This document shows, in pieces, positions 1-64,000 of a stretch of 64,000 nucleotides of DNA. The notes below the pieces were generated by a model, which was not told the origin of the DNA, made no database searches, and worked only from the letters and a program-made list of their open reading frames with translations. Source of the stretch: Minisyncoccia bacterium. GTDB taxonomy: Bacteria > Patescibacteriota > Minisyncoccia > UBA6257 > 2-01-FULL-56-20. Location: assembly GCA_049997875.1 (NCBI GenBank), contig JBEKRC010000004.1, forward strand, positions 8,928-72,927, read 5' to 3'. The translations under genes were made by a program, and so were the position numbers. The stretch's first letter is position 1. Each line of letters starts with the position of its first letter.

Positions 1-110
1 AAAAATGGGACTCAAGCACCTCGTACGGCGCCCCGTCCATAATAAAAAGAATCCCCTTAGTGAGATCAGTATAGGCCAGCGACATATTGGATAGGATTGT
101 AAACCAAAAA

Positions 111-135
111 CCGCCGGGATGCAACTCCTCGGCGG
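111..135. terminator. GC hairpin (CCGCCG/CGGCGG) flanked by an A-run and a T-run; bidirectional intrinsic terminator, downstream of the minus-strand KH/rpsP genes
   Basis: Sequence shows inverted repeat ccgccg...cggcgg with aaaccaaaaa upstream and ctttt downstream; on the minus strand the stem is followed by TTTTTGG. Confidence 0.55.
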
Positions 136-171
136 CTTTTGTGCGAAAGTGTTATACGTTGCGCGTATAGC

Positions 172-501
172 TTAGTACCCGTCGCGAGTCGCTTCCGGTC
201 TTCCTTCGCCTCTCGGTCGTTCGGTCCTCGGAGGCCTTGTGCTCCCTTCCGGCTCTTCAATCTTCAGATTCACGCGGGCGTTGTTCTTGACGCCGACGAT
301 CCTCAAAAGCGAGCGGATGGCCTTCGCGGTCGCGCCCTGACGGCCGACCACCTGGCCCATGTCCATCGCGTTCACGCGAAGGGAGAGCAAAACGCCCATT
401 TCGTCAACCTTTCGGTCAACCTTCACGTCCTCCGGATGGTCCACGAGAGACTTCACCAGATACTCAAGGAATTCCTGATCTGCAGTAGATGAATTCGCCA
501 T
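172..501 (-). CDS. KH-domain RNA-binding protein (KhpA/YlqC-like) with Arg/Glu-rich C-terminal tail
   Basis: 109-aa ORF; the VGxxIGRQGxTAKAIR-like KH motif (VVGRQGATAKAIRSLL) is present; it lies immediately downstream of rpsP, the conserved rpsP-KH arrangement. Confidence 0.75.
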   Translation of the reverse strand: MANSSTADQEFLEYLVKSLVDHPEDVKVDRKVDEMGVLLSLRVNAMDMGQVVGRQGATAKAIRSLLRIVGVKNNARVNLKIEEPEGSTRPPRTERPRGEGRPEATRDGY

Positions 502-531
502 TGAACTTCTGTTTGTGCTTTCGACCTTTCG

Positions 532-888
532 CTATTGTGCCGCCGCAGCGGTTCCGGCCATTTTCTCTTTGTCTGCAGAAGCTGCCGCAGCGCCGACTGC
601 CGCCCCTTCCCCCGCTTTTGCTTTCTTTCTCGTCTTCACCGTCTTCTTCGGAAGGGAAAGCGCCCCGTGCGCCACAAGCAAATTATGCACCGTAAGCGTC
701 GGCTGCGCGCCCATTTTCACCCAATGCGCAACACGCTCCTTGTTCAACGCTGCCACTTTTGTAAGCGGATGGTACGAGCCAAGGTCTTCCACGGGCGGTG
801 CCGCCATTTTGGACCGCTTCTCGGCAACAACCAACCGATAGCTTGGATGATGCTTCTTGCCGATACGCTGCAACTTGATCGCCAACAT
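532..888 (-). CDS. rpsP: 30S ribosomal protein S16
   Basis: MLAIKLQRIGKKHHPSYRLVVAEKRSKMAAP...VKLNKERVAHWVKMGAQPT matches the S16 N-terminal signature. The ATG at 888 is preferred; the track's TTG at 912 lies inside the upstream terminator hairpin. There is an A/G/K-rich C-terminal extension. Confidence 0.85.
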   Translation of the reverse strand: MLAIKLQRIGKKHHPSYRLVVAEKRSKMAAPPVEDLGSYHPLTKVAALNKERVAHWVKMGAQPTLTVHNLLVAHGALSLPKKTVKTRKKAKAGEGAAVGAAAASADKEKMAGTAAAAQ

Positions 889-910
889 AGGGAACAGTGT
901 AGCAAAATCC

Positions 911-935
911 AAAACCCCGCGTCAAGCGGGGTTTT
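911..935. terminator. Perfect 10-bp hairpin AAAACCCCGC-gtcaa-GCGGGGTTTT with A/T flanks; intrinsic terminator usable on either strand
   Basis: Seen directly in the sequence; it sits between the membrane-protein gene (999..1703) and rpsP. Confidence 0.7.
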
Positions 936-998
936 AGATGCTACGCACATAAATTTGGTTTTTGCCTCGCTGCCAAATTTAGAATCTTTTCACAAACT

Positions 999-1703
999 CT
1001 ATCGCGCTTCCGTGCGATCGCGCAACTTTCCCAAAAGGTATGTCGCGTATTCCCTCCCGCCAAGGCCGAAGGCCAAACCGCCCGCCAGGGCAAGCATCGC
1101 GATGAATCCCGTCACAATGCTTTGGATGATAGAAACCGCAATCTCTAGCTGCGTAAGCGCCGCAAGGAACCCGAAGATCACGATCGCCCACCACGTGAGC
1201 GTCCCCAAGAAGTGCGCCGCGTGGAGCTTTGCGCTCAAAACCGACGCCATCACGACCCGCCGCATGAAATGCCCCACGACCACCGCCGCGAGCATGATGA
1301 GCACCGCCGCGATCACGTTCGGAATATACGTGAGCACCGCGCCCAAGAAGTTTGAGAGTGCGTAGAGGCCCAGGCTGCCGCACACCGCAAGCAGAAACGC
1401 AATCACAATGAACCAGTAGACCAGGCGGCCGAGGAAATACGATCCCCGAAGGCGCAGGCCGGCGCGTTCAAAATAGGGCCTCAGACCAAGCTTTTGAAGA
1501 AACGTGTCCAGGCGAAGCGCTTCAAAGATCTTTTCCACGAGCGCTCCCAGCGCTGCGGCGACGATAAGGCCGAGGATAAGAACGATGATTGCTCCGATCA
1601 GGTTCGGCACAAAGCTCGCGAATTGGAGCCATACGCTCTGGAGCGACACCACCACAAACTCCGTCCAACTCTGTATTATCATTATTTCATGACAAACCCC
1701 CAA
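999..1703 (-). CDS. Polytopic membrane protein, conserved-TM-helix-repeat / small mechanosensitive channel-like
   Basis: 234 aa with multiple hydrophobic helices (IGAIIVLILGLIVAAALGALVEKIF...) and repeated helix modules; no catalytic motifs. Confidence 0.5.
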   Translation of the reverse strand: MGVCHEIMIIQSWTEFVVVSLQSVWLQFASFVPNLIGAIIVLILGLIVAAALGALVEKIFEALRLDTFLQKLGLRPYFERAGLRLRGSYFLGRLVYWFIVIAFLLAVCGSLGLYALSNFLGAVLTYIPNVIAAVLIMLAAVVVGHFMRRVVMASVLSAKLHAAHFLGTLTWWAIVIFGFLAALTQLEIAVSIIQSIVTGFIAMLALAGGLAFGLGGREYATYLLGKLRDRTEAR

Positions 1704-1747
1704 AACTGTCGACCTTTAGGCTACCCTATTATTATAACCGATTCAGC

Positions 1748-2440
1748 CTAGCCGGCTGTGGATGACGCAAGGGCTCGGTCAATCACCGCTTTAAAGTCAT
1801 CAAAGCCGTTCGGATTCGGAATCTGCGTCCGATTTAGGAAGAAGGTCGGTGTGTGGTCAATGGAAGCAGCGTTCCCGCTTGCCACATCGGCAGCAATCTT
1901 ATCCGTCACCTTGGTTGTATTGATGTCCTGGTTAAACTTATTCACGTCCAAACCGAGCGAGGCAGCGTAGCCGTCAAAATATTGGCCCACGACTGCGTCC
2001 GGCGATGCGGCCACCCACTCGCTTTGTTTTTGATACAGCACGCCGTGCATCTCCCAATATTTTCCCTGAAGCCCTGCCGCTTCCGCCGCCTGTGAGGAAA
2101 TCTGCGCATCGGGGTGAATGGAATACAATGGAAAATTCCTGAATGCGAAAAGGACCGTGCTGCTGAAATTCTGCACAAGCTGGCTCATGATCGGCGCCCA
2201 TTCGGCACATGCCGGGCATTCATAGTCGGCATATTCAATCACGGTCACGCTTGCTTTCGGATTGCCGCGCGTCCAGTCGGAAGACGCGATCGCGGGCACC
2301 GTGGTCGCCACGAATCCCTTGGGAGTTGAACTGCTGTTTGATCCCGTAGAAAATCCGCCGGACAAGACACCCGCCACAATCACGACCGCTACCGCGAGCG
2401 CCACAAACCCAATGATGAACCAAAGTGTGATTTTATCCAT
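1748..2440 (-). CDS. DsbA-like thiol:disulfide oxidoreductase, membrane-anchored
   Basis: N-terminal TM segment (ITLWFIIGFVALAVAVVIVAGVL), thioredoxin-fold CPAC active site (YECPACAEW) and DsbA-like C-terminal region; the ATG at 2440 is chosen (MDKITLW). Confidence 0.75.
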   Translation of the reverse strand: MDKITLWFIIGFVALAVAVVIVAGVLSGGFSTGSNSSSTPKGFVATTVPAIASSDWTRGNPKASVTVIEYADYECPACAEWAPIMSQLVQNFSSTVLFAFRNFPLYSIHPDAQISSQAAEAAGLQGKYWEMHGVLYQKQSEWVAASPDAVVGQYFDGYAASLGLDVNKFNQDINTTKVTDKIAADVASGNAASIDHTPTFFLNRTQIPNPNGFDDFKAVIDRALASSTAG

Positions 2441-2444
2441 AGGA

Positions 2445-2660
2445 TTACGGCCGGTTATGCCGCAAATTGTCCATCGCCCAGCAATATTCAATAAATAGAA
2501 ACGCAATCCACTGCGGGTCGTGCATCGCAATAAGGATCCAGGTACCGAAAACAAGCGCCACTGTTTCAATCACCCAAAAAATCGCATCAAAGATCTCCTC
2601 GTGCCGCGATTTCTCCTCGTTATTCGTGATGTATTTCAGAAATTTCCACACGATTTTCAT
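2445..2660 (-). CDS. Small hypothetical membrane protein (71 aa)
   Basis: ORF from the ATG at 2660 (MKIVWKFLKY...) with one hydrophobic helix; AT-rich; no recognisable motif. Confidence 0.35.
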   Translation of the reverse strand: MKIVWKFLKYITNNEEKSRHEEIFDAIFWVIETVALVFGTWILIAMHDPQWIAFLFIEYCWAMDNLRHNRP

Positions 2661-2668
2661 GTTACGCG

Positions 2669-2980
2669 TTATTGCAGCAATAGCACAATCACCACTCCGA
2701 TAAGGAACAAAATCAACCATGCGAGCGTGGCAAAGAGCAGAACAAATGCTTCCTTTTTAAGGCCGTTCAAATATAGGTAAATGGGTCTTCCCAGAACCAA
2801 TAGTCCCGTTATGGAAGCCGATACGACGAACAGCAGCAACGCGAACAACGGCGTAAGAAAACTGGTCGTCCTGCCGAAGATCGCCTGGCTATTGAAACCA
2901 AGCCAGGCAACCGCAGCGACATATAAAAACGTACCGACCGCGCTTATCAAACTTTTTGAGACATACTCTGACTTTTTCAT
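2669..2980 (-). CDS. Hypothetical 3-TM membrane protein (103 aa)
   Basis: Three hydrophobic helices; AT-rich islet adjacent to DsbA. Confidence 0.4.
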   Translation of the reverse strand: MKKSEYVSKSLISAVGTFLYVAAVAWLGFNSQAIFGRTTSFLTPLFALLLFVVSASITGLLVLGRPIYLYLNGLKKEAFVLLFATLAWLILFLIGVVIVLLLQ

Positions 2981-3115
2981 AGATTTCGTTTTCCTTGTGG
3001 ACTCAGCGAGAATCGGACTCGCGTCTCCGCAATGCGAATGCGGCGTATTACCACTATACTATGAGCCCCTGTTTCTCTTTAGAAGATAATAGCACCTAAC
3101 AAAAAGTTTTTCAAT

Positions 3116-4012
3116 TCATTTCAGGAAATTATAGGGAAAGTTGCTGAATCTTCTCTTCGCGAACATCGGTACGGAATGAAAGAACTGGATCCATGCCCTA
3201 AGGTAGTGTTTTTTAACATAGATGTCCTCATTGTGCTCAACGAGCAGCTTGAATATCGCCAAAATTGTTTCTTGATAATACTCGTGGCTATTTGTGCGCA
3301 GAGTCTTTCGCCATAGATTGATTATTCTTTCGTTCTCGGGGGCGTTGATAAACGTTTCTACGGAGAAGAGAGACCTCGTCCCCAATATGCTGAATATTTC
3401 ATGTGCATCCGGATCGCCAATGGTTAGATATTTCCCTTTGTATGCATAAAGGATCCTCGGGAAGGGATCGTATCCGGTCTTGTCCTCTATCAAAAATGGG
3501 AGGCGGACGTTGCGCTCATCCAACTCTCTCTTTAGACGTTTGATCTGTTTCTTTCCATAATAATCGACGACGAAATGCTTCGGGTGCGGGACGATGATCA
3601 TCATTTCCCGTTTGTGAGCGACATACTCTAAAAACTCTTCTTCGGTGAGATTAGCAAAGATCTCTTCGTTAGGCAGAATTCGGTAATGAAGCTTCTCGGT
3701 GTAGCCCCTCAGATCGTCATGATTGCCGAAAGTCAGGAGTTCCCTTCTTGCAACTAGCTTTAAAACGGCGTCGGTCATCCTTTTTTTTATTTTCCACTGG
3801 ATGCCCGGGATGACCAGTACCTTTTCGGTGGAAAAACTTATCGCTTGGCTTACCAATAATGGAATTACGTTATGGTCCGATACGCCTAAAACCGCATATT
3901 CTTTTTCTTTCAGGGTTTTTTCCAAGTATGCCACATATTCGCGAATTGTGGTCGAGCTATCATGGGATCTTTCCGAATGGACGTGAAAAAGGAAAAAGAG
4001 GCGCGGGCTCAC
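3116..4012 (-). CDS. PHP-domain metal-dependent phosphoesterase
   Basis: PHP motifs HVHSERSHDS (HxH..S.D) and VSDHN; 298 aa; AT-rich relative to flanks. Confidence 0.6.
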   Translation of the reverse strand: MSPRLFFLFHVHSERSHDSSTTIREYVAYLEKTLKEKEYAVLGVSDHNVIPLLVSQAISFSTEKVLVIPGIQWKIKKRMTDAVLKLVARRELLTFGNHDDLRGYTEKLHYRILPNEEIFANLTEEEFLEYVAHKREMMIIVPHPKHFVVDYYGKKQIKRLKRELDERNVRLPFLIEDKTGYDPFPRILYAYKGKYLTIGDPDAHEIFSILGTRSLFSVETFINAPENERIINLWRKTLRTNSHEYYQETILAIFKLLVEHNEDIYVKKHYLRAWIQFFHSVPMFAKRRFSNFPYNFLK

Positions 4013-4031
4013 AAGATAATGTTAACACGGC

Positions 4032-6254
4032 TCACGCCGCAGCCGGTTCCAGCTTCAGGGAAACGATCTTTGACGTCCCGTCCTCGCCAAGCGTCACGCC
4101 ATAGAGGATGTCCGCCACCTCCATCGTCGCGCGGTTGTGGGTCACGATGATAAATTGCGTCCGCTTTGAAAAATCTTTGAGCATGTCGCCGAAGCGGCGG
4201 GCATTGCGCTCGTCAAGAGGCGCGTCAACCTCGTCCAGCACAAGAAACGGCGGCGGACTTACGGCCACCATCGCGAAAAGCGCGGCGATGCCGACCAAGC
4301 TCCGCTCGCCGCCCGAGAGCATGTCAAGCGTCGTAACCTTCTTCCGCGGCAGGCGGATGTCAATGTCCACGCCGCCGTCTTTTTCTATCGCCATTTCCTC
4401 CTCGGCCTTCTCTCCCTCGTCACGCATCGCTCCCTCGCCAGCATCGCCTTCCTCCGCGTCGCCCGCCTCCACTTTTGCCACCCTTGGCTTTTCCACCTTC
4501 AACTTTGCCATGCCGCCGCCGAACATAAGCGCGAAGAATTTGCCGAATTCCTCATTGATCTTCGTAAGCGATTTATCAAATTCCGTTTTTATCTTTTCGC
4601 TCAATTCCTGCATGAGGCGCGTGAGGTCCGCAACTGCTTTTTCAAGGTCTTCGGATTCCTTTGTAAGGAAGGCGTACCGCGTTTCGGTGTCGCGCGCTTC
4701 TTTCATAAGTGCTTGATCAATCTCACCGATGGATGCAAGATCGCCACGCAGTCGGAAAATCCGCTGCTCCATTGCATGAAGATCGCCCTCGTGCATGGCT
4801 TCCGGAACCTCCGCGTGCGCGAATTCCTCCGCGCGCCGCCCCGCCTGCTCAATTTGGTGCAATACCTCGCCGCGCCGCAAATCCACCCGCTCTTTCTGGA
4901 GCACATGCTCCCGATGCTCGTTTTCCCATTCCCCTATCCGGTCCTTCGCCGCCTGCACATCCGCAACCGCGGCCTTGAAAACCTTGTAAAAACTTTCCTG
5001 GCTTTGCTCAAAGGATTTTTCTTTTTCCCGAAGCCCAAGAACTTCTTTCTCCAGAGAAACGAGGTCGCGGGATATTTTCTCAAATTGCGCCTTAAGCCCG
5101 CCCTCCGCGTCTTTCGATTTTCCGCCTTCCTTTTCTTTCTCTACGAGGACATCCTTAATTTCCTCCAGGATATTTTCTGCCGTCGCATGCAGTTCAAGCG
5201 CATCTTCCTCAAGCGCGCGTTCCAGCTCTTCCTTCACCATACGCACCAGGTTCAAAAGGCGCTCTGCGGAGGGACTGCTGCTTGTGACGCCAGTTTCTCC
5301 CGATTCTCTGAGCTCAATCTGCGCCTCCAAGCGCCCGAGATCTTTCTGCAGGGCACTTCGTTTCTCCCCCAACGACCCGATCTCGGCGCGGATCGCCGCA
5401 AGGTTCTTCTGCTCCGCCGGCTGGCTCGCTTCAATCTCCGCCTGCCGCGTTTCCGCCTCGCGCCGCGCGCGGTCCAAAATCTCCCGCTGTTTCTCGTTTA
5501 CCGCAATCTTTTCTTCCACTTCCCCGCTCTGCCGCGCGAGCTCCTTCAATCGGAAGCCGAAAAAGATCGCCTCCAGCCCGCGCAATTCCTCCTCAAGCGC
5601 GCCGCGCTTTTCCCACCGGTTCGTCTGCCGCTTCAGTGACCGCAAGTGCGGCAGGATTTCTTCAACCAGCGCTTTCGTTTTATCCAAATTGATCCGGCTA
5701 TTCTTCAACCGCCGCTCCGCATCCGCCTTTTTGAGCTGATATTCGCGGAGACCTAAAAGTTCCTCTATCATCTCGCGGCGCTCCATGGGCGTTGAGCGGA
5801 CAAAAAGATCGCTGTCGCCCTGGCCTATAATGATGAGCCCGCGCGAGCCCATGCGCGCCTTTGCAAAGAAATCAACAAGGTCGCGGAGAAGCACCTCCGC
5901 CTTATTCAAAAAATACTTGCTGTCGCCGCCGCGCGAAACCTGCCGCGTGATCATAACCTCCTCAAAATCCACCGGGAAAAACTTGTTCCGGTTCTCAAAG
6001 TGCAAACTGGCGTTCGCCATACCCACGCGCGGACGCTTCTGGGTCCCGGCGAAAATAAGGTCTTCCACTTTACCGCCGCGCAGATTTTTCGCATCCCGCT
6101 CGCCGAGAAGCCATCGCATGGCGTCCACCAAGTTTGATTTCCCTGACCCATTCGGCCCCACGATCGCCACAATCCCCGCCGGAAATTCCAAAACCGTCTT
6201 CCCCGCGAAGGATTTGAATCCGTTCAATTCAAGCCGCTTCAAAAAATGTGCCAT
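4032..6254 (-). CDS. smc: SMC-like chromosome segregation ATPase, short form with no recognisable hinge
   Basis: N-terminal Walker A FKSFAGKTVLEFPAGIVAIVGPNGSGKSNLVDAM; C-terminal signature LSGGERSLVGIAALFAM and Walker B FLVLDEVDAPLDE; the middle is a long Glu/Arg/Lys-rich coiled coil. ATG at 6254 (MAHFLKRLELNGF), 5 nt downstream of the rnc stop. About 740 aa versus ~1150-1200 for canonical SMC. Confidence 0.75.
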   Translation of the reverse strand: MAHFLKRLELNGFKSFAGKTVLEFPAGIVAIVGPNGSGKSNLVDAMRWLLGERDAKNLRGGKVEDLIFAGTQKRPRVGMANASLHFENRNKFFPVDFEEVMITRQVSRGGDSKYFLNKAEVLLRDLVDFFAKARMGSRGLIIIGQGDSDLFVRSTPMERREMIEELLGLREYQLKKADAERRLKNSRINLDKTKALVEEILPHLRSLKRQTNRWEKRGALEEELRGLEAIFFGFRLKELARQSGEVEEKIAVNEKQREILDRARREAETRQAEIEASQPAEQKNLAAIRAEIGSLGEKRSALQKDLGRLEAQIELRESGETGVTSSSPSAERLLNLVRMVKEELERALEEDALELHATAENILEEIKDVLVEKEKEGGKSKDAEGGLKAQFEKISRDLVSLEKEVLGLREKEKSFEQSQESFYKVFKAAVADVQAAKDRIGEWENEHREHVLQKERVDLRRGEVLHQIEQAGRRAEEFAHAEVPEAMHEGDLHAMEQRIFRLRGDLASIGEIDQALMKEARDTETRYAFLTKESEDLEKAVADLTRLMQELSEKIKTEFDKSLTKINEEFGKFFALMFGGGMAKLKVEKPRVAKVEAGDAEEGDAGEGAMRDEGEKAEEEMAIEKDGGVDIDIRLPRKKVTTLDMLSGGERSLVGIAALFAMVAVSPPPFLVLDEVDAPLDERNARRFGDMLKDFSKRTQFIIVTHNRATMEVADILYGVTLGEDGTSKIVSLKLEPAAA

Positions 6255-6258
6255 TGCG

Positions 6259-6948
6259 TTACGGGAGACGTTTTTGGAGCGCGTGCTTCGCTGCGTCAAG
6301 TTCTGCTTCCTGTTTGGATGCTCCCTCGCCGTCCGCCACAAACTTGTCCCCGAAATAAACGCCCATTTTGAAGACACGCTGGTGCGCGGGACCCGTTTCT
6401 TCCATCACGCGATAGGTAGGGGTGATGCGCAATCTTTCCTGGATCAATTCCTGCAGTTCGCTCTTCGCGTCCCGGTAGCTTTTCGTCTTCATCACATCCT
6501 CCAGGTTACTCACAATGTTCTTTTTCACGAACGCGTGAACTTTTTCAATCCCCTGGTCAAGGTACATCGCACCGATCACCGCCTCAATCGCGTTCGCGAG
6601 GATAACCTCGCGCGCCTTGCCGGTATCTTTCCGTTCGCCGCGCGACATCAGAATGAAACCATCCAAACCGATGGACTCCGCGATGCGCGCCAAAATTTGG
6701 TAGTTCACAAGCGCCGCGCGGAGCACGGTCAATTTTCCTTCGGGATAATCGGGAAATTTTGCGAAAAGCGCTTCCGAAACGAGCAATTCCAAAACCGCGT
6801 CGCCGAGATACTCCAGGCGCTCGTTGTGCGGCAACCGCCATCTCGGGAACTCATTCAAGTACGAACGGTGGGTCAGCGCTTCGGTCAATAGGTCTTCGTT
6901 CTTGAATGAAATTCCGAGTTTTTTCTGTAATGGTGTGGTATCCATCAT
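6259..6948 (-). CDS. rnc: Ribonuclease III
   Basis: RNase III signature HRSYLNE...[13 protein letters not shown] plus a C-terminal dsRBD ([18 protein letters not shown]). Confidence 0.9.
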
Positions 6949-7403
6949 TTTTTTTGCGTGGAACGTTCTACGTCCGCCGCCTTCCGCTCTCCTACTTCGC
7001 GGTAGATCGTTCCCAAAACGCCGTTCACGAACCGCGCCGCGTTCGGTCCCCCGTAATTCTTCGCAAGCTCAATCGCTTCGTTGATGGCCACCTTCGGCGG
7101 CACTTCTTCGGGATCGGCGTACAAAAGCTCGTAGAGGCCGATGCGCAGGATGTTGCGGTCAATGATGGCGATCTTGTCCAGCGGCCACTCGGGAGCGGCT
7201 TTCGTGATCACATTGTCAATGTGTTTCGTGTGCTCCACGACGCCCTTCAAAATTTTCCACGCGAACTCCGGCTCATCAATGCTGGGCGCGAATTCGGCGA
7301 GGTTCCGCTCCAGAATCTCCGTCACGTCCTTTTTGCGACCGTAAAAATCCCACTCATAGAGGGTTTGGAGAATCACGGTCCGAATTAAGTGTCTGGTTGC
7401 CAT
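6945..7403 (-). CDS. nusB: Transcription antitermination factor NusB
   Basis: 152 aa; [22 protein letters not shown]...[20 protein letters not shown] is the typical NusB fold sequence. Confidence 0.85.
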
Positions 7404-7444
7404 TGTGTTTCTAAAGAACTGACCGCCCCGCTATCCGCGCGCCT

Positions 7445-7597
7445 TCATTTTGCTCCGCATTGCGCGCAGGCGCGGTGCGCCAATTTCGGCGCGCCGCAAT
7501 TTTTACAGACAAACAGGCGCTGTTTTTTCATCGCCAAATGCGAACGCCGCCGACCCACTTTCCCTTTTGAGTGATGTTTGACTGGTACGCCTCCCAT
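7445..7597 (-). CDS. rpmF: 50S ribosomal protein L32 (50 aa; below the 60-aa cutoff of the ORF track)
   Basis: Translating the minus strand gives MGGVPVKHHSKGKVGRRRSHLAMKKQRLFVCKNCGAPKLAHRACAQCGAK*, matching the L32 pattern (basic N-terminus, RRSH, CxxC..CxxC zinc ribbon). ATG at 7597, TGA at 7445. Confidence 0.8.
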   Translation of the reverse strand: MGGVPVKHHSKGKVGRRRSHLAMKKQRLFVCKNCGAPKLAHRACAQCGAK

Positions 7598-7612
7598 TGC
7601 CTTGCCGCGTGT

Positions 7613-8212
7613 CTATGCGTCCATGATAGATGATTTTGCGACGAACGTCAAACGGTGCGCGGGGCAGGGGCCGTGCGTTTGGATCGCCTTCCGATGCGCT
7701 TTCGTTCCGTATCCTTTGTGGATTTCAAAACCGTATGCCGGGTATCGCTTCGCAAGCCGCCGCATCAGGCGGTCGCGATGAACCTTCGCCACAACCGAGG
7801 CAATCTTTACGGCGTTTATCTTTTCGTCGCCCCTCACGATTGTCTTTGCACCCGTAGGCTGCTCGCCATTGCCCAAAAAAAGGCCGCCATCAAGGAAAAC
7901 GCGGCAGTTCCTTATCCCCGTCAATCTTCCAAAAGCCCGCGCTGCCGCAAGATTGGCGGCTTTTGAAATGTTCCGCTTCTCTATCTGTCGCGGATACACA
8001 CGCGCTAAAGCGAATTCTACAATCTGATGTTCGTTCCAATACGCGCACCACGCTTCGCGCTTCTTCGCGCTCAACTTCTTGGAATCTTTTAATATGCCGA
8101 GTATGCGATTGTGCGGTTTAAATCCGGCGGGCACTGCTGCGGCAGCAACCACGACCGGTCCCGCAAGCGCGCCGCGGCCAACTTCATCCACCCCCACAAT
8201 CCATTTCGTCAT
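7613..8212 (-). CDS. rnhB: Ribonuclease HII
   Basis: GVDEVGRGALAGPVVVAAA N-terminal RNase HII motif and conserved catalytic region; 199 aa. Confidence 0.85.
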   Translation of the reverse strand: MTKWIVGVDEVGRGALAGPVVVAAAAVPAGFKPHNRILGILKDSKKLSAKKREAWCAYWNEHQIVEFALARVYPRQIEKRNISKAANLAAARAFGRLTGIRNCRVFLDGGLFLGNGEQPTGAKTIVRGDEKINAVKIASVVAKVHRDRLMRRLAKRYPAYGFEIHKGYGTKAHRKAIQTHGPCPAHRLTFVAKSSIMDA

Positions 8213-8223
8213 TGAAAAGCTTT

Positions 8224-8634
8224 TTAGAGCCCTCCCCCAAAATTCCCCAAATTCCCCACCTCATTTAATGACGACTGGACCAGCTGCTGCGTCCACACGA
8301 TCAAAAGCCACATCATGACAACCGTTGAGATTCCCATAAGCACGGAGGCGATGATGCCGATCTGTTTCGCATTTTCATCGTCGGATCTGATATATTTGAC
8401 CCCCGGCCAATAATGTAACGCCAGGAACGCGATCCACGGCATAACAATGCTCAACGCATAAATCCATGCCTGCGTTGCCGCCGTCGTGGAAAGTGGTTTC
8501 TCTTTGAGCGCCCCTCCGCAGTTCGGACAAAAATAAAATTCCGGCTGCACCGGCTGATGGCACGCGGGACAGATAGACAGGCGTGCATCTGGTGCTTGCG
8601 TCACCGGAGAAATTGGCACAGGGATGTTCTCCAT
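8224..8634 (-). CDS. Hypothetical zinc-ribbon membrane protein
   Basis: N-terminal CPACHQP...CPNCGG zinc-ribbon followed by two TM helices. Confidence 0.45.
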   Translation of the reverse strand: MENIPVPISPVTQAPDARLSICPACHQPVQPEFYFCPNCGGALKEKPLSTTAATQAWIYALSIVMPWIAFLALHYWPGVKYIRSDDENAKQIGIIASVLMGISTVVMMWLLIVWTQQLVQSSLNEVGNLGNFGGGL

Positions 8635-8643
8635 ACCTTTATT

Positions 8644-9486
8644 TTAGCATCTGTAGGAATTTATCAACCTTTCCAATATTTCCTTTTTCTCCAAAGATTC
8701 TTTCCAAACACTGTTTGAACGTAATCCATTTATACAAACGCCGTCCGAAAAATTTATGACATCTCTAAATCTCAAAAGATCGGCTCTCCGTGAAATACAG
8801 AGTTCATAAAATCGCGCTTCCATCCGGCTCGCGATGCCGAGGTCGGCAAGCAATTCCTTCACTAACTGCAAAATTTCTAAAGAATGCTGGTATCCGCGGA
8901 CGATCCGTTTTCTTGGAGTAAACGTAACGTTGCCTTCGTCGTCATAAAAGGCTTTCAAAAATGCGGTCTTCTCCTCATAAGAACCGCCACGGATATAACT
9001 TAAAAGTTCTCTGACTTTCTGTCTCAAAAACGCTGCAATTTCAACATGATGATAGCTCACCCTCAACACGCCATCTGGCTTCCTGAGCAATTTATAATCA
9101 GAAACTCCCAGGACTGTATCCATAAGCGAGATGACGTTATTTACCAGTGTTCGGCTCCGATTGTTGTAAATAGATGAAACCCGCGAAATTTCTCCATCAA
9201 ACATAAAATGAGCCACCAAACCAACAAAGGCCGCATTCCATTCCAATGGCACCCGGTAAGAATACGGCTTTACAGATTTACCACGCCTCCCGTCGGTTAA
9301 TGTTTTCTGCTTGGCGCGATTGATGGCGAGGAGTCTTCCTTTAAGATAGTTGGACTTTGCTAAATTTTTTATGTGATAAAATGCGGTTGACTTGGGAATG
9401 TTCGTTTCGGTGATAATTTCACCCAAGGTGAAACCTTGCTGCCGAAGTAATTTTATTCTTTCAATGGTTTCAGCGCTCTGCTTCAT
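8644..9486 (-). CDS. LAGLIDADG-type homing-endonuclease-like protein with N-terminal HTH domain
   Basis: Two LAGLIDADG-like motifs (FVGLVAHFMFDGEIS and FLKAFYDDEGNV) and an N-terminal HTH (GFTLGEIITETNIPKSTAFYHIKNL). The ATG at 9486 is 1 nt from the tRNA-Lys 3' end; lower GC than the backbone. Confidence 0.55.
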   Translation of the reverse strand: MKQSAETIERIKLLRQQGFTLGEIITETNIPKSTAFYHIKNLAKSNYLKGRLLAINRAKQKTLTDGRRGKSVKPYSYRVPLEWNAAFVGLVAHFMFDGEISRVSSIYNNRSRTLVNNVISLMDTVLGVSDYKLLRKPDGVLRVSYHHVEIAAFLRQKVRELLSYIRGGSYEEKTAFLKAFYDDEGNVTFTPRKRIVRGYQHSLEILQLVKELLADLGIASRMEARFYELCISRRADLLRFRDVINFSDGVCINGLRSNSVWKESLEKKEILERLINSYRC

Positions 9487-9487
9487 G

Positions 9488-9560
9488 TGCCCCCACTAGG
9501 ACTCGAACCTAGGACCATCTCGTTAAAAGCGAGCTGCTCTGCCAACTGAGCTATGGGGGC
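9488..9560 (-). tRNA. tRNA-Lys (anticodon UUU)
   Basis: Hand-folded cloverleaf: acceptor GCCCCCA/TGGGGGC, D-arm GCTC-AGTTGGCA-GAGC, anticodon loop CTTTTAA, T-arm CTAGG-TTCGAGT-CCTAG, discriminator A; 73 nt; CCA not encoded. Confidence 0.85.
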
Positions 9561-9658
9561 GATCACATTAAATCATTCGTTATTATAAAGAAAAACAGTG
9601 CGGATTTCAATGTGTGGAGCACGGACGACATTTTGTATCGCACTATTCATGCCGCCCC

Positions 9659-10408
9659 TTAGACATCAATCTCAAGCAGAATCGGCAGATGGTCGGAATA
9701 TTTTGTCTTAGGAATGCGGGAGGAGAGGACTTTTACGTCCTTTGTGGCAAAAACATAATCAAGGCGCCAGCGGAGTTTGGTTTCCCTGAATCCGCGGTAG
9801 TCAAACGGCTTCGTCGTCCATGTGTTCTCGCGGAAATCCGGACCACAGTGCTTGAGGTATCTTTGAATGTTCTCAATGGTATAAGAACGAGGGGATGCAT
9901 TGAGATCTCCCGTGAAAATAAAATTCCTTTTCTTCCGCCTAAGGATGCTGAGAAGCGCATCGGCTTCTTTCCGCTTTGCGGGTGTTGTGACGAAACGTTT
10001 TGTATAAGAGGTATGCGTCGTGCCCACGACAAGCGCGCGCTTTCCCGGCACGGCAACCCTCACTTCTCCATATATTCGTCCCAAGGTTGAATAATTTCCT
10101 GTATAGGGCATTTCCTTTTGGACATGTCGGGAAAATACGGCTTTAATTGGGAACCGACTGAAAATCCCATTGCCGAACGGAAATTGTTCTCCTTTTTCGT
10201 TCGGCTGTTTTTGAGCAGGAAAGAAGGCGTAATAAAAATGCAGTTCATTCGCTATTTTTTTCGGAACATCTTCGTACTTGTTCCATTTTCCGCCCACCAC
10301 AAGCTCCTGAAAACAAGCAATGTCGGGATTCACTTTCTTGACGAATCGTATAATGTTTCCTACACCTTCCTCATTCCAAACATTCCACTGCAATATCTTT
10401 ATATGCAT
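9659..10408 (-). CDS. Endonuclease/exonuclease/phosphatase (EEP) family protein
   Basis: N-terminal IKILQWNVW and C-terminal SDHLPI motifs typical of the EEP fold; 249 aa. Confidence 0.7.
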   Translation of the reverse strand: MHIKILQWNVWNEEGVGNIIRFVKKVNPDIACFQELVVGGKWNKYEDVPKKIANELHFYYAFFPAQKQPNEKGEQFPFGNGIFSRFPIKAVFSRHVQKEMPYTGNYSTLGRIYGEVRVAVPGKRALVVGTTHTSYTKRFVTTPAKRKEADALLSILRRKKRNFIFTGDLNASPRSYTIENIQRYLKHCGPDFRENTWTTKPFDYRGFRETKLRWRLDYVFATKDVKVLSSRIPKTKYSDHLPILLEIDV

Positions 10409-10462
10409 GAGAAAATAATATCACGTTCGTACTGGTTCCGATATCCAGAAATCCGGACATTG

Positions 10463-11023
10463 TCAGCGCAACCAATACTCATATAAAATCACCAGCGAAA
10501 AAAGAAATACTAAAAACTCTGCAATTGCGTAAGGGTGAAATCTTAGGTAAATGTTTTTAATCCAATCTTTATCGCCGTAGTGCACTGAGAGACGCCGGAC
10601 ATCTTCCCCGCTCCATACGTAGAGTGTTTTTGCGGGTAGTTTGTTTCTTGAAATATCGTACTGATAGAAAAACGCATAGTAGTTTTGTGACAATGGATAG
10701 AACCACCGAACGCCCCATCCGAGCCCGATTGAATCATGAAGAAAATGCAAAAATGTCGTTATCGCAAATAGTGCGGCCCATCGGTAATCAAAAAAAGAAA
10801 TGATGATCGTTCCAATGGGAATGAATAACAGCGGATAATGAAACAAATCGCGATGTTCATGCGCCCTTGCGGTAGTCCCCTTTTTCAGTGTGAAGAGAAA
10901 ATCAAAGTCGGGCAGGAGGGAAAATAAAATGCCGCCTGCGAGAAAAATCGGCGTGAACGCGATTCCAAAAAATCGGCCTAAGAAAACTGATGCGAAAATG
11001 CCTACCCCTATGTCCAGCGGCAC
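10463..11023 (-). CDS. Membrane-bound metal-dependent hydrolase (YdjM/DUF457-like)
   Basis: Polytopic membrane protein with HEHRDLFHYP and FLHFLHDS histidine clusters characteristic of the family. Confidence 0.5.
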   Translation of the reverse strand: MPLDIGVGIFASVFLGRFFGIAFTPIFLAGGILFSLLPDFDFLFTLKKGTTARAHEHRDLFHYPLLFIPIGTIIISFFDYRWAALFAITTFLHFLHDSIGLGWGVRWFYPLSQNYYAFFYQYDISRNKLPAKTLYVWSGEDVRRLSVHYGDKDWIKNIYLRFHPYAIAEFLVFLFSLVILYEYWLR

Positions 11024-11050
11024 GGTTTTATTATAGATCCTTTTAACGTC

Positions 11051-12157
11051 CTATCCTCCCTCCTCCAAATCCTCCAGTAATTTCTTCGCATTCGCACTTA
11101 GCTTCTTTGGCGCCTTGATAATGAAATTCACGAAAAGATCGCCGCGGCCATACGAACCGAACCGCGGCATGCCTTCGCCCGGGATACGCAAATTGTCTTT
11201 CAGGTTGAAGTGCGCGGGGATCTCCACGGCGATCTTGCCGCCCGAGATGGTCGGAACCTCAATTTTCTTTCCAAGGAGAAGATGGATGACGTTCAATTCC
11301 CGCGCGACGACGAGGTCATTCCCGTTGCGTTCAAAAAGGTGATGCGGCTTCACGCGCACGCGGATGTAAAGATCGCCCGCCGCCGTACCGCGCTCGCCCG
11401 CCTCGCCCATCCCCTTCACCTTGATCAATTGGTTGTCCTCAATGCCCGGCAAGAGTTCCACGTTTACCTCGCGCGCGGCCTCCATCCGGCCCGCTCCCTT
11501 GCACGTGCTGCATGATTTTTTCGGCACTTCTCCCGTGCCGTGGCACTTCTCACAGATCTTTACCTGCGAGAAACTGCCGAAGAACGTCCGGCGCTGCTCG
11601 CGGATCTCGCCGCGCCCGTCGCAGGTGGAACATTTTTCAAAACCGCTCCCTGCCTCGGCGCCCTTGCCGCCGCACTTCGCGCATTGCACGAACGTACGCA
11701 AGTGCAGGGTTTTCGTCACGCCGCGGAACGCTTCCTCAAGCGTGATTTCCTCGTGCATTTCAAGATCCGAACCGCGCTCGTACGTTTTTCGCGCGGGACG
11801 CACGCCCATCCCTTCAAAAAAGCTCTCAAAAATGTCGCCGAGGTCGCCCATATCGCCGAAATTTTGCGGATCAAAACCGAATCCGAACCCTTCCCAATTT
11901 GGCGCTCCTCCCGGAAAACCGCCCCATTGGGTACCGCCGAACCCCACTCCCGGCTCCGCCGTGCCGAAACGGTCGTACTGGGCGCGCTTCGTCCTATCCG
12001 AAAGCACCTGGTACGCTTCGTTGATCTCCTTGAACCTGCTTTCGTCGCCGCCCGGCTTGTCCGGGTGGTACTGATGCGCGAGCTTGCGGTACGCCTTTTT
12101 CACTTCCTCGTCGGAAGCGTTTTTTGCAACCCCCAAAATATGATAATAATCTTTCAT
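11051..12157 (-). CDS. dnaJ: Molecular chaperone DnaJ
   Basis: J-domain with HPD (YHPDKPGG), Gly/Phe region and four CxxCxGxG zinc-finger repeats. Confidence 0.95.
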
Positions 12158-12202
12158 GGCATTTCCTATGATACTACGCGGACATTAAAAATCCATTAAA
12201 TA

Positions 12203-13246
12203 TTAATACGTAATGACCTCTTGGGTCTGCGTAATCTTATCTATATGCATGAATCCGGTTGCGAGCAAGATCTCGTAGACAATAAGCGATGCGAACTCAG
12301 CAACCCAAACGAATGCAATGCCGATACTGCGGAGGATGAAAAATAAAATGATGGCCCACACCGCAATAAATTGGGTTTGAAAATGGTCCCGCAACCCGAC
12401 GAGTGTGGCGACGAGGTAGTCGTACGCCACGTCGCTCACCGTTTCATCGGGTGCCGGCGCTATTTTGGTCGTCTGCGCCACGCTCGCCGTCAATTGCGCC
12501 GCGGCCTGCGCGACCGTCTTATTCTGCTCCGATTGGTTTAGCGATCCGAACGCCGGATTTTGCGCGAGCTCCGTCCTCGCAATGTTCTCCGCAAATGTCC
12601 CGAAGGAACCCGCGAGCGGAACATTGGGGTAGAAACCATTCACCACGCCCGCGGCCCAATCAAAGAATACGTGAAAATCCCCGCGCGCCACGAATACCGG
12701 TTGCCCCTGACTCTCCGCCTGCGGCACGTACACAAGAATCATGACCAAAACGAGGGCTGTCACCACCTTCCCCAACACGCTTCGCGCTATCCTAAAGAAT
12801 TGGACCTCAATGCTGCCGCGCAGCGCCGAACGGCTCGCGAAATATCCCCAGAGGAGCACCGCGAACGCGACGAGTCCCGCGATGCCGGCGATCAACCAGC
12901 TGTCGTAAAACAAAAAGCACGCGATAAGCGCCACTGATTCCCCAAAAATAACGAGTGTCCGCCGCCCAATTCCCTTTGCAAGAAAAACCTGCAATGCGGA
13001 ACATGCGGAGAAAAGGAGAAACGCGGCGAAGAGATACCACGGCGAGGAAGCGACGGAAAGATAACGGAAATAGAACCAGCCGAAACAGAGCGCGGAGGCG
13101 ATGCTCAAGAAATCAATTACAATGGACCGCCAAAATCCTTCCGTTCCCGCAGAGGACGATACCTTATTGGGATTGATCAGGTTTTGGCTCTGGTTTTGGC
13201 TCTGGGTTCTCGGTCCCGTGAGCGTCGCCGGATTGATTTCCATCAT
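12203..13246 (-). CDS. Hypothetical polytopic membrane protein inserted between dnaK and dnaJ
   Basis: 347-aa ORF with 6 or more TM helices. The track ORF overlaps the dnaK 3' end by 83 nt, so the true start is probably downstream at a non-ATG codon; N-terminal QSQNQSQN low-complexity stretch. Confidence 0.5.
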
Positions 13247-15062
13247 TCTTATTATAGAACGCCTGGCCGATTTTTTGAATCTCGGCCGAAAGCGACGCTG
13301 TGGCCGACTGGATCGCCGCCATGTCTTCCCCCTCCTCTGCCTTTTTGAGTGCCGTGAGCTTTTCCGCCACGCCGCCTTTCACATCGGCCGGCAATTTATC
13401 GCCCGCGTCCTTCAATGCTTTCTCCGTCGTGTAGATGAGCGATTCTGCCTGGTTGCGCGCCTCAACTAATTCCCTCTTTTTGGCATCCTCGGCTGCGTGC
13501 TCGGTTGCTTCTTTCTTTAATTTCTCAATTTCGTCCTTTGAAAGGTTTGTGGACGCCTGGATCTTCACCGATTGCGTCTTGCCGGTCGCTTTGTCCTTAG
13601 CGGAGACGTTCAGAATGCCGTTCGCGTCAATATCAAACGTGACCTCAATCTGCGGCATGCCGCGCGGGGAAGGCGGAATGCCATCCAGCATGAAGCGCGC
13701 GAGTGTTTTGTTATCTCCCGCCATCGGGCGTTCGCCTTGCACCACGTGCACTTCCACGGATGTCTGATTGTCCGCGGCTGTGCTGAAAATCTGCGTCTTC
13801 GCGGTCGGCACCGTCGTATTCTTTTGGATCATGGGCGTCGCGACCGCGCCGTACGTTTCAATTGCGAGCGTGAGCGGCGTCACGTCCAAGAGCAAAATAT
13901 CTTTCACGTCGCCCTGCAGAATGCCTGCCTGTACCGCCGCCCCTGCTGCCACTACTTCGTCAGGATTGATCCCTTGGTGCGGATCCTTCCCAAAAAGTTT
14001 TTTCACCGCATCCTGCATTGCGGGCATCCGCGTCTGCCCGCCCACCAAAATCACTTCGTTGATGTCCCCCATTTTGAACCCGGCGCCCTTCGGCGCGGGC
14101 GATGTGACGGTCTCATTTGTCAACTGGATGGACCGGTCAATATACTTCTGTACGAGCGATTCCAGTTTCGCGCGCGAAAGTTTCATCAGGAAGTGCTTCG
14201 GGCCGTTCGCATCGGAGCTGATATACGGCAGATTGATCTCGGTTTCCACCGCCGTTGAAAGTTCGTGTTTCGCCTTTTCGGCCGCCTCCTTCAGGCGCTG
14301 GAGCGCAAGCGGGTCCTTTGAAATATCAATCCCCTCCTGCTTTTTATATTCCACGACGAGATATTGCTGGATTTCTTTGTCAAAATCGTCGCCGCCCAAG
14401 TGCGTGTCGCCACCGGTCGCTTTCACCTCCACAACATCGTCGCCCACCTCAAGCACGGAAATATCAAATGTCCCGCCGCCAAAATCGTAGACGACGATCT
14501 TTTCGCTTTTCTGCTTGTTCAAACCATACGCAAGCGCCGCCGCCGTCGGCTCGTTGATGATGCGGCGCACCTTGAGGCCCGCAATCTCGCCCGCATTCTT
14601 CGTTGCTTGCCGCTGCGAGTCGTCAAAATACGCCGGCACCGTGATCACGGCCTCTTCTACCTTCTCGCCAAGCTTCGCTTCCGCGTCGGCTTTCAATTTG
14701 CCAAGGATAAACGCGGAGATCTCTTCCGGCGAATACCACTTGTCGCCCATTTTCACTTCCACGCCGCCGGTCGCACTCGCCTGGATATCGTACGGAAGCC
14801 ACGCCTTATCCCGTTGCACCTCGGGGTCGGTAAATTTCCGTCCCATCAGGCGCTTCACCGAAAAGATGGTATTCTTCGGGTTCGTCACCGATTGCCGCTT
14901 CGCGAGCAACCCCACCAATCGTTCGTTTGATTTTGAGAGCGCCACGATGGAGGGCGTCGTCCGATTTCCTTCCACATTTTCCAGAATGCGCGGCTCGCCG
15001 CCCTCGGTCACCGCGACCGCGGAGTTCGTCGTCCCCAAGTCAATTCCCAAAATTTTCGCCAT
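13164..15062 (-). CDS. dnaK: Molecular chaperone DnaK (Hsp70)
   Basis: [26 protein letters not shown] and the remaining Hsp70 signatures; 632 aa. Confidence 0.97.
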
Positions 15063-15068
15063 TGTTTT

Positions 15069-15764
15069 TTATTTTATTAATTTTTTCAAATAGTTAATGG
15101 GCCGACAAATACCCATATTGGCGGGGATATCTGCAAATTTGGATTGGTTAGCGGGATCAGTTTGCACTCGGCTAGAGATTCTTCCACTCACAATACCGAT
15201 AACTTCGCCGGTTGATTTCGAAAATAACGGCGATCCGCTTGAGCCACTGTTAGTGTGTGTGTCAATCATAAAGAAATGCAACGACTTATCTTGCATCCGC
15301 CTTTTTATCGAACTGACTATGCAATGGTTCGCACTCATTGTGATTCCAAATCCCATTGCTAAAAGCTCTGTGGCTAAGGGATATCCCATAAACAGAAGCT
15401 CATCGCCCTCTCTAACTTTTTCCGAATCACCGATTTTCTCTACTGGGATGAAGTTGTCTTTTCCCTTTATTTTCATAACAGCAATGTCGTTTTCTTCGTC
15501 GAGCCTAACGACCTCAATGTCAACCTTCTTATAATAAGTAATTGCGTCTTCTACTCGATCTATCACTTGTGCACTCAAATACTGCCGCTGATTTTCAGGG
15601 ATCTCTTTGTAAACATGTGCATTAGTAATGAACGTACCATCCTTCAAAACAATGAAACCAGTTCCGCGGATACTCAGCTGGGCTTGGTTATTCGAACCCG
15701 GAATAACTAACTGCAGAAGGATGATTGCCTTGCTATTATTTTCGATAATTTTTGAGTTTTCCAT
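15069..15764 (-). CDS. Cytoplasmic trypsin-like (S1/Trypsin_2) serine protease
   Basis: Catalytic triad in order: His (TNAHV), Asp (NDIAVMKI), Ser (TNSGSSGSPLF, GDSGGP-like); no signal peptide; strongly AT-rich versus the flanking dnaK and grpE. Confidence 0.65.
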   Translation of the reverse strand: MENSKIIENNSKAIILLQLVIPGSNNQAQLSIRGTGFIVLKDGTFITNAHVYKEIPENQRQYLSAQVIDRVEDAITYYKKVDIEVVRLDEENDIAVMKIKGKDNFIPVEKIGDSEKVREGDELLFMGYPLATELLAMGFGITMSANHCIVSSIKRRMQDKSLHFFMIDTHTNSGSSGSPLFSKSTGEVIGIVSGRISSRVQTDPANQSKFADIPANMGICRPINYLKKLIK

Positions 15765-15769
15765 AGTTT

Positions 15770-16387
15770 TTACGTTTTATTTCTTATTTTCAATTTATTT
15801 CTCGACCTAGTAAGTAATTCCCTTTTTGTCCAGCCAACGAAGCCTTCGGGACCGTATCTTTCAATCTTCACAACTTGCTGAGAATCTAGTAAAAACAGGA
15901 ATGGGGCTGGTTTATTATTGTTATTGTTCAAAAAATTATTGGCAATCTCATCAAAATCGGAAAGAAGAGCAAATACCCCCAAATTTATTGCTATGCTAGA
16001 AGGGAAAAAATCAGTCAGTTTATCAATATAGGCATTAGTGCTCGAACCGGTATCTACAATCTGTATTGATTTTCCTATAAAGCTTTCTTTTATCGTACCA
16101 GCATGAATTTCTTTAATATTTGGCGCAGGAATAAAAAATTTTGCGTTGCTGCTAAGTTGGAATCTTAGGGTTGATGTGTGGATTCTATCAAAATAGGGGG
16201 TTGAAAGCACGCCCGAGTGGTTCTCGGCCGCTAATAAAGGCAAACAATCGATCGTGTACCCTGCCGCGGGGATGCAACGAAGACAATATTCGCTACTTGA
16301 ATCAAAATTACGTTCAAACGAGCCTAACCGCAGTTGCGTTACATACTTTTCTACAATTTTTAATTTTCTCTGACGAAAATCTTCCAT
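15770..16387 (-). CDS. Hypothetical CxxC protein, possibly thioredoxin-fold
   Basis: 205 aa; an N-terminal YCLRC (CxxC) motif preceded by F-x-SSSE, and a C-terminal FLFLLDSQQVVKIERYGPEGFVGW resembling the redoxin beta-strand region; AT-rich; abuts the protease gene. Confidence 0.35.
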   Translation of the reverse strand: MEDFRQRKLKIVEKYVTQLRLGSFERNFDSSSEYCLRCIPAAGYTIDCLPLLAAENHSGVLSTPYFDRIHTSTLRFQLSSNAKFFIPAPNIKEIHAGTIKESFIGKSIQIVDTGSSTNAYIDKLTDFFPSSIAINLGVFALLSDFDEIANNFLNNNNNKPAPFLFLLDSQQVVKIERYGPEGFVGWTKRELLTRSRNKLKIRNKT

Positions 16388-16388
16388 A

Positions 16389-16946
16389 TTATTTCTGCTT
16401 GCTTATAATCACGCGCGCGGCCCGCAATACCTTGTCATGTAATTTGTATCCGGGCTCTATCTCTTCCACGATCGCCCCGGGCGATTGTTCCGATTCCACT
16501 TCGGTCATCGCCTCGGCGACCGCCGGGTCAAACGGATCGCCCGGCTTAATAATTATCTTCGTAAGTCCGCGCTTTTTCAGAATGTCTTCTATCTGCGACC
16601 GAATAAGATACACTCCCTTATCCACCGTCCCATTCTTTTCCAGCGCACGGAGCCCGAGGTCAAAATTATCCAGCACCGTAATAAAGTCTCTTATAAGATC
16701 TATACTTCCGTACTGCGCCACTTCCTGCAGATGCGCGAATTCCTCTTTTTTGTAATTGATAAAGTCCGCCTTCGCGCGCTGCCATCCGGCAAGATATTCA
16801 TTCTTTTCATCATTACATTTTTGTAACTGTTCTTTGTAAAACTCATTAACAACTTCCCATTCCTCTTTTCCTTCTTTGGGGATTGAGCTGCAATTTTGTT
16901 TATAAAACTCAGCAAATGTTAACTTATCTTTGTTCTCTTCCGCCAT
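16389..16946 (-). CDS. grpE: Nucleotide exchange factor GrpE
   Basis: 185 aa with GrpE core LAGWQRAKADFINYKKE...VLDNFDLGL...IEPGYKLHDKVLRAARV. Confidence 0.85.
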   Translation of the reverse strand: MAEENKDKLTFAEFYKQNCSSIPKEGKEEWEVVNEFYKEQLQKCNDEKNEYLAGWQRAKADFINYKKEEFAHLQEVAQYGSIDLIRDFITVLDNFDLGLRALEKNGTVDKGVYLIRSQIEDILKKRGLTKIIIKPGDPFDPAVAEAMTEVESEQSPGAIVEEIEPGYKLHDKVLRAARVIISKQK

Positions 16947-16954
16947 GTTCTTTA

Positions 16955-17635
16955 TTATAAGCTTTTAAAAACTCGTATGACCTTTTTATAATCCATCCGC
17001 TTCGGGCCGATGGCAAAAATGGAAATGGTGGTACCGTCCATGCGGTAATTCCCGCCGACCACGGAAAGGTTCTCGCTTTTCGTGAGCGGGCTCTTCCTGC
17101 CAATGAAGACCTTCGGCGCTTCGCCCGCCGGGCCGACTTTCTCCGCTGCCCGCGGCAGACGCTCGTCCACATCTTCAAAATCGCGGATCACCGAGCGGAT
17201 CTCGCCGCGATTTTCCCAATCCAGGCAATCCACAAGCTCCTCAAGGCCGGTTTTATACACCGCTTCGTGCGCAAGGTCCGCCGCCACGCTCACGAGCCGC
17301 AATTCAGCAGAAAGATGGCCCAAAAGATCCGGCCACGCACGCTCATGAAAAAGTCCGGCAAGGGTCGGTTCGCGGGATTCCGGAACGGTGCCCAAAAGCC
17401 GCTTTGCGAAAAATTCGTAACCCGCATCCGTGGGCACGCGTCCGGCCGAATGATGCGGCTGCTCCAAATATTCCGCGTCTTCCAGCGCGTCAAGCTCCAG
17501 CCGAATCGTCGCCGGCTTGATGCCGAAATCGTAATGGTCAAAAAGCCAGCCCGAGCTTACGGGCTCTCCTGTCGCAATGAAACCCTGCACCGCCGCTTCA
17601 AGGATTTGCAACGTCCGCTCGTTCATCAAGGCCAT
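16955..17635 (-). CDS. hrcA: Heat-inducible transcription repressor HrcA (short form)
   Basis: N-terminal winged helix (ERTLQILEAAVQGFIATGEPVSSGWL...ATIRLELDALEDAEYLEQPHHSAGRVPTDAGY). The track start at 17656 overlaps CIRCE, so the ATG at 17635 or 17626 is preferred. Confidence 0.75.
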   Translation of the reverse strand: MALMNERTLQILEAAVQGFIATGEPVSSGWLFDHYDFGIKPATIRLELDALEDAEYLEQPHHSAGRVPTDAGYEFFAKRLLGTVPESREPTLAGLFHERAWPDLLGHLSAELRLVSVAADLAHEAVYKTGLEELVDCLDWENRGEIRSVIRDFEDVDERLPRAAEKVGPAGEAPKVFIGRKSPLTKSENLSVVGGNYRMDGTTISIFAIGPKRMDYKKVIRVFKSL

Positions 17636-17645
17636 TATAGCGCGA

Positions 17646-17672
17646 TTAGCAATCATGTCAAGAGAGTGCTAA
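17646..17672. promoter_or_regulatory. CIRCE operator (HrcA binding site) upstream of hrcA-grpE-dnaK-dnaJ
   Basis: TTAGCAATC-N9-GAGTGCTAA matches the CIRCE consensus TTAGCACTC-N9-GAGTGCTAA with one mismatch. Confidence 0.8.
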
Positions 17673-17699
17673 TACGCGCGGTATGGTACAATATTTTCA

Positions 17700-18581
17700 A
17701 TGGATACCGAAAGGAACACGCACGTGGAATGGATTGACATCGCGCGGCCGACGAGAAGCGATCTTGCATGGCTCAAGAAGAAATTCGGATTGCATCCGGT
17801 CATCGTGGATGAGCTTAAAGGGCCCTCCGCGCGGGCGCACGCGGAGGCCTACAAGGACTATCTCTTTTTCATTTATTACTTCCCGAAGTACGATACGGAC
17901 GATGAAACGTCGGTGCGGACAGAAATAGATTTCATCGTCGCAAAGGATACCGTCGCTACTATCCATTACGAACCGATCACGGAAGCACTGGATCACTTTG
18001 CAGTGCGGCACGAAAAAAATTCTCTGGAGCTCATGTGCCACATCGTGGAACACTTGATCGCCTATGAAGAACGGCAGCTGCGCCACATCCGGGAAAAAGT
18101 GGAAGATGTCGGCCGGAACATCTTCAAAGGGAAAGAGCAGGAAGTCCTCGCCCGCATCATGTACCTGAAGCGCGACGTGTCGGAATACCGCATCGTCGTG
18201 CGCCTTCAGGAGCCGATCCTCCGCTCGCTCCTTGCCAAAGGAAGAAAATTCTGGGGAGACGATGCGGAAATATACCTGAACGACCTCATTGGGGACCAAC
18301 TGAAAGTGGTGAACCAGCTGGAAGACTATCGCGAGACCATCGTTGATTTTGAAGAGACCAACAACCAACTGATGAACTTGAAAATTTCAAACGTGATGAA
18401 AACGTTCACCGCGCTCTCGTTCCTCACCTTCCCGTTCGTGCTCCTCGCCGGGCTCTTCAGCATGAGAACGGTGGACACTCCCATCATTGGCCTGCCGGGC
18501 GCCTTTTGGATCGTGGCTGGCGCCATGGCCGCCGCGATGATAATTCTCGCAATCTATTTCAAGCGGAAGGGATGGTTTTAA
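17700..18581 (+). CDS. corA: CorA-family divalent-cation transporter with a non-canonical GMN motif; apparently leaderless
   Basis: Typical CorA cytoplasmic domain and two C-terminal TM helices; the loop motif reads LFSMRT instead of YGMN; extended -10 TGgTACAAT at 17684..17692 puts the transcription start at about the ATG. Confidence 0.75.
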   Translation: MDTERNTHVEWIDIARPTRSDLAWLKKKFGLHPVIVDELKGPSARAHAEAYKDYLFFIYYFPKYDTDDETSVRTEIDFIVAKDTVATIHYEPITEALDHFAVRHEKNSLELMCHIVEHLIAYEERQLRHIREKVEDVGRNIFKGKEQEVLARIMYLKRDVSEYRIVVRLQEPILRSLLAKGRKFWGDDAEIYLNDLIGDQLKVVNQLEDYRETIVDFEETNNQLMNLKISNVMKTFTALSFLTFPFVLLAGLFSMRTVDTPIIGLPGAFWIVAGAMAAAMIILAIYFKRKGWF

Positions 18582-18593
18582 ACGTTGTAAGCC

Positions 18594-20015
18594 ATGCTCC
18601 GGCTTTTTAATACGCTCACGCGAGAAAAGGAAACGCTAACGCCGATCCACAAAGAATGGGTTGGCCTCTATACCTGCGGACCAACGGTCTACAACTTCGC
18701 ACATATCGGGAATTTGCGGACCTATATCTTTGAAGATATTCTCCAACGCACGCTGGAATACGATCACTATGCCGTCCGGCGCGTGATGAATATAACGGAC
18801 GTGGGTCATTTAACCGGCGATTCAGACGCAGGTGAGGACAAACTTGATAAAGAAGCGCGCACCGAAAAGAAATCGGTTGAAGAAATCGCACAATTCTACA
18901 CGAAGGCTTTCCTTGATGATCTAGAAAAATTGAACATAAAGAGGCCTGACATTATCGCTCCTGCCACCAAATTCATTAATGACCAGATCGCATTGATTGA
19001 AACCTTATTTGAAAGAGGGTTTGCCTACGACACCCCGACCGCGGTCTATTTTAATGTCAGCAAGGACAAAACATATGGCAAACTCTCCGGCCAATCGCTT
19101 GCCGAAAAAATAACCGGTGCGCGCGACGAGGTGATTGTAGATAAAGGAAAACGTAATGCAGCAGATTTTGCATTATGGTTCAAGCTCACCGGAAAATTCA
19201 AAAAGCACCTGCTCCACTGGCCGTCACCGTGGGGCGAAGGATTCCCGGGGTGGCATATAGAGTGCTCTGCGATCTCGCGCCATTTTCTCGGGCAACCATT
19301 TGATATCCACACTGGTGGCGTGGACCACATCGGCACCCATCACGAGAACGAGATCGCACAGTCGGAAGCGGCGTACGGTGTGCCGCTTGCGCACGTATGG
19401 ATGCATGGAGAGTTTCTTCTTATGAACGCAGAGAAGATGGCCAAATCAGAAAAAAATTTCTTCACGCTGAAAGACATTGAAGAAAGAGGTATCAATCCCC
19501 TCGCATTTCGGTATCTGGTTTTAGGAACCCATTACCGGTCAAAAATGAATTTCACCTGGGAGAGTCTGGAGGCGGCACAGAATGGGTTGTGGAAGTTTTA
19601 TGCTGCACATTACCAACTGCTTGATGCCGCAAGAGGGGTTGGAGATCTTGCGACTGTGAAACTTTCGAGGGATGGCCAGGAAATCCTCCGGAACTTCAAG
19701 GATGCTTTGAATGACGACTTAAATACCCCAAGGAGCCTCGCAATCCTTCATGAGGCGATGGGAAGCGATATCCTTGCCGCAGAAAAAGCGCATCTTATCG
19801 GTGAATTTGATGAAATATTGGGTATTTTGATGGGGTCCCGACCGGTCATCCCCAAAAAGGTTCAAGAACTCCTAACGAAACGCGAGCAATCCAGAGATAA
19901 TAAACAGTTTGAGCAGGCGGACCGCTTGCGTAAAGAGATAAACGACCTAGGATATGAGGTTGAGGACACCCCTCAAGGACCGTTCCTATGGCCGCAACAA
20001 AAAAATCACAACTAA
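18594..20015 (+). CDS. cysS: Cysteine--tRNA ligase
   Basis: Class I aaRS HIGH motif (FAHIGNLRTY), KMAKS (KMSKS variant), CysRS zinc-binding Cys. Confidence 0.92.
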   Translation: MLRLFNTLTREKETLTPIHKEWVGLYTCGPTVYNFAHIGNLRTYIFEDILQRTLEYDHYAVRRVMNITDVGHLTGDSDAGEDKLDKEARTEKKSVEEIAQFYTKAFLDDLEKLNIKRPDIIAPATKFINDQIALIETLFERGFAYDTPTAVYFNVSKDKTYGKLSGQSLAEKITGARDEVIVDKGKRNAADFALWFKLTGKFKKHLLHWPSPWGEGFPGWHIECSAISRHFLGQPFDIHTGGVDHIGTHHENEIAQSEAAYGVPLAHVWMHGEFLLMNAEKMAKSEKNFFTLKDIEERGINPLAFRYLVLGTHYRSKMNFTWESLEAAQNGLWKFYAAHYQLLDAARGVGDLATVKLSRDGQEILRNFKDALNDDLNTPRSLAILHEAMGSDILAAEKAHLIGEFDEILGILMGSRPVIPKKVQELLTKREQSRDNKQFEQADRLRKEINDLGYEVEDTPQGPFLWPQQKNHN

Positions 20016-21385
20016 AAATCCCGCCGCAGAACCTTGAAGCTGAACAGGCGGTTTTGGGAAGCATCCTGATAGATAAGAATGCGATCTTCCGCGTGGCGGA
20101 CATAATCGTACCGGATGATTTCTATTCGCCTGCCCATGAAAAGATCTACGAAGCGATCCTCACCCTCTATCAAAAGCAGCAGCCGATTGACGTCTTGAGC
20201 CTGACGAACTTTCTCAAAGAAAGGGACCTGCTCGCGCAAATCGGCGGCTCAAGCTATCTTGCCGAACTCACGAACCAGGTGACGACAGCATCGCACGTGC
20301 AGCACTATGCGGGCATCGTGAAGGAGAAAAAAGTGCTGCGCGATTTGATCAGGGCATCGGCCGAGATTACCGAAGATGCATTCGGCGCGCCGCAAGAACT
20401 GGAAGATCTCCTTGATAACATTGAACAGAAAATCCTTTCCATCTCCCAAAAATCAATCCCACAGAATTTTCTCGCCGTAAAAGATGAGCTGAAAACCGCT
20501 TACGAGCGAATGGCGAAACTTCATGACGGCGGCGAAAAGCTCCGCGGGGTTCCCACCGGCTTTACCGCACTTGACAACAAACTCTCCGGACTCCAGAAAT
20601 CCGATCTCATCATTCTCGGCGGGCGGCCGTCAACCGGCAAAACCGCATTCGCCTTGGACATTGCGCGCCATGCCGCGCTCGCGGGCCATACCGTAGGCGC
20701 TTTCTCGCTTGAAATGTCGCGCGAACAGGTCATTGACCGCGTGATCTCCGCCGAATCGCAGGTGCCGCTCTGGAACATTTTGACCGGCCGCATCAAAAGC
20801 GACACGGAATTCGGCATGATCCAAGGAGCATTGGACCGCCTTTCCGGCACGAAACTTTTTATTGACGACAGTCCGTCATTGAACATCATGCAAATGCGTT
20901 CCATGGCGCGGCGCCTGCAGGTGGAACACGGCCTGGATCTTTTGATCGTGGATTATCTCCAGCTCATCCGCCCGCGCACGAATTCCGATAACATGGTCCA
21001 GCAAGTCACGGAAATCTCGCGGGGACTGAAGGCACTTTCGCGCGAACTTAAAGTCCCCATCCTCGCCGTCTCGCAGCTCTCGCGCGGCGTGGAACAGCGC
21101 GATCGCAAAGTCCCCCGGCTCTCCGACCTCCGCGATTCCGGCTCCATTGAACAGGACGCGGACGTCGTGATGTTCATCTATCGCAAAGACCGCAGCGCGG
21201 AATCATTTGACATCGGCGGCGAGAGCAATGCGAGCAGCGGGAGCGGCGACACCCAGAACGTTACGCAGATTCTCATCGCAAAGCACCGCAATGGCCCTAT
21301 CGGCGAGGTGGAGGTCGCCTTTGATCCGGAACGGGTTACCTTCAGGAGCGTTGAAAAGCGGTACAGCGAACTTCCGGCATTGTAG
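19988..21385 (+). CDS. dnaB: Replicative DNA helicase DnaB
   Basis: N-terminal PPQNLEAEQAVLGSIL, Walker A GGRPSTGKTAF, RecA-like C-domain; overlaps cysS by 28 nt. Confidence 0.92.
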   Translation: MAATKKSQLKIPPQNLEAEQAVLGSILIDKNAIFRVADIIVPDDFYSPAHEKIYEAILTLYQKQQPIDVLSLTNFLKERDLLAQIGGSSYLAELTNQVTTASHVQHYAGIVKEKKVLRDLIRASAEITEDAFGAPQELEDLLDNIEQKILSISQKSIPQNFLAVKDELKTAYERMAKLHDGGEKLRGVPTGFTALDNKLSGLQKSDLIILGGRPSTGKTAFALDIARHAALAGHTVGAFSLEMSREQVIDRVISAESQVPLWNILTGRIKSDTEFGMIQGALDRLSGTKLFIDDSPSLNIMQMRSMARRLQVEHGLDLLIVDYLQLIRPRTNSDNMVQQVTEISRGLKALSRELKVPILAVSQLSRGVEQRDRKVPRLSDLRDSGSIEQDADVVMFIYRKDRSAESFDIGGESNASSGSGDTQNVTQILIAKHRNGPIGEVEVAFDPERVTFRSVEKRYSELPAL

Positions 21386-21464
21386 AATCGCAGAAGCATC
21401 GCGGAGCCCCGCGCCCGCCACTACCGCCCGCCACACCGCGCCGAAATCGTGCTACAATCTCTGC

Positions 21465-22079
21465 ATGAAGCTTCCCGCGCCGATCCAAAAGGTTGTTGAC
21501 GAACTTTCCGAGTTGCCGTCCATTGGGCCACGCCAGGCGATCCGGCTCGCATTTCACTTAATTAACGAAGGAAGGCAAAATATCCGCGGTCTTGCGACGA
21601 GCATCGCCGAACTCGGGGACATAAAAATCTGCGAGCGCTGCTTTTTCATCCATCAAAACGATGGCGCGCTCTGCGACATCTGCAAAAACCCGCACCGCGC
21701 GCAGGACATTATTATGATAGTGGAAAAAGAAACCGATCTTATTTCTCTGGAAAATACCGGCAAATTCTCCGGCCGCTATTTCGTCATTGGCGAAATTCCC
21801 AAGACCGGATTTCTTGAGGATTGGCAGAAGCTGCGCCTCCAAAGCTTGAAAAGTTTTATTGAAAAGAAGCCGTCCGCCGGTCTGGGCGGCAAGGCGGAGG
21901 AGATCATCCTCGCCTTTAATCCCACTTCGCTCGGCGACCTCCAGGCATCGCTCCTTATGAAAGAACTCGCGCCGCTTACAAAAAAAACCACCAGGTTGGG
22001 GCGAGGGCTCCCAACCGGCGGTGAAATAGAGTTCGCGGACGATGAAACCCTCGCGTCCGCATTGGAGGGAAGGTCCTAA
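21465..22079 (+). CDS. recR: Recombination protein RecR
   Basis: HhH (LPSIGPRQAIRLAFHL), C4 zinc finger (CERC...CDIC) and Toprim; the ATG at 21465 is preferred over the upstream track start. A TGcTACAAT -10 immediately upstream suggests a leaderless transcript. Confidence 0.85.
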   Translation: MKLPAPIQKVVDELSELPSIGPRQAIRLAFHLINEGRQNIRGLATSIAELGDIKICERCFFIHQNDGALCDICKNPHRAQDIIMIVEKETDLISLENTGKFSGRYFVIGEIPKTGFLEDWQKLRLQSLKSFIEKKPSAGLGGKAEEIILAFNPTSLGDLQASLLMKELAPLTKKTTRLGRGLPTGGEIEFADDETLASALEGRS

Positions 22080-22534
22080 ACGGAGCCTGCCAGCATATCC
22101 AGGAGCTTCTTTGCTCCTTGATAAGGAGCGATTCCCTCCTGCACCGAACGAACCACTCCTCTCGTCCAGGTTATCCTCTCAGAGAGTTTGCAAAGATCAT
22201 CCTCTCCCTTCAAGCACGCATGCTTGATGAGAAGCTCGATCAGGTCCCTCTCGCGGTGCGGGAAAGAACCAGCATCCCCCAACGCATCGGAGATGGTAAT
22301 CATCTTGGTTGGGGCGTAAAGAGATTTAATTCCCTCTTCAATCCTCTTCTCAGCGTTCTCGAGACAGGAACTGATTGCCCCGAGTTGCTCCGCAAAGTGA
22401 TCATCACTCTCGCCGCCGGGAGCGTAATGGGCAAGATAAATCGCAACTTCGGTAAGAACCTTACCCCACGCTTTCCCTCCCCTGAACGTTTCGCGCTCGC
22501 TCCTCCGAACCACAATCGTGTCACTGCTGTTCAT
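22076..22534 (-). CDS. Hypothetical protein (152 aa)
   Basis: No recognisable motif; convergent with recR, overlapping it by 4 nt. Confidence 0.35.
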   Translation of the reverse strand: MNSSDTIVVRRSERETFRGGKAWGKVLTEVAIYLAHYAPGGESDDHFAEQLGAISSCLENAEKRIEEGIKSLYAPTKMITISDALGDAGSFPHRERDLIELLIKHACLKGEDDLCKLSERITWTRGVVRSVQEGIAPYQGAKKLLDMLAGSV

Positions 22535-22627
22535 TTGATCCTCCCCGTGTCATATTCTGGGATCTGACGCAAAACCCACTCCCAGTTCTAGTTCCATATA
22601 GTACCATCAAAAATTACTTCTGTACAG

Positions 22628-23644
22628 CTACCCGTGGCGGACCACAAGGACGTCGCCATCTTTTACCTCATACTCCTTCCCTTCTATCCGTATCCATCCT
22701 TTTTGTTTTGCCTGGTTCCAACCGCCGGCTTCCATCAGTTTGTCGTAGCTGACCACTTCAAGCCGAATGAACTTCTCCTCAAAATCGGTGTGGATGACGC
22801 CCGCCGCCTGCGGGGCCTTCGTGCCGCGCACGATCGTCCACGCGCGCGTCTCGTCCTCCCCGGTCGTGAAAAAGCTCACGAGACCGAGCACTTCGTACGC
22901 TTTCTTGATAAGCTCCGGCACCGCCTCCGCGCTCGCAAGATCGGCGATGAGATAATCGGCGCCGAGCGATTTTATTTTTGCCACGAGCTCCTGCGGCACG
23001 TCGCTTCCCTTGCCGTTCAAAAGATAGATCTGGCGCTTCAATGTCAAAGGGTTGAGGTCGTTCAGGCGACCATCGGCGCGGAGATCGTGCGCGAGCGCAG
23101 CATCGCCGATGGGCAGGTTTCCGTCCTCCAAGCATTTCTTGAGCCGCGCGAGGAGTTCTTTGTCCTGCGCCGCTTCTTTTTTTCCAGCCCGCGTTTCGGC
23201 TTCGGCCTTCGTAAAGCGTTTATCAACCGATTCCAGATCTTTCAAAATCAATTCGGAATTTATAATCTCCAAGTCGCGCAACGCGTCCACAGAATTTTCC
23301 ACATGGATAATCTCCGGATTTTGGAACGCGCGGAGCACCGTGACGATCGCCTGCGTGTCGCGAATGTGCGAAAGGAACTGGTTGCCAAGTCCCTCGCCCT
23401 TGTAGGCGCCCTTCACGAGCCCCGCAATATCATAAAATTCCACCACTGCGGGAATTTTCTTTTTTGATTTTGACAACGCGTCCAGTTTCTCCAACCGTTC
23501 GTCGGGAACCGCAACGACGCCCACGTTCGGATCAATCGTCGCGAAGGGATAATTCGCAATCACAATGTCCTGTTTCGTCAAAACCTTGAACAGTGTTGAT
23601 TTGCCGACGTTCGGAAGCCCCACGATGCCGATGGATAGTTTCAT
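22628..23644 (-). CDS. ychF: Ribosome-binding ATPase YchF (Obg-like)
   Basis: G1 GIVGLPNVGKSTLF, NYPFATIDPNVG, TGS-like C-terminus; 338 aa. Confidence 0.9.
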   Translation of the reverse strand: MKLSIGIVGLPNVGKSTLFKVLTKQDIVIANYPFATIDPNVGVVAVPDERLEKLDALSKSKKKIPAVVEFYDIAGLVKGAYKGEGLGNQFLSHIRDTQAIVTVLRAFQNPEIIHVENSVDALRDLEIINSELILKDLESVDKRFTKAEAETRAGKKEAAQDKELLARLKKCLEDGNLPIGDAALAHDLRADGRLNDLNPLTLKRQIYLLNGKGSDVPQELVAKIKSLGADYLIADLASAEAVPELIKKAYEVLGLVSFFTTGEDETRAWTIVRGTKAPQAAGVIHTDFEEKFIRLEVVSYDKLMEAGGWNQAKQKGWIRIEGKEYEVKDGDVLVVRHG

Positions 23645-23693
23645 GAGAAGAGTAACAAATAAGCCGCGCGCTCGTTCTATATAATATAAGAAT

Positions 23694-25217
23694 ATGAAAA
23701 GAATTGCGATATTTGCGGCAATCGGTCAAATTGCGGTGGTCACGGCACTCATGGTGCCGCTCGCGGGCGCGCAATCGGTGGGCGCGAGCGCAAGTGCAGG
23801 CGTCGGCCAGAGCGGTGGAGGTCAGACCTCACCAGCCATCATTGTCTCACCGCCGATGCCGATTGCCCCGCCGCCAACGACCGAATCCGGCTTCATTCAA
23901 TTCAACGACTTGACCGTGGAGAGCGTTTCGGCGACCAATCCGCCGGCGGAGATTCTCGCGACATATCCCACTCCCGTGGTCGTTCCGATGATATACAACG
24001 GCGCGGCGGGGGCGAGCGCTCCCGGGAGCGCAGGCACGAACGCGGGTTCCGCACCTATGGCTCCGTCCGCGGTCCCCTCTGCGGCTTCGGCATCTTCAGA
24101 AACCTGCTACCGGTTTGATTCCGAGAATTCCGCGACCGGCAAGGCCATCACGTGTCCTGTCCCTTCCACCGCTGTCCCTCCCGCGGTTACTTCCCCCACA
24201 TTGTCCAACACGGGACCGTCCGCTATGACGCCGTCTGCGGCAACCAATATGCCTATGATACCGGCGAGCGCCACACCAGGCACGAGCGGCTCCGTGCCGA
24301 ACATTTATCTTTATCCCCATCCCGTCCAAACCCAGGCGTACCGGATTGAAGTTGACGCCTCCACAGAACTTTATCTGCGCGACCGGACGCCCGCAACCTT
24401 GAGCGATTTTGCCGCAGGAGATCAGATCAACCTTTATGGCTATTACAACGCGGACGGCAGCATCCAGGCCTACCTCGTCCGCGATCTTTCAAAACCCTCG
24501 GAGAGCGAATTCATACAATTGAACAACGTTGACCTTGTATCCATCTCCGCCGCAACGACGCCCGCCACGCTCGTGGTCGCGCAACAGTCCATGTATCCTT
24601 GCTACGGTTTCGGAGCGAGCGGCAACGCGAAGCAATCTATCGCTTGCCCAATGGGCGTGCAGTCCTCCCCGTCCTCCGTGTCCAACTCCGCGCTGCAAAA
24701 CGTCCAAGTTCCGTCGGCGCTCATGCCGATATGGAACACCGCGCGAAAATACGTGGTGAATGTTGACGCGCAGACCATTCTTTTGGACAGCAATCGGACC
24801 AATCTTCAGCTCTCCGATCTCCGGGTCGGCGATGAACTGAATGTGTACGGCGAAACGACCGATAACGGGCAAACGCTGAATGCCGACATCGTGCGCGATC
24901 TTTCCATCCCGGCAACGCCACAGACCTATAGCGGCACCGTGACGCAAGTGAACAGCGACGGCTCGTTCGTTTTTCATACGAACGACAACCGCGACATCAC
25001 CGTACAAAACATTGTCCAACCCGGTGCCTTATTGCAACTCACCGGCCTCCTTAATCGCCTGCAGAACGCCCTCTCGCAAGTGACGAGTATCACAATCGCA
25101 CCGGATGTTTATCCGCCCCCTGCGCCGGTGCCAATGCAAATCCCCGGCATGCTCCGCATACAGGGTGGCAATGTGCTTCCGCCGACCGCAAGCGGCACGC
25201 CGAATACCGCGAACTAG
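23694..25217 (+). CDS. Secreted Ala/Ser/Pro/Thr-rich protein with two internal domain repeats
   Basis: Signal peptide (MKRIAIFAAIGQIAVVTALMVPLAGAQS). Repeat A (FIQFNDLTVESVSATNPP...CYRF...ITCP) parallels repeat B (FIQLNNVDLVSISAATTP...CYGF...IACP), each followed by a related L-x-D-x-x-GD-x-N-Y-G...VRDLS segment. Confidence 0.55.
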   Translation: MKRIAIFAAIGQIAVVTALMVPLAGAQSVGASASAGVGQSGGGQTSPAIIVSPPMPIAPPPTTESGFIQFNDLTVESVSATNPPAEILATYPTPVVVPMIYNGAAGASAPGSAGTNAGSAPMAPSAVPSAASASSETCYRFDSENSATGKAITCPVPSTAVPPAVTSPTLSNTGPSAMTPSAATNMPMIPASATPGTSGSVPNIYLYPHPVQTQAYRIEVDASTELYLRDRTPATLSDFAAGDQINLYGYYNADGSIQAYLVRDLSKPSESEFIQLNNVDLVSISAATTPATLVVAQQSMYPCYGFGASGNAKQSIACPMGVQSSPSSVSNSALQNVQVPSALMPIWNTARKYVVNVDAQTILLDSNRTNLQLSDLRVGDELNVYGETTDNGQTLNADIVRDLSIPATPQTYSGTVTQVNSDGSFVFHTNDNRDITVQNIVQPGALLQLTGLLNRLQNALSQVTSITIAPDVYPPPAPVPMQIPGMLRIQGGNVLPPTASGTPNTAN

Positions 25218-25231
25218 AATAAAAATGGTCA

Positions 25232-25259
25232 GGGGCGGGAATCAGACACGATTCCCGCC
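25232..25259 (+). terminator. Hairpin GGGCGGGAAT-cagacacg-ATTCCCGCCC 15 nt after the stop of the secreted-protein gene (no U-tract)
   Basis: Perfect 10-bp inverted repeat seen in the sequence. Confidence 0.45.
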
Positions 25260-25516
25260 CGCGAAACTTATCCTCCTCCGCAGGGACTTTCCAAGTCCTC
25301 TGCGTGGTTTCGATTTGGAAGATATCTTTCAATATATCTCCCCTCCAGGCATTTCAACCATAGTCCCACCAAACAATATAACAACAACCGCATAGGAACC
25401 TCCTTTGGGAACAAAGAGCTATTTCAGACCAGTGGCTTTTCCCTCTGGCCTGAAAATTGGTTATTGCTCCTCTCGCCCCTCTGCTTTTCCCAACAACCAA
25501 TTTTCAGACCGGATGA

Positions 25517-25545
25517 CCAAAAAACCTCCCTTGGCGGGGAGGTTT
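25517..25545 (-). terminator. Intrinsic terminator on the minus strand (AACCTCCC-loop-GGGAGGTT followed by TTTTTT)
   Basis: Seen directly; there is no annotated minus-strand gene upstream of it within the 25546..25756 gap. Confidence 0.45.
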
Positions 25546-25756
25546 CGGTGTCTATAGTTTGGTTCTTTTTCTCTACTTTTTCCTTATTTTTCCATATACG
25601 ACACTTCCCCGCCTTTTTGTTGAAAGGATAAGCAAAAGCCCGAGGAGAAGACCAAGGGAGAGTGTCAAAACTTCTTGTCCAAATACTGTCATTGCTTCCA
25701 GTATGGGGCGAGAGCGCGGGTTTGTCAATCCACAGAGCATGCCGTAAGATTTTCAT

Positions 25757-26635
25757 ATGGAAAAGCGTTGTCTGCCGGTGACGATCGTCACGCCGAAGAA
25801 ATATCTCCTAAATGGTCTCTGGTTCGGTGGTGACCGGCCACGGAGCGCGATCGTATTCGTGCATGGATTGAGCCCGTCGTCATCGGTGTTTTCCCATCAA
25901 AATTTCCTTGTCCCTCTCGCATCCGAGGACACCGCAGTTATCTTTTTCAACAATCGCGGCCATGACAAAGTAACAAGGATACGCAAAAAAAGCGGGCAGG
26001 GGGAAACCGCGGGCGGCGCACACGAGGTATTTACCGAATGCGCCGACGACCTGGAAGGGGTCGTGCGCCTGCTCCGAAGAAAAAAGGTGAAGGAGATCTA
26101 CCTGGTCGGCCATTCCACCGGTTCCCAAAAAATCGCGTATTATCTTAGCCGAAATAATAACCAGAGAAGGATCGCGGGCGCGGCGCTGCTTGTTCCGATA
26201 AGCGACTACGCGAGCAACAAAAAATTCGCCGAGCCCCGAAAATTCAGGCGGGCGCACGCATACGCCGCAAAGCTTGTAGCGCAAAAGAGGCCGCACGAAC
26301 TGCTCCCTGCATCCGTCTGGCCGGACCTCGTTGATGCACAGCGATTTTTGAGCTTGAATACGCCAAACAGCAAGGAAGAGATCTTCAGCTACGCACAGCC
26401 GCGGAAAATACCCCGGACACTCCGGAAAATAAAAATTCCGCTGCTTGTCGTTTTTGCGGGAAACGACGAATATGCCGATCGGCCAGCACGGGAGATGGCG
26501 GAATGGTTCGGAAAAAACATCAAATCAAAGCGAAGCAAGATTATCATCGTTCCGCGTGCGCGCCATGGCTTCCGAGAGAAAGAAGAGCGTGTCGCGAGCC
26601 TGGTGAAAAAATTTATTGCGACGGCAGGGCGGTGA
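25757..26635 (+). CDS. Alpha/beta-fold serine hydrolase
   Basis: GHSTG nucleophile elbow (GxSxG) in a core of about 290 aa; the VFVHGL N-terminal strand is typical. Confidence 0.6.
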   Translation: MEKRCLPVTIVTPKKYLLNGLWFGGDRPRSAIVFVHGLSPSSSVFSHQNFLVPLASEDTAVIFFNNRGHDKVTRIRKKSGQGETAGGAHEVFTECADDLEGVVRLLRRKKVKEIYLVGHSTGSQKIAYYLSRNNNQRRIAGAALLVPISDYASNKKFAEPRKFRRAHAYAAKLVAQKRPHELLPASVWPDLVDAQRFLSLNTPNSKEEIFSYAQPRKIPRTLRKIKIPLLVVFAGNDEYADRPAREMAEWFGKNIKSKRSKIIIVPRARHGFREKEERVASLVKKFIATAGR

Positions 26636-27482
26636 CGTACGCCGGCAGTTTCGTGAGATCTATCCCCGCGACGCCGGTCCTGCCGTCAATCGTAAACGTG
26701 AATCCGAACGGATCCTGCGGCACCGCGGGGATGATTCCTTTCGCGACGAGTTCGTCGGTAGACGTTGGATACGCGCCGTACTTCTGCTTATACGCCGCCG
26801 CCGCCGCCTCAAGATAATCAAAGTCGTTCAGCCGCGTGACGTACGCTGCGGCGCGGGCCTTCGTGTCGGGATCATTCGAGCTCTCGTACACCGTCGCCCA
26901 AAGGTTCCGCACACGATCGCGCTCTTTTTGGTCAATACCGAAGTTCAACGCGAAGCGCTCGGCGTACGAAGGAACCCCCGGGGTATTCGCGGCCACATTA
27001 AAATACCATGTGGCGTCTTTCAAATCCTTGAGCTCCAGATAATAATTGAGCGCCATGTAGTACGGAATGCGCCAATCGGGATCGGCGTTCGCGATGCCTT
27101 CTTGTCCTATTGCCTGCGCCTGCGCTACCGCGTCGGGAAGCAACTGTCTTGGTATCGCCGGAAGCGTAAGCACCGAGAACGCATAAGGATAGCTCAGCTT
27201 GGGATCCACGCCATTCAGAAAAGCGAGGTCCGGGAAATATTCCGATCGCCCATGGAAAAAATCCAAAATTTCCGGCATCGTCCCGGCCCAGAGGAACGAC
27301 CCCACCGCCGCGTGGAAGCCCATATCCACCATCCGCACCATCTCCGGCGAGGACGTCCCGGGAATCGCGGCGGAAGGCGCGACGCGCGTCGCATCATACG
27401 CATATTGGGCAACGATCACCAAGCCGAGCATTACAAGCAGAAAGGATATTTTGGGAGTCGCGCCGGATCGTAACAATCGCAT
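26613..27482 (-). CDS. Hypothetical secreted/membrane-anchored protein, likely the first gene of an ABC-transporter operon
   Basis: N-terminal hydrophobic anchor; no catalytic motifs; ends 3 nt before the ABC-2 permease gene. Confidence 0.45.
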   Translation of the reverse strand: MRLLRSGATPKISFLLVMLGLVIVAQYAYDATRVAPSAAIPGTSSPEMVRMVDMGFHAAVGSFLWAGTMPEILDFFHGRSEYFPDLAFLNGVDPKLSYPYAFSVLTLPAIPRQLLPDAVAQAQAIGQEGIANADPDWRIPYYMALNYYLELKDLKDATWYFNVAANTPGVPSYAERFALNFGIDQKERDRVRNLWATVYESSNDPDTKARAAAYVTRLNDFDYLEAAAAAYKQKYGAYPTSTDELVAKGIIPAVPQDPFGFTFTIDGRTGVAGIDLTKLPAYVTALPSQ

Positions 27483-27484
27483 TG

Positions 27485-28249
27485 CTAGATTTCCTTTTTA
27501 GTAAAGATCCAGACAGAGGCCGCAAGGAGAAACGCCACGTACACCACCGCATAGGTGAGCGCAAACGCGAAGGACGTAAGGGGTACCGCAACGTTGTGAA
27601 TCGCAAGCGCGCGGACGTCAAACTTTTCCAGGTTCGGGAATATGTAATAAAACACCTGGACAAACCGGTATTGTATGCCCGTGATACCGATTACCTGTGC
27701 GTCGGCGACCAAGGAACTCACGATGTGGCCGAGGAAGAACACGGCGGACGTGTACACGATGGAGAGCAACGAGCTGGAGAACGTGGAAACGAAAAGTGCG
27801 AATGCGATGAAGAGCGCCATTTCAAGGTATTGCATAACGATAGCGAGAAGGCCAAGTGCGTCAAACCCGCCGTGATTGTAGGCGATGAGGCCGAGGTACG
27901 CAACGCCAAGGATGGCGGTTGTGAGCAGGAGCACCGCGCAGAGTCCCACGAACTTGCCGAGCAGGAACTGCGCCCGCGAGACCGGCTTTGAAAGGATGAA
28001 ATAGACCACCTTGCGGTCCACATCTTTGAAGAACGACGTGGTGCCGAGGAAAAGCGCGATGATAGCGTTGAAGAAATAGATGCCGGTGAGGCCGAAGCTT
28101 TTCACCATCGGGAGCTCTTTGAGCACGAGATCCGCGAGGAAAAGTTCAAAAAAAATATAAAGCAGGGCGAACACGATGATGCCGTAAAGTATCTTGTCGC
28201 GGAGCTCAAGCTTGAACGTATTTTTTGCGACGATAAAAATGTTCCTCAT
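27485..28249 (-). CDS. ABC-2 family transporter permease
   Basis: 254 aa, six TM helices, conserved N-terminal IVAKNTFKLELRDK. Confidence 0.7.
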   Translation of the reverse strand: MRNIFIVAKNTFKLELRDKILYGIIVFALLYIFFELFLADLVLKELPMVKSFGLTGIYFFNAIIALFLGTTSFFKDVDRKVVYFILSKPVSRAQFLLGKFVGLCAVLLLTTAILGVAYLGLIAYNHGGFDALGLLAIVMQYLEMALFIAFALFVSTFSSSLLSIVYTSAVFFLGHIVSSLVADAQVIGITGIQYRFVQVFYYIFPNLEKFDVRALAIHNVAVPLTSFAFALTYAVVYVAFLLAASVWIFTKKEI

Positions 28250-28956
28250 GTCTTCCCTTGTGCAATAACGGTCGCGACGAATTGTTCTTCAAGCGGCTTC
28301 CCGGCGCAGAACTTCTTCACCGACCCCGCGTAGAGCAGCCTCCCCTCGTGGATCACGCCCATCTCGTCGCACACCTCCTCAACGTCATAGAGGATATGCG
28401 TGTTCAAAAAGATCTTTCTCCCCTCTTTTTTGAGCGTGAGCATCACCTCTTTCATCTCGCGCCGGCCGAGAGGGTCAAGCCCGTCCAGCGGCTCGTCCAA
28501 AAAAAGATATTCTGGATCGCCCACCAGTGCCTGCGCAAAGCCAAGCCGCTGGCGCATGCCCTTTGAATACGTCCGCACTTCCGCGTTCCTCGCCTCGTAG
28601 ATGCCCGTGCGCTTGAGGAGCGCTTCATAGTGCGCCGTGCGATTTCCCCCGCGCGCGCCCACAAGCTCGTCGCAAAAGCGCATGAACGCGAGCCCCGTCA
28701 TCCGTTCGTAAAAATATGGCGTCTCCGGCATATAGCCCATCCGCCGCTTTGAGGCCACATCGCACGAGGCCTTCCCGTCCAGCATGATCGCCCCTGCGGT
28801 CGGCTGGAGCAATCCCACGATCATTTTCATGACCGTCGTCTTCCCCGCCCCGTTCTGGCCGAGAAATCCGAAAATAGGCACGTCCACCGCGAGCGAAAAA
28901 TCGTCCACTACGTTCCGCTTTTTGTAGGTCTTTGTGAGATGGGAAAATTCAACCAT
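28246..28956 (-). CDS. ABC transporter ATP-binding protein
   Basis: Walker A GQNGAGKTT, signature-region LSGG-like segment, Walker B LFLDEP; ATG at 28956 (MVEFSHLTKTY). Confidence 0.85.
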   Translation of the reverse strand: MVEFSHLTKTYKKRNVVDDFSLAVDVPIFGFLGQNGAGKTTVMKMIVGLLQPTAGAIMLDGKASCDVASKRRMGYMPETPYFYERMTGLAFMRFCDELVGARGGNRTAHYEALLKRTGIYEARNAEVRTYSKGMRQRLGFAQALVGDPEYLFLDEPLDGLDPLGRREMKEVMLTLKKEGRKIFLNTHILYDVEEVCDEMGVIHEGRLLYAGSVKKFCAGKPLEEQFVATVIAQGKT

Positions 28957-29725
28957 ATTCCGCCGGGATGCTTTCGTATTTGGTTTTTGTGACAATCACG
29001 TGATCCAGCAAGCTGATGCCGATGATCTTCCCCGCTTCCACGATCTGGCGCGTGATCGCAAGGTCGGCCTCGGAGGGTTTTGACACGCCCGACGGATGGT
29101 TGTGTGCAAGGATTACTGCGGAGGCGGAATACTCAATCGCGGGACGGAACACCTCGCGCGGATGGATAATATTGGAGGTCAAACTGCCAATGGAAATCAC
29201 TTCGTCGTGAACCAGCTGATAGTGGCTATCAAGATAAAGTCCCCGCAGATGCTCCTTCGGCAGGTCGCGCATATCCTTCAAATATTCGTACACCTGATTT
29301 GCGGTCCGGATGATGACCGGCTTTTTCCCGTCGGCTCGGAAAAATCTCCGTCCGAGCTCAAAGCACGCCACCACCTGGCACGCTTTCACGAGCGGGATGC
29401 CGAGGGCTTCCTGTATTTTCTTCGGGTCTTTTTGGTGCACAATGGCGCTCTCACCATATTCCTTAAGAAGCCGGCGCGACATGGCAAGTACACCCTCCTT
29501 TGTGGTGCCTACGTTTAACACTATGGTAAGAAGCTCTGTGACTGACAATGCGCCTGCTCCATACTTCAACAGCTTCTCGCGCGGCTTTTCTTCTGTGGGA
29601 AGGTCGCGTAACCGAAGCACGTATTGTTTCTCTCCCCCATCCAAAATCAAATCGTCCGCACGCTGAACGTAGAGATTGCCGCGCAGTCCAGTGGAAGTGG
29701 TCATGGTTTTACGCCTTGGTTTCAT
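28949..29725 (-). CDS. radC: RadC-like JAB-domain protein (UPF0758)
   Basis: HhH N-terminus and JAMM-like HNHPSG motif. Confidence 0.8.
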   Translation of the reverse strand: MKPRRKTMTTSTGLRGNLYVQRADDLILDGGEKQYVLRLRDLPTEEKPREKLLKYGAGALSVTELLTIVLNVGTTKEGVLAMSRRLLKEYGESAIVHQKDPKKIQEALGIPLVKACQVVACFELGRRFFRADGKKPVIIRTANQVYEYLKDMRDLPKEHLRGLYLDSHYQLVHDEVISIGSLTSNIIHPREVFRPAIEYSASAVILAHNHPSGVSKPSEADLAITRQIVEAGKIIGISLLDHVIVTKTKYESIPAEYG

Positions 29726-29752
29726 TATAGCAAATAGTTATGCTTCATGCCC

Positions 29753-31861
29753 TCACGGTCGGAGCGCGGGCAGAGAAACTACGAACCGGCTGCCCCTTGA
29801 AAGTTCGCTCTCTGCACGGACGGTGCCGCCGTGCGCTTCTATAATCTGCCGACAGATGTCCAATCCAAGGCCCGTGCCGGAAGTGCCGTCCGTTTTGATC
29901 CGATAAAAACGCTCAAAAATATGCGGTAGGTTCTCCGGCGCGACGCCCGAGCCGGTGTCTTCAACAACAATCAGAACATTGCCGCCGTCCGCTTTTCCCA
30001 AAAGCGCTATCCGCCCGCCGCGCGGCGTGTGCTTAAGCGCGTTGCTCACGAAGTTCAGAATCACCTCTTTGAGCTTGTCCCTGTCGCCCGCAACGCGCGC
30101 GGGATCGCTCGCATAGGAAAGAAGTACTCCTTTATTTTCTGCGAGGACAATGCAGTCGTCGTACGCCTCTCCCAAAAGATCTTCCACTATAATTTCCTGT
30201 TTGTGAAGTTTCTCTTTAGAAGAATTTAATCTCACGATGGTAAGAAGGTTATCGGTCGCCCGCGACATCCGTTCAATGGTCTTTGACATCACTCCGAGCG
30301 CCGTCTTGCGATTCCCCTTCCGACTCCCTTCCAAAATCTCCATGTTGCCCTTGAGGATGGCAACTGGGGTCTGCAGTTCATGCGACGCGTCGGTGATAAA
30401 CTTGGCTTGCGCTTCCTGCATGACGCGTACCTCTTCCGTGCGCTCCGCGACGCGCATCTCCATCTCCTCGCCATAACGCCGCGCCTCTTCGTAAAGGCGT
30501 GCGTTTTCTATCGCCATCCCCGCCTGATGGGCAAGGACCCCAAGAAGCTCAATATCCTTTGACCTGAAAATATCGCCGGAGAGCTTCTTCCCCAAGAGCA
30601 TCACGGCCGCCGTCTTACCTCGCACCATAAACGGTACGGCTGCGCCAATTTTGAGCTTCTCCGCACACGCGAGCGTGGTGCGACGCTCGGTCTCCGACAC
30701 ACCTTGCCCACTCTCCCATCTCCCCTCCCATTCCTGGAGAAGAAACTGATCCGTTTTTTTCTCAAAAATATTCACGCAAACATCTTCGTACTCCCGCTCA
30801 AGAAACGACTCATCGACCCCGTGAAAAAACGCACGGACCTTCCGCTTATCGGGGGCATCGTATGAAAATACGCTTCTTTCCGGTTTTATCGTCCGCATAA
30901 GGAACGTGTCCAAGGATTGCAAGAGGACCGCAAGGTCAATGGTTGAATGCAAGAGCCGCCCGAGCTCCCGGACCGCGGCCGTATAATCGTAATCATTGCG
31001 GAAAAAGAAACGATCGGTCACGCGCTCAAAGAAACGCCGGAACCAGACGAAGCCGAACGCGCCCACGATGGCCGCCGCGACGTCGTCGGCCCATCCCTCG
31101 GTTTGCGTGAACATCCTCACTATAAAATCTATCCCGAAGAAAATGCACGCAATGAGGCCGATGGAAAACGCGTACAGGAGCCCGCGCTGGACAACGATGC
31201 GGATATCCATGAACTGATGCCGCACGATGGCATACGCCGTGCTTGCAATAAAGACGATGGAAAAGAGCGGGCCGAGAAGATTGAATTCCACGATACCAAA
31301 AAGAGGAAGAAATGTATTGGAAAGGAACGCGAGGAAAAGGAATGCGCACGCGCCCGCCGCGAAATAGCGCATCTGCACGCGATGGATGCCGCGGAGGCAG
31401 CGGTACTTCCGAACCATCGTAACGATGCTCCATGCGATGTAAGCGCCGACCACGAACCCGAAAAGCGGGAAGAGCGGGCCATGCTGAGGTTCCAGATATC
31501 CCGCAGCATTGAACCGAGCGGCGCGAATGAACGCGCCGAACGGCGTAAGCAATACGAGGCCGAACCACGGCAAGAGCAAAAACAAGAAGCGCTTACGAAG
31601 AGGCCTGCTTTCGGGGAAAACTTCCGCAAGTAAAACAAAACCCAGGACCACGATCTCGCCGCTCCAGAATGCGGCGATCGCGGGCCAAAATTGTCCCGTG
31701 AGAGGAACGAGCATCATGCTCGCGCTCCACCCCACGATGCCGAGCGTGAAAACGAAGAATGAGCGATGGACGATCCCCCGCGGATTTTTCAGGAACACAT
31801 ATATGCCGATGCCGAGATTGAGGCCGTCTATGACGATGTGCGTGACAAGTTCCAAAAGCAT
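29753..31861 (-). CDS. Sensor histidine kinase with 7-8 TM N-terminal domain, GAF-like region, HisKA and HATPase
   Basis: H-box ASHELQTPVAILKGNMEIL, N/G1/G2 boxes (NALKHT, DTGSGV, GTGLGL); 702 aa. Confidence 0.85.
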   Translation of the reverse strand: MLLELVTHIVIDGLNLGIGIYVFLKNPRGIVHRSFFVFTLGIVGWSASMMLVPLTGQFWPAIAAFWSGEIVVLGFVLLAEVFPESRPLRKRFLFLLLPWFGLVLLTPFGAFIRAARFNAAGYLEPQHGPLFPLFGFVVGAYIAWSIVTMVRKYRCLRGIHRVQMRYFAAGACAFLFLAFLSNTFLPLFGIVEFNLLGPLFSIVFIASTAYAIVRHQFMDIRIVVQRGLLYAFSIGLIACIFFGIDFIVRMFTQTEGWADDVAAAIVGAFGFVWFRRFFERVTDRFFFRNDYDYTAAVRELGRLLHSTIDLAVLLQSLDTFLMRTIKPERSVFSYDAPDKRKVRAFFHGVDESFLEREYEDVCVNIFEKKTDQFLLQEWEGRWESGQGVSETERRTTLACAEKLKIGAAVPFMVRGKTAAVMLLGKKLSGDIFRSKDIELLGVLAHQAGMAIENARLYEEARRYGEEMEMRVAERTEEVRVMQEAQAKFITDASHELQTPVAILKGNMEILEGSRKGNRKTALGVMSKTIERMSRATDNLLTIVRLNSSKEKLHKQEIIVEDLLGEAYDDCIVLAENKGVLLSYASDPARVAGDRDKLKEVILNFVSNALKHTPRGGRIALLGKADGGNVLIVVEDTGSGVAPENLPHIFERFYRIKTDGTSGTGLGLDICRQIIEAHGGTVRAESELSRGSRFVVSLPALRP

Positions 31862-31924
31862 TGTATTAAAGATACCAAATTGATTGGCAAATCGGCTCCG
31901 ACATGTGCCGGAGCCGATTGATCA

Positions 31925-32506
31925 TTATGGCGGAGAAAAACGAACCTTCCCTTGCGCGATAAGCGTTTCCGTCCTCCCGCGAAGTACGCGTTCGGCGGAA
32001 AGGAGCGCAATGGCGGCAGGGATAGGAGCGGGAGGCAGAAGATAGTAAGGACGAACACTTTTGGGAATTCGCTCCAAAACGGGCCTCCCCGAAAGCCTGA
32101 AGATCCGGATGCCCATGCGCGAGAATCGCCGCGCAACCTGCGGTTTGATCTCCCCTATGCCCCATTCGCGGCCTTTACAGATGGCGTACTGAATTGCGGT
32201 ATATACGAGTGCCTCGGAAAGCTCCGGTACCGTGGTGACCCAGCGCCCCAATTGCGCAACTTTCGCGCGATCGAACACGCCCGGGAATGATCCGTAATCC
32301 AGCGTGTATGTTTCTTCAAGAGGAAGCGGCTCCCCCGCGCTCAAGGAAAGCGCCATGGCTCCCACAAGTTCGCCATCACGCCATCCCACGAACACAAGCT
32401 CCGGCAATTCGTGAGGATCGCAACGATATTGTATATGCATCGCTTGCTGGACGAACAAGGCAACCTTGTTTCTTTCATATTCGTTCATTCGGCGTATCAT
32501 AATCAC
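31925..32506 (-). CDS. GNAT-fold N-acyltransferase of the N-acyl-amino-acid-synthase / thermostable-hemolysin-like type (Acetyltransf_5-like)
   Basis: Segment VGWRDGELVGAMALSL...AKVAQLGRWVT...ALVYTAIQYAICKGREWGIGEI...RFSRMGIRIFRL resembles the NAS family pattern (W.DGELVG..RL ... vaElsRlav ... qya). The start abuts the E1-like stop, suggesting translational coupling. Confidence 0.45.
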   Translation of the reverse strand: MIMIRRMNEYERNKVALFVQQAMHIQYRCDPHELPELVFVGWRDGELVGAMALSLSAGEPLPLEETYTLDYGSFPGVFDRAKVAQLGRWVTTVPELSEALVYTAIQYAICKGREWGIGEIKPQVARRFSRMGIRIFRLSGRPVLERIPKSVRPYYLLPPAPIPAAIALLSAERVLRGRTETLIAQGKVRFSPP

Positions 32507-33487
32507 TTACCACCACCTCCCTTTTACAACCTTTGTTTCCATCTTTGCGGCATCGAAATAACAGTAGCCCGGCATCTCGGGAATTTCTGCGATAACGCGC
32601 CTTATCCCGGAATTCGCAATGAGAGCGAGCAGCGCGCGATTGGCAGCGAAGCCGCAGGCGAACGGCGGGTTGGTTGCAATGACCGAGCCGCATCCCTCTT
32701 CACGCAACCGCCTTTCCGTGAAATCGCGGTTTTTTATCGGCGAATCGTCCGCGCAATACTCCGGCCATTCAGAGCAGAAGCTCCGCGTGACCGCGCGCAT
32801 AACTCGCATTACTTCTTCCGGTCGCGCATTCCGGCTTCGCATCTTCCGCTCAAGATCAACCGCCTCCTCGTACTCAAAACCGAGACATTCTTCCACGGTC
32901 ATGCTGCGCGGCGTGAAAAGGAAAAGCTGCGCGCCGAAGCCGACGGCGCTGCAAACGAAGACGGGGATGCCGAGCTCCCGCGCGGCCCGGTGCAACAATA
33001 TCCGCGAACCGATGCACCAAAATTCAATTTCGTCGCAGAGCGCGTGACAGCCGTGCAGAAAATCAAAAACGGTGTTCTCGGAAATACCCGTGGGATACGC
33101 AACCACGATTGTGTCGTCGGCAATCGCGCGCATCATCTTCGCCGTTTCAAGCGCTTTTGATTTTCCGATGGTAAACCGAGTTGCCCCAGACTGCCTGTTG
33201 ATGTTTGAGATTTCGAAAACCTCGTTGTCGGCAATGCGAATCTCTCCCACGCCGAGGCGCAGGAACGCTTCCGCAAGTTCGCCACCCATGCCGCCGCAGC
33301 CCGCGATGGCGATGGCGGAACTCCGGACGATATCTTGTTCGTCCTGCGTGATCCATCCAATGTTGCGATCCGTACGTTCGTGATAGTAGCTTTCATTGAA
33401 TTGCCTTGGTAAAAGCCGGTATGCAATCCCTTTGTACGCTGCCTCCGGAATATCGTGACAATCTATTGTGCTTGTTTGATTTGCCAT
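32507..33487 (-). CDS. E1-like ThiF/MoeB/HesA-family adenylyltransferase
   Basis: Rossmann nucleotide motif IAIAGCGGMGGELAEAFLRLGVGEIRIADNEVFEISNINRQ, plus four C-terminal Cys (CSEWPEYC...C...C). The ATG at 33487 has AAGGAGA 6 nt upstream; alternatively a GTG at 33550 with GGGAGG 10 nt upstream. Confidence 0.7.
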   Translation of the reverse strand: MANQTSTIDCHDIPEAAYKGIAYRLLPRQFNESYYHERTDRNIGWITQDEQDIVRSSAIAIAGCGGMGGELAEAFLRLGVGEIRIADNEVFEISNINRQSGATRFTIGKSKALETAKMMRAIADDTIVVAYPTGISENTVFDFLHGCHALCDEIEFWCIGSRILLHRAARELGIPVFVCSAVGFGAQLFLFTPRSMTVEECLGFEYEEAVDLERKMRSRNARPEEVMRVMRAVTRSFCSEWPEYCADDSPIKNRDFTERRLREEGCGSVIATNPPFACGFAANRALLALIANSGIRRVIAEIPEMPGYCYFDAAKMETKVVKGRWW

Positions 33488-33603
33488 ACGTTTCTCCTTT
33501 TTTGACATACACCCGAACTTCAAGGTGCTCCTCGGAGGATGGCACAACACCCATTAAAATCCTCCCAAATAAAGATTAAATTTTTATTAAAAGAAATTTG
33601 CGG

Positions 33604-33635
33604 TTAACAATTATTTAATGTTCAGTGAGTATAAT
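33604..33635 (+). promoter_or_regulatory. Putative sigma70-like promoter: perfect -10 TATAAT (33630..33635) with a weak -35 (TTAACA)
   Basis: Sequence only; the -10 lies 7 nt upstream of the in-frame ATG at 33642, implying a leaderless hicB-like mRNA. Confidence 0.4.
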
Positions 33636-33641
33636 ATCCCC

Positions 33642-33878
33642 ATGACGATAGCAATTGAAAACAAGGTCGGTCTGCCGCATATTCAAAGTATGCCGAAGCG
33701 GGAATACACAGCGGTATATAAAAAAGAGGGGCGTTGGATCATCGCCTGGATTGAAGAAGTGCCGGGAGCGCACACTCAAGGACGCACTATGGAGGAGGCA
33801 AAAGAAAACCTCCGTGAAGCGCTTACGCTTATCCTTGAGGAGAACAAAAAGATGGCATCTTCAAAAACGCACCTATAA
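33642..33878 (+). CDS. hicB: HicB-family (UPF0150) antitoxin-like protein with no adjacent HicA
   Basis: EYTAVYKKEGRWIIAWIEEVPGAHTQGRTMEEAKENLREALTLILEE matches the HicB/UPF0150 core. Possible starts are 33618 (track), 33642 (leaderless, preferred) or 33690. Confidence 0.6.
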   Translation: MTIAIENKVGLPHIQSMPKREYTAVYKKEGRWIIAWIEEVPGAHTQGRTMEEAKENLREALTLILEENKKMASSKTHL

Positions 33879-33895
33879 TTGATATCCTTAACTCA

Positions 33896-34432
33896 ATGCC
33901 TGGTCTTACCATTAACATTAGTTGGGAATATTTCCTCGGCATAATGGCGGCCTTAATTTTGGGCGCATGGTATACGAATGGACGTTTTACTGCCATAGAA
34001 ACGTCTATTCAATGGCTCAAAGATACAATCAACAACTTGAAGACGGCTAGCGACAATGCGAGCATTCCCGCCTATAGCTCTCGTTCCCCCGTGAGGCTTA
34101 ATGCGACGGGAGAAAGCTGGTTGCAAGAAAGTGGGTTAAAAGAATATATAGGCACTCATAAGAAAGATTTAACAAACATTTGCGAAGAAAAAAGAGAAAG
34201 CAACCCCTACGAAGTACAGGAGCATATTTTTAAAATGTTTGATACGATGGTGCTTGAACAAACTTTTGAGAATAAATTAAAGAAATTTGCTTTTGAAAAA
34301 GGGACAACTTTGAACGTCTTGAGGAGAGTAGGAGCTATTTATTTTCGTGATTTGTGTTTAAGCGAATTTGGGATGAAACAAGAGGATATTGATAAAAATG
34401 ATCCAGAAAAAGGTAGCGGTGCAAAAAAGTGA
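33896..34432 (+). CDS. Hypothetical protein with N-terminal TM helix (178 aa), AT-rich
   Basis: Single N-terminal hydrophobic helix then a charged globular region; no known motif; 18 nt downstream of the HicB-like gene. Confidence 0.4.
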   Translation: MPGLTINISWEYFLGIMAALILGAWYTNGRFTAIETSIQWLKDTINNLKTASDNASIPAYSSRSPVRLNATGESWLQESGLKEYIGTHKKDLTNICEEKRESNPYEVQEHIFKMFDTMVLEQTFENKLKKFAFEKGTTLNVLRRVGAIYFRDLCLSEFGMKQEDIDKNDPEKGSGAKK

Positions 34433-34510
34433 CGGCGGTACCAAGGCATCCGGAAATCAATATCTTCCTCTCCAAAAAAATCTGTAAAGATATTCAAATT
34501 CCCGATCTCC

Positions 34511-35485
34511 CTACCGCCCGATGAGCTTCTTAAACTCCTCCACCATCGGCACCTCGTCGGGTTCAACGCCGTAGAGCTTCGCGGTGTAATACGCCGTCCA
34601 GTCGGCGAGGTTGAGCGCGGTGAATATCTTATGGAGCTCGTTTTTGCCCTGGAGGAGGACAACTTCCACCTTGAAGCCGCGGTCTTTGTAGAGCTTCTCC
34701 AAAACACTCATGCGCTTTGTGATGCGCCGGTCGTCGCCGCCGTCTTTCAGGAATACAAAGTGGAAATGGCGCGAAAGCGGCGCGGTGCGTTCCTTCGCGT
34801 CAAAACCGGTCATTTCGTTATGGTTCAGTTCGGGAACCACATTGCAAAATGCGGGAATTTTTCCCGTTTCGTTGAACTTTATCTTCCAGTTATACGCGAC
34901 CGTGGCATTGCGGAGCGACGCATAGATCACCGGCACCGATCCGTGCAGCCGCTTCGCGAGCTCGCGGCCACGATACTCTTCCCGTACGGGATGCAGCGTG
35001 GTCGCAAGTTCCCGCGCTTCCCATAGCCAGGTCTTCTCTCCTATAAGCGCGAGGGTTCCCATGAGCATAAGCCCCGTGGACATCCGTGGCTGTGCGTGGA
35101 AATCGGGGACCTGCACATAGGGCAGCTTAAGCTTCTGCGCAAGCGCGATCAATTTCCCGCGCGTGGCGATCACGGCCAAAGGAAGATGTTTTGCCCGCGT
35201 CATGTTGAATGCATCAATCGGCTCCTCGGTATTCCCGGAGTATGAACTTGCGATGACGAGCCGCTCTTTAAGATCCTTCTCATGGAGCGGCGGAAGACCG
35301 TAATTTGACCAACTAACGATATCCAACCCCGGGTGCCACGCCCTTATGATATCTGCCGCAAGGTGCGACCCGCCCATGCCAACTACTACGAACTTGGTGA
35401 ATTTCCGTTTCAGTTTTGCGGCATTTTCTACCTTCGGCTCATATGCGAACTGCTTCGCACAATTTTTGATATCGTCCAGCATCAT
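34511..35485 (-). CDS. Bifunctional phosphoglucose/phosphomannose isomerase (archaeal-type PGI/PMI, SIS domain)
   Basis: VVVGMGGSHLAADI SIS nucleotide loop, the family's characteristic length (324 aa) and conserved C-terminal region. Confidence 0.7.
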   Translation of the reverse strand: MMLDDIKNCAKQFAYEPKVENAAKLKRKFTKFVVVGMGGSHLAADIIRAWHPGLDIVSWSNYGLPPLHEKDLKERLVIASSYSGNTEEPIDAFNMTRAKHLPLAVIATRGKLIALAQKLKLPYVQVPDFHAQPRMSTGLMLMGTLALIGEKTWLWEARELATTLHPVREEYRGRELAKRLHGSVPVIYASLRNATVAYNWKIKFNETGKIPAFCNVVPELNHNEMTGFDAKERTAPLSRHFHFVFLKDGGDDRRITKRMSVLEKLYKDRGFKVEVVLLQGKNELHKIFTALNLADWTAYYTAKLYGVEPDEVPMVEEFKKLIGR

Positions 35486-35522
35486 GCTTCCAGTATAAAT
35501 CTTTCTGGGTTACACTGAAAGC

Positions 35523-36650
35523 ATGAAACGGTGCATTCTTGTGGTCTTCGGCGGCATATCGGCGGAGCATGAAGTTTCGGTCGTGACGGGTCTCCAGGCC
35601 CTGGAAAACGTTGACACGGGCGTTTATGAGCCGCTTGCGGTGTACATAGACAAGGCAGGGAAATTCCTCTGCCTCCCCGGCCTCCGGGACCGCCGCAAGT
35701 TTCTCACTGCGGCGCGGAGGGCCTTCACGTTCGGCAGGGACGCGAACGGCGGTTTCATAAAAATAAAAGGTACGTTGCGGAAGATCTATCCCTATGCCGC
35801 ATACCTCGCGCTGCACGGCGGACAGGGGGAATCCGGCCCCGTGCAAGGGCTGCTTGAAGCCGTGGGCATCCCCTTCACCTCCCCTGACCAGGAAGCATCG
35901 GTCGTCATGATGAACAAGGAACTCACGAAGGAGACGGCGAGCAGGGCCGGCATTGACGTCGTGCCGGGGATGGACCTTTTTTCGTCCGAGATCAAAGCGG
36001 GCTCCGAGCAGTGCGCAAAAAAAATTGCTGCCCGCGTTGGCCTTCCTGTCATCGTGAAGCCCGTGCATCTCGGTTCAAGCATCGGCATCAAAATCGCCCG
36101 CACGGAGGTGGAGTTGGAAAAATCCCTCCTTGAAGCGGCCCTGATGGACAAGGAGATCCTTGTGGAAAAATGCTTGTCTTCTTTTGTGGAATACAACTGC
36201 GCGGTGCGGCTCCTGCACGGCAATATTGAGGCGAGCGAAGTGGAACGGCCTCTTCCAAAGGAGGAAATCTTGAGCTTTGCGGACAAATACGAGCGCGGAG
36301 GAAAAAAGATGCAGGGAGGCATGGCGTCGCAGAACCGCGAACTTCCCGCAATAATTGAGGACGTCTTGAAGCAAAAAATACAGGAACTGGCGAAGAAGGC
36401 GTTCGTCGCGTGCCGCGGCAAAGGCATGATCCGGGCGGACTTCATGTACACGAGCGACCACAAACTCTACCTTACGGAATTGAATCCCATCCCGGGCTCT
36501 ATGGCGTTCCACCTTTGGGAAGCGAGCGGGATCCCCTTCAAACAGCAGATTTCCGACCTCATTGAGCAAGCGGTGGAAGATGCGGAACGCGCAAGCCACC
36601 TGCATCTTGATTACAAGACCGACATCGTGGAACGGTTCGTCGATCAGTAA
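35523..36650 (+). CDS. ddl: D-alanine--D-alanine ligase
   Basis: ATP-grasp; N-terminal ILVVFGGISAEHEVS, C-terminal LTELNPIPGS. Confidence 0.9.
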   Translation: MKRCILVVFGGISAEHEVSVVTGLQALENVDTGVYEPLAVYIDKAGKFLCLPGLRDRRKFLTAARRAFTFGRDANGGFIKIKGTLRKIYPYAAYLALHGGQGESGPVQGLLEAVGIPFTSPDQEASVVMMNKELTKETASRAGIDVVPGMDLFSSEIKAGSEQCAKKIAARVGLPVIVKPVHLGSSIGIKIARTEVELEKSLLEAALMDKEILVEKCLSSFVEYNCAVRLLHGNIEASEVERPLPKEEILSFADKYERGGKKMQGGMASQNRELPAIIEDVLKQKIQELAKKAFVACRGKGMIRADFMYTSDHKLYLTELNPIPGSMAFHLWEASGIPFKQQISDLIEQAVEDAERASHLHLDYKTDIVERFVDQ

Positions 36651-38029
36651 TAGAGGTCGGTGAGCTCCGGTTCCAATAAAAGCGCCCACCGCTCCGGCGG
36701 AAAGCGCTTCGGGGCCATTTCAATACATGCAGTGAGGTTTGCGACGACCGTGTATTTTTCTTTATCCGGAATGCCGCGGACGATGTCCCGTACGAATATG
36801 CTTTTGAGTACCACGATGTGATCGGCTTTCCCCGCAAGCAACATCCCCAAGCGTTCGTTCCCGTTCTTGTCCGCCGGCCCGAGCTCCGGAATCCCTGCAG
36901 TGACCGCAAGAAGTTTTTTCCCTTTTTTGCGCGCCAACGATTCAGCGGCTGCGATTCCCGCCTGCGCGGTCGGGAAGCTGATATTATAGGAATCGTCAAT
37001 GCAGTCGTAACCATGCCACACGGTCGCCTTTTGGCGGCGGTCGGGCAGTGTGAGCTTTTGGGCGGCATCGTTAATGAATCTTTCCGGCGCGCCCAAGAGT
37101 TCCGCAGCCCGTGCGGCAAGCGCAAGGTCGGAACGGGCCGATGCAGAGAGGTGCGCGCCCGTATCCGCCACGTCCTCCTCGCCGACCATGATCGTTTGTC
37201 GCCCGCCGAGCAAGGGATCCACCATGCGCGCAACGTCCGGCGGTGCGAGCAGTTTTGCTCTCGGCTTCGCGTAGATGAAAACCTCGCCGAGCGCCGCGGC
37301 CAGGCGCGGAACGCTCCCGAAACGTTCCATGTGTTGATGCCCGATGCTTGTAAGAATGGCGACGTCGGGAGGTACGATGCGGCAACTTTCCCTTATCTCG
37401 CCCGCCCGATAGGCATCTACCTCCGCGATCAGAATCTCCGTATCGGGACGCAAATGTTCCATGATCCATCCCGCAATGCCCAATGGCGTGTTCACGTTCC
37501 CCGCTATCATCTGGACCGCCGCATGATGCCGCACAAGTTCGTACAGGAAATTCTTCGTTGTCGTCTTACCGAAGCTTCCCGCGATCGTCACAATGCGCAG
37601 GCCATTCACCGCGCGCACCTTTTCCGCGGCCCGGCGTATGCGCGCGTACCTCACCGGCAGATAGAAAGGGATAAAAACAATATTCGCTGCGAGTACAAAT
37701 AGCGGCACCGCAAGCAACCACACTATTGCCGCGGCCGTCCACGCGAACCAAGCATGCTGGTTGAAAAACACGCCCGCAAGCGACGCAAGCCAAAGCGCAA
37801 GAGCGATCGCAAGGACCGCGCCGGCGCGTGCCGTGTAGCGCAGGCGATCCCGCGCCTGGATGTTGCGCCGCAGAAAAAACCGCGGCAGCCATTTTAAATA
37901 CCGACGACTGCTATAATCCTCCTGCTGGAGAATATAGAGAAAATCCCCGAAGGGAAAAAGGATATTAAAGGCCTTCAATGAAACGTTTGACGATGCCATA
38001 GAACAAATGGGGATTTTTGAGATGGGCAT
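36644..38029 (-). CDS. murF: MurF-like Mur ligase with an unusual N-terminal membrane-helix extension (start uncertain)
   Basis: Mur ligase P-loop AGSFGKTTTKNFL and MurF-type IDDSYN motif. Two predicted TM helices replace the usual N-terminal domain; the track start overlaps the upstream hydrolase gene by 65 nt. Confidence 0.7.
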   Translation of the reverse strand: MPISKIPICSMASSNVSLKAFNILFPFGDFLYILQQEDYSSRRYLKWLPRFFLRRNIQARDRLRYTARAGAVLAIALALWLASLAGVFFNQHAWFAWTAAAIVWLLAVPLFVLAANIVFIPFYLPVRYARIRRAAEKVRAVNGLRIVTIAGSFGKTTTKNFLYELVRHHAAVQMIAGNVNTPLGIAGWIMEHLRPDTEILIAEVDAYRAGEIRESCRIVPPDVAILTSIGHQHMERFGSVPRLAAALGEVFIYAKPRAKLLAPPDVARMVDPLLGGRQTIMVGEEDVADTGAHLSASARSDLALAARAAELLGAPERFINDAAQKLTLPDRRQKATVWHGYDCIDDSYNISFPTAQAGIAAAESLARKKGKKLLAVTAGIPELGPADKNGNERLGMLLAGKADHIVVLKSIFVRDIVRGIPDKEKYTVVANLTACIEMAPKRFPPERWALLLEPELTDLYY

Positions 38030-38633
38030 TGTGCCCCGCCCTTTCTATTGTTGTGAGCTTGCTATTGGGAATCAAGCGCTGCATCTCACGCGCGATGCTT
38101 AAGGGAACCACGTCATCTCTATCCCCCCATATAAGGAGCGTGGGAACTGTAATCTTCTTCAAAAGGGCAGTTTGATCAAAAGAAACCGCTTTCCGAAAAA
38201 GTTCTCCCATTCCTTTTTGCTCGGCCTCCCGCAACTCCGGATTACCCCCTCGCCCGCGCACGCCAAGCGTTTTCAAAACGTGCGCGCCTGCAATCTTGAG
38301 GCGTGTAGAAAACTTCGGCCGCCGTATGGACGGCGCGGCATAGAGGATCAGTCCCTTAAGCCAACGGGGATCCTTACTCGCGATATAACTTGCGATCCTT
38401 CCGCCGAAGGAGTGGCCAAGGAGCACAATGTCATTCCCTTCTGGGGGAATGCTTTCAATTTTTGACGTTACCCATTCGGCATATTCCGGGACGCCCCAAT
38501 CCGGGACCGTGTGCGGCTCGCTCCCGAAGCCGGGGAGATCAAATACCACCACGTCCCCCTTCCGAAAAGGAGCGGCGAAAGTGTCCCAGAATCTTTTATC
38601 CTGTCCCCAACCGTGCAATATGACGATCTTCAT
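37965..38633 (-). CDS. Alpha/beta hydrolase (small esterase-like)
   Basis: VILHGWG...LLGHSFGG nucleophile elbow; 222 aa. Confidence 0.65.
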   Translation of the reverse strand: MKIVILHGWGQDKRFWDTFAAPFRKGDVVVFDLPGFGSEPHTVPDWGVPEYAEWVTSKIESIPPEGNDIVLLGHSFGGRIASYIASKDPRWLKGLILYAAPSIRRPKFSTRLKIAGAHVLKTLGVRGRGGNPELREAEQKGMGELFRKAVSFDQTALLKKITVPTLLIWGDRDDVVPLSIAREMQRLIPNSKLTTIERAGHNAHLKNPHLFYGIVKRFIEGL

Positions 38634-38854
38634 TTTTTTGTTTTTATAAGCCTGAACCTTGGTACTTTTTTCCCGTTGACCCTAATCCTTTCCGCAAACA
38701 TCGCGAGCGGGCGCACCCACATCTTCCTCTTTCCATATAGCGCCTGATACACCACCATTTTCTCGCCCGTTTCGCTGTGTGTTGCGATTACGATCACCTT
38801 ATATCTATTACCTTTATAGTGTTGGTAAATTCCTGTCTTCGGCTTGCGATCCAT
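38630..38854 (-). CDS. DUF1653 domain protein
   Basis: YQHYKGNRYKVI...ETGE..VVYQALYG...WVRPLAMF matches the DUF1653 pattern; ATG at 38854. Confidence 0.6.
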   Translation of the reverse strand: MDRKPKTGIYQHYKGNRYKVIVIATHSETGEKMVVYQALYGKRKMWVRPLAMFAERIRVNGKKVPRFRLIKTKK

Positions 38855-38861
38855 ATTGCTA

Positions 38862-41282
38862 TTATACTTCCTTCTTTCTCTCCCCCACCGAATGACCGCC
38901 GAAGCGGCTGCGGAGCGCGGAGAGGATTCGACCCGTATAGCTCGGCGCTTTTCGGGAACGCATGCGGAATTTGAACGCATCTTCTATCGCCGGCAGTTTC
39001 ACGCGCCACTTGCGGCCGGTCTTTAGGGTCCATTCACCCTCGCCGGTCGCGGCGACCGTGCCAGATACCGCATGTAGCTCCTTGCCATAAATGCGGAACG
39101 CGTCTTCCATCCAGCCAACGAGGCGCGATTCAATGACGCTGCCACGGTTGTATACGCGCGCAATCTTCTCAAGATCAAACTTGAATGGCGATTTTTTCAT
39201 GAGCGCGAAACCTTCCGCCAAGGACTGCATCATGCCGTATTCAATGCCGTTGTGGACCATCTTTACGAAATGGCCTGCGCCCGCATCGCCGAAATACGCG
39301 TAGCCCAAGGGCACGGAGAGGTCGGCGAAGAGCGGCTCCAGATATTCAAATGTTTTGCGGTCGCCGCCGATCATGAGCGAGCCGCCGTAGCGCGCGCCGT
39401 GCGGGCCGCCCGAGAAGCCCACATCCACAAACCGAATGCCGCGCTTGCCGAGAAGCTTCGCCCGCCGCACGCTGTCCTCAAAGAACGAATTGCCGGCGTC
39501 TATCACGATGTCGCCTTTTTGGAGGTGCGTCACAATGCCATTCCTGCTCCGTCCCGCGCCGAAGAGAAATTCGTCCACTCCTTTTCCGGCGGTGATCATG
39601 AGCCAGATCACGCGCGGCGAATGTCTTCGCGGCACCGCGAGCTCCGCCGCGAGTTCTGCGAGAGAATACGCCGCCTCAAAACCTTCTCCCTCCAGCTGTT
39701 GCAAGGACTCCGGCGAGCGATTGGCTGCGATGACGCGCCATCCTTTATCGCGCAGCTGCCATGCCACGTTCGCACCCATCTTCCCGAGCCCGAAAATGCC
39801 TATTTCCTTCGGAAGCGCCGAGGTCCCATTTCTTTCCGCCGCGTCATCAAATGCCGCCGCTTCGGCGACAATCTTACGGCCGCCCGGCGCGTAGTGCCGC
39901 AGCGGGACCAAGTTCTTTTTCCACGCAATGATGAACGGGTCTATGAACTTCCACATCGCGGCGATCTCCTCGCTTGAGACAAAGAGCGTCTGGTCGCCCG
40001 CGATGCAGTCCAAAATCAGTTTTTCGTATTCCTCGGTATATTGAGCATGAAGAACGGTTTTCCGAAAATCAAAATTAAATGTCCGTTCTTCAAACTCAAA
40101 CTTGTGTCCCGGCTTTTTGGAATGAAACTTGATGGTGATCCCCTCGGTCGGTTCAAGGTGAATGAAAATGCGGTTATGATGATGTTCGTTCCCTATGCAA
40201 AGGCAGGGCTGTTCGTGGCGCAGCACAATCTCTATCTCTTTGATCGGCTCGCCGAGGCGCTTCCCGCTTTCCATGACGAGCGGCATTCCCTCCCACCGCG
40301 CGCCGGTGAGGAATCCTTTGATACGAAAGTACGTTTCGGTTCTTGAACGGGGAGAAACGCCGGGTACGGAACGGTAGCCGTCGTATTGCGCGCGGAACGA
40401 GTTCTTTGCGGCTTCGCGGGGCGTCTGAATGACGAGGCGCCTCAAAAGCTCCGCGCGGAGCGGACGGATCGCTTGGGCGTCGTACCGCGCGGGCCGTTCC
40501 ATGGCAACGAGCGCGAGCATCTGCAGAAGATGGTTCTGTCCCACATCTTGTAGAGCGCCCACGTGGTCGTAGAATGGGCCGCGTCCCTCGACGCCGATTT
40601 TCTCAAACAGGCGGATGTGCACGCGCGCTATCGTACGGCTCGTCCATTCGTTTTCAAAAAGATCGTTCGCGAACCGGAACATCAGAATATTCTGCAACAT
40701 CTCCTTCGCCAGATAATGGTCTATCCGATACACTTGTTCCTCCCGAAAGAGCTTTGTCAGTTGGGCATCAAGCGCCTTCGCACTCTTCTCATTGTTGCCG
40801 AACGGCTTTTCCACAATTACGCGCGTCCATCCCTCGTTCGGACCGCAGCCGTCGGTCAGATGGCTGCGGTGCAGGTGGGCAAGGATGAGCGAATAAAACT
40901 GCGGCGGGACCGAAAGATAAAAAAGTTTGTTCGCGCACATGCCCCACGCATCGTCAATATTTTTCAAAAGATCGTTGAGCGCCAGGTAGTCCTCCGGAGA
41001 ATCAAACGCCAACCGATGGTACGCGGCAAGGTCAAGGAACGATCGTACGGTTGCGGCGGGCGCGTGCGATGTCCTCTCTTTAAGAATGGTGCGGAGGTGC
41101 GTACGGAGATCGTCGTCGCCCCACGCGCGCCTTGAAACGCCTACGAGTTTGAACTTTGGCGGCAGCTGCTTTTTTGCATGCAAATTAAAAAGCGCCGGCA
41201 CGATCTTTTTCGCCATAAGGTCGCCCGTGGCGCCCAAGACCACGAGAATGGTAGGAATGGTTTGTTTCCGCTCATCTATCAT
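38862..41282 (-). CDS. zwf: Fusion protein: glucose-6-phosphate dehydrogenase (N-terminal ~480 aa) + 6-phosphogluconate dehydrogenase-like NAD(P)-binding enzyme (C-terminal ~300 aa)
   Basis: N-terminal GATGDLMAKKIVPALF and Zwf active-site segment RIDHYLAKE. The C-terminal half has the 6PGDH Rossmann GIFGLGKMGANVAWQL plus ...GDAGAGHFVKMVHNGIEYGMMQ; 806 aa. Confidence 0.8.
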   Translation of the reverse strand: MIDERKQTIPTILVVLGATGDLMAKKIVPALFNLHAKKQLPPKFKLVGVSRRAWGDDDLRTHLRTILKERTSHAPAATVRSFLDLAAYHRLAFDSPEDYLALNDLLKNIDDAWGMCANKLFYLSVPPQFYSLILAHLHRSHLTDGCGPNEGWTRVIVEKPFGNNEKSAKALDAQLTKLFREEQVYRIDHYLAKEMLQNILMFRFANDLFENEWTSRTIARVHIRLFEKIGVEGRGPFYDHVGALQDVGQNHLLQMLALVAMERPARYDAQAIRPLRAELLRRLVIQTPREAAKNSFRAQYDGYRSVPGVSPRSRTETYFRIKGFLTGARWEGMPLVMESGKRLGEPIKEIEIVLRHEQPCLCIGNEHHHNRIFIHLEPTEGITIKFHSKKPGHKFEFEERTFNFDFRKTVLHAQYTEEYEKLILDCIAGDQTLFVSSEEIAAMWKFIDPFIIAWKKNLVPLRHYAPGGRKIVAEAAAFDDAAERNGTSALPKEIGIFGLGKMGANVAWQLRDKGWRVIAANRSPESLQQLEGEGFEAAYSLAELAAELAVPRRHSPRVIWLMITAGKGVDEFLFGAGRSRNGIVTHLQKGDIVIDAGNSFFEDSVRRAKLLGKRGIRFVDVGFSGGPHGARYGGSLMIGGDRKTFEYLEPLFADLSVPLGYAYFGDAGAGHFVKMVHNGIEYGMMQSLAEGFALMKKSPFKFDLEKIARVYNRGSVIESRLVGWMEDAFRIYGKELHAVSGTVAATGEGEWTLKTGRKWRVKLPAIEDAFKFRMRSRKAPSYTGRILSALRSRFGGHSVGERKKEV

Positions 41283-41325
41283 AAGACTATAAGCATGTAC
41301 CGTGCTTTAATATTATATACGAACC

Positions 41326-41952
41326 ATGCGAAAAGCACTCACCAAATCATTCTACGACAGGCCGACGCTTGCGGTCGCGAAGACGCTCCTCGGCAAGTAC
41401 CTCGTGCGACGCTATCGCGGGAAAACGATCGCGCTCATGGTGACCGAGGTGGAAGCATACGACGGACCGCGCGATATGGCCTCGCACGCGAGCCGCGGCC
41501 GCACGCCGCGCAACCACCTGATGTTCGGCGAGGCCGGCCGTTTCTATGTGTATTTCACTTACGGGATGCACTGGCTTGCGAATATCGTGACGGGGCCGGG
41601 CGGCTATCCCGCAGCCGTCCTCATCCGCGCCGGTGTCTCTAAAGATCCTCGGACAGGCGCGCTGCGTGAGGTGCACGGCCCCGCACGCGTCACAAAATTT
41701 TTACACATCGGCACCGCTGAGAACGGCAAACACGCTTCAAAAAGAAACGGCCTCTGGTTTGAGGACCGAAGCGTAATAATTCCCCGCAAAGCAATCGTCG
41801 CCCGAAAGCGCGTCGGCGTGGATTACGCCGGTCCCGTCTGGGCAAACAAAAAATATAACTTCGCGTTACGGGACTCCACGCTTCGCCGCATGCTTATTTT
41901 TTCTGCTCGTCCTTCTTCCCGTGCTTCCCGTCCTCGCAGTCGCACTCGCTAA
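41326..41952 (+). CDS. mpg: DNA-3-methyladenine glycosylase (Mpg/AAG family)
   Basis: FYDRPTLAVAKTLLGKYLV...VEAYDGPRDMASHASRGRTPRN..MFGEAGRFYVYFTYGMHW matches the family. The R/S-rich C-terminal tail overlaps a convergent small ORF and may not be translated. Confidence 0.8.
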   Translation: MRKALTKSFYDRPTLAVAKTLLGKYLVRRYRGKTIALMVTEVEAYDGPRDMASHASRGRTPRNHLMFGEAGRFYVYFTYGMHWLANIVTGPGGYPAAVLIRAGVSKDPRTGALREVHGPARVTKFLHIGTAENGKHASKRNGLWFEDRSVIIPRKAIVARKRVGVDYAGPVWANKKYNFALRDSTLRRMLIFSARPSSRASRPRSRTR

Positions 41953-42046
41953 GCAGCTCGCCATGCTTTGAACACGTGGGCGTTTGGCACGTTCCCGGCT
42001 TTTCCGAAACTCCGGCGCACTCACCGGTGCAAATGTAGTGTTTCAT
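41894..42046 (-). CDS. Small Cys-rich peptide (50 aa, 6 Cys, acidic/lysine tail)
   Basis: Own translation: MKHYICTGECAGVSEKPGTCQTPTCSKHGELLSECDCEDGKHGKKDEQKK*. It lies 15 nt downstream of the RsbW-like kinase gene on the same strand and is absent from the ORF track. Confidence 0.4.
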   Translation of the reverse strand: MKHYICTGECAGVSEKPGTCQTPTCSKHGELLSECDCEDGKHGKKDEQKK

Positions 42047-42061
42047 AAAAATTAACTTATG

Positions 42062-42538
42062 TTAAGATTCTCGCCTCTTTATCAAGGTTACCTTGCACCC
42101 CTTTCCGCCTTCTCCCTCTGAAACATTCACCTCGCTGCAATATTTCCTCATGAGAAAAAGGCCTCGACCGCTTCCCTTAAGCAGGTTCTCTTGAGCAATA
42201 GGGTCGGGAACCTCACTAATATTGAATCCTTTCCCTTTGTCCTCAACGGCGACTTCGGCTTCTTTTCTCCCAAGATTCCAGGTGACCGTTATCTTCTTTC
42301 CCCTTTTTTCCTCTGCGGCACTGCCCTCGTTGCCATGCTGTACCGCATTTATAAACGCTTCGTGCCCGGCATCCACGAATTCCTGCGTTTCTTTCTCGCT
42401 CCAGTCTAAACCGCGCTGCAACTCCCCCCCGACAGCAGTCCACAGCTCGCTATCTGCCCCCGCAACGCTTTCGAAAACTTGATGTCCCGTTCTGGGAAAA
42501 CTCTCCGCCAGATTCATTTGAGGATCACCTTTCACCAT
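42062..42538 (-). CDS. RsbW/SpoIIAB-like anti-sigma-factor serine kinase (HATPase_c_2)
   Basis: GHEAFINAVQHG (N-box) and GRGLFLMRKYCSEVNV (G2) align with the RsbW motifs SEACTNAVQHA / GLGLYLMETLMDEVRV; 158 aa. Confidence 0.65.
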   Translation of the reverse strand: MVKGDPQMNLAESFPRTGHQVFESVAGADSELWTAVGGELQRGLDWSEKETQEFVDAGHEAFINAVQHGNEGSAAEEKRGKKITVTWNLGRKEAEVAVEDKGKGFNISEVPDPIAQENLLKGSGRGLFLMRKYCSEVNVSEGEGGKGCKVTLIKRRES

Positions 42539-42545
42539 TTGGATC

Positions 42546-43013
42546 CTATTTGAAGTTCACCGGCACGCGAAGTTCCTCGGCGTTCTGCGGCAGGCCAGAT
42601 GGGTTGTCTTTGGCGAGCACAACGGTTCCCGTCGCATATTTGGGCGTGGTAAATGGAATGCTCACCGCGAAGGGTACCGTGCCGGTCGTCGTCCAATCGC
42701 TTTGCGCCTGTGCGGGACCCCCGCCAAGCTCCGTACCGTCACCATCTAAAATCCGTACTGGAAACGATGCCTCAAAGAACCATCCGCCGCCGGTCACGGT
42801 TCCCGCGACCGCGAGAGGCGAAGAGATAAGCACGTTCGGGAGTGGCGACGTTACAACGACGCGCCCATCGGGCGAGGTGGCCGGTGCGGAGTTCTTGCCC
42901 GTGGGCACCGTGGGTCCCTGGACCGGCTTCACAAATACAAGCACACTGAGAAGAACCACGATGATAACCGCGAAAGCGACCACGATTATTTTCAATTTCT
43001 TGAGCGTCGGCAT
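42546..43013 (-). CDS. Membrane-anchored Gmad2-like immunoglobulin-fold protein
   Basis: N-terminal TM anchor and a Gly/Thr-rich beta-sandwich-like region (ASFPVRILDGDGTELGG...) typical of Gmad2 domains. Confidence 0.5.
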   Translation of the reverse strand: MPTLKKLKIIVVAFAVIIVVLLSVLVFVKPVQGPTVPTGKNSAPATSPDGRVVVTSPLPNVLISSPLAVAGTVTGGGWFFEASFPVRILDGDGTELGGGPAQAQSDWTTTGTVPFAVSIPFTTPKYATGTVVLAKDNPSGLPQNAEELRVPVNFK

Positions 43014-43022
43014 GTTATTTCC

Positions 43023-43289
43023 CTACGGGAGCGCCCCTTCGCGCCGCAACATCATTATCTTCTTTTTGCGGCCCCATGCAAATCCGCCCGGATCGCCGTC
43101 CGAGCGCACTACGCGATGGCACGGCACCTTGGGATTCCGGTTCTTATTCAAGATATTCCCGACCGCACGGTATGCCCGCGGGCTCCCCGCCCGCCGCGCG
43201 ACCTCCTTATAGGTGAGCGTCTGCCCGCGCGGAATCTTCGCAACAACCGCGTATACTTTTTCAGAAAAAGATTTTTGGGAGGTCTTCAT
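43023..43289 (-). CDS. MGMT-family DNA-binding domain protein (6-O-methylguanine-DNA methyltransferase C-terminal domain only)
   Basis: IPRGQTLTYKEVA...PCHRVV active-site motif; 88 aa, lacking the N-terminal Ogt domain. Confidence 0.75.
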   Translation of the reverse strand: MKTSQKSFSEKVYAVVAKIPRGQTLTYKEVARRAGSPRAYRAVGNILNKNRNPKVPCHRVVRSDGDPGGFAWGRKKKIMMLRREGALP

Positions 43290-43293
43290 AAAA

Positions 43294-43596
43294 TTAAGAT
43301 TCGTCTAGGATGATCCTCTTCTTGAACCGTCCCCGCTCTTCCGCTTTTTTCTCTCCCATCTTCACTATTCTTTTCCAATTAAACTTTTTGTAATCCGCAA
43401 TGGCACCAATTACTTCGAGAAGATCGGCGAATTCCTCGGGACTTTCGTTATGCTCAAATTCTTTGATCTCTTCATACAGCTTCTCCTTCAACTTCTTCCA
43501 ATATTCCGCCCGAGTTGCCACATGATAAACCGGCTTCCCGCCCCTTTTGCGGATGTGTTCGGGGATCTTGTCGCGTACGAGCTTGTTATATTTCAT
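43294..43596 (-). CDS. MazG-like nucleotide pyrophosphohydrolase (small, all-alpha)
   Basis: KLVRDKIPE ... EExxE ... EEFADLLEV pattern of small MazG/PRA-PH-like NTP-PPases; AT-rich. Confidence 0.5.
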   Translation of the reverse strand: MKYNKLVRDKIPEHIRKRGGKPVYHVATRAEYWKKLKEKLYEEIKEFEHNESPEEFADLLEVIGAIADYKKFNWKRIVKMGEKKAEERGRFKKRIILDES

Positions 43597-43720
43597 CCGT
43601 TTCTTTCCTAGGATACCATAAAAATAGATTGTTATGGCCGCAATTCAGCCATCGGAGCACCCAGCTTGAGTATCGGACTGAGAGGCATCTAATTTTTCTT
43701 AATCTGATAGAATTGAGGTA

Positions 43721-45388
43721 ATGGAGCGGGAAACGCGGGCGTGTGAGGACTGCAAAAACCAGTTCGCAATTGAGCCGGAGGATTTTGATTTTTATAAGAA
43801 AATGGGGGCTCAACCTCCAAGCATCTGTCCGAACTGTCGCTTTAAATGGCGAGCGCTCTATCGCAACGAACGTACTTTGTATAACTCCAGGTGCGGTCTA
43901 TGCGGGAAAACCATCATCTCCGCGTATAATCCCCGATCACCATACACGGCGTACTGCACGAAGTGCTTTGATTCAGACAATTGGGACCGATTCTCGTTCA
44001 ACGTCGATTTCGATTTCAAAAAGCCATTCTTTGAGCAACTCGGAGAACTTTTCAGAAAAACACCAAAGCAAGCCCTCTACATCACCCACAGCCCCACGAA
44101 CGTAAACAGCGAGTACATCAACTACGCCGGGCCATATGAAAAAAACTGCTATCTCGTCTCCAACTCCGGCGAAGGAGAAGAGGTGCTCTACTCCCGTGGT
44201 ATGCGGCATTGTAAATATGCTTCGGACCTTTACTACGCAACGTTTTTGGAAGATTGCTACGAATGCATCAATGGCCATCATTCCTCGCGCGTGTATCACG
44301 GGCAAAACGTAAGCGGCAGCATTGACTGCGCCTATGTCGCGAATTGCAGCGGGTGCACCCACTGCTTCGGGTGCGTGAATTTACGCAATCAAAAATATCA
44401 CTTTTTCAACGAACAACTTTCCAGGGAAGAATACGAGAGGAAGGTGCGTGAGATCTTGGGGAGTTACTCAAAAATGCAAGAGGCCGAGCAACGCTTTGAG
44501 CAATTTGCACTACAATTTCCGCAACGCGAGAATCAAAATCTGAAATCGGTGAATTGCATCGGTGACTATCTCACTGAATCGAAAAATACGAAGTATTCGT
44601 TCGAAGACACGAACTGTGAAGATTGCAAGCATGCCTTTTTCAGCAAGAATATGAAGGACTCTTACGACACCACTGGCTACGGATACAGTAGCGAGCTATT
44701 GCTCTCCGTCGCGGCGGCGGGATACTCCAACCGCGTTATTGGATCGGCGCTCATCTCCGCCAGCCACGATATTGATTACTCACTCGCGCTCAATACCTGC
44801 AATAACTGCATCGGCTGCGACGGCCTCAAAAACGCGGAATTTTGTTTGTTGAACAAGAAATATCCAGAAGTGGAATATAAGCGCATCAGAGAACACATTA
44901 TTAAAGAATTGAAGGGAAAGAACAGTTATGGTCTCCCGTTGCCTCCGGAGATCGGTCTCTTCGCCTACAACGAAACGATTGGGCAAGACAATTTGCCAAT
45001 GACCAAGGAAGAAGCGCTCGCACAGGGACTTGGATGGCAGGACGACGTGCAAACGACAAAGGGAAAGGAAACTATGCCGCTCGAAAAGATTCCGGACCAT
45101 ATCCGTGACGTTTCCGAATCTATTATCAAAGAAATTCTTGCATGTGCGGAGTGCGGCAGAAATTACCGCATCATTCCGCAGGAGCTACTCCTCTATAAAC
45201 GGCTTATCATCCCAATACCGCGAAAATGTTTCAACTGCCGTCACATGGCGAGGATCAAGAAGCGGGGACCGTTTACCCTCTACGATCGTCGGTGTGGTCG
45301 GTGCGGAAAAGATATCAAAACAAACTTTGCGCCGGAGAGGCCCGAAATCGTCTATTGTGAGCAGTGTTATCAGGCAGAGGTGATATAA
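43721..45388 (+). CDS. Large cysteine-rich protein (~40 Cys) with a duplicated ~80-aa double-zinc-ribbon module at both termini and a Cys/His-rich core
   Basis: The N-terminal module (CEDC..FAIEPEDFDFYKKM..CPNCR..LYNSRCGLCGK..YCTKCF) is repeated at the C-terminus (CAEC..YRIIPQELLLYKRL..CFNCR..LYDRRCGRCGK..YCEQCY). The core has repeated C-x2-C-x-G-C-x2-L-x-N motifs (NCSGCTHCFGCVNLRN / CNNCIGCDGLKN); AT-rich islet; it is the only plus-strand gene in a minus-strand block. Confidence 0.55.
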   Translation: MERETRACEDCKNQFAIEPEDFDFYKKMGAQPPSICPNCRFKWRALYRNERTLYNSRCGLCGKTIISAYNPRSPYTAYCTKCFDSDNWDRFSFNVDFDFKKPFFEQLGELFRKTPKQALYITHSPTNVNSEYINYAGPYEKNCYLVSNSGEGEEVLYSRGMRHCKYASDLYYATFLEDCYECINGHHSSRVYHGQNVSGSIDCAYVANCSGCTHCFGCVNLRNQKYHFFNEQLSREEYERKVREILGSYSKMQEAEQRFEQFALQFPQRENQNLKSVNCIGDYLTESKNTKYSFEDTNCEDCKHAFFSKNMKDSYDTTGYGYSSELLLSVAAAGYSNRVIGSALISASHDIDYSLALNTCNNCIGCDGLKNAEFCLLNKKYPEVEYKRIREHIIKELKGKNSYGLPLPPEIGLFAYNETIGQDNLPMTKEEALAQGLGWQDDVQTTKGKETMPLEKIPDHIRDVSESIIKEILACAECGRNYRIIPQELLLYKRLIIPIPRKCFNCRHMARIKKRGPFTLYDRRCGRCGKDIKTNFAPERPEIVYCEQCYQAEVI

Positions 45389-45399
45389 CCCCCGACAAC

Positions 45400-45810
45400 T
45401 TATACCTCGTACAAGCCGTCGAAATCGGCGAAGATAAGCCGGACGTTAAGGCCGGGAATGCGATTGCGAATGATCTCTCCCGCCTTTTTGAGCATGTCCT
45501 CATAGAACGCGCGGTCGTTGTTCCCGTCGCATGCGGCACAGTTCATATGCGCCATTGCGTAGAGCGTGGTGAAACCGTGTCCCATGAGCACTTCAATCTG
45601 CTCAAGGACAAACTCACGATCGCGCGGCTCTTTCGGTGTTACGAGCGGCTTCACTCCGCCCGGCACAAGGATAGGGTCGGGCATGTGGAAGGTGCCAGCC
45701 TGCGCGAACGTATGGCGCACTTCTTCGAACCTCTGATCGCAACACCAGAGAAACGCCTCGCTGTTATGATAATGCTCACTCGGCGATCGGTAATCAAAAA
45801 TCTTCTTCAT
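45400..45810 (-). CDS. Small hypothetical protein with beta-carbonic-anhydrase-like CxDxR and HxxC motifs (uncertain)
   Basis: WCCDQRF and HMNCAACDG motifs; only 136 aa from the ATG at 45810; 2 nt downstream of the atpC stop. Confidence 0.3.
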   Translation of the reverse strand: MKKIFDYRSPSEHYHNSEAFLWCCDQRFEEVRHTFAQAGTFHMPDPILVPGGVKPLVTPKEPRDREFVLEQIEVLMGHGFTTLYAMAHMNCAACDGNNDRAFYEDMLKKAGEIIRNRIPGLNVRLIFADFDGLYEV

Positions 45811-45811
45811 C

Positions 45812-46060
45812 CTATTTGCCCTCCTCAACGAGAAATCTCGCTTCATTCCCCGAGCGGACTTCCAAAAAACCGGAGCTCACGGGAATATAGTGCTCTTTTT
45901 GGTTATTATCAACAATTTTCATCGTTCCCTTGCTCAAAACGGAGATGAGCGGCCGGTGGTGGTTCAAAATGGTGATCTCGCCTATCCGCGTGCGGCAATT
46001 CACCAAAGACGCCTCGCCCTGAAACAACACCTTTTGCAATGAATAGACGCCGATTCTCAT
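45812..46060 (-). CDS. atpC: ATP synthase epsilon chain (short, beta-sandwich domain only)
   Basis: 82 aa; the pattern LVNCRTRIGEITILNHHRPLISVL...YIPVSSGFLEV matches the epsilon N-domain. Confidence 0.75.
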   Translation of the reverse strand: MRIGVYSLQKVLFQGEASLVNCRTRIGEITILNHHRPLISVLSKGTMKIVDNNQKEHYIPVSSGFLEVRSGNEARFLVEEGK

Positions 46061-46065
46061 GATTG

Positions 46066-47460
<1,395 letters not shown>

Positions 47461-47463
47461 TTA

Positions 47464-48396
47464 TTACGATGCCTGCGTGCCAGACGTGATCTCAATGATC
47501 TCCCGCGTGATGTTTGCCTGGCGTGATTTATTGTATTCCATGTTGAGGTCCTCCGAAAGTTCGGAGGCGTTATCCGAAGCGTTCTTCATCGCCACGCGCC
47601 GCGCGGAATGCTCCGAGGCGTTCGCCTCCAAAATCGCGTGGTAGATACGGATTCTCAACAGCTCTGGCGCAAGTTCCGCAAGTACTTCTTTCGGCGACGG
47701 CTCGATAAGATATTCCCGTTCTTTTTCCTCAAGGAACGATTCCGATCTTGCATACTGGGAATACCGCCCGGCGCGCGGAATGGTCTCTTCAATGGATTGC
47801 TTGATCACCTCGTACCCGATGGGCAAGAACTCACGCGCGACGGCGTCCTGCCGCAGCGCGGTCACGAATGTGGTGAAGAACACGACCACACTGTCAAAAT
47901 CGTGCCTTAAAAATCCTTCAATCAAAAAATTGGAAATGGGCTCCACCTCTTCCCGCTTCGTATAATCGCCCACGCGCGTGAAGGTCCCAACCACATTGAG
48001 TTTTCGCCGCTCAAGATAGCTCTTCGCTTTCTGGCCAACCGCAACAAAAGCATATTGCGGATTGTGCGGATCAATATGTTCTGATCGGAGAAAATGTTCA
48101 AATCTTCTGATAACAGCGCTGTTGAACGAGCCCGCAAGCCCTTTATCGGAGGTCACAATCATGAATGCCGTTTTTATGACCGGCCGCGCAACGAGAAGCT
48201 CCGGCATTGGCACGTCTTTAAGTTCGGAAAGAATACCCAAAAGTTCCAGCGCGGTATAGGCATACGGCCGTGAAGTGAGCGCAAGTTCCTGCGCACGGCG
48301 CATCTTTGTGGCCGCCACAAGTTCCATCGCCTTCGTAATCTGCCCGATATTCTGGACGCTCTTTATGCGCCGCTTGAGATTCTGTGCCGATTCCAT
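47464..48396 (-). CDS. atpG: ATP synthase F1 gamma subunit
   Basis: 310 aa; N-terminal IKSVQNIGQITKAMELVAATKMRRAQ and C-terminal ITREIIEI match gamma. Confidence 0.9.
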   Translation of the reverse strand: MESAQNLKRRIKSVQNIGQITKAMELVAATKMRRAQELALTSRPYAYTALELLGILSELKDVPMPELLVARPVIKTAFMIVTSDKGLAGSFNSAVIRRFEHFLRSEHIDPHNPQYAFVAVGQKAKSYLERRKLNVVGTFTRVGDYTKREEVEPISNFLIEGFLRHDFDSVVVFFTTFVTALRQDAVAREFLPIGYEVIKQSIEETIPRAGRYSQYARSESFLEEKEREYLIEPSPKEVLAELAPELLRIRIYHAILEANASEHSARRVAMKNASDNASELSEDLNMEYNKSRQANITREIIEITSGTQAS

Positions 48397-49923
48397 TTAT
48401 TTGGTGAGAAAGCGCATGATGGCTTCTTTTAATTTCGCTTCCGTTGCGTCGGAGAAATCGCCTGTATCGCGGATCGGTTTTAAAATGTCGTTCTCGTGGA
48501 GCTTCGCTAAATAGTCCAGCAAGCCGTATTCGGTTTTTTTGATATCTTCCACTGCGACGTTCTCAAAATAGTTGTTGAGCACCGCGTAGAAGACGCATAC
48601 CTGCTTCTCGAACGGCACAGGCGCAAGGTCTTCCTGCTTCAAAACCTCGTTGATTTTCTGGCCTTGCGCGATTTTCTTTTTCGTCGCTTCGTCCACGTCG
48701 GTCGCGAACTGCACGAATGCCTGGAGCTCGCGGAATTGCGCGTGGGCAAGGCGCAGCTTGCCGGCCACTTTTTTCATCGCTTTCGTCTGCGCGGTAGAAC
48801 CCACGCGCGAAACGGAGATACCGACGTTCAGTGCCGGGCGCAAGCCCTGGTAAAAGAGGTCGGATTCCAGATAGATCTGCCCGTCCGTGATGGAAATGAT
48901 GTTGGTCGGAATATATGCCGTCACGTCGCCGAGCTGCGTCTCAACGATCGGCAACGCGGTCAGGGATCCGCCGCCTTTTTCCTTGGAAAGTTTCGCGGCG
49001 CGTTCAAGCAAACGCGAGTGCAAGTAGAAAATGTCGCCCGGATATGCCTCACGGCCTGGCGGGCGCCGGAGCAGGAGTGAAATCTGCCGGTACGCCCACG
49101 CATGTTTTGAAAGATCGTCGTAAATGACGAGCGCATCTTGGCCCTTGTCGCGGAAGTATTCCCCTATCGCGCAGCCGGCATAGGGCGCGAGGTACCATAA
49201 GGCCGCGGGCGAGGATGCCGACGCCGCGATGATAATGGTGTATTTCAATGCATCAAATTTTTTCAGCGTTTCCGCGATCCTCACGATCTTGGATTCTTTC
49301 TGCCCGATCGCCACATAAATACAAATAGGGGTGCGCCGCGTTTTGTCGTTCAATTGATTTAAAATAGCGTCCAGTGCGAGCGCCGTTTTCCCCACCTGCC
49401 GGTCGCCGATGATAAGCTCACGCTGGCCGCGGCCGATCGGAATCATAGAGTCAATGGCCTTGAGGCCGGTATGGAGCGGCGTGTTCACCGATTCTCTTTC
49501 CAAGACCGACGGCGAGTGTCCCTCAAGCGGATTCCTCTGCGGTTTCGCGTTAGTTTTAAAAACGGGTCCACGCCCGTCCAGCGGCACGCCCAACGGATTC
49601 ACCACGCGGCCGATAAGTTCCTCGCCCACCTCAATGGAGAGCACCTGGCCGGTGCGTTTCACCGTATCCCCGACCTCAATCGTCAAAAAGTCGTCAAGTA
49701 CCAAAGCGCCGATGGATTCCTCTTCAAGGTTCAGTGCAAGTGCCGCACGCGTGCCCTGTGTGGTTTCAATTGCCAAAATTTCTTGGCTCACCGCGTTTCG
49801 GAGACCCAGGATCTTCACGATGCCGTCGCCCACCTCAATCACGCGGCCGATTTCCTGCCATTCAAGCTTTTCTTTGTATCCCTCAATCTCCCGTTTTAGT
49901 TTTTCTATTATTTCGTAAGACAT
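48397..49923 (-). CDS. atpA: ATP synthase F1 alpha subunit
   Basis: P-loop [12 protein letters not shown]; 508 aa. Confidence 0.97.
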
Positions 49924-50309
49924 TATTGAAATAACTTGTCCAATTTCCCCTTGAGCGAGCCGTCAAACTGAAGTTCGTCGTTGATCAAGACCCTCACTCC
50001 CGCCACGAGCTCCGGATCTATCTTTTCCTCAATAACGTCGCCCTGTTTCGTGAGCGCCCGGAGCGCTCGCTTCTGCGTTGCGGGAAGCGACCGCGCCGTC
50101 TCTATCGTCATTTTCCGTACCCCGCTTTTTCCCCGCACGAACCGCGCCGCTTCTTCCACAAGCTTCCGCAGATGCGCTTCGTCGCCGTTCTGCCGCACGA
50201 GCGCGATGAACCGCCTGACAATTGCGTCCTGCGCCGCACCACTCTCTCCTTTCGCGGCCACGATCACTTCGGCAAGCGCTTTCGCGTAAATGTGGGCGGG
50301 GTATTTCAT
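49923..50309 (-). CDS. atpH: ATP synthase delta subunit (OSCP), short
   Basis: 128 aa, helical; position between atpF and atpA; YAKALAEV N-terminus. Confidence 0.7.
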
Positions 50310-50809
50310 GCGGTTCGTTTTGCTTCTTCCACCGCCTTCGCGATCAAGGCGTCGTCAATCTTCTCCGGCGACATTTCCACGGTTTTTGCGATGGCGCGCC
50401 GCACGAGCGCCGCGGCTTCCTTGTCCATTGCCTTTCTCGCGTCCTCCTCCTTGGCCCGAACACGCTCGCCCATGTCCCGCATCGCTTCTGCTTCTTTGCG
50501 CTTCGCCTCGGCGAGCATTCTCGTTTCCACCACCTTCGCGTCGGCCTCGGTTTTCTTCAAAATGCCCACTGCCTGCACTTCCGCCTCTTTTATTTTCCCC
50601 TTGCCGATCTCCTCCACTTCCGCGAGGCGCCGGTCGGCCTCGTCGGCTTTCTGAAGTCCCTCTTCAATCCTCGCACGCCGGTCATGCAGAAGCTTCAAAA
50701 GCGGCTTGTAGACAAAAATCCGCAGTACCACGAGGAGCAGGAAAAAATTGACCGCCTGGCTCAAGAGCAGGTGCCAATCTATCCCAAGCTGTGAGAATAA
50801 TTGTTGCAT
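50306..50809 (-). CDS. atpF: ATP synthase Fo subunit b
   Basis: N-terminal TM helix then a long charged coiled coil; 167 aa. Confidence 0.8.
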   Translation of the reverse strand: MQQLFSQLGIDWHLLLSQAVNFFLLLVVLRIFVYKPLLKLLHDRRARIEEGLQKADEADRRLAEVEEIGKGKIKEAEVQAVGILKKTEADAKVVETRMLAEAKRKEAEAMRDMGERVRAKEEDARKAMDKEAAALVRRAIAKTVEMSPEKIDDALIAKAVEEAKRTA

Positions 50810-50842
50810 AAAACCCGACTACCGGTTACTGGTTACTGGTTT

Positions 50843-51073
50843 CTAAGAGACGAACTTGATGATGAGTGCAATGACAAGCGAATAGATCGCGATGGCTTCC
50901 GCGAACGCGATGGCCAGGATCGCCATCGTTTGCACTTTGGTCGCCGCTTCGGGATTCCTTCCGATCGCATCCACTGCCTTTGAACCGATCCAGCCAATCG
51001 CGATTGCGGGCACGATGGTGCCCATGCCGATGGCGCCGAACGTGGCAAGAAGCCGGATACTGTTAACGTCCAT
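50843..51073 (-). CDS. atpE: ATP synthase Fo subunit c
   Basis: Two-helix hairpin with GRNPE loop and the conserved acidic residue in helix 2 (AFAEAIAIY). Confidence 0.9.
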   Translation of the reverse strand: MDVNSIRLLATFGAIGMGTIVPAIAIGWIGSKAVDAIGRNPEAATKVQTMAILAIAFAEAIAIYSLVIALIIKFVS

Positions 51074-51096
51074 GCGTAATTGTTTTTGAATGAAGT

Positions 51097-51858
51097 TTAT
51101 GCGACCTTTTCAATTGCGTGCTCGTCAAAATCTTCGCCGTGCGAAACCGCTATGGCGACAAACACGAGGGTAAGCATCCCGAAGATGAACGCCTGGATGA
51201 ACCCGACGAAAATCTCCAAAAACATAAATGGCAAGGGCGCCAGGTACGGTACCAAAAAGGCCATGATGGCCAGAAGCACCTCCCCCGCAAAAATGTTCCC
51301 GAAGAGCCGGAATGAGAACGAAATAATCTTAGCAAATTCGGAGACAAGTTCAAGGATGCCCACGAAAAAGTCTATGGGCCCCTTGAAGTTGAAGAAAACC
51401 GAAAGGCGTGCCTTTAATCCAACGGCTGCTACGCCGAACGCGTTCGCGAAGGTGACCGCGATGAGCGCGAGCGCTAGCGTAAAGTTAAGGTCGCTCGCGG
51501 GCGAACGCAGGAGCGGGATCGCCCCGCCCCCCTGACGGACCACGATAGAACTCACTCCCGGGAAAAGCCCGAGCCAGTTTGAGCACAAAATGAAAAAGAA
51601 GACCGTGAACACGAGCGGCAGATATTTTTCCGCCTTTTTACGGCTGCCGAGCACGGAACTCATGAGGCCGAGGGCGCCCTCAAGGAGAATCTCTATGACG
51701 CCCTGTGCATTGCCGGGAACAAAAGAAAGTTTGCGCCGCAACGCGATCGCCACCACGGTCAAAAGCACAAAGACAAGCGCGGCCAGGAGGACCGCATTCG
51801 TCACCGGGAAGCTCCCGATGCGAAAAATCTCTTCCGCGCGAAGCGAAATTTGCAGCAT
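51097..51858 (-). CDS. atpB: ATP synthase Fo subunit a
   Basis: Five or six TM helices and the conserved Arg-containing helix (SFSFRLFGNIFAGE). Confidence 0.9.
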   Translation of the reverse strand: MLQISLRAEEIFRIGSFPVTNAVLLAALVFVLLTVVAIALRRKLSFVPGNAQGVIEILLEGALGLMSSVLGSRKKAEKYLPLVFTVFFFILCSNWLGLFPGVSSIVVRQGGGAIPLLRSPASDLNFTLALALIAVTFANAFGVAAVGLKARLSVFFNFKGPIDFFVGILELVSEFAKIISFSFRLFGNIFAGEVLLAIMAFLVPYLAPLPFMFLEIFVGFIQAFIFGMLTLVFVAIAVSHGEDFDEHAIEKVA

Positions 51859-52053
51859 ACGAGGGAATTATAGCAAAAAATTGCGGAATGTAAAAATCCC
51901 GTTGTTTAACGATTTTTTAATAAAACCCGCTTTCTAGTTGTTTTTGCTTTGAGCGTGCTTGTATATTTCCGATATCTAAATTGTGACGCTGTCCGGTATG
52001 CCGGCCGCCCCGGCCGATTCCCCACTTTCGCATAGTTTTTCATTTTATCAAAA

Positions 52054-52446
52054 CTATAAGTTTTGGATCAAAAAACCACTAAGCACTTTCAAGTCTTTTT
52101 TGTCTGGGTCGTAGTAATAGGTTTTTATACCAACGGATCGAGCGCTTTCTACTGCCTTCTGATCGTGTTCAAAATAAATGACGTCGTCCTTGCTTAAGCC
52201 AAAGTGTCCGAGCATCATTGCATAATATTTCGGGTCAGTTTTTTCCGGGTTGTGCTTCAATGTAAAAACTTCGTAGGGCATTTTATCCAAACCAAACTCT
52301 TTGAATTTCTCGTCATCAGCCCCTGTCAAAATAATTTTTCTATTCGGGAAAGTTTCAAGCAAATCATGCATTTCCTTAAAGATCTTGAAAGCGCCTCCTT
52401 CCTTTATTACAAAAGCGTGAACTGCATCAACGAGAATTGTTTTCAT
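52054..52446 (-). CDS. Small HAD-like hydrolase-fold protein (uncertain)
   Basis: 130 aa, AT-rich; N-terminal ILVDAVHAF and GADD resemble HAD motifs I/IV but DxD is not conserved. Confidence 0.35.
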   Translation of the reverse strand: MKTILVDAVHAFVIKEGGAFKIFKEMHDLLETFPNRKIILTGADDEKFKEFGLDKMPYEVFTLKHNPEKTDPKYYAMMLGHFGLSKDDVIYFEHDQKAVESARSVGIKTYYYDPDKKDLKVLSGFLIQNL

Positions 52447-52520
52447 AATTTGATAGTAACAAATCTTACGCTATCTCACTACTCACCATTTCGAAAGAGG
52501 ACGAGCCGCGCCCTACAAAC

Positions 52521-52991
52521 TCAACCAAGCTTTGGCAACGCAAAGGGACTCTTCAGATATTCGCGGTACAGGCAAATGTTTTCCATATGATCAAACGCAA
52601 TCTCACTTTCAGGAGGCAATGCATTCAAGGAGAACCATCGCAATTCACTGTTTTCATCGTCGGGGACGCCGGTTTGTCCCAATGCGGTGCAATAATGTAC
52701 AAAAGAGATATTTTGCCTGTCTTCCCCGGGACGATGAGGACTATCAACGATGCGCAGAAGAACGAGGTCTTTCACCTTGTACCCGGTTTCTTCAAACACC
52801 TCGCGCACCACCGCTTCCTGAATGGTTTCGCCAAGCTCCATATAGCCACCAACGAGCGCCCATTTGCCACCCTCTAAAAACTTTTGCGCGCGCTTTACAA
52901 GTAGAATCTTGTCATTTTTGAGAACGAGGGCATCAATCACTGCATGACGCAACGAAGCCTTGCCCCCGTCTTCAAATATACAAGTAATCAT
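52521..52991 (-). CDS. NUDIX hydrolase
   Basis: Nudix box GGKWALVGGYMELGETIQEAVVREVFEETG. Confidence 0.85.
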   Translation of the reverse strand: MITCIFEDGGKASLRHAVIDALVLKNDKILLVKRAQKFLEGGKWALVGGYMELGETIQEAVVREVFEETGYKVKDLVLLRIVDSPHRPGEDRQNISFVHYCTALGQTGVPDDENSELRWFSLNALPPESEIAFDHMENICLYREYLKSPFALPKLG

Positions 52992-53581
52992 GTTTGAACC
53001 AGTTCCGCCAAAATATCTTCGGTCTTCCGGACGCGCCCCATCCTCGGAAAAATATTTTTGACGGAGTTTTCGTGCTCCTCGCCCGTGCGGCTGGACGTCA
53101 TGGCATCTTCGGCAAAAATCTGCTGATAGCCGTATTCGTACGCGAAGCGGGCAGTGCTTTCCACGCCGATACTCGTAGAGATGCCGCAGAGCACGATCGT
53201 ATCAATGCCGCGCCGCCGCAATTGGAGGTCCAACTCGGTGCCGTAGAACGCGCCCCACTGGCGCTTCGTGATCACGAAATCTCCCGGCTCGGGGCCAAGT
53301 TCGGGAACGATCTCCGCCCAATCCGGCGCCATGTTCGGAGAGGCCGGAAAGGCAGGCGCATCGGCGATCGGCGTGAGACCGTCCTTCCTATCCGGCGACG
53401 GCGTGACCCTCACGAGAAATACCGGCATCCCGTTTTTCCGGAAGGCTCGCGCAAGAGCGGAAGCGTTCTTCACGACCAAGCCCGACTCGTGCGGCCCGCA
53501 CGGCCTCCCCACAATGCCCTTTTGAAGATCAATCACCACCAGTGCCGTCTTGGTTTTGTCGGCAATGATACGATCAGCCAT
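52988..53581 (-). CDS. Isochorismatase-family cysteine hydrolase
   Basis: N-terminal ALVVIDLQKG, catalytic Cys in TIVLCGISTSIGVEST. Confidence 0.8.
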   Translation of the reverse strand: MADRIIADKTKTALVVIDLQKGIVGRPCGPHESGLVVKNASALARAFRKNGMPVFLVRVTPSPDRKDGLTPIADAPAFPASPNMAPDWAEIVPELGPEPGDFVITKRQWGAFYGTELDLQLRRRGIDTIVLCGISTSIGVESTARFAYEYGYQQIFAEDAMTSSRTGEEHENSVKNIFPRMGRVRKTEDILAELVQT

Positions 53582-53712
53582 CGCCTTATTTTACCAAATA
53601 TAAAAATTTCCCGCTCCAGCGGACGGACCCTAACTCGGCATCGTTTTAATATTGGTTTTCCTCGCTCGGAGTTGTTGCTTGACCCGAATTCTATGCCTGA
53701 TTTCACCGCGAA

Positions 53713-53737
53713 GCAGGTTCGAGTCCCGCCACCGGGG
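53713..53737 (+). other. tRNA-like 3' fragment: T-arm (GCAGG-TTCGAGT-CCCGC) plus a 7-nt acceptor-like strand, with no foldable 5' half upstream
   Basis: GGTTCGAGTCC T-loop consensus seen on the plus strand; no complementary acceptor 5' strand or D/anticodon arms were found in the preceding 150 nt. Confidence 0.35.
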
Positions 53738-53802
53738 GTAAGGTAGTACGAGATAGCGCGGTCCAATCTGAATCCGCAAAGGAGTTTGTAAACTCAAATT
53801 GA

Positions 53803-53831
53803 GTGGGCAGGCGCCGAAAGCGTCTGCCCAC
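53803..53831 (-). terminator. Hairpin GTGGGCAG-loop-CTGCCCAC immediately downstream of the isomerase-like gene, followed on the minus strand by a T-rich tract
   Basis: 8-bp perfect stem with a structured 14-nt loop; the gene stop is at 53859. Confidence 0.5.
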
Positions 53832-53858
53832 AAAACGTCATCATGTTGAGATGCGATC

Positions 53859-55064
53859 TCAGAGATGCGCGAACGCTTCACTGAAGGTCGCAATGGTCCA
53901 CCTAGCGGACTTTTCGAGCGCACCGATAGTGTCGGCATACCGACAGAATCGGGCGTCGAACTCCACTGCGAAAGGATGACCAGTCTGGGCAGACCACTTG
54001 GCGCCGAGTTTAATCGTGTCGAGCTGGTCCTTCACCCACTCCGCGACACCTTCTCCGGGCAGAAAGTCGTTATCAACGTACTGCTGGAACTCCGAGGCAG
54101 GCGTGCCGCCCGGCTTGGACAGCAGCTCTGTGAAGCTCACAGTACCCAGTCCACCGGAGTTGAGATGTATCGCGCCGCCGAAGACACCTGCGTCGATTGC
54201 TTGTTGCATCGCAGCGGCGAACTTCTGGCCACCGCCACGACTGTGGCAGAATTCTCCTTGCCACTCGGCGACCATGGCTCCGGCCACCTTATTGATTTGC
54301 CGAACGCATTCAATCTCGAGCGAAGTGTCCGTGAATACGTCGAGATAGCAAGGATCGCCGGCAGGTTTGCCCTCGATTTTCAGCTTTGTGTTGGTAAACC
54401 CCCTTTCCCGAGCCATCTTCACGGCGTTGCCCACGCCGTTCACGATCAGACTCCACTCCTCGAGTTGCGGATTGAAATCGTGTCCGAGGAGCACGTCGTG
54501 ACCCTGGACGAGCCTCTTCCACCGAATGCCGTCCGGCCCTGTCCAAAAGATTACATCACCTTCGCTGCCTGCCATCTTGACACGGTCCGACCACTTGAAG
54601 CTGTAGATCAACATGTCGCTGGCTAGCTTTCGACGGATCGGATCTGGATTGATGAATGCTCCGTCATCGCTTCCGGGAAGACCGAACCCGGGAGGAACGA
54701 TGCGTCCGATCAGCGGGTAGTGGCCGCACAATGCGCCATCCATCCATTGATCGAGGGAGATACCCCGTGGATTGTTCCACTGGGCGCTGTAGCCAACTTC
54801 TGGCGCGTCATCGGGAACGCGCAGCTCGTGCCACCAGTGACCCGACACTGCGATCTCGATGCCGTGCTCGGCCATCAAGCGCTTGTTCAGTTGAGCAACC
54901 GCCCAGAGCGCTTCGGCCATAGTTGTATAACCACCGGCAGTCGGGTTCCCGAAGGCCATAATCTGCCTCAGGAGATGCCAGCTACCGACCAGTAACTTCA
55001 ACGTAGGCGCGTGTTTCATGCTGTACCATCCTTTTTGTGTCAGTCTTATTACGGTTGTGAACAA
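53859..55064 (-). CDS. Sugar isomerase of the L-rhamnose-isomerase (RhaA)-like TIM-barrel type
   Basis: 401 aa; IAVSGHWWHELRVPDD and LLGHDFNP resemble the E. coli RhaA motifs VSMHCWQGDD and GLDFNP; the assignment is tentative. Confidence 0.4.
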   Translation of the reverse strand: MFTTVIRLTQKGWYSMKHAPTLKLLVGSWHLLRQIMAFGNPTAGGYTTMAEALWAVAQLNKRLMAEHGIEIAVSGHWWHELRVPDDAPEVGYSAQWNNPRGISLDQWMDGALCGHYPLIGRIVPPGFGLPGSDDGAFINPDPIRRKLASDMLIYSFKWSDRVKMAGSEGDVIFWTGPDGIRWKRLVQGHDVLLGHDFNPQLEEWSLIVNGVGNAVKMARERGFTNTKLKIEGKPAGDPCYLDVFTDTSLEIECVRQINKVAGAMVAEWQGEFCHSRGGGQKFAAAMQQAIDAGVFGGAIHLNSGGLGTVSFTELLSKPGGTPASEFQQYVDNDFLPGEGVAEWVKDQLDTIKLGAKWSAQTGHPFAVEFDARFCRYADTIGALEKSARWTIATFSEAFAHL

Positions 55065-55612
55065 CCTCCGTTACATTAGTACGAATTAAGTTCTTGTCAA
55101 GAAATTCGGCCACACCCGTCAGTTCCGATTTCTGCCGCTGGTAGCAGTTCCGGACAAAAAACGAAAACGTAGCACACTCTGCGAGCGGCATTTTTCTTAG
55201 GGTCTTATTAACCCTGGGTAGGTCACTTTCACCAAAACTGTCTGCTCTGGCAGTTGGAATCGAAACGCAATAGAGCCACATTCAATACCCTCGCATGAGA
55301 TTTTTATAGACCATGTTGAAAACGGCCGTACCGTGGAGCCGCCGGGATTTGCGCCCGATTCTTCGCTTTCCAAAGACGATATTCTAACTGTAATAAACTA
55401 CGGCCCCGTCTCCACGGCGCGCTTACCATAGCAAAAACACGATTAAAATTATTTAAAATGCAAACGGCCACAAAAGTGGTCGTTGCACGGAAAGCGAAGA
55501 ATTAATCCGTAGTCATACAGACTAATACCGTCTTCCTAAAAAGGATAGCGCTCCCGAGCAAAAAGTCAAACATCGTTTAATAAAAATTTAATGTCCCCGA
55601 GAACAACGAAGC

Positions 55613-55754
55613 GCCGCAGTGCTTTTGAGAGGATCGCGCAGCCCCGTTCGGCTTGGTCCGAAATGCCGTTGCGTGCATTTCGGCGAACGGGGCGAGCGGC
55701 AAGAAAAATTTCTCGCCGGAAGAAATTTATTCTGGCTCTCAAAAGCACTGTGGC
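55613..55754. repeat. ~140-nt nested inverted-repeat (long-stem hairpin) element immediately 3' of ftsX
   Basis: The outer 15-19 bp arms (gCCGCAGTGCTTTTGAGAG ... CTCTCAAAAGCACTGtGGC) enclose the inner inverted repeats CCCCGTTCG/CGAACGGGG, CCGAAATGC/GCATTTCGG and GGCGAG/CTCGCC. Confidence 0.6.
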
Positions 55755-55760
55755 GCGAGC

Positions 55761-56672
55761 CTAGTTTCGTAGGTACCGCCTGACCGCAATAAAACTGGAA
55801 AGTCCGCCGATCACAACACCGAAGAGAAGTTCGTAAAGGAAAAATTGCAGGAGATGGACATAGAAATATCGAAAAATGCTCAAGCCGGGGATGAACACAT
55901 CAAGATACGGCGAAACGAAATAAAGCATGGGCGCGATCAGGATCAGGCTGACGACCGTTGAAATCGCGCCGCAGAGCACGCCCTCCACCACGTACGGCCC
56001 GCGTACGAGGGCATTGGAAGCGCCCACCACGCGCATGACGCCGATCTCCTCGCGGTTGGAATAGATGGCGAGGCGGATCGTATTGAAAGCCACGAGCCCG
56101 GCGATGAGCGCGAGAAGCAGCGCGACGACAAATCCGCCGGTCTCCACCGTTTTAACGATCTTTGCGAGCCTTTCAATCACGGTCTGGTTATTGTAATAGC
56201 TCGGCTGGCCATCAAGGTACTGCGTGATGTCGGGCGAGCTCAAGTATTGCGCGATCGCCGCGTACTGGCTCGGATCCTTCGCTTTGATATTGAGCGACGC
56301 TTCCAGCGGATTCGTATCAAGTTCGTTGATCGCCTGGCTCACGGTCGCATCGCTCGCGTGGTTTTGCTTGAAGATCGCGAGCGCCTGATCGCGCGAAATA
56401 TAACTCACGCTCTGCACCTCCGATAATCCCTCAAGCGACTGCTGGATGTTCAAAATCTGGTCCTCGGAGGTGTTCGTATTGAAGTACACGCTGATGTCAA
56501 TCTTGTCTTGGATGGAGGCAGCGGCGCGGTCGGTGATCACGCCGAAAATGATGAGCGAACCGAATACGAAAAGCGCAACGGTCATGATGGCCATCGTCGC
56601 CATGGAAAGCCACCCGTTCCGCCGGAAGTTCTTCAGCCCGAATTGGAAGATGCGCGAAATGACCGTGATCAT
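55761..56672 (-). CDS. ftsX: Cell division permease-like protein FtsX
   Basis: 303 aa; N-terminal TM, large periplasmic loop, three C-terminal TM helices; follows ftsE. Confidence 0.85.
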   Translation of the reverse strand: MITVISRIFQFGLKNFRRNGWLSMATMAIMTVALFVFGSLIIFGVITDRAAASIQDKIDISVYFNTNTSEDQILNIQQSLEGLSEVQSVSYISRDQALAIFKQNHASDATVSQAINELDTNPLEASLNIKAKDPSQYAAIAQYLSSPDITQYLDGQPSYYNNQTVIERLAKIVKTVETGGFVVALLLALIAGLVAFNTIRLAIYSNREEIGVMRVVGASNALVRGPYVVEGVLCGAISTVVSLILIAPMLYFVSPYLDVFIPGLSIFRYFYVHLLQFFLYELLFGVVIGGLSSFIAVRRYLRN

Positions 56673-56674
56673 GG

Positions 56675-57358
56675 TTACACCAGAATATATTTTCCTTTTT
56701 GCTCGTCGCGAATGAGCCGTCCGCGGTCCAGCGTGATCACTCTTTTCTCCAGACTGTTGATCACTTCTTTGTCGTGGGTCGCAAGCACGACCGTCGTACC
56801 GAGCTGGTTGATCTTCTCCAAAAGCTTCACGATCTCAAACGTATGAAACGGATCAAGGTTGCCCGTCGGCTCGTCGGCGATCACGACTTCCGGCCGGTGG
56901 ATCATCGCCCGCGCGATCGCCACGCGCTGCCGTTCGCCGCCCGAAAGTTCGCTCGGAAAATTTCTCATCTTGTCCCCCAATCCTACCATGTCCAGCACTT
57001 GAGGAACGAGCTCCGCGATCTCCCGCTGCGGCCGCCCTGCCACCTCAAGCGCGAATGCCACGTTTTCATACGCGTTTTTAGTCGGGAGGAGCCGAAAGTC
57101 CTGGAATACGACGCCAATGTGCCGCCGGAAGGCAGGCAATTCCTTATCCACCAATTTGTTCACTTCGTACTGCCCAAAAAATACCCGCCCCTTCGTGGGT
57201 TTTTCCTCGCCGATCAGAAGCTTGACGACGGTGGACTTTCCCGCGCCCGATCTGCCCGCGAGAGACACGAATTCCCCGGGATCAATCTGGAACGATACTT
57301 CCTCCAGCGCCGTGGCTTCGTGATTGTAATGCTTGGAAACTGTCTGGAAAACGATCAT
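56675..57358 (-). CDS. ftsE: Cell division ATP-binding protein FtsE
   Basis: Walker [25 protein letters not shown], Walker [13 protein letters not shown]; 227 aa. Confidence 0.9.
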
Positions 57359-57381
57359 GAAATTCGCTGTTAATTTGTATT

Positions 57382-58432
57382 CTATAACATTTCAAGCTCC
57401 GCTTCAATGAACAGGTCTAGGTCGCCCGCGAGCACTGCGTCCACTTTCGCCGTTTCCGCCTCCGTGCGGTGGTCCTTCACCATTTGGTAAGGGTTCAGAA
57501 CATACGAACGGATCTGGTTTCCCCACTCGGGCTTTACCTTCACGCGCAACGCGCCGATCTCGCTCACCTTTTCCTTCTCCATCAGATTAAAAAGCTTCGC
57601 CTTGAGGAGCTTGAGCGCATACGCGCGGTTCTGCGCCTGCGAGCGCTGCGCTTGCGAACTTACGGCGAGCCCGGTCGGGAGATGCACCACGCGCACTGCC
57701 GTTTCCACCTTGTTCACATTCTGTCCGCCCGGACCGCCCGAGCGATAGAATTCAAATTTAAGGTCTTTTTCCGGGATCTGCAGTTTTGATTCTTCAAGCG
57801 GCGGCAAATCCGGAATCACTTCCACGAGCGCGAACGACGTGTGTCGCAGCTTTTTAGGCGAAAACGGCGAAATACGCACAAGGCGGTGGACGCCGGATTC
57901 TTTCTTCAAATATCCGTAGGCGTAATCCCCTTTTATTTCCACTGTCCGCGAGCGGATGTTGTCGTCAATCACCCGCAGCTTCCATCCGCGCCGCTTCGCG
58001 TAACTTTCATACATAACGCCCAGCATCCGCGCCCAGTCCTCTGCATCCTCGCCGCCCGCGCCGGGATAAACCGCGAGCACTGCCGCCTGTATGTCATAGC
58101 GCCCGACAAACAGCTGCTTCAGTTCAAACTCCTTGAATTTCTTTTTCAGTTCGTAAAATTTCGCTTCGTCAAAACTCTCGCCGCCTGCCGCGGCCATGAG
58201 TGCCGCGATGCCACTTTCAATTTCGCGGTACTGTACCACGAGATCATTCAGAACTCCCAGCTCTTTGATTGCTTCATCTGCCGCTGCGCGGTTTTTCCAA
58301 AACGCCCCGTCGGCCATCTCGGCCGTGAGTTCCTTTATTCTCTTTTCACTTGCGGCCAAGTCAAAGCCGCCCGCCTAACCGGCGGGCATCGGTCGCAAGC
58401 TCATCTAATTCTTTTCTTGTGTTTGTATCCAT
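57382..58432 (-). CDS. prfB: Peptide chain release factor 2, with the programmed +1 ribosomal frameshift (CTT TGA C at 58360..58366)
   Basis: Frame 0 (ATG 58432) encodes [23 protein letters not shown] and stops at an in-frame TGA within CTTTGAC; the +1 frame continues [12 protein letters not shown]... through SPF (RISPFSPKK) and GGQ ([11 protein letters not shown]). An SD-like GGCGGGCGG precedes the shift site. Confidence 0.9.
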
Positions 58433-58544
58433 CTTCGTTTCGTCGGATTCGCGGCGCAGCAGCGGCAGGAACGCGCGCTCTCCGACGGCGCGCCGCTGCT
58501 TTTTGCCATACATTCAATATACCATAACCCTTTGAGCCGGAGAG

Positions 58545-58616
58545 AGGAGTCGAACCTCCAACCTCTGCTTTACGAAAGCATTGCTCTGCCATTGAGCTAC
58601 TCCGGCGACAATGAAA
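58545..58616 (-). tRNA. tRNA-Thr (anticodon CGU)
   Basis: Hand-folded: acceptor GCCGGAG/CTCCGGC, D-arm GCTC-AATGGCA-GAGC, anticodon loop TTCGTAA, T-arm GGAGG-TTCGACT-CCTCT (one G-U), discriminator U; 72 nt. Confidence 0.8.
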
Positions 58617-58690
58617 ATCTAGCAAATTTTTCCGAATATGAAAAGGGTGCGATTGACGGAAGCGCCGCGCTCGTGCTACCATGCGCAGGT

Positions 58691-58939
58691 ATGAAAAAGG
58701 ACATTCACCCGACGTATTTCCCCCAAGCCCATGTCGTCTGCGCATGCGGCAACACGTTCACCGTGGGCGCAACGAAGGCCGAGATCAAAGTTGAGATCTG
58801 TTCCCATTGCCACCCGTTCTACACGGGCGAAGAGAAGCTGATAGACACCGCTGGCCGCGTGGAGAAGTTCAAGACGCGCCGCGCGAAAGCCGTTCGCAAG
58901 CCGAAACCGAAGAAGGTGCGGGCTAAAAAAACGCGTTAA
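58691..58939 (+). CDS. rpmE: 50S ribosomal protein L31 (type A, zinc-binding)
   Basis: [26 protein letters not shown]...[11 protein letters not shown]; the ATG at 58691 is preferred, because the track ORF start lies antisense to the tRNA. Confidence 0.85.
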
Positions 58940-58972
58940 CGGGCGCCGGCAACAAAAGGCGATCTCCATCCG

Positions 58973-59722
58973 TCATATCGTTGGAATACTGAACGAGAAA
59001 GCGGATCCCTTGCCCTCGCCTTCGGACGATACCGAAATTTTCCCGTTATGGGCTTCCACGAACATCTTCGCGACGTGGAGGCCAAGGCCGCTGCCGCGGA
59101 TCTCGCCCTTCACGCGCTCGTCGCGGACGAACTCCTCAAACAAAAACGGCTGGACTCCCTCCGAGATGCCGATCCCGGAATCCGCGACCGAAAGCACGAC
59201 ATTTCCGTCCTTCTCTTCCACGTTCACCTTTACAAAACCTTTTTCGGTGTACTTCACGGCGTTGTCAACCAAATTTTTTATCACGTGCTGCAGCTTTTGC
59301 TCATCGCCATAGATCATGATCTCTTTTTGCGGCGCCTGGAATTCCAAATTCAGGCCTTTGCTTGACGCAAGATGGCCCAGTTCCTCCGCCGCCTGTCGCG
59401 CGAGTTTCACGAAATCAATGTTCGCCATTTGATATTCAATCCTCCCCTCTTCAATCTTGCGAAGATCTATCACATTGTCCACAAGGTTCACGAGGTCTTC
59501 GGCTGCAAACTCAATTTTTGCCATGACTTCTCTCGCGCGGTTGTCTATTTCGCCGTAATAGCCGTCACGCAAGAGCGCCGCGTAGCCGCGGATAATGCCC
59601 AATGGCGCCTTCATCTGATGCGACGTGAGCGCCAAAAGATGCGTCTTGAAATGGTTCAGGTCATTGAGCTTTCTGTTGTCCTCCTCAAGCTTCTTGCGAA
59701 GCTCGTCAGCATCGGCGCTCAT
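58973..59722 (-). CDS. Cytoplasmic histidine kinase (HisKA + HATPase)
   Basis: H-box LTSHQMKAPLGIIRGYAALL, N-box NLVDNAVKYT, G-boxes DSGIGI / GSGLGL; ATG at 59722. Confidence 0.8.
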   Translation of the reverse strand: MSADADELRKKLEEDNRKLNDLNHFKTHLLALTSHQMKAPLGIIRGYAALLRDGYYGEIDNRAREVMAKIEFAAEDLVNLVDNVIDLRKIEEGRIEYQMANIDFVKLARQAAEELGHLASSKGLNLEFQAPQKEIMIYGDEQKLQHVIKNLVDNAVKYTEKGFVKVNVEEKDGNVVLSVADSGIGISEGVQPFLFEEFVRDERVKGEIRGSGLGLHVAKMFVEAHNGKISVSSEGEGKGSAFSFSIPTI

Positions 59723-59768
59723 GCTTATATGATACCAAGCCGTTTTAACTCTCGCTCTGCAACGAGGG

Positions 59769-60167
59769 TCACTTTTTTGCGAGCATTTCCCGCACCCTTG
59801 CCACAATCACATTCAGGTCCGCGGTCTTATCAATGTAATCCTCCATGCCCAATCCCTTCGCGAGCCTATCGCGGTCGCCCTGGGTCGCGGGCCATGGATC
59901 TTTCAGGTTGCTCAGAAACGCGATTTTTATGTCTTTTGTCTCCGGATTCTGTTTGATCGCAAGCGCCGCATCGGTACCGGTCTCCCCGCCGGGCATGCGG
60001 ACGTCCATAAGAACAAGGTCGGGGTGCAATTTCGCCGCGGCATCAACTCCCTCTTTGGCATTGTAGGCCACCACGGGATCAAAGCCGGATGCCCCAAGCT
60101 TCACGGACATAATTTCCAGAAGTTCGTGCTCGTCGTCAACAATGAGGACAAGCGGTTTTTCCCTCAT
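59769..60167 (-). CDS. Single-domain response regulator (CheY-like receiver)
   Basis: LIVDDE, phospho-acceptor Asp in LVLMDVRMP, conserved Lys; 132 aa. Confidence 0.85.
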   Translation of the reverse strand: MREKPLVLIVDDEHELLEIMSVKLGASGFDPVVAYNAKEGVDAAAKLHPDLVLMDVRMPGGETGTDAALAIKQNPETKDIKIAFLSNLKDPWPATQGDRDRLAKGLGMEDYIDKTADLNVIVARVREMLAKK

Positions 60168-60553
60168 GAAAGCAGTGCCGTTATCTTTTCCGCAAGCACG
60201 TCAAGGTCGTCGGTCTTTTTGAGGTACCCCTGCGCGCCGAATTCTTCGGAGAATTTCCTGTTGATGTCCTGCATGTCCAAGCGCGGGTCGCCCAGGCTCG
60301 TAAGAAATGCCACCTTGATGTCTTTCAATGCCGGGTCTTCCTTCATTTTGAGCACCGCCGTCGCGCCGTCCATCACCGGCATCTTGACATCCATAAGGAC
60401 AAGGTCGGGCTTTGCTTTCGCCATCTTAAGGAGCGCCGCTTGTCCGTCCTCCGCGGTATCCACGCGATAGCCCATCGCCAAAAGTTTGGTTTGGAAAATC
60501 TCGCGGAAATCCGGCTCGTCGTCAACAATCAGTATGAATGGTTGCCCTGCCAT
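60164..60553 (-). CDS. Single-domain response regulator (CheY-like receiver), tandem paralog
   Basis: LIVDDEPDFREI, LVLMDVKMP; 129 aa; overlaps the upstream receiver gene by 4 nt. Confidence 0.85.
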   Translation of the reverse strand: MAGQPFILIVDDEPDFREIFQTKLLAMGYRVDTAEDGQAALLKMAKAKPDLVLMDVKMPVMDGATAVLKMKEDPALKDIKVAFLTSLGDPRLDMQDINRKFSEEFGAQGYLKKTDDLDVLAEKITALLS

Positions 60554-60583
60554 TGATGTACTATTATTATATCATACGAAGCG

Positions 60584-61318
60584 ATGACAACGGATAAAAT
60601 AATTCTTGAAATACGGGCTGGCGCGGGCGGTGACGAAGCCGCCATTTTCGCGGGCGATCTCGCGCGCATGTACCAGCGCTACGCGATGAGGCGCAGGTGG
60701 GTGTTTTCCGTACTTGATTCCAGTGCGACCTCGCTCCAAGGATTCAAATCGCTCGTGGCCGAAGTGCAAGGCGCGGGATGCTACGAGGCGCTTCGGAACG
60801 AATCCGGCGTGCACCGCGTGCAGCGAATCCCGGCAACGGAAAAATCGGGGCGCGTGCACACCTCCACTGCCTCGGTGGCCGTGTTACCAATCGTGGAAGC
60901 GCGCGAGGTAAGCATCGCACCTGGCGACATTGAGGCGACATTCTCTCGCGCCGGCGGTCCGGGAGGGCAGAACGTGAACAAGGTAGAAACGGCCGTACGG
61001 ATCCTCCATAAACCGACCGGCATTGTCGTTTCCTCGCGCGAGGAACGCTCCCAGCACGCGAACCGCGAAAAAGCGATGGATGTCCTCCGCGCGAAACTGT
61101 ACGAAATGGAACAGCGCAAGGCAGTGGGATCCGTGACTGACCTCCGCCGCGAACAGGTCGGCAGCGCCGACCGCTCGGAAAAGATCCGCACCTACAATTT
61201 TCCCGATGACCGCATCACCGACCATCGCATTGGGAAAAAATGGCACAATATTGAAAAGATCATGGACGGCGACATGGACCCGATCGTGAAGGCGTTCACA
61301 AAAAATACCACGAATTAA
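60584..61318 (+). CDS. prfA: Class-I release factor of the RF1 type (PxT + GGQ) lacking the N-terminal domain 1
   Basis: PAT tripeptide ([14 protein letters not shown]) and GGQ ([17 protein letters not shown]) are present; the protein starts at the domain-2 region ([20 protein letters not shown]). 244 aa versus ~360 for RF1; there is no upstream coding space on this strand. Confidence 0.7.
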
Positions 61319-61336
61319 AAATTCATTAAAAATAAT

Positions 61337-61364
61337 TTGACAAGGCGTGTTGCAAAGCTATACT
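61337..61364 (+). promoter_or_regulatory. Near-consensus sigma70 promoter TTGACA-N16-TATACT
   Basis: Seen directly in the sequence; there is no protein-coding gene downstream on the plus strand. Confidence 0.5.
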
Positions 61365-61370
61365 GAATAA

Positions 61371-61498
61371 AATCCATTATCTCATGGGGCAGAAAGCCAG
61401 AAAGACGGCTTTGCTGCGGGGTGGGATTTCTCAATGGAATCCCATTACGATGGAGGAATCGCGCCGCCCTCCCTGCTCCATATGATAGTGGACTTTTT
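61371..61498 (+). ncRNA. Candidate small structured RNA transcribed from the consensus promoter; function unknown
   Basis: Nested hairpins predicted by eye: GCAGAAAGCC/GGCTTTGCTGC, TGGGATT-loop-AATCCCA, GGAGG-loop-CCTCC, ATGGAG..CTCCAT. It ends with a TTTTT run at 61494..61498 and lies antisense to the 3' end of ORF 61445..61906. Confidence 0.35.
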
Positions 61499-61906
61499 GA
61501 TATATGAGGGTCTGGTAGGAAAAAATGTGACGCAGAAGGGAACTTCTCCATAGTCCTTTACGCAAATCTCAAGCGGGCACGCCAAAAATTTCCTTTCGCG
61601 GAACTTTCTGAAAAATATAAAATCGCCCCGGTCGCCGAATCTCGGCAATGAAATATAATCGGGTTTTTGAAAAACTGCAGAAAGGTCACTGAGATAATTT
61701 ATTGTGAACTCCGGTCGCTGATCATACGCGTGTTTCAAGCTCCAGGTTGAAGTGTATACATTTGGCGAGGAGAATTTACTGTGCAAGCGGAGAAAACTGT
61801 ATACCTCCATTGGAATACGACTGATCAGTACGTCGTATAAAGCTATGGGAGCTTTCGGCGGGGTACCCAAAATCTGCTCCGCGAAAATACGTTTATATTT
61901 CTCCAT
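61445..61906 (-). CDS. Hypothetical protein (153 aa), AT-rich
   Basis: Non-repetitive ORF with no motifs. A palindromic hairpin GAGCTACC-ccat-GGTAGCTC lies directly upstream of its ATG; an alternative-frame ORF (61315..61551) overlaps its 3' end, so a frameshifted or longer gene is possible. Confidence 0.35.
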   Translation of the reverse strand: MEKYKRIFAEQILGTPPKAPIALYDVLISRIPMEVYSFLRLHSKFSSPNVYTSTWSLKHAYDQRPEFTINYLSDLSAVFQKPDYISLPRFGDRGDFIFFRKFRERKFLACPLEICVKDYGEVPFCVTFFPTRPSYIKKSTIIWSREGGAIPPS

Positions 61907-61933
61907 GAGCTACCCCATGGTAGCTCAACAAGA

Positions 61934-62443
61934 TTAAAAAAATCTTAAATTATCTTCCCTAATCTCGTACCTCGCAATCGTTTTCCCGTCGTCGCTAAAA
62001 TAGAATTTTCCCGCAATCAATTTCCCTTGCAATACCTCGGGCAGCCAAAGCCGGTCGTCCGGCCACATGGCATCAAACGGGATCTCGCTGAACTTGAACC
62101 ACTGCGGCCGCATTTCCTCAGACTCGGTCGGTTCGCCCACCCATCGCTTCACAAAAAAGATGTGTACGCGCTGGTTCCAGTCAGGTTTATGTTCAAAAAA
62201 GAAATCCAGAACGGCGTACTTTTTGAGGTCGCCCATAGAAATCTTTAGGCCAATTTCTTCTTCCAATTCCCGTACCGCAGCAGCTTCAATGGACTCCCCT
62301 TCCTTCGGTTTTCCGCCAATGCCATTCCAACGGCCAGCGCCGAACCCGCGCTTTTTCATGCCGAGAAGTATGGAAACCTCCGTAAGCGGCAGGCAAAGGG
62401 TCGTGTCCAGCATATCTCGGGACGTAAAATGTTCCACGCTCAC
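61934..62443 (-). CDS. NUDIX hydrolase (MutT-like)
   Basis: Nudix box GGKPKEGESIEAAAVRELEEEIG. Confidence 0.85.
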   Translation of the reverse strand: MSVEHFTSRDMLDTTLCLPLTEVSILLGMKKRGFGAGRWNGIGGKPKEGESIEAAAVRELEEEIGLKISMGDLKKYAVLDFFFEHKPDWNQRVHIFFVKRWVGEPTESEEMRPQWFKFSEIPFDAMWPDDRLWLPEVLQGKLIAGKFYFSDDGKTIARYEIREDNLRFF

Positions 62444-63510
62444 ACAAGGATCTTCGCGGTCTGTTTAATGAGCGACAACGCCACCGGCGCGGGCAACAAA
62501 CTATACGAGGGCACACCGTCAGCATCAACGATCCAAGGAGTTTCAATGATCTTGATCTTCTTCGTTTTTTCGTCTCTCTCGTACCCGTACACGGGCGTGA
62601 CCTCATAGTCGTCCACAAAATTGGCCGCCTTATCCACCGGCACCGAGTTTCTTAACAACACTTTGGGAACCCCGGTGAGCGTGAAGAGCTGCCGGAATAT
62701 TTTCTCGTCGGCCGTGAGGCGGGCGCGGATCGGTTCAATCCCGAGTTCATCGCCCTCCTTCGGCAACATCCGCGCTCCGTGGCACGACGGAGTATCGCAC
62801 ATCAGATAAAACACCTTTTTTTCTTCGTCGTAGCCGATCTCTTTCGTGGGAGCCAATTTCGTATTGCGGGGAACCTTGCAGATGGGGCACACCACGCGCG
62901 TTTTGATACGCTCGTCAATGACGGCGTTCGGAACGTCAATAAACACAAAGAAGTCCGGCTCGCCATGATACCCCAAAAGTTCCCTCAAAAAAATTGAATA
63001 ATGGATTTGATCAAGCCCGCGCGGGAACCCGTCAATGAAGATCGCCTGCCGTGGACGCTTGCTCACCTCGTATTTCAAAAGAGCGATGATAAGCTCGGTG
63101 GATACGAGCGTGGACTGGCTCCGTCCTTCAATCAAGCCGTCTATTTCCTTCAATGAGTGGAAACCGCGATAATGTTTCTCCAAGAACATAGAAAGTTCTT
63201 TTTTCTTTTTGGGATCCGAAAGTCCCGCGTGCACGTCGCGGACGATATCCCCCACCGCCACGTGGCCGACATGGGTGCTGCCCACTGCTTCCATAAAAAG
63301 CTTGGAGTAAGTCCCTTTCCCGGAATTCTTTTTTCCCAAAAGATATGCCACGAACGCTTTCCCGCTTTCAAGATATTTCCTTATCGCCGCAATTTCCTTT
63401 CCCGCTTTCAGCGAAAAATACTCTCGGCGATCGTCCAAGTCGTTCAAGTTGAATTTTTTGGTGACGTCCTGAACTTTGGTTTTGAAAACGGGGAATTCCA
63501 GATCTTTCAT
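62440..63510 (-). CDS. adk: Adenylate-kinase-family protein, long variant with Zn-lid and N- and C-terminal extensions
   Basis: P-loop GKKNSGKGT, FIDGFPR NMP-binding motif, Cys4 lid (CPICK...CDTPSC); 356 aa versus ~215 for canonical Adk. Confidence 0.55.
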   Translation of the reverse strand: MKDLEFPVFKTKVQDVTKKFNLNDLDDRREYFSLKAGKEIAAIRKYLESGKAFVAYLLGKKNSGKGTYSKLFMEAVGSTHVGHVAVGDIVRDVHAGLSDPKKKKELSMFLEKHYRGFHSLKEIDGLIEGRSQSTLVSTELIIALLKYEVSKRPRQAIFIDGFPRGLDQIHYSIFLRELLGYHGEPDFFVFIDVPNAVIDERIKTRVVCPICKVPRNTKLAPTKEIGYDEEKKVFYLMCDTPSCHGARMLPKEGDELGIEPIRARLTADEKIFRQLFTLTGVPKVLLRNSVPVDKAANFVDDYEVTPVYGYERDEKTKKIKIIETPWIVDADGVPSYSLLPAPVALSLIKQTAKILV

Positions 63511-64000
63511 TTCTTTTTCTTAATTTCCAATCCTAGCTCGTCCAATTGCTTCTTGTCCACCGCGGACGGCGCGGTCACGACGGCGGTCTGTCCGCCGGAA
63601 CTCGCGGGGAAGGCGATCACCTCGCGGATGCTCCTTTCCCCAAGCGCGGCGTAGAGGAATCGGTCCAGTCCCGGCGCGATGCCGCCGTGCGGAGGCACTC
63701 CGTATGTGAACGCGTTCAAGAAATAATCAAACTGTTCCTTTTGCCCGCGGCTGAACCCAATCAGGTCAAACACTTTCTCCTGAATTTCCCTCTGATGGAT
63801 ACGAATGCTGCCGCCGCCTACTTCAAAACCGTTCAGTACCATATCATGCTGCAAGCCGCGGACTTTCGTCGGATCGGTATCCAAAAGCGAAATATCGTCC
63901 GGGTGCGGCGCGGTGAACATATGGTGGGACGGCGCGAATTTCGCGCTGCCGGAGCCGTGGAAAAAATCCTCTTTGGTCTGTTCCGTGAAAAGCGGGAAGT
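63507..64000 (-). CDS. aspS: Aspartate--tRNA ligase, C-terminal part (gene continues past the window end)
   Basis: Class II aaRS motif 3 region NGFEVGGGSIRIH...GVPPHGGIAPGLDRFLYAALGERSIREVIAFP; there is no start within the window. Confidence 0.8.
   Translation of the reverse strand, partial: FPLFTEQTKEDFFHGSGSAKFAPSHHMFTAPHPDDISLLDTDPTKVRGLQHDMVLNGFEVGGGSIRIHQREIQEKVFDLIGFSRGQKEQFDYFLNAFTYGVPPHGGIAPGLDRFLYAALGERSIREVIAFPASSGGQTAVVTAPSAVDKKQLDELGLEIKKKK

What the first reader, a model, noticed from the sequence alone, without database searches (positions are those of the whole stretch)
55065..55760. 700-bp ORF-poor region with nested long-stem inverted repeats 3' of ftsX; candidate structured RNA
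In a genome where genes typically overlap or abut, this stretch has no convincing ORF. It contains several perfect inverted repeats: CCGTGGAG/CTCCACGG (55337 and 55413 regions); a near-palindrome GGCCACAAAAGTGGTC; and a ~140-nt element (55613..55754) whose 15-19-bp outer stem (CAGTGCTTTTGAGAG/CTCTCAAAAGCACTG) encloses three further helices. Such a nested structure looks like a stable structured RNA or a large terminator/attenuator for ftsEX, a REP-like element, or the remains of a mobile element.
Basis: seen in the sequence. Interest (0 to 1): 0.5.

Follow-up and report, generated by a model that had tools for sequence, protein, structure and literature searches.

The report
Three conserved non-coding units after ftsX
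The 700-base gene-free stretch after ftsX in this tiny-genome (Patescibacteria) bacterium is not one RNA but a mosaic: a Y-shaped hairpin element from an undescribed repeat family, and a conserved small RNA joined to a tRNA look-alike, none of which is in the RNA family catalogue.

Summary

(1) 55611-55756 is a Y-shaped three-way-junction hairpin (z -8.7). It belongs to a family absent from Rfam. I found 9 further copies or remnants in related Minisyncoccia DNA, in at least 6 genomic contexts. Of 55 base pairs, 39 show compensatory changes. It is ancestral at the ftsX 3' end in this clade but lost or truncated in close relatives. G-U pairs are rare and neither strand folds better. Best reading: a dispersed palindromic intergenic element that acts here as a hairpin stop/insulator at the end of ftsEX.

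(2) 55320-55593 is a second unit, 79% identical in another species.
- The tRNA-like gene is called Pro(UGG) here and Leu(UAG) in the orthologue.
- G3-U70 and A73 are conserved, and its T-loop is non-canonical in both.
- A 14-bp helix joins the upstream RNA to its anticodon arm, with 4 compensatory changes.

(3) 55065-55320 is unstructured sequence upstream of an accessory gene.

Functions are inferred, not shown.

The parts
55611..55756 (-). Y-shaped hairpin element. It starts 4 nt after the ftsX stop codon (55761-55763). P1 is the outer stem and P2 and P3 are the two arms.
   Evidence: Fold and z-scores. Covariance-model match of 150.8 bits. Orthologous copies in L002 and L061. 39 of 55 pairs have changes on both sides.
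55736..55756 (-). P1 5' arm (GCGCCACAGUGCUUUUGAGAG). It pairs with 55611-55631: 21 bp with one A-C mismatch on this strand.
   Evidence: repeat I1.
55702..55733 (-). P2 hairpin (AGAA-U-AAAUUUCU / loop UCCGGCG / AGAAAUUU-UUCU). It has an A-run before and a U-run after. The loop consensus UCCNGCG is kept in all full copies.
   Evidence: The L051 version passes the terminator-shape scan; the window's own version does not.
55635..55699 (-). P3 long hairpin. Its inner stem CCGAAAUGC/GCAUUUCGG is identical in 7 of the 8 full copies and compensatorily replaced in L056. The 7-nt bulge ACCAAGC (55651-55657) is kept in 7 of the 8 full copies (ACCAAUC in L061).
   Evidence: (I9, I12).
55542..55593 (-). 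Promoter-like motif: AT-rich upstream stretch ATTAAATTTTTATTAAA, TTGACT, 16 nt, TATCCT.
   Evidence: Scan hit. Conserved in L061 and L065. The same motif occurs at window 33575-33600, upstream of an 86-aa ORF, and in L051, L007, L008, L015, L017.
55458..55536 (-). Conserved two-hairpin RNA candidate. H1 is 55503-55524. A 14-nt segment AUUCUUCGCUUUCC lies at 55489-55502. H2 is 55458-55488 (GUGCAA-CGACCAC-UUUU-GUGGCCG-UUUGCAU) and is followed by a U-rich run.
   Evidence: window versus L061 shows 6 one-sided wobble-compatible changes plus 1 double change, which fits the minus strand only..
55333..55407 (-). tRNA-like gene. It has a cloverleaf with G3-U70 and A73. The T-loop is CGCAAAU (no T-Psi-C) and the D-loop has no GG. 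The 'anticodon' is UGG.
   Evidence: The orthologue in L065 is called Leu(UAG). Acceptor pair 4-69 changes compensatorily from G-C to A-U.
55358..55371 (-). 3' strand of the long-range helix C (GGAAAGCGAAGAAU: anticodon-loop 3' side, stem and variable region). It pairs with 55489-55502.
   Evidence: 14/14 perfect inverted repeat (I3). In L065 it is 13 bp, with 4 changes on both sides and 1 wobble.
55410..55417 (-). Leader strand CCGUGGAG. It pairs with CUCCACGG (55331-55338), which overlaps the 3' acceptor strand and trailer.
   Evidence: I8. Kept in L065 as GCCGUGGA/UCCACGGC.
55065..55332 (-). Upstream region of the accessory 386-aa gene (53859-55019). No structure signal. It contains an unsupported 99-aa ORF (54982-55281).
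   Evidence: z -0.22.

Best explanation
The gap holds three independent non-coding units, all read on the ftsX (minus) strand.

Unit 1 (55611-55756) is one copy of an undescribed family of Y-shaped palindromic intergenic elements of Minisyncoccia/Paceibacteria.
- It is a long outer stem that clamps a short hairpin with flanking A and U runs (P2) and a long hairpin with a conserved core (P3).
- Here it is transcribed as the tail of the ftsEX message. I infer that it stops or pauses RNA polymerase, protects the 3' end, and insulates ftsEX from the strong promoter that starts about 20 nt further on.
- The family also behaves like a dispersed repeat. A nearly identical core sits inside different outer stems at unrelated sites, and the element is gained, lost or truncated between close relatives.

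Unit 2 (55320-55593) is a promoter, a two-hairpin small RNA and a tRNA-shaped RNA. Their 14-bp complementarity is maintained by covariation. They therefore work together, either as one folded RNA or as an RNA pair in which the upstream RNA masks the anticodon arm of the tRNA mimic.

Unit 3 is ordinary upstream DNA of an accessory gene cluster.

Shown: anatomy, conservation, covariation and distribution. Inferred: transcription, termination/insulation, and any role of the tRNA mimic.
For: Structure:
- z -8.7 on the minus strand and -8.0 on the plus strand.
- Window versus the orthologous L002 copy: 9 compensated pairs and 0 broken of 56.
- Eight sequences: 95.5% of cells paired, 39 of 55 pairs changed on both sides, 0 of 500 shuffles reach this, and slid controls give 8-14 pairs.

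Position:
- The element starts at most 12 nt after the end of a co-oriented gene in 5 of 7 independent contexts, or 7 of 9 loci counting the ftsX orthologues separately (ftsX in window/L002/L061, fusA in L051, a large ORF in L054, tRNA-Pro in L055, tRNA-Arg in L016).
- P2 in L051 has the intrinsic-terminator shape.
- Unrelated giant hairpins, also with compensatory changes, occupy the same spot after ftsX in other clades.

Repeat-like behaviour:
- Copies occur in at least 6 contexts.
- Core identity between L051 and L002 (non-orthologous) is 96%, against 88% between window and L002 (orthologous), while the outer stems differ.
- L060 keeps only the first ~30 nt.
- L001, L003 and L065 lack the element.
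- G-U pairs are only 12 of about 470 on the sense strand and 7 on the antisense strand.

Not a known family: Rfam.

Unit 2:
- 79% identity over 276 nt to L065/L066. The first half is also present in L061.
- Changes in H1 fit the minus strand only.
- Helix C: 14 pairs, 4 changed on both sides.
- The anticodon call differs between orthologues.
- The acceptor stem covaries while G3-U70 is kept.
Against: Against the termination role:
- There are no expression data.
- The window's own P2 fails the terminator scan and no U-run follows P1.
- Two copies (L053, L056) lie between divergent genes, with no co-oriented gene upstream.
- Close relatives do without the element (L001, L003, L065), so it is dispensable.

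Against the repeat reading:
- Only one copy was found in about 73 kb of this genome.
- The ends are not conserved and there is no target-site duplication.

Other cautions:
- Compensatory changes in near-perfect palindromes can also arise by replication template switching, without selection on an RNA.
- For unit 2 there are only two full orthologues.
- Helix C and the acceptor stem cross, so they are either a pseudoknot or alternative folds.
- H2 could end the upstream RNA, which would make the two RNAs separate transcripts.
Confidence: 0.5

Rival explanations
1. The Y element is a selfish or formerly mobile palindromic DNA repeat (MITE/REP/ERIC/RPE-like) with no function of its own. Its stems stay complementary through DNA-level processes such as template switching or hairpin-templated repair.
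For: - Copies sit at non-orthologous sites with a near-identical core.
- Close relatives differ in presence, absence and truncation.
- G-U pairs are very rare and both strands fold equally well.
- It lies in a slot of variable gene content between ftsX and atpB.
- Two copies lie between divergent genes.
Against: - There are no conserved termini and no target-site duplication.
- Copy density is low: 1 in about 73 kb, and 10 elements or remnants in all the DNA held.
- The apical core and loop sequences are more conserved than the ends, the opposite of transposase-recognised elements.
- Orientation is biased: 5 of 7 independent contexts (7 of 9 loci) are co-oriented with the gene upstream.
- No viral, phage or plasmid matches.
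Confidence: 0.3
2. The Y element encodes a stand-alone stable RNA. The long P1 would be an RNase III-type processing stalk that releases a ~100-nt P2-P3 RNA, whose conserved P3 bulge and loops bind a protein or another RNA.
For: - The P3 bulge ACCAAGC is kept in 7 of the 8 full copies and the P2 loop UCCNGCG in all 8.
- The P3b stem is replaced compensatorily in L056 while the bulge is kept.
- P1 stems of 21-36 perfect base pairs are long enough for double-strand-specific RNases (the RNase point is from my own knowledge).
Against: - No promoter of its own was found.
- It is dispensable in close relatives.
- The P2-loop/P3-loop and bulge/junction pairings I tested by eye did not covary.
- No Rfam family matches.
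Confidence: 0.12
3. The tRNA-like gene is simply a decaying tRNA pseudogene left by an integration event. Its complementarity to the upstream segment would then be a by-product of an inverted partial duplication.
For: - The tRNA score is low: 43 bits against 65-69 for the other three tRNAs of the window.
- It lacks the T-Psi-C sequence and the D-loop GG.
- It lies in a variable accessory slot.
- A tRNA 3' fragment lies next to the Y element in L051.
Against: - The unit is conserved at 79% across species, with compensatory changes in the acceptor stem and in helix C. The odd T-loop is identical in both.
- The upstream segment also exists in L061, which has no tRNA-like gene.
Confidence: 0.08

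Closest known systems
Intergenic palindromic repeat elements that are co-transcribed with flanking genes (ERIC/IRU of enterobacteria, Correia elements of Neisseria, Rickettsia palindromic elements, REP/BIME). Recalled from my own knowledge.
   Same: - They are 100-170-nt hairpin-forming units in intergenic DNA, often just after stop codons.
- They are present or absent between close relatives.
- They are found at many unrelated loci.
- They can act as RNA hairpins that affect termination or stability.
   Different: - The ends are not conserved and there is no TA or other target duplication.
- The conserved part is the apical core (P2 loop, P3 bulge and stem), while the outer stem differs from locus to locus.
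- The shape is a three-way junction rather than a simple rod.
- Copy number appears low.
- The host is a Patescibacteria lineage. No such element turned up in two literature searches.
Rho-independent (intrinsic) terminators, including bidirectional ones
   Same: - It sits immediately 3' of genes.
- P2 is a short hairpin with an A-run before and a U-run after, and the L051 version passes the scan.
- Stems are almost purely Watson-Crick.
   Different: - It is 140-180 nt with a 21-36-bp clamp around the terminator-like hairpin.
- No U-run follows the outer stem.
- The window copy fails the scan.
- The P3 core is sequence-conserved, which a terminator would not need.
tRNA (Rfam RF00005) and tRNA-like domains with alanine identity, such as that of tmRNA
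   Same: - It has a cloverleaf above the Rfam gathering score.
- G3-U70 and A73 are conserved. These are the nucleotides alanyl-tRNA synthetase reads in tRNA-Ala and tmRNA (my own knowledge).
   Different: - The anticodon is not conserved: UGG versus UAG.
- The T-loop is (C/U)GCAAAU and the D-loop lacks GG.
- The anticodon stem is weak, and its 3' side pairs instead with an upstream RNA segment.
- ARAGORN finds no tmRNA. Rfam tmRNA_permuted scores only 15.7 bits against a threshold of 47 in L065.
- No conserved tag reading frame is present (by inspection).
Small RNA / tRNA-precursor pairing such as the 3'ETS-leuZ sponge of E. coli. Recalled from my own knowledge.
   Same: A small RNA with a promoter and a terminator-like hairpin is complementary to part of a neighbouring tRNA-type transcript.
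   Different: - The pairing is to the body (anticodon arm and variable region) of a tRNA mimic, not to a spacer.
- The two are adjacent and may be one transcript.
- Nothing is known about expression.

Membership tests
Any Rfam 15 family (for the Y element and the two-hairpin RNA) | A match to a curated covariance model at or above its gathering score | tested here: not met
   Gathering-score scan of the window gives only 4 tRNA hits. The E<=10 scan of 54900-55900 gives tRNA plus two chance-level hits of 14-16 bits. Other copies give nothing either.
Canonical tRNA | A cloverleaf scoring above the tRNA model threshold | tested here: met
   43.1 bits against a threshold of 29. ARAGORN gives a 75-nt cloverleaf. 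The L065 orthologue scores 40.8 bits.
Canonical tRNA | Conserved elbow nucleotides: G18 G19 in the D-loop and T54-Psi55-C56 in the T-loop | tested here: not met
   The D-loop is AUUACAGUUA and the T-loop is CGCAAAU. The T-loop is UGCAAAU in L065.
Canonical tRNA | The same anticodon (decoding identity) in orthologues | tested here: not met
   UGG (Pro) in the window and UAG (Leu) in L065, with an otherwise homologous body.
tmRNA | A tRNA-like domain with G3-U70, plus a tag reading frame and pseudoknots, detectable by ARAGORN or Rfam | tested here: not met
   G3-U70 and A73 are present. ARAGORN finds no tmRNA. Rfam gives no tmRNA hit in the window and 15.7 of 47 bits for tmRNA_permuted in L065. 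Candidate short frames are not conserved (by inspection).
Intrinsic terminator | A G+C-rich hairpin directly followed by a U-run | tested here: inconclusive
   No terminator-like site in 54900-55900 or in L002. P2 of L051 qualifies: 9 bp, 3 G-C pairs, tail TTCTTG.
MITE-type repeat | Conserved terminal inverted repeats and a target-site duplication | tested here: not met
   The outermost stem sequences share no consensus and the flanks show no duplication (by inspection). Only the inner ~11 bp of P1 are similar between copies.
MITE/REP-type repeat | Many copies within one genome | tested here: inconclusive
   One copy was found in the 64-kb window with filters off, and none in about 9 kb more of the same strain.
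MITE/REP-type repeat | Related copies at non-orthologous intergenic sites | tested here: met
   Copies lie after ftsX, fusA, a large ORF, tRNA-Pro and tRNA-Arg, and between divergent genes next to secE and uvrB.
Structured RNA in general | Compensatory base-pair changes beyond the controls | tested here: met
   Y element: 39 of 55 pairs, 0 of 500 shuffles reach this, slid controls 8-14. Unit 2: 5 pairs changed on both sides, slid controls 0-1. Caveat: palindromic DNA can produce the same pattern.

The most novel reading that the evidence does not exclude
The promoter, two-hairpin RNA and tRNA-shaped RNA (55320-55593) would be a new kind of tRNA-mimic system. The mimic would be an alanine-accepting tRNA (G3-U70 and A73 conserved) with no fixed anticodon and no canonical elbow. 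Its anticodon arm would be held or masked by a dedicated partner RNA through a covarying 13-14-bp helix. It could work as a two-part tmRNA-like or decoy/sensor RNA of Patescibacteria. Alongside it, the Y element would be a mobile apical cassette that installs itself in long terminator hairpins.
Probability: 0.15. Interest if true: 0.8.

Novelty: new variant of a known kind. Interest (0 to 1): 0.58.

Why it matters
Almost nothing is known about non-coding RNA, transcription stops or repeat elements in Patescibacteria. Their genomes are tiny, so any retained 700-nt non-coding stretch is costly.

This locus yields two testable, covariation-supported non-coding families that are absent from Rfam.
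- The first is a hairpin element with an unusual design: a conserved apex and a locus-specific clamp. It marks the boundary of a variable accessory-gene slot between two core operons.
- The second is a tRNA look-alike whose anticodon changes between species while the alanine identity nucleotides and a pairing partner are kept.

If expression confirms them, they give entry points to 3'-end formation and to tRNA mimicry in uncultivated, host-dependent bacteria. They would also improve annotation, because pipelines currently call the mimic a tRNA-Pro or a tRNA-Leu.

Tried and rejected
**Searches that found nothing**
- Viral contig scans with three patterns.
- blastn of the whole gap against the phage and plasmid collections.
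- The phmmer search of 1.84 billion representatives with one frame of the element. It returned only low-identity hits to giant repeat proteins plus P0001, so it says nothing about the element.

**The six-frame translation trick, used to find copies hidden in spurious ORFs**
- It worked once: 2 hits, which led to L055 and L056.
- A longer concatenated query found nothing and wasted a search.

**Structural ideas that failed**
- A kissing interaction between the P2 loop and the P3 loop, and pairing of the P3 bulge with the P2/P3 junction. I checked both by eye across copies and they did not covary.
- Target-site duplications and conserved termini: none seen.
- A strand test by G-U counts and by energies: no clear asymmetry for the Y element.

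**Other rejected ideas**
- A tmRNA or permuted tmRNA reading of the tRNA-like unit: not supported.
- Homology between window 55430-55612 and the structured region next to the element in L055/L016: none.
- Integron attC, retron, 6S, SRP and ribozyme readings. I considered these from memory and set them aside. The element has no adjacent enzyme gene and no Rfam hit, and its architecture is different.
- Single-sequence structure prediction of the neighbouring 386-aa protein was unusable (pLDDT 36.7). Its Pfam, NCBIfam, PHROGs and PDB sequence searches were empty.
Full report
**Setting**

The window comes from a Patescibacteria genome. NCBI names the identical FtsX protein as from a 'Minisyncoccia bacterium' MAG. 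The identical locus occurs in several peat and soil assemblies.

On the minus strand the gene order is as follows:
- prfB, ftsE, ftsX (55761-56672);
- the 696-nt gap;
- a 386-aa orphan gene (53859-55019);
- isochorismatase, NUDIX and HAD-like genes;
- atpB.

In relatives, ftsX is followed almost directly by atpB (L005, L022). In others it is followed by different accessory genes: NUDIX only in L001, CYTH proteins in L062, DUF3850 in L065. The gap therefore lies at the edge of a variable slot between two core operons.

**Observation check**

- The large element folds far better than shuffles: z -8.7 on the minus strand, -8.0 on the plus strand, and 0 of 200 shuffles as good.
- The gap is the largest in a crude gene map of the window.

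**Unit 1: the Y-shaped element (55611-55756, sense on the ftsX strand)**

*Anatomy*
- P1 is a 21-bp outer stem.
- P2 is a 12-bp hairpin with loop UCCGGCG, an A-run before it and a U-run after it.
- P3 is a long hairpin in two parts. P3a is GCCCCGUUCG/CGAACGGGGC and P3b is CCGAAAUGC/GCAUUUCGG. A 7-nt bulge ACCAAGC separates them, and the terminal loop is 8 nt.

*Relatives and how they were found*
- A scan of one genome per species with FtsX gave 42 loci. Only L002 (FtsX 94% identical) had the element, at the same place. It showed 9 compensated pairs and no broken pair.
- One metagenome pattern scan on the P3 core found copies in other contexts:
  - L051: 1 nt after the fusA stop codon;
  - L054/L050: directly after a large ORF and before a DNA methyltransferase;
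  - L053: between a divergent secE-nusG pair and an unknown gene.
- A six-frame translation trick found two more:
  - L055: 5 nt after tRNA-Pro(CGG);
  - L056: between a divergent gene and uvrB.
- A covariance model found a short variant 10 nt after tRNA-Arg in L016, and a weak relative in L015.
- FtsX homologues then gave a third orthologous copy in L061 (FtsX 83%) and a remnant in L060. In L060 only the first ~30 nt survive, fused to the sequence upstream of atpB.

*Absences.* L001 (FtsX 98%), L003 and L065 lack the element. The element is therefore ancestral at this site in the clade and has been lost repeatedly.

*Covariation.* On eight sequences, 95.5% of cells pair and 39 of 55 pairs carry changes on both sides. 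No shuffle reaches this, and slid controls give 8-14 pairs. That alignment is model-fitted. An independent MAFFT alignment of five copies gives 23 of 55.

*What stays constant in sequence*
- The P2 loop UCCNGCG is kept in all full copies.
- The bulge ACCAAGC and P3b are each kept in 7 of the 8 full copies. L061 has ACCAAUC.
- P3b is swapped for a different, still paired stem in L056, which keeps the bulge.

*Two facts that argue against a simple 'structured RNA gene'*
- G-U pairs are very rare: 12 of about 470 on the sense strand and 7 on the antisense strand. Neither strand is consistently more stable. This is what DNA palindromes or bidirectional hairpins look like.
- The P2-P3 core of L051 (after fusA) is 96% identical to that of L002 (after ftsX). 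The orthologous window and L002 cores are only 88% identical. Meanwhile the outer stems of L051 and L002 are unrelated beyond the inner few pairs.

At the same site after ftsX, L064 and L067 (FtsX 82-85%) carry a 173-nt hairpin. Its outer stem shares the CUGCUUUU/AAAAGCAG segment, but its interior is entirely different. The apex and the clamp therefore evolve as separate modules.

*Position and orientation.* Five of seven independent contexts (seven of nine loci, counting the ftsX orthologues separately) are co-oriented with the gene that ends just upstream. The same share is co-oriented with the gene downstream. Two copies sit between divergent genes. The bias is suggestive, not decisive.

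*Other clades.* Unrelated giant hairpins occupy the same spot after ftsX in more distant clades. Those in L034/L035/L042 have compensatory changes of their own, 12 of 41 pairs. This suggests that a strong hairpin at the end of ftsEX is repeatedly useful.

*Other searches.* No copy was found in viral, phage or plasmid collections. No further copy was found in the window with filters off, nor in about 9 kb of extra sequence from the same strain. No family in Rfam matches. Four literature searches on repeats, terminators and structured RNAs in Patescibacteria found no description of such an element.

*Interpretation of unit 1*

I commit to this reading: a dispersed palindromic intergenic element that works, where it sits, as a hairpin stop and insulator and as a 3'-end protector for the upstream transcript.
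- P2 has the intrinsic-terminator shape in most copies.
- P1 adds a 21-36-bp clamp.
- In this window the element separates ftsEX from a strong promoter-like motif about 20 nt further on.
- This role is inferred. The window's own P2 fails the scan, and the element is dispensable in relatives.
- Template switching in quasi-palindromes could create the compensatory pattern without selection on an RNA, so the selfish-repeat rival keeps substantial weight.

**Unit 2: promoter, two-hairpin RNA and tRNA mimic (55593-55320, minus strand)**

*Conservation.* The stretch is 79% identical over 276 nt to L065/L066 (FtsX 81%). There it follows the ftsX stop directly, with no Y element. The first half is also present in L061, after the Y element.

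*Promoter.* The unit begins with an AT-rich stretch plus TTGACT, found by the promoter scan. The same motif recurs at window 33575-33600, upstream of an 86-aa ORF, and in five other loci. This supports a real promoter type.

*The two hairpins*
- H1 (55503-55524) differs between the window and L061 by six one-sided changes. All interconvert A-U, G-U and G-C pairs. One further change is double. On the other strand these would be mismatches, so H1 is read on the minus strand.
It keeps pairing in L061 and L065: the loop is UUCG or CUCG, and the outer pairs change from G-C to A-U (and inspection).

*The tRNA-like gene (55333-55407)*
- It scores 43 bits, against 65-69 for the other three tRNAs of the window.
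- It lacks the D-loop GG and the T-loop T-Psi-C.
- ARAGORN calls it Pro(UGG) in the window, but calls the orthologue in L065 Leu(UAG).
- Acceptor pair 4-69 changes compensatorily from G-C to A-U.
- G3-U70, A73 and the odd T-loop (C/U)GCAAAU are kept.
- G3-U70 with A73 is the alanine identity set shared by tRNA-Ala and tmRNA. This point is from my own knowledge and was not tested here.

*Helix C.* The 14-nt perfect inverted repeat noted joins 55489-55502 to 55358-55371. It pairs the linker between H1 and H2 with the 3' half of the anticodon arm and the variable region. In L065 the same helix has 13 pairs, with four changes on both sides and one wobble.

It is also kept in L065, shifted by one pair.

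*Conclusion for unit 2.* The upstream RNA and the tRNA mimic are functionally coupled. Three questions cannot be settled here:
- whether they form one ~210-nt RNA, in which helix C and the acceptor stem would form a pseudoknot;
- whether they are alternative folds;
- whether they are two transcripts that pair.

A conserved TGCTA(Y)GGT sequence ahead of the mimic could be an extended -10 box (by inspection). No tmRNA model or tag frame fits.

**Unit 3 (55065-55332)**

This part shows no structure signal (z -0.22). It is best read as the upstream region of the 386-aa accessory gene. The 99-aa ORF that pipelines call there has no support.

**Verdict**

- The large hairpin is a new family of a known general kind: an intergenic palindromic, terminator-like element. 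Its design is unusual, with a conserved apex and a variable clamp.
- The tRNA mimic with its partner RNA is the more surprising part, but it rests on only two full orthologues.
- Function is inferred throughout, and expression data would decide.

Noticed in passing
window ~51950-52040 (minus strand); also L001 5445-5530, L002 5148-5220, L003 ~4935-5010, L060 2005-2075, L064 ~1385-1460, L065 ~1500-1570: A conserved non-coding motif, (A)TGAAAAAYYATGCGAARGTGGGGAATCGGCCGGGGCGGCCGGCATAYCG..., lies about 100-190 nt upstream of atpB in every member of this clade. It sits upstream of what looks like the atpB promoter (TTTACA-17-TATAAT). It is not in Rfam at gathering score. It could be an independent small RNA or a regulatory site.
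   Followed up: partly
L055 (+) ~5040-5195 and L016 (+) ~840-990: A ~150-nt structured RNA candidate converges on the Y element from the other side. It has a closing stem GGGAAUC/GAUUCCC, 3-4 hairpins with compensatory differences, and a T-arm-like GGUUCGAUUCC at its 3' end. ARAGORN misses it, and Rfam misses it at E<=1. It could be an intron-containing tRNA or a tRNA-like RNA.
   Followed up: partly
window 53859-55019 (minus strand): A 386-aa protein next to the gap has no hit in Pfam (even at E<=10), NCBIfam, PHROGs or PDB sequences. It has no homologue in any of the 42 related ftsX loci. By eye it has motifs reminiscent of xylose-isomerase-like TIM barrels. The single-sequence structure model was unusable.
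   Followed up: partly
L012, L024, L030, L033, L034/L035/L042 and L064/L067, immediately after the ftsX stop: Different lineages carry unrelated 100-175-nt giant hairpins at exactly this position. Examples are L012 at -86.9 kcal/mol and L064 at z -8.7. The L034/L042 pair shows 12 compensated pairs. A large hairpin at the end of ftsEX is thus a recurrent feature of these bacteria.
   Followed up: partly
window 25218-25756: This is a second ORF-poor stretch of about 540 nt. It has a hairpin with 23-nt arms (25444-25513) followed by a classic G+C-rich hairpin (about 25522-25545). The fold z-score is -4.2.
   Followed up: partly
L051 2435-2460: A 22-nt fragment that looks like the 3' end of a tRNA (TTCGAATCCTGCCCTGTGCACA) lies 10 nt after the Y element and before a 166-aa ORF that, by eye (no family search run), resembles a PemK/MazF-type toxin. 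It is possibly an integration scar.
   Followed up: no
window 2997-3068 (minus strand): The tRNA-Ala(CGC) of the window has the T-loop UCCGAUU (C at position 55), yet still scores 65.9 bits. Non-canonical T-loops may be tolerated in this lineage.
   Followed up: no
L055 6636-10223: A 23S rRNA gene is interrupted by at least two group I introns (Rfam Intron_gpI at 9015-9239 and 9974-10223). It lies about 1.3 kb from the Y element copy.
   Followed up: no
L015 3142-3238: A further ~115-nt long hairpin has a 25-bp outer stem ending in CUUUUAAAAG. It lies 48 nt upstream of ftsE and is a weak match to the Y-element model (27 bits, E 0.001).
   Followed up: no

Follow-up and report, generated by a model that had tools for sequence, protein, structure and literature searches.

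When a bacterial gene for a class-I release factor begins where domain 2 normally starts, is its product the cell's ordinary RF1, a specialised relative, or the remnant of something longer? The question is raised by a plus-strand ORF in the 64-kb stretch of patescibacterial DNA analysed here (the window). In textbooks, class-I release factors use domain 1 as their handle for ribosomal protein L11 and for RF3, and the ORF appears to do without it. An earlier note on this DNA had pointed out that the ORF carries both functional motifs of the class but starts at domain 2, and had offered three readings of it: a genuinely minimised RF1, a PrfH-like paralog, or a rescue-type factor. The gene, which we call RF1t, and its two motifs are as follows.

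60584..61318, plus strand: truncated prfA (RF1t), an ORF from ATG to TAA encoding 244 aa (N-terminus MTTDK...), with domains 2, 3 and 4 of RF1 and without domain 1.
60830..60838, plus strand: PAT tripeptide (the PxT 'anticodon' of RF1), codons 83-85, equivalent to Thermus P184-V185-T186 by sequence and alignment.
60962..60970, plus strand: GGQ catalytic motif, codons 127-129 (G127-G128-Q129), equivalent to Thermus G228-G229-Q230 by sequence and alignment.

The protein matched the Pfam PCRF family at profile positions 101-194 of 194 only, and this partial match was followed by the RF-1 domain at profile positions 4-116 of 116. Likewise, the NCBIfam RF1 model NF001859 was covered at profile positions 105-341 of 347. 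Residues 107-340 of Thermus thermophilus RF1 aligned to RF1t with zero indels (query position + 101), placing the N-terminus of RF1t 5 residues ahead of Thermus position 107. The residues that read UAA and UAG were all kept: Thermus G116 and E119 at the tip of helix alpha5, Q181, the PxT at 184-186, H193 and T194 correspond to G15, E18, Q80, P83-A84-T85, H92 and T93 of RF1t, and Thermus I192 is replaced by V91, a conservative swap. Across 37 members of the clade to which RF1t belongs, the decoding positions and the GGQ were invariant, with P83 and T85 fixed and only the x of PxT varying. Given the gap-free alignment to the Thermus protein and the retention of the decoding residues, we conclude that RF1t consists of RF1 domains 2/4 plus domain 3, with ∼5 residues ahead of the first domain-2 strand. 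The ORF, the Pfam and NCBIfam matches and the Thermus alignment thus bear out the earlier description of a protein that has PAT and GGQ and opens at domain 2. An AF2 model of RF1t was used for fold class alone because the alignment behind it was shallow (all sequences >79% identical) and its confidence low to moderate (pLDDT 64); it matched class-I release factors only, the best matches being compact free RF1 structures (TM 0.72-0.75).

The position of the gene provides an independent view of its identity. The gene for ribosomal protein L31, rpmE, lies directly upstream of prfA and in the same orientation in most of 80 GTDB loci, CPR and non-CPR alike, from Cyanobacteria to Parcubacteria. Short RF1 genes also come directly after rpmE, both in loci with the same short form as RF1t (L012, L015) and in loci where the gene is partially truncated (L017, L023, L037). 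In the window and in its close relatives (L005, L006, L008), a minus-strand module of a histidine kinase and two response regulators lies between rpmE and the short RF1 gene. In the window these neighbours are:

58691..58939, plus strand: rpmE (ribosomal protein L31; Pfam Ribosomal_L31, E 5.5e-29).
58973..59722, minus strand: histidine kinase (HisKA and HATPase_c), 249 aa as called in identical loci.
59769..60167, minus strand: second response-regulator gene, 132 aa, from the annotation in identical loci.
60164..60553, minus strand: response-regulator gene, 129 aa (Pfam Response_reg in identical loci), divergent from RF1t.

The module is an insertion between rpmE and RF1t. From the rpmE-prfA position we conclude that RF1t is by position the ortholog of prfA and was truncated at its original locus.

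The short form is shared by many relatives. A homolog search covered 5.8 billion proteins, from which the best 120 clusters were taken. All of these clusters were 231-286 aa long and 80-100% identical to RF1t, more than 100 of them at 80-93% identity with the same start, and those with names carried the labels Minisyncoccia, Paceibacterota or Patescibacteria. The start fell 7-9 residues before an ExRxGxGG motif in 113 of the 120; a few longer clusters appear to reflect alternative start calls. GTDB genomes that differ in upstream sequence and neighbours also use this short start. Pairwise dN/dS values between RF1t and its relatives were 0.07-0.10, indicating strong purifying selection. RF1 proteins of non-CPR bacteria are 352-372 aa long and those of most Parcubacteria/Paceibacteria 312-329 aa, the latter with a domain 1 that is short yet present (∼72-83 residues), whereas members of the fully truncated clade have 239-250 aa. 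This clade includes Jorgensenbacteria- and Liptonbacteria-labelled genomes, as well as the complete 829-kb chromosome OY970354.1. Two further large contigs, ENA ERZ25039512 contig_54889 (888 kb) and ERZ25039472 contig_20113 (726 kb), also carry the short gene. In distance-based trees built from ∼236 columns, it was monophyletic with 86% bootstrap support and was not cleanly nested within the other Parcubacteria RF1s.

Other CPR lineages have reduced RF1s of their own. A Nomurabacteria RF1 of 292 aa keeps part of domain 1, and another of 270 aa is nested with 100% support among proteins of 320-327 aa, which identifies it as an independent loss. The 270-aa protein has a 21-residue tail ('MDWQEWKK...') similar to the very start of its full-length relatives ('M..LDELKKNHN...'), a similarity which suggests that this form arose by internal deletion. 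An Amesbacteria RF1 from the Microgenomates group (KKU58406.1) has 256 aa, and a further Patescibacterium encodes a 269-aa 'PCRF domain-containing protein'. The existence of several reduced forms indicates that erosion of domain 1 recurs in the CPR and that in the window's clade it has gone to completion. Truncated RF1s also carry three clade-specific substitutions (E to T at 119, S to K at 219, L to F at 238) and a higher net charge over domains 2-4 (+6.2 vs +2.4 in full-length proteins), both seen in small samples uncorrected for phylogeny; the charge difference is only suggestive of compensatory change.

Taking gene position, conservation and distribution together, we think it probable that RF1t is the housekeeping prfA, and that the 5′ part of the gene encoding domain 1 was deleted in an ancestor shared by a clade of Parcubacteria/Paceibacteria, the Jorgensenbacteria- and Liptonbacteria-labelled genomes among them. 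The strongest competitor is that RF1t is an accessory paralog with a specialised or regulatory role, the housekeeping falling to a full-length prfA located elsewhere. The data span 64 kb and the whole genome measures perhaps 0.8-0.9 Mb, leaving room for such a gene, and the short clade does branch apart from other Parcubacteria RF1s in the neighbour-joining trees. However, it is RF1t that occupies the canonical prfA position, and no second RF1-like gene was found within 10 kb of it in the window or of its counterparts in three relatives. Nor does the gene look like a dispensable copy: its conservation is extreme (80-93% identity, dN/dS ∼0.08), every decoding residue is intact, and in related lineages this single gene is seen at intermediate stages of N-terminal erosion (327, 292 and 270 aa). 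Finally, reduced genomes rarely retain duplicates. We therefore regard the paralog explanation as improbable and housekeeping prfA as the better account of RF1t.

A separate possibility is that domain 1 has not been lost but is encoded elsewhere as a polypeptide of its own that joins RF1t in trans. The sequence immediately upstream of RF1t is short.

60554..60583, between the divergent genes: intergenic region of 30 nt, with an in-frame TGA, -10-like boxes and no Shine-Dalgarno-like sequence.

The in-frame TGA (60554..60556) stands 9 codons ahead of the RF1t ATG, and the -10-like boxes, TATTAT and TATCAT, end at 60570 and 60575; a leaderless transcript beginning near 60582-60584 is suspected. 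It had been noted earlier that a response-regulator gene on the other strand adjoins RF1t, which is so, and that this gene ends 31 nt away, which is not: the two genes are divergent, so the response-regulator gene begins rather than ends at 60553, and the gap is 30 nt. This correction leaves the argument about upstream coding unchanged; the absence of upstream coding capacity, also claimed earlier, is confirmed by the in-frame TGA, the divergent neighbour and the negative tblastn searches. Using 43 RF1 domain-1 queries, tblastn found no domain-1-like coding sequence in the 64-kb window (best E 0.12) or in flanking sequence of 3-10 kb around 14 short-RF1 loci (best E 0.07 or worse, except for the partial domain kept inside the RF1 of L037), with a sensitivity that is limited because domain 1 diverges fast. 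We consequently judge a split gene very unlikely. The window also contains no gene for prmC, RF3 or L11, and the structured region downstream had no match in Rfam.

Because PrfH also lacks domain 1 (PMC1586002, PMC6514570), the missing domain could equally have marked RF1t as a PrfH-like factor or, together with the GGQ domain, as one of the ArfB/ICT1 type, acting on damaged or stalled ribosomes and not at stop codons. Profile scores point the other way. RF1t scored 364 bits on NF001859 and 354 bits on TIGR00019, both RF1 models, and 240 bits on the RF2 model, compared with 81.8 bits on the PrfH model TIGR03072 (cutoff 166.65) and 53.6 bits on the ArfB model (cutoff 100), the last over 36 residues of the GGQ domain. 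Comparison with PDB chains gave the same ranking (RF1 238-263 bits, RF2 ∼158, PrfH 50). In addition, the RF1 PxT loop and the whole codon-recognition superdomain are kept without indels, no rtcB gene occurs within 10 kb in the window or its relatives, the upstream neighbour being a divergent response regulator, and the gene is clade-wide and syntenic with rpmE, whereas PrfH is sporadic and horizontally spread. By sequence, RF1t is an RF1 and not PrfH or ArfB. A PrfH-type paralog was rejected on its profile scores, on the intact PxT and codon-recognition superdomain and on the missing rtcB neighbour; an ArfB-type rescue factor was rejected on its score and on the presence of full domains 2/4. 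A role in rescue is accordingly even less likely than a split gene, and of the three readings offered earlier, the PrfH-like paralog and the rescue-type factor fall away, while the genuinely minimised RF1 is supported by the RF1 scores, the decoding residues, purifying selection, the rpmE-prfA position and the clade-wide short form.

RF1t nevertheless scored below the curated equivalog cutoffs for RF1 (364 vs 400 bits for NF001859, 354 vs 423 bits for TIGR00019). The shortfall corresponds to the absent profile positions 1-104. A Parcubacteria RF1 that has domain 1 (L019) is likewise under the cutoff, at 379 bits. Scoring below the cutoff accounts for the NCBI name of such proteins, which is just 'PCRF domain-containing protein'.

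That the short gene is an artefact (a misassembly, a pseudogene remnant, a miscalled start, or a sequencing gap at 60554..60583, as had been raised earlier) is scarcely credible and, for the gap, excluded, since the 64-kb window has no ambiguous bases, the in-frame stop lies just upstream, the locus is identical on 19 contigs that encode the same 244-aa protein (four of them, traced to independent Logan, JGI and ENA samples, agree in their neighbouring genes), the start recurs in 113/120 clusters and in GTDB genomes with other upstream neighbours, and dN/dS is ∼0.08.

The earlier note had also voiced concern over how UAG is read in this lineage. Among 60 curated genes of the window, 29 end in TAA, 17 in TGA and 14 in TAG. 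The TAG-terminated genes include prfB, dnaJ, dnaB, atpD, atpE, ychF and ftsX, and at identical alignment positions the TAG of ftsX corresponds to TGA, and that of atpE to TAA, in a relative with a 93%-identical RF1t. Because TAG ends 14 of 60 genes and is exchanged with TGA and TAA in the relative, we conclude that the code is standard; the concern over UAG thus resolves to the ordinary case, with TAG a normal stop. RF1 can recognise the stop codon of nearly three quarters of the 60 genes, which argues that RF1t is needed and is active in termination, as far as codon usage can indicate activity.

The window also encodes a second release factor.

57382..58432, minus strand: prfB (RF2), full length, with SPF and GGQ in a product of 349 aa made by programmed +1 frameshifting; ATG at 58432, TAG end at 57382.
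58360..58366, minus strand: RF2 frameshift site CTT TGA C, codons 23/24, after AGGCGGGCGG, identified in the sequence.

Frame 0 of RF2 runs for 23 codons from its ATG and then meets CTT TGA C (58366..58360). The protein scored 362.8 bits on the prfB model, slightly under the cutoff of 370, and covered profile positions 2-352 of 353. The sequence and the profile coverage agree with the earlier statement that RF2 is full length and carries the CTT-TGA-C frameshift, and the frameshift site indicates that UGA, too, is read as a stop. Domain 1 is missing from RF1t and present in RF2.

How might an RF1 work without domain 1? Domains 2/4 of RF1t would bind the A site at UAA or UAG by means of the canonical residues (G15/E18, Q80, P83-x-T85, V91-H92-T93). 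The protein would then open from a compact form, and domain 3 would place the GGQ in the peptidyl-transferase centre, leading to hydrolysis of peptidyl-tRNA as in canonical RF1. Helices alpha2 and alpha3 of domain 1 contact L11 and RF3 (PMC3677378); in RF1t the bridge from domain 1 to the N-terminal domain of L11 and to domain 3 of RF3 is absent from the sequence. RF1t could therefore not stimulate RF3 through the known route, and both its binding to the ribosome and its departure would be expected to take place with no help from RF3 in recycling. Its dissociation may be spontaneous, or may be driven by ribosome dynamics and recycling factors.

There is precedent for release without domain 1. 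E. coli RF1 without domain 1 carries out release in vitro, keeps its codon specificity and is functional in vivo, but no longer stimulates RF3 (Mora et al. 2003, Mol Microbiol 50:1467, as reported in PMC1586002). This work makes the proposed mechanism plausible and, to a termination specialist, unsurprising. The same source states that small genomes lack prfC and that domain 1 counts more for RF2 than for RF1 (PMC1586002). The greater need of RF2 for domain 1 fits the pattern seen here, in which the domain is lost from RF1 and kept in RF2; a further constraint on RF2 may be that the coding region of its domain 1 houses the autoregulatory frameshift. On the other hand, E. coli RF1 is reported to show no activity on ribosomes that lack L11 (reviewer comment, PMC1586002), so the loss of the domain that contacts L11 is not obviously neutral, and the dependence on L11 would have to be absent or bypassed in the RF1t lineage. 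That RF1t is the sole RF1 of its genome and works independently of RF3 is what we infer from synteny, conservation and this precedent.

In its widest form, the proposal is that a whole Patescibacteria clade has as its only RF1 a natural mini-RF1 without domain 1, and that the domain was independently lost or eroded in Nomurabacteria (270, 292 aa) and Amesbacteria (256 aa), with RF2 keeping it. We lean towards this view, though only somewhat more than against it. A full-text literature search (truncated RF1, CPR release factors, domain 1-L11/RF3 contacts) found no description of a natural RF1 without domain 1, and neither a review of release-factor evolution (PMC6514570) nor a paper on CPR ribosomes (PMC9297842) mentions one; on prfC/RF3 in the CPR, the full-text search returned nothing usable. 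Truncated RF1 sequences themselves have been public since 2015, under the names 'peptide chain release factor 1' or 'PCRF domain-containing protein'. Because these proteins fall under curated cutoffs, automated surveys may wrongly call prfA absent and go on to mis-infer stop-codon reassignment.

If the proposal is true, termination at UAA and UAG needs neither the RF1-L11 bridge nor coupling to RF3, and RF1 and RF2 are unequal in their dependence on domain 1 in vivo. The loss may then co-vary with other simplifications of the CPR ribosome, such as the lack of RF3 or an altered L11/L7-L12 stalk. CPR ribosomes are already known to lack uL1, bL9 and uL30 (PMC9297842), and RF1t would add a translation factor to these streamlined components. 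The dispensability of domain 1 was known before only from engineered E. coli proteins; RF1t would represent a selected, clade-wide and recurrent natural deletion that affects RF1 and not RF2. What deserves reporting is that the truncation occurs in nature, spans a clade, recurs and affects RF1 alone, and this makes the role of domain 1 in vivo testable. The truncated proteins offer natural sequences for probing the share of domain 1 in binding kinetics, RF3-driven recycling and L11 dependence.

Comparison with known systems places RF1t closest to canonical RF1 (NF001859/TIGR00019; T. thermophilus RF1 in 4V63, E. coli RF1). Its domains 2-4 are collinear with those of the canonical proteins, without indels and at 49-55% identity, and it keeps the PxT, the GGQ, the helix alpha5 G/E, Q181/H193/T194 and the rpmE-prfA gene position; unlike them, it lacks the entire domain 1 (∼100 residues in Thermus and E. 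coli, ∼84 in Thermotoga maritima). RF1s with a short domain 1 (T. maritima RF1, PDB 1RQ0, 342 aa; most Parcubacteria) share the trend towards a smaller N-terminal domain: domain 2 of the T. maritima protein starts from residue 85, and the Parcubacteria RF1 of L019 aligns from profile position 40 only. These proteins nevertheless keep a helical domain 1 of ∼72-84 residues, whereas RF1t has 0-5 residues before domain 2. PrfH (RFH; TIGR03072) resembles RF1t in having a codon-recognition-like domain and a GGQ and no domain 1, a shared trait that is undiagnostic alone, but its decoding loops have diverged, it shares an operon with rtcB, horizontal transfer has given it a sporadic distribution, and it rescues damaged ribosomes. 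ArfB, ICT1 and C12orf65 share only the GGQ domain with RF1t, lack domains 2/4 and have a basic C-terminal tail. The nearest counterpart in architecture is an E. coli RF1 engineered to lack its N-terminal domain (Mora et al. 2003, via PMC1586002), which like RF1t consists of domains 2-4 only; that construct was made in the laboratory, whereas RF1t, known here from its sequence, is natural and found across a clade.

Upstream of the short RF1 genes, both in the window (60554..60583, the 30-nt gap between the gene for RF1t, the prfA product without domain 1, and the divergent response-regulator gene) and in the retrieved loci L005-L016, a Shine-Dalgarno-like sequence was absent, and -10-like boxes were situated 10-35 nt 5′ of the ATG. 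For RF1t, there are two such boxes, TATTAT with its last nucleotide at 60570 and TATCAT with its last at 60575. These sequences suggest that the short RF1 mRNAs are leaderless or have a very short leader.

The region 3′ of RF1t contains two overlapping features:

61337..61498, plus strand: promoter and structured segment, a candidate small RNA (promoter match and folding)
61445..61906, minus strand: ORF of 153 aa with no Pfam match

Directly 3′ of the RF1t stop is a near-consensus sigma-70-like promoter, TTGACA-16-TATACT (61337..61364, plus strand; 11/12 matches), followed by ∼125 nt predicted to adopt a very stable multi-branch fold (MFE -58.5 kcal/mol). None of 200 shuffled sequences folded equally well (z = -5.5), and a U-run closes the structured segment. 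With its 3′ end, the minus-strand ORF overlaps this segment. An Rfam scan of the segment gave no matches, either at the gathering score or at E≤1, and the other retrieved loci yielded no homolog. We consider 61337..61498 a candidate unannotated small RNA. L005, a relative whose RF1t is 93% identical, lacks a counterpart of the ORF. In L005, the spacer that separates the NUDIX gene from the RF1t stop (10733..10850) holds a long, perfect-ended palindrome, TGTTTTCATGAGGG...CCCTCATGAAAACA; this is a different structured element from the candidate small RNA, at the equivalent position.

Four other ORFs in the window were also noted:

8644..9486, minus strand: free-standing LAGLIDADG-like homing-endonuclease ORF, 280 aa
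38862..41282, minus strand: fused ORF, 806 aa (domain matches)
43721..45388, plus strand: Cys-rich ORF, 555 aa, with a sub-threshold Pfam signal
62440..63510, minus strand: ADK-like protein, 356 aa, with a weak partial adenylate-kinase match

The 806-aa ORF joins G6PD_N and G6PD_C (glucose-6-phosphate dehydrogenase) to a 6-phosphogluconate-dehydrogenase-like module (NAD_binding_2 and a partial 6PGD C-terminal domain), and unites two successive oxidative pentose-phosphate steps in one polypeptide. The 356-aa product, encoded next to aspS in an arrangement kept in relatives, matches adenylate kinase only at residues 132-232 and has a Cys-rich insert (CPICK...CDTPSC); it is an ADK-like protein of unusual length. 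The 555-aa product is very high in cysteine, with numerous CxxC pairs, and its sole Pfam signal, a C-terminal treble-clef zinc finger, reaches 26.4 bits, just short of the 27-bit gathering threshold. The LAGLIDADG-like ORF adjoins tRNA-Lys (9487..9560), and L006, a close relative, also has a similar ORF (LAGLIDADG_3).

Even the ‘normal’ Parcubacteria RF1s (312-329 aa; among the GTDB loci L018-L080) match the RF1 profile only from around position 40 onward and fall short of the NCBI RF1 cutoff (L019, 379 vs 400 bits), and the window RF2, at 363 bits, is slightly below its 370-bit cutoff. We therefore conclude that curated cutoffs under-call release factors across CPR.

Follow-up and report, generated by a model that had tools for sequence, protein, structure and literature searches.

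In the type I toxin–antitoxin systems txpA/RatA and bsrG/SR4 of Bacillus, a convergently transcribed antitoxin RNA overlaps the 3′ end of the toxin gene. The locus described here resembles these systems, as well as bsrE/SR5 of B. subtilis and Fst/RNAII of the Enterococcus par locus, in having a convergent putative antitoxin RNA whose sequence complements the toxin mRNA at its 3′ end, and also in the strong promoter belonging to the RNA, the sequestered toxin start and the variable genomic contexts. The small hydrophobic peptide that is typical of type I systems, albeit not universal among them, is absent: where the Bacillus and Enterococcus toxins are hydrophobic peptides of <60 aa, the protein here is a predicted RNase of 137–190 aa with a BECR fold. 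The overlap in our locus also holds coding sequence, with codons constrained by the RNA, and the RNA itself folds into a covarying four-way junction, conserved over deep divergence and containing single-stranded nucleotides that do not vary, whereas we know of little that is conserved in type I antitoxins beyond complementarity. Nuclease-type toxins under a small antisense RNA are represented in Escherichia coli by SymE/SymR and RalR/RalA. The overlap of SymR with symE is at the 5′ end and takes in the ribosome-binding site, in contrast to the 3′ overlap here, and RalA pairs through a short, Hfq-assisted stretch; the folds of SymE (AbrB-like) and RalR (a DNase) are unrelated to that of the toxin here, and a conserved architecture of several RNA helices is found in neither.

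The type III systems ToxIN, CptIN and TenpIN, and AbiF/RCd22, likewise combine an endoribonuclease-type toxin with a conserved structured RNA whose sequence and structure are conserved beyond antisense needs. Their antitoxins are toxin-processed tandem repeats on the same strand, upstream of the toxin gene, whereas the RNA here is a single, convergent, overlapping copy at 15 of 16 loci, the only exception being the locus L098. Their toxins belong to the ToxN/AbiQ or Abi_2 kind, whereas ours is PBECR3/BECR and falls in none of the ToxN/AbiQ, CptN or TenpN families. The invariant unpaired nucleotides of the RNA would nonetheless be compatible with direct binding to the toxin, as in type III systems. 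One such RNA, the abiF motif, was found as a gene-linked motif by comparative genomics and later shown to neutralize AbiF by direct binding (PMC12373285).

Our protein family shares a homologous domain and a K-H catalytic-type motif with polyvalent proteins (PF18812) of phages and conjugative elements and with BECR toxins, among them colicin D, CdiA-CT and RelE. Elsewhere PBECR3 occurs as domains of large phage proteins, whereas here it forms standalone small proteins on Patescibacteria chromosomes; known BECR toxins have protein immunity or antitoxin partners, whereas here no conserved partner protein gene was seen, and an RNA stands in that place.

The locus is a previously undescribed two-gene cassette of Patescibacteria (CPR bacteria), found in a 64-kb stretch of DNA (hereafter, the window). 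We read positions 61318–61946 (~630 bp) as a self-contained two-gene unit of the toxin–antitoxin kind with an RNA antitoxin, a reading to which we assign a probability of about 0.55. The RNA most likely keeps the toxin in check, and by sequence the cassette appears to combine a type I-like layout with a type III-like conserved fold. A full-text search of the literature found neither an account of this RNA nor any report of PBECR proteins with an RNA partner.

The RNA and its promoter

The plus-strand part of the cassette contains the following features.

61318–61336 (+): A/T-rich conserved element, AAAATTCATTAAAAATAAT, directly 5′ of the −35 box
61337–61364 (+): sigma-70-type promoter, TTGACA (61337–61342), 16-nt spacer, TATACT (61359–61364); score 11/12
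about 61371–61498 (+): structured non-coding RNA of ~125 nt, four-way junction P1–P4 with a U-run end, from the fold and covariance model
61373–61392 (+): P1 5′ strand, comprising P1a (61373–61381), a 2-nt bulge and P1b (61384–61392); partner 61473–61492
61393–61412 (+): P2 hairpin, AAAGCC / AGAAAGAC / GGCUUU, preceded by GAA
61413–61420 (+): junction J2/3 and start of P3, GCUGCGGG, CUGC invariant in the conservation line
61417–61449 (+): P3 hairpin, variable in length and sequence between members
61452–61472 (+): P4 hairpin, GGAGG, 11-nt loop, CCUCC; opposite toxin codons R-E-G-G-A-I-P-P
61473–61492 (+): P1 3′ strand, CUGCUCCAU, AU, GAUAGUGGA; within the toxin coding sequence (CDS), opposite codons S-T-I-I-W-S-R
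61493–61498 (+): U-run CUUUUU after P1, present in the window; putative intrinsic terminator

The original prediction singled out a near-consensus promoter among the best in the window, in an AT-rich patch and with no coding gene downstream on the plus strand. All three points hold. The promoter is one of four sites scoring at least 11/12 on both strands of the window, where shuffles predict 0.5, and it is the top-scoring site within 55000–64000; the patch has 41–45% GC as compared to 50–64% in the flanking genes. At least 12 of the 15 canonical homologous loci carry TTGAC[AGT]-16/17-TA[TC]A[CA]T at a constant distance from stem P1. Upstream of it, a AAAAAWNCATTAAA motif occupies the equivalent position in L091, L093, L094, L095 and L097 despite differing flanking genes, and the element at 61318–61336 could be UP-like, a cassette boundary or both. 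A similarly strong promoter also precedes the tRNA-Lys gene within the window.

We placed the 5′ end of the RNA from the −10 box and its 3′ end from the U-run. The segment 61371–61500 (+) folds with −58.4 kcal/mol, as compared to −38.1 ± 3.8 for shuffles (z = −5.3; 0 of 200 shuffles equal), into a four-way junction with a long closing stem followed by CUUUUUG (61493–61499), in keeping with the nested helices and U-run end foreseen for the transcript. Our covariance model found a family of 16 members; the window RNA, which is among the nine training sequences of the model, scores 150 bits against it. Across these members, double changes affect 27 of the 44 pairs, and pairing holds in 94.8% of cells, as compared to 43–49% with the partners slid, and none of 500 shuffles attains the observed values. 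Covariance analysis in relatives thus upholds the fold.

The helices differ in how this variation is distributed. Consensus P1 has 22 pairs, of which 15 show changes on both sides, with 94.7% of cells paired; such changes affect 9 of 13 pairs in P3 and 3 of the 5 pairs in P4, which directly follows an invariant ACGAUGG. P2 is kept in all 16 members and is nearly invariant as GAAAGYCAGRAA..GGCU. Because P2 lies outside every toxin CDS, coding does not explain its conservation. The unpaired nucleotides of J1/2, the P2 loop, J2/3 and J3/4 are also invariant, including parts outside any CDS, and a search of the unpaired columns for pseudoknot or tertiary covariation found no pair with compensatory double changes.

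Twelve of 16 members have a run of at least four U residues, and the run is weak in L096, L097 and L098. It lies directly 3′ of a multi-branch closing stem rather than a simple hairpin, it was not listed by a consensus terminator scan, and on the opposite strand it codes for two consecutive lysines of the toxin. Because the U-run encodes Lys-Lys, its presence is not independent evidence for a terminator role; transcription may stop there.

Two further open reading frames had been noted around the RNA. The plus-strand peptide ORF exists at 61384–61485, with 33 rather than 32 aa, and is unconserved; we rejected a functional peptide because the ORF is absent or shortened in most homologous RNAs. 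The alternative-frame ORF of 78 aa (61315–61551, minus strand) is mechanically present and appears spurious as a gene, its sequence recurring only as the tails of two frameshifted homologs, P0004 and P0006.

The overlapping gene and its predicted toxin

The minus strand carries the gene and its leader, and the gene shares its 3′ end with the RNA.

61445–61906 (−): gene for a 153-aa standalone PBECR3-like protein with the BECR RNase-toxin fold, a putative toxin
61445–61498: overlap of the RNA with the toxin CDS, the last 17 codons and the stop
61907–61926 (−): hairpin of the toxin 5′ leader, GAGCUACC AUGG GGUAGCUC, abutting the AUG (61906); fold z = −4.4
61930–61946 (−): conserved AAGAWTTTTTTAAT element, ~25–40 nt 5′ of the toxin AUG

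The ORF at 61445–61906 is a genuine gene. Among 109 aligned family members, 86 match Pfam PBECR3 (PF18812) at E ≤ 0.001 (best 5e-13), and PBECR3 and PBECR2 are the only Pfam matches in the family. The window protein itself is below the Pfam threshold, with no match to PF18812 at E ≤ 10; P0002, which is 49% identical to it, reaches 30.6 bits against a cutoff of 30. The residues K58, H59 and D62 (K-H-x-x-D motif) are invariant in all 109 sequences, which places the catalytic-type residues of the family as in BECR enzymes, with a His in the pre-alpha/alpha element and a Lys before it. A survey of BECR proteins describes a K-H motif likewise in colicin D, PBECR3 and CdiA-CT EC869 (bioRxiv 10.64898/2026.08.28.747851).

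The 153-aa window protein is soluble and shows the BECR alpha/beta fold, and its homologs measure 137–190 aa. Because this fold (Barnase-EndoU-ColicinE5/D-RelE) is that of RNA-cleaving toxins, we predict that the protein is one, and it would be toxic to the cell. A second conserved His, in a C-terminal P-H-R motif, is found in the major subfamily and is absent from the subfamily of the window protein. Together with the sub-threshold Pfam score, this absence makes the catalytic competence of the window protein uncertain. Disorder is predicted for the tail encoded within the RNA overlap. No relatives emerged from a profile search of PDB sequences, a Foldseek search of the PDB found nothing significant and the PADLOC defense models contain no match for the protein family. 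Structurally, the protein is closest to tRNases.

The RNA had been proposed to be antisense to the 3′ end of a minus-strand ORF, and the overlap at 61445–61498 bears this out. Within the CDS, cis-complementarity is perfect over 54 nt in the window and extends over ~90 nt in the major subfamily. Nucleotide identity is 0.81 in the overlap as compared to 0.55 in the rest of the gene, and codon identity given the same amino acid is 0.88 as compared to 0.44. As judged from these alignments, synonymous sites are frozen in the overlap, and only there. The toxin stop codon of the window coincides with the P3/J3-4 boundary of the RNA; in the major subfamily, whose C-terminal peptide is strongly conserved, the bases directly 5′ of the invariant CUGC are those of the stop, UAG, in complementary form (CUA). 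From the segment CCATCGTA, one subfamily translates P-S-stop and the other P-H-R-S, so that the same conserved nucleotides are used in different frames. The original prediction overlooked both the homology of the ORF to nuclease toxins and the fact that the RNA is a covarying family that constrains the codons it overlaps.

The leader hairpin is predicted to occlude the ribosome-binding region and start codon of the toxin mRNA. A hairpin abutting or containing the AUG is present, with compensatory changes, in the window and in L090, L091, L092, L093 and L095; in the last four, hairpins of other sequence (GAGGC/GCCUC, GUUAC/GUGAC) pair the AUG itself. No such hairpin was seen in L094 or L097. 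Close control of this sort is typical of toxins. The AAGAWTTTTTTAAT element is found in the window and in L090, L091, L092, L093, L094 and L095 although the upstream genes differ, and it could be a −10-like box (TTTAAT), a second cassette boundary or both. By inspection, complementarity between the RNA and the toxin start region amounts to only 6 nt in the window and is unconserved.

The pair in other loci

The RNA is convergent to a homolog of the gene at 15 other metagenomic loci, where it overlaps the last 17–30 codons; toxin identity falls to ~30%, and the promoter is usually conserved. The maintenance of promoter, fold and gene partner across 15 independent homologous loci places the feature far beyond chance. 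In canonical members, a convergent PBECR3-like ORF ends within the RNA, with the exception of L100, where no intact ORF was found; the arrangement is the same in L120, from a low-GC genome, whose protein is 34% identical. The neighboring genes vary by locus (NUDIX, GNAT, histidine kinase, RuvB and IS1595). Of the identities first suggested for the RNA, a type I toxin–antitoxin-like arrangement therefore fits best, given that its partner is a gene for a predicted PBECR3/BECR-fold RNase and that the pair recurs as a unit in unrelated neighborhoods. The conserved −35 and −10 boxes, the covarying fold and the gene linkage also agree with the suggestion of a small, promoter-driven, non-coding antisense RNA. 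The −35 and −10 boxes are kept and the sole gene is the 153-aa ORF, the opposite of a locus in which the boxes drift while the minus-strand ORFs merge into a single conserved protein.

The exception to convergent single-copy overlap, L098, is a short contig of 847 nt with a promoterless RNA copy and a degenerate copy, both upstream of a divergent toxin homolog on the same strand. This layout makes cis-antisense pairing impossible there. Being one short contig that includes a degenerate copy, L098 may be a rearranged remnant.

The cassette is absent from the RF1 locus of the closest relative (L001). BLASTN and nhmmer searches with the RNA found no matches in 80 loci obtained via the upstream RF1 gene, and the covariance model found none in 636 kb of other RF1 loci; RF1 synteny is therefore uninformative, and the RNA travels with the minus-strand gene. 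The NUDIX genes of the window and L001 are only 28% identical, so we can claim the absence of the cassette and not an insertion site. Within the window, the only additional model match is the reverse strand of the RNA itself, and there is no second copy. Strict DNA patterns had 0 matches in viral and metagenome contigs, whereas a relaxed pattern returned 21 loci, comprising nine true members (six distinct sequences) and 12 chance matches in coding DNA. IMG/VR gave no match in two DNA-pattern scans or in a single protein scan, and INPHARED phages and PLSDB plasmids yielded no relatives.

Mechanism and competing explanations

We infer from the sequence that the RNA is transcribed, that it represses the toxin and how it might do so. 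The RNA would be transcribed head-on into the toxin gene, so that the final 17 codons of the toxin mRNA find a perfect complement in the 3′ half of the RNA, and the strong promoter of the RNA would supply it in excess. It would pair with the 3′ end of the mRNA, probably entering via the exposed P4 loop before duplex extension, and pairing would lower toxin synthesis via duplex-dependent mRNA decay, transcriptional collision or both. The leader hairpin over the start codon may provide self-repression of the toxin mRNA, and when RNA synthesis is off, the toxin would be expressed. The invariant four-way-junction core, parts of which lie outside the toxin gene, probably also offers a folded surface for recognition; its most plausible partner is the toxin protein, which it would bind as type III antitoxins do. 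Pure antisense needs no conserved sequence, yet between members whose toxins share only ~30% identity the loops and junctions beyond the overlap do not vary, which argues that base pairing is not the whole story.

Several observations count against parts of this proposal. The complementary segment is mostly buried in P4 and the P1 3′ strand of the RNA; the toxin is a 150-aa predicted RNase and the typical type I toxin a small membrane peptide; and the window protein is sub-threshold in Pfam and without P-H-R.

A minority reading that deserves weight is that the folded RNA binds and inhibits the nuclease in a type III-like or other RNA–protein complex, possibly as a substrate decoy, with the overlap only securing joint inheritance. 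Its topology is cloverleaf-like (2-nt J1/2, 4-bp P2 with an 8-nt loop and 5-bp P4 stacked on P1), the nearest structural relatives of the protein cleave tRNA, and covariation preserves a three-dimensional architecture in which J1/2, the P2 loop, J2/3 and J3/4 are unpaired and invariant, some of them outside any CDS. In L098 the RNA copies form a tandem that shares the strand of the toxin gene and precedes it, and the abiF RNA motif offers a precedent (PMC12373285). A purely trans-acting protein binder, however, does not need the convergent overlap that is kept at 15 of 16 deeply diverged loci; repeat arrays are lacking at the canonical loci, the toxin falls outside the ToxN/AbiQ/AbiF group, the RNA shows no similarity to the tRNA model at E ≤ 10, and L098 is that single 847-nt contig, which may be a remnant. 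The same junction core shows conservation of the kind known from riboswitch aptamers, and with a U-run directly after P1 and a strong, constitutive-type promoter facing the toxin gene, it could form a ligand- or signal-sensing antisense switch: P1 and the U-run would act as a terminator that stops transcription at 61498 when the junction is stabilized and otherwise allows read-through that silences the toxin, or the logic could be reversed. Read-through would silence the gene through colliding polymerases or through antisense transcription. Antisense RNAs under riboswitch control have precedents, such as the B12 riboswitch and AspocR in Listeria. Such a switch is nevertheless improbable, given that no anti-terminator pairing is conserved (GCAG with the CUGC of J2/3 fails in L101 and L102), the neighboring genes share no metabolic theme, no Rfam riboswitch is similar and the U-run is weak in several members.

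Two further explanations carry the least weight. The structure could belong to the toxin mRNA, as a 3′ untranslated region (UTR) stabilizer or terminator on the minus strand, or be a by-product of a conserved C terminus with a fortuitous plus-strand promoter. The reverse complement does fold better than shuffles (z = −3.4), and the C-terminal peptide of the major subfamily is highly conserved. Yet the non-canonical helix pairs across the family comprise 83 G·U and only 9 A·C, so the helices hold on the plus strand alone and the structure belongs to it; covariance-model scores are 55–152 bits on the forward strand and 17–43 bits on the reverse. The promoter position kept in at least 12 of 15 loci, the most conserved segment (P2 and J2/3) lying outside the CDS in the window subfamily, the change of frame over identical nucleotides and the confinement of frozen synonymous sites to the overlap leave this explanation highly improbable. 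Hardly tenable is a housekeeping or general regulatory RNA (6S, SRP or tRNA-like), or a 33-aa peptide gene, independent of the minus-strand ORF. The RNA fold is compact and stable, and the promoter resembles that 5′ of the tRNA-Lys of the window. However, Rfam 15, which includes riboswitch, ribozyme, ToxI and abiF-motif families, matched at gathering thresholds only four tRNAs elsewhere in the window, and at E ≤ 10 it gave only two chance snoRNA matches within 61200–62000 (E = 6.8 each); the tRNA model detects no similarity at E ≤ 10, and ARAGORN calls neither a tRNA nor a tmRNA in the region. The RNA is also missing from the syntenic region of the closest relative and from the 80 RF1 loci (636 kb), it is always accompanied by a PBECR3-like gene and the peptide ORF is lost or truncated in most members. 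The 6S- or SRP-like identity floated initially therefore fails, the RNA occurring only beside the toxin-like gene.

Returning to the RNA antitoxin, we put forward as a tentative and rather doubtful refinement that the RNA is a new class of protein-binding antitoxin, a type I/III hybrid: a single-copy, cloverleaf-shaped, antisense-overlapping RNA that in its folded state also acts as a decoy for, or an inhibitor of, a tRNase-like toxin with the BECR fold. If this is true, the colicin/RelE/CdiA superfamily would have its first RNA immunity factor, and the sequence of the RNA would dictate part of the toxin coding, in two frames in two subfamilies. The ~630-bp, two-part cassette is amenable to direct testing in E. 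coli.

Patescibacteria make up a large share of bacterial diversity and are mostly uncultured, and we know of almost no described regulatory RNAs among them. The cassette adds to this poorly charted group an RNA family outside Rfam that is supported by covariation and tied to a defined protein partner. With its frozen synonymous sites and two-frame reading, it usefully illustrates how constraints on an RNA and on a protein can overlap. Antitoxin control by RNA would, with such a partner, also reach the BECR superfamily, which includes colicins D and E5, CdiA-CT, RelE and the PBECR domains.

A structured RNA behind a near-consensus promoter

The original prediction placed a near-consensus sigma-70 promoter and a folded transcript, with no gene behind them, on the plus strand of a locally AT-rich patch. 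TTGACA (61337–61342) and TATACT (61359–61364), separated by 16 nt, match the consensus at 11 of 12 positions and form the top-scoring site of the 9 kb scanned. Our own scan of both strands of the 64 kb found four sites with at least 11 matches, where shuffling leads one to expect 0.5. No plus-strand gene was found downstream of the promoter, and the patch is lower in GC than its neighbours. The other three sites (9610, 17661 and 51894) are all on the minus strand; they comprise TTGAAA-17-TATAAT upstream of tRNA-Lys, a perfect TTGACA-16-TATAAT (12/12) upstream of an HrcA-like ORF, and TTTACA-16-TATAAT upstream of the ORF at 51097–51858. Because of these matches, we take the organism to use canonical sigma-70 signals.

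The 130 nt from 61371 (+) fold at −58.4 kcal/mol, compared with −38.1 ± 3.8 in dinucleotide shuffles (z = −5.3; 0 of 200 shuffles), into a predicted four-way junction:

61373–61392 with 61473–61492, plus strand: P1, the long closing stem
61393–61412, plus strand: P2, a hairpin
61417–61449, plus strand: P3, a hairpin
61452–61472, plus strand: P4, a hairpin

CUUUUUG follows immediately 3′ of P1, so the nested helices and the terminal U-run originally described both hold. The region matches no Rfam family at gathering thresholds or at E ≤ 10, contrary to the idea of a known non-coding RNA, and ARAGORN found no tRNA or tmRNA there. The plus-strand peptide first proposed (32 aa; 33 aa in our analysis) falls away, as its ORF is not conserved among the homologous RNAs.

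We built a covariance model of the RNA from nine sequences. In the 16-member model alignment, standard pairs fill 94.8% of cells, a fraction inflated because the alignment was fitted to the model, as opposed to 43–49% with the 3′ partners shifted by 1–3 columns. Double changes affect 27 of 44 pairs (P1, 15/22; P3, 9/13; P4, 3/5), and 0 of 500 column shuffles match the observed covariation values. An independent MAFFT/RNAalifold analysis of nine sequences returned an identical structure, in which 16 pairs covary. Within the helices, G·U pairs number 83 and A·C pairs 9, and the model scores 55–152 bits on the forward strand and 17–43 bits on the reverse; together, these asymmetries assign the structure to the plus strand. 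Of the 15 canonical loci, at least 12 keep a promoter with 16–17-nt spacing, ending 1–7 nt before the model start. The comparison with relatives that the original prediction proposed thus favours the RNA, and the sequence evidence makes it very probable that the structured RNA is real and transcribed in its own right.

The overlapping minus-strand gene

The RNA is antisense to the 3′ end of a minus-strand ORF (61445–61906, 153 aa), as first read, and the same overlap recurs in homologous loci. The window protein itself has no Pfam match (below threshold). Three iterative searches of a 5.8-billion-protein collection yielded 2, then 10, then 112 homologues, and HMMER, run over all 1.84 billion cluster representatives, yielded 301 clusters at E ≤ 1e-3 (207 at E ≤ 1e-10); among the 150 matches listed, all are about 95–213 aa with one matched region each. 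Pfam PBECR3 (phage Barnase-EndoU-ColicinE5/D-RelE-like nuclease 3) is matched by 86 of 109 aligned members (best E, 5e-13). K58, H59, D62 and P82 are invariant throughout the family, and a survey of the Barnase-EndoU-ColicinE5/D-RelE (BECR) fold highlights a Lys-preceded His for colicin D, PBECR3 and CdiA-CT EC869 (bioRxiv 10.64898/2026.08.28.747851). Family-level sequence, fold and motif evidence places the window protein, itself below the Pfam threshold, in the PBECR3/BECR superfamily, with the caveat on nuclease assignment that a C-terminal P-H-R-S motif conserved in the major subfamily of homologues is missing from the window subfamily. We regard the ORF as a real gene for a predicted toxin of this nuclease family. 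The few named sources of homologues all belong to the Candidate Phyla Radiation (Moraniibacteria, Vogelbacteria and the Parcubacteria group), in keeping with the affiliation that RF1 relatives indicate for the window. No relatives were found in viral and plasmid collections.

Codon use in the overlap points to constraint from the RNA. Across the 17 overlapped codons, the same amino acid is encoded by the same codon in 88% of pairwise comparisons versus 44% elsewhere in the gene, and nucleotide identity is 0.81 versus 0.55 in the remaining gene. In the major subfamily the P4 loop has 4 nt fewer, and this difference changes the frame in which the invariant CCATCGTA (complementary to UACGAUGG in the RNA) is translated: Pro-His-Arg-Ser there, Pro-Ser-stop in the window subfamily. 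Over CCATCGTA, conservation extends to the nucleotides and not to the frame. Within the RNA, invariance is strongest in GAAAGYCAGRAA, GGCU, CUGC and ACGAUGG, most of which lie outside the coding sequence in the window subfamily. P3 is longer in the major subfamily (contigs L100, L101, L102 and L120), where a conserved internal loop, UAGUAGAC, stands opposite AUCCAA or AUCGAA; its AGUA/GAA element recalls a loop-E or sarcin-ricin-type motif, and the corresponding toxin tail on the other strand, PHRSALDTPKESTNAPQ, hardly varies.

A stable hairpin (61907–61926, minus strand; z = −4.4) lies directly upstream of the toxin AUG (61906). Four homologous loci (L091, L092, L093 and L095) have hairpins of other sequence at the equivalent place, with the AUG itself paired; none is evident in L094 and L097. 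By analogy, the hairpin resembles the built-in translational block of mRNAs for toxic proteins. Homology between loci stops at a conserved AAGAWTTTTTTAAT box farther upstream, beyond this hairpin, and at a AAAAAWNCATTAAA box on the far side of the RNA promoter, which sets the cassette at about 61318–61946.

Recurrence of the cassette

Inspecting the region downstream of the gene in the contigs of nine homologues, we found the same RNA in L090–L097, convergent to the gene and overlapping its 3′ end. The RNA is far better conserved at the nucleotide level than the gene: the window and L091 share 49% protein identity and about 85% RNA identity. When JGI metagenome contigs were scanned with a relaxed DNA pattern, L100, L101, L102, L104, L114 and L119 joined the family (the L101 RNA is identical to those of L106, L108 and L110); 12 other matches, unrelated coding DNA that failed the covariance model, were rejected. 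A protein HMM identified a convergent homologous ORF ending within the RNA in every new member but L100, whose partner ORF is apparently disrupted. L120, picked as a distant test (34% protein identity across 65% of the length, in a genome of about 30% GC), carries the RNA (47 bits, E about 1e-11) in the canonical position after TTGAAA-17-TATAAT. In a control of 636 kb of RF1 loci, many of them patescibacterial, the model had no match at E ≤ 1. The census covers 16 loci of a protein family of roughly 300 clusters; within it, functional coupling of the RNA to the nuclease gene is highly likely from sequence.

Neighbours vary by locus (NUDIX, GNAT acetyltransferase, histidine kinase, RuvB/LexA and IS1595 transposase), and in the nearest relative (RF1 81% identical) the gene after RF1 follows with no cassette in between. 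An unusually large number of independent metagenome contigs terminate inside or right beside the RNA (L085, L086, L088 and L089, ending at window position 61418 or 61387, and L092, L095 and L098), which suggests that the assembly graph branches where a conserved sequence meets differing flanks; such branching would reflect presence/absence polymorphism or several cassette versions per community.

The surrounding genes have features of their own. RF1 (60584–61318, plus strand), with PAT and GGQ motifs, is short at 244 aa and lacks N-terminal domain 1, as its Pfam PCRF match begins at profile position 101. The nearest relatives, L001–L009, share this short form (241–249 aa); RF1 is about 320–330 aa in other Parcubacteria and about 360–370 aa in cyanobacteria. 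Only 30 nt separate RF1 from an upstream divergent response-regulator gene; tandem receiver-only response regulators (132 and 129 aa) and a histidine kinase lie just upstream (59769–60553 and 58973–59806, minus strand), and L001 also keeps the regulator pair. A membrane histidine kinase directly precedes the toxin gene in L114 and L119. In the window, a second release-factor gene, RF2 (about 57382–58513, minus strand), lies about 3 kb upstream of RF1 and is divided between ORFs of 50 aa and 311–325 aa; CTT TGA C, the classical site of +1 frameshifting, lies near 58365, directly after a GC-rich hairpin. The RF1–aspS interval varies between close relatives; a 356-aa protein (62440–63510, minus strand) has a weak, partial adenylate-kinase match (residues 132–232), and L001 has a nucleoside-diphosphate-kinase-like gene in its place.

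A candidate RNA-restrained nuclease

We read the locus as a putative toxin–antitoxin-type cassette in which the RNA would restrain the nuclease gene, and we put the probability that it represses or neutralizes the gene or its product at roughly 0.6. A strong RNA promoter would face a putative toxin gene with weak signals; overlap guarantees complementarity between the RNA and the toxin mRNA, which would also be self-repressed. If repression occurs, we lean slightly toward antisense pairing as the main mode, with direct protein binding almost as probable. The junction core is invariant across toxins only about 30% identical and is not needed for pure antisense action, suggesting that a partner likely recognizes the fold; by analogy with type III systems and the RNA-neutralized AbiF/RCd22 (PMC12373285), the nuclease itself would be the most plausible partner.

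L098, an 847-nt contig and the one locus with a deviating layout, bears on this choice. A promoter-less RNA copy (67 bits) and a degenerate copy (11.6 bits) lie in tandem at 44–321 (+), upstream of a divergent toxin homologue (390–824, +) that shares their strand but lacks the C-terminal tail typical of the family; read on its other strand, the well-scoring copy still resembles a decayed toxin C-terminus (..RRDSSPP..). This layout fits a trans-acting, protein-directed role and could be type III-like, or else the contig could be the remnant of a rearrangement. The RNA might also work as a riboswitch-like terminator switch, but no conserved alternative pairing was found in the RNA family.

The putative cassette shares with type I systems a convergent, 3′-overlapping antitoxin layout and complementarity, but its toxin-like protein is not a small peptide; it differs from type III systems in both repeat array and toxin family. 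Full-text literature searches turned up neither this RNA nor any RNA that partners PBECR or BECR toxins. The RNA lies outside every Rfam family and constitutes a new one; the predicted cassette would join it to a toxin superfamily not previously paired with an RNA, in a hybrid architecture of RNA-antitoxin cassette.
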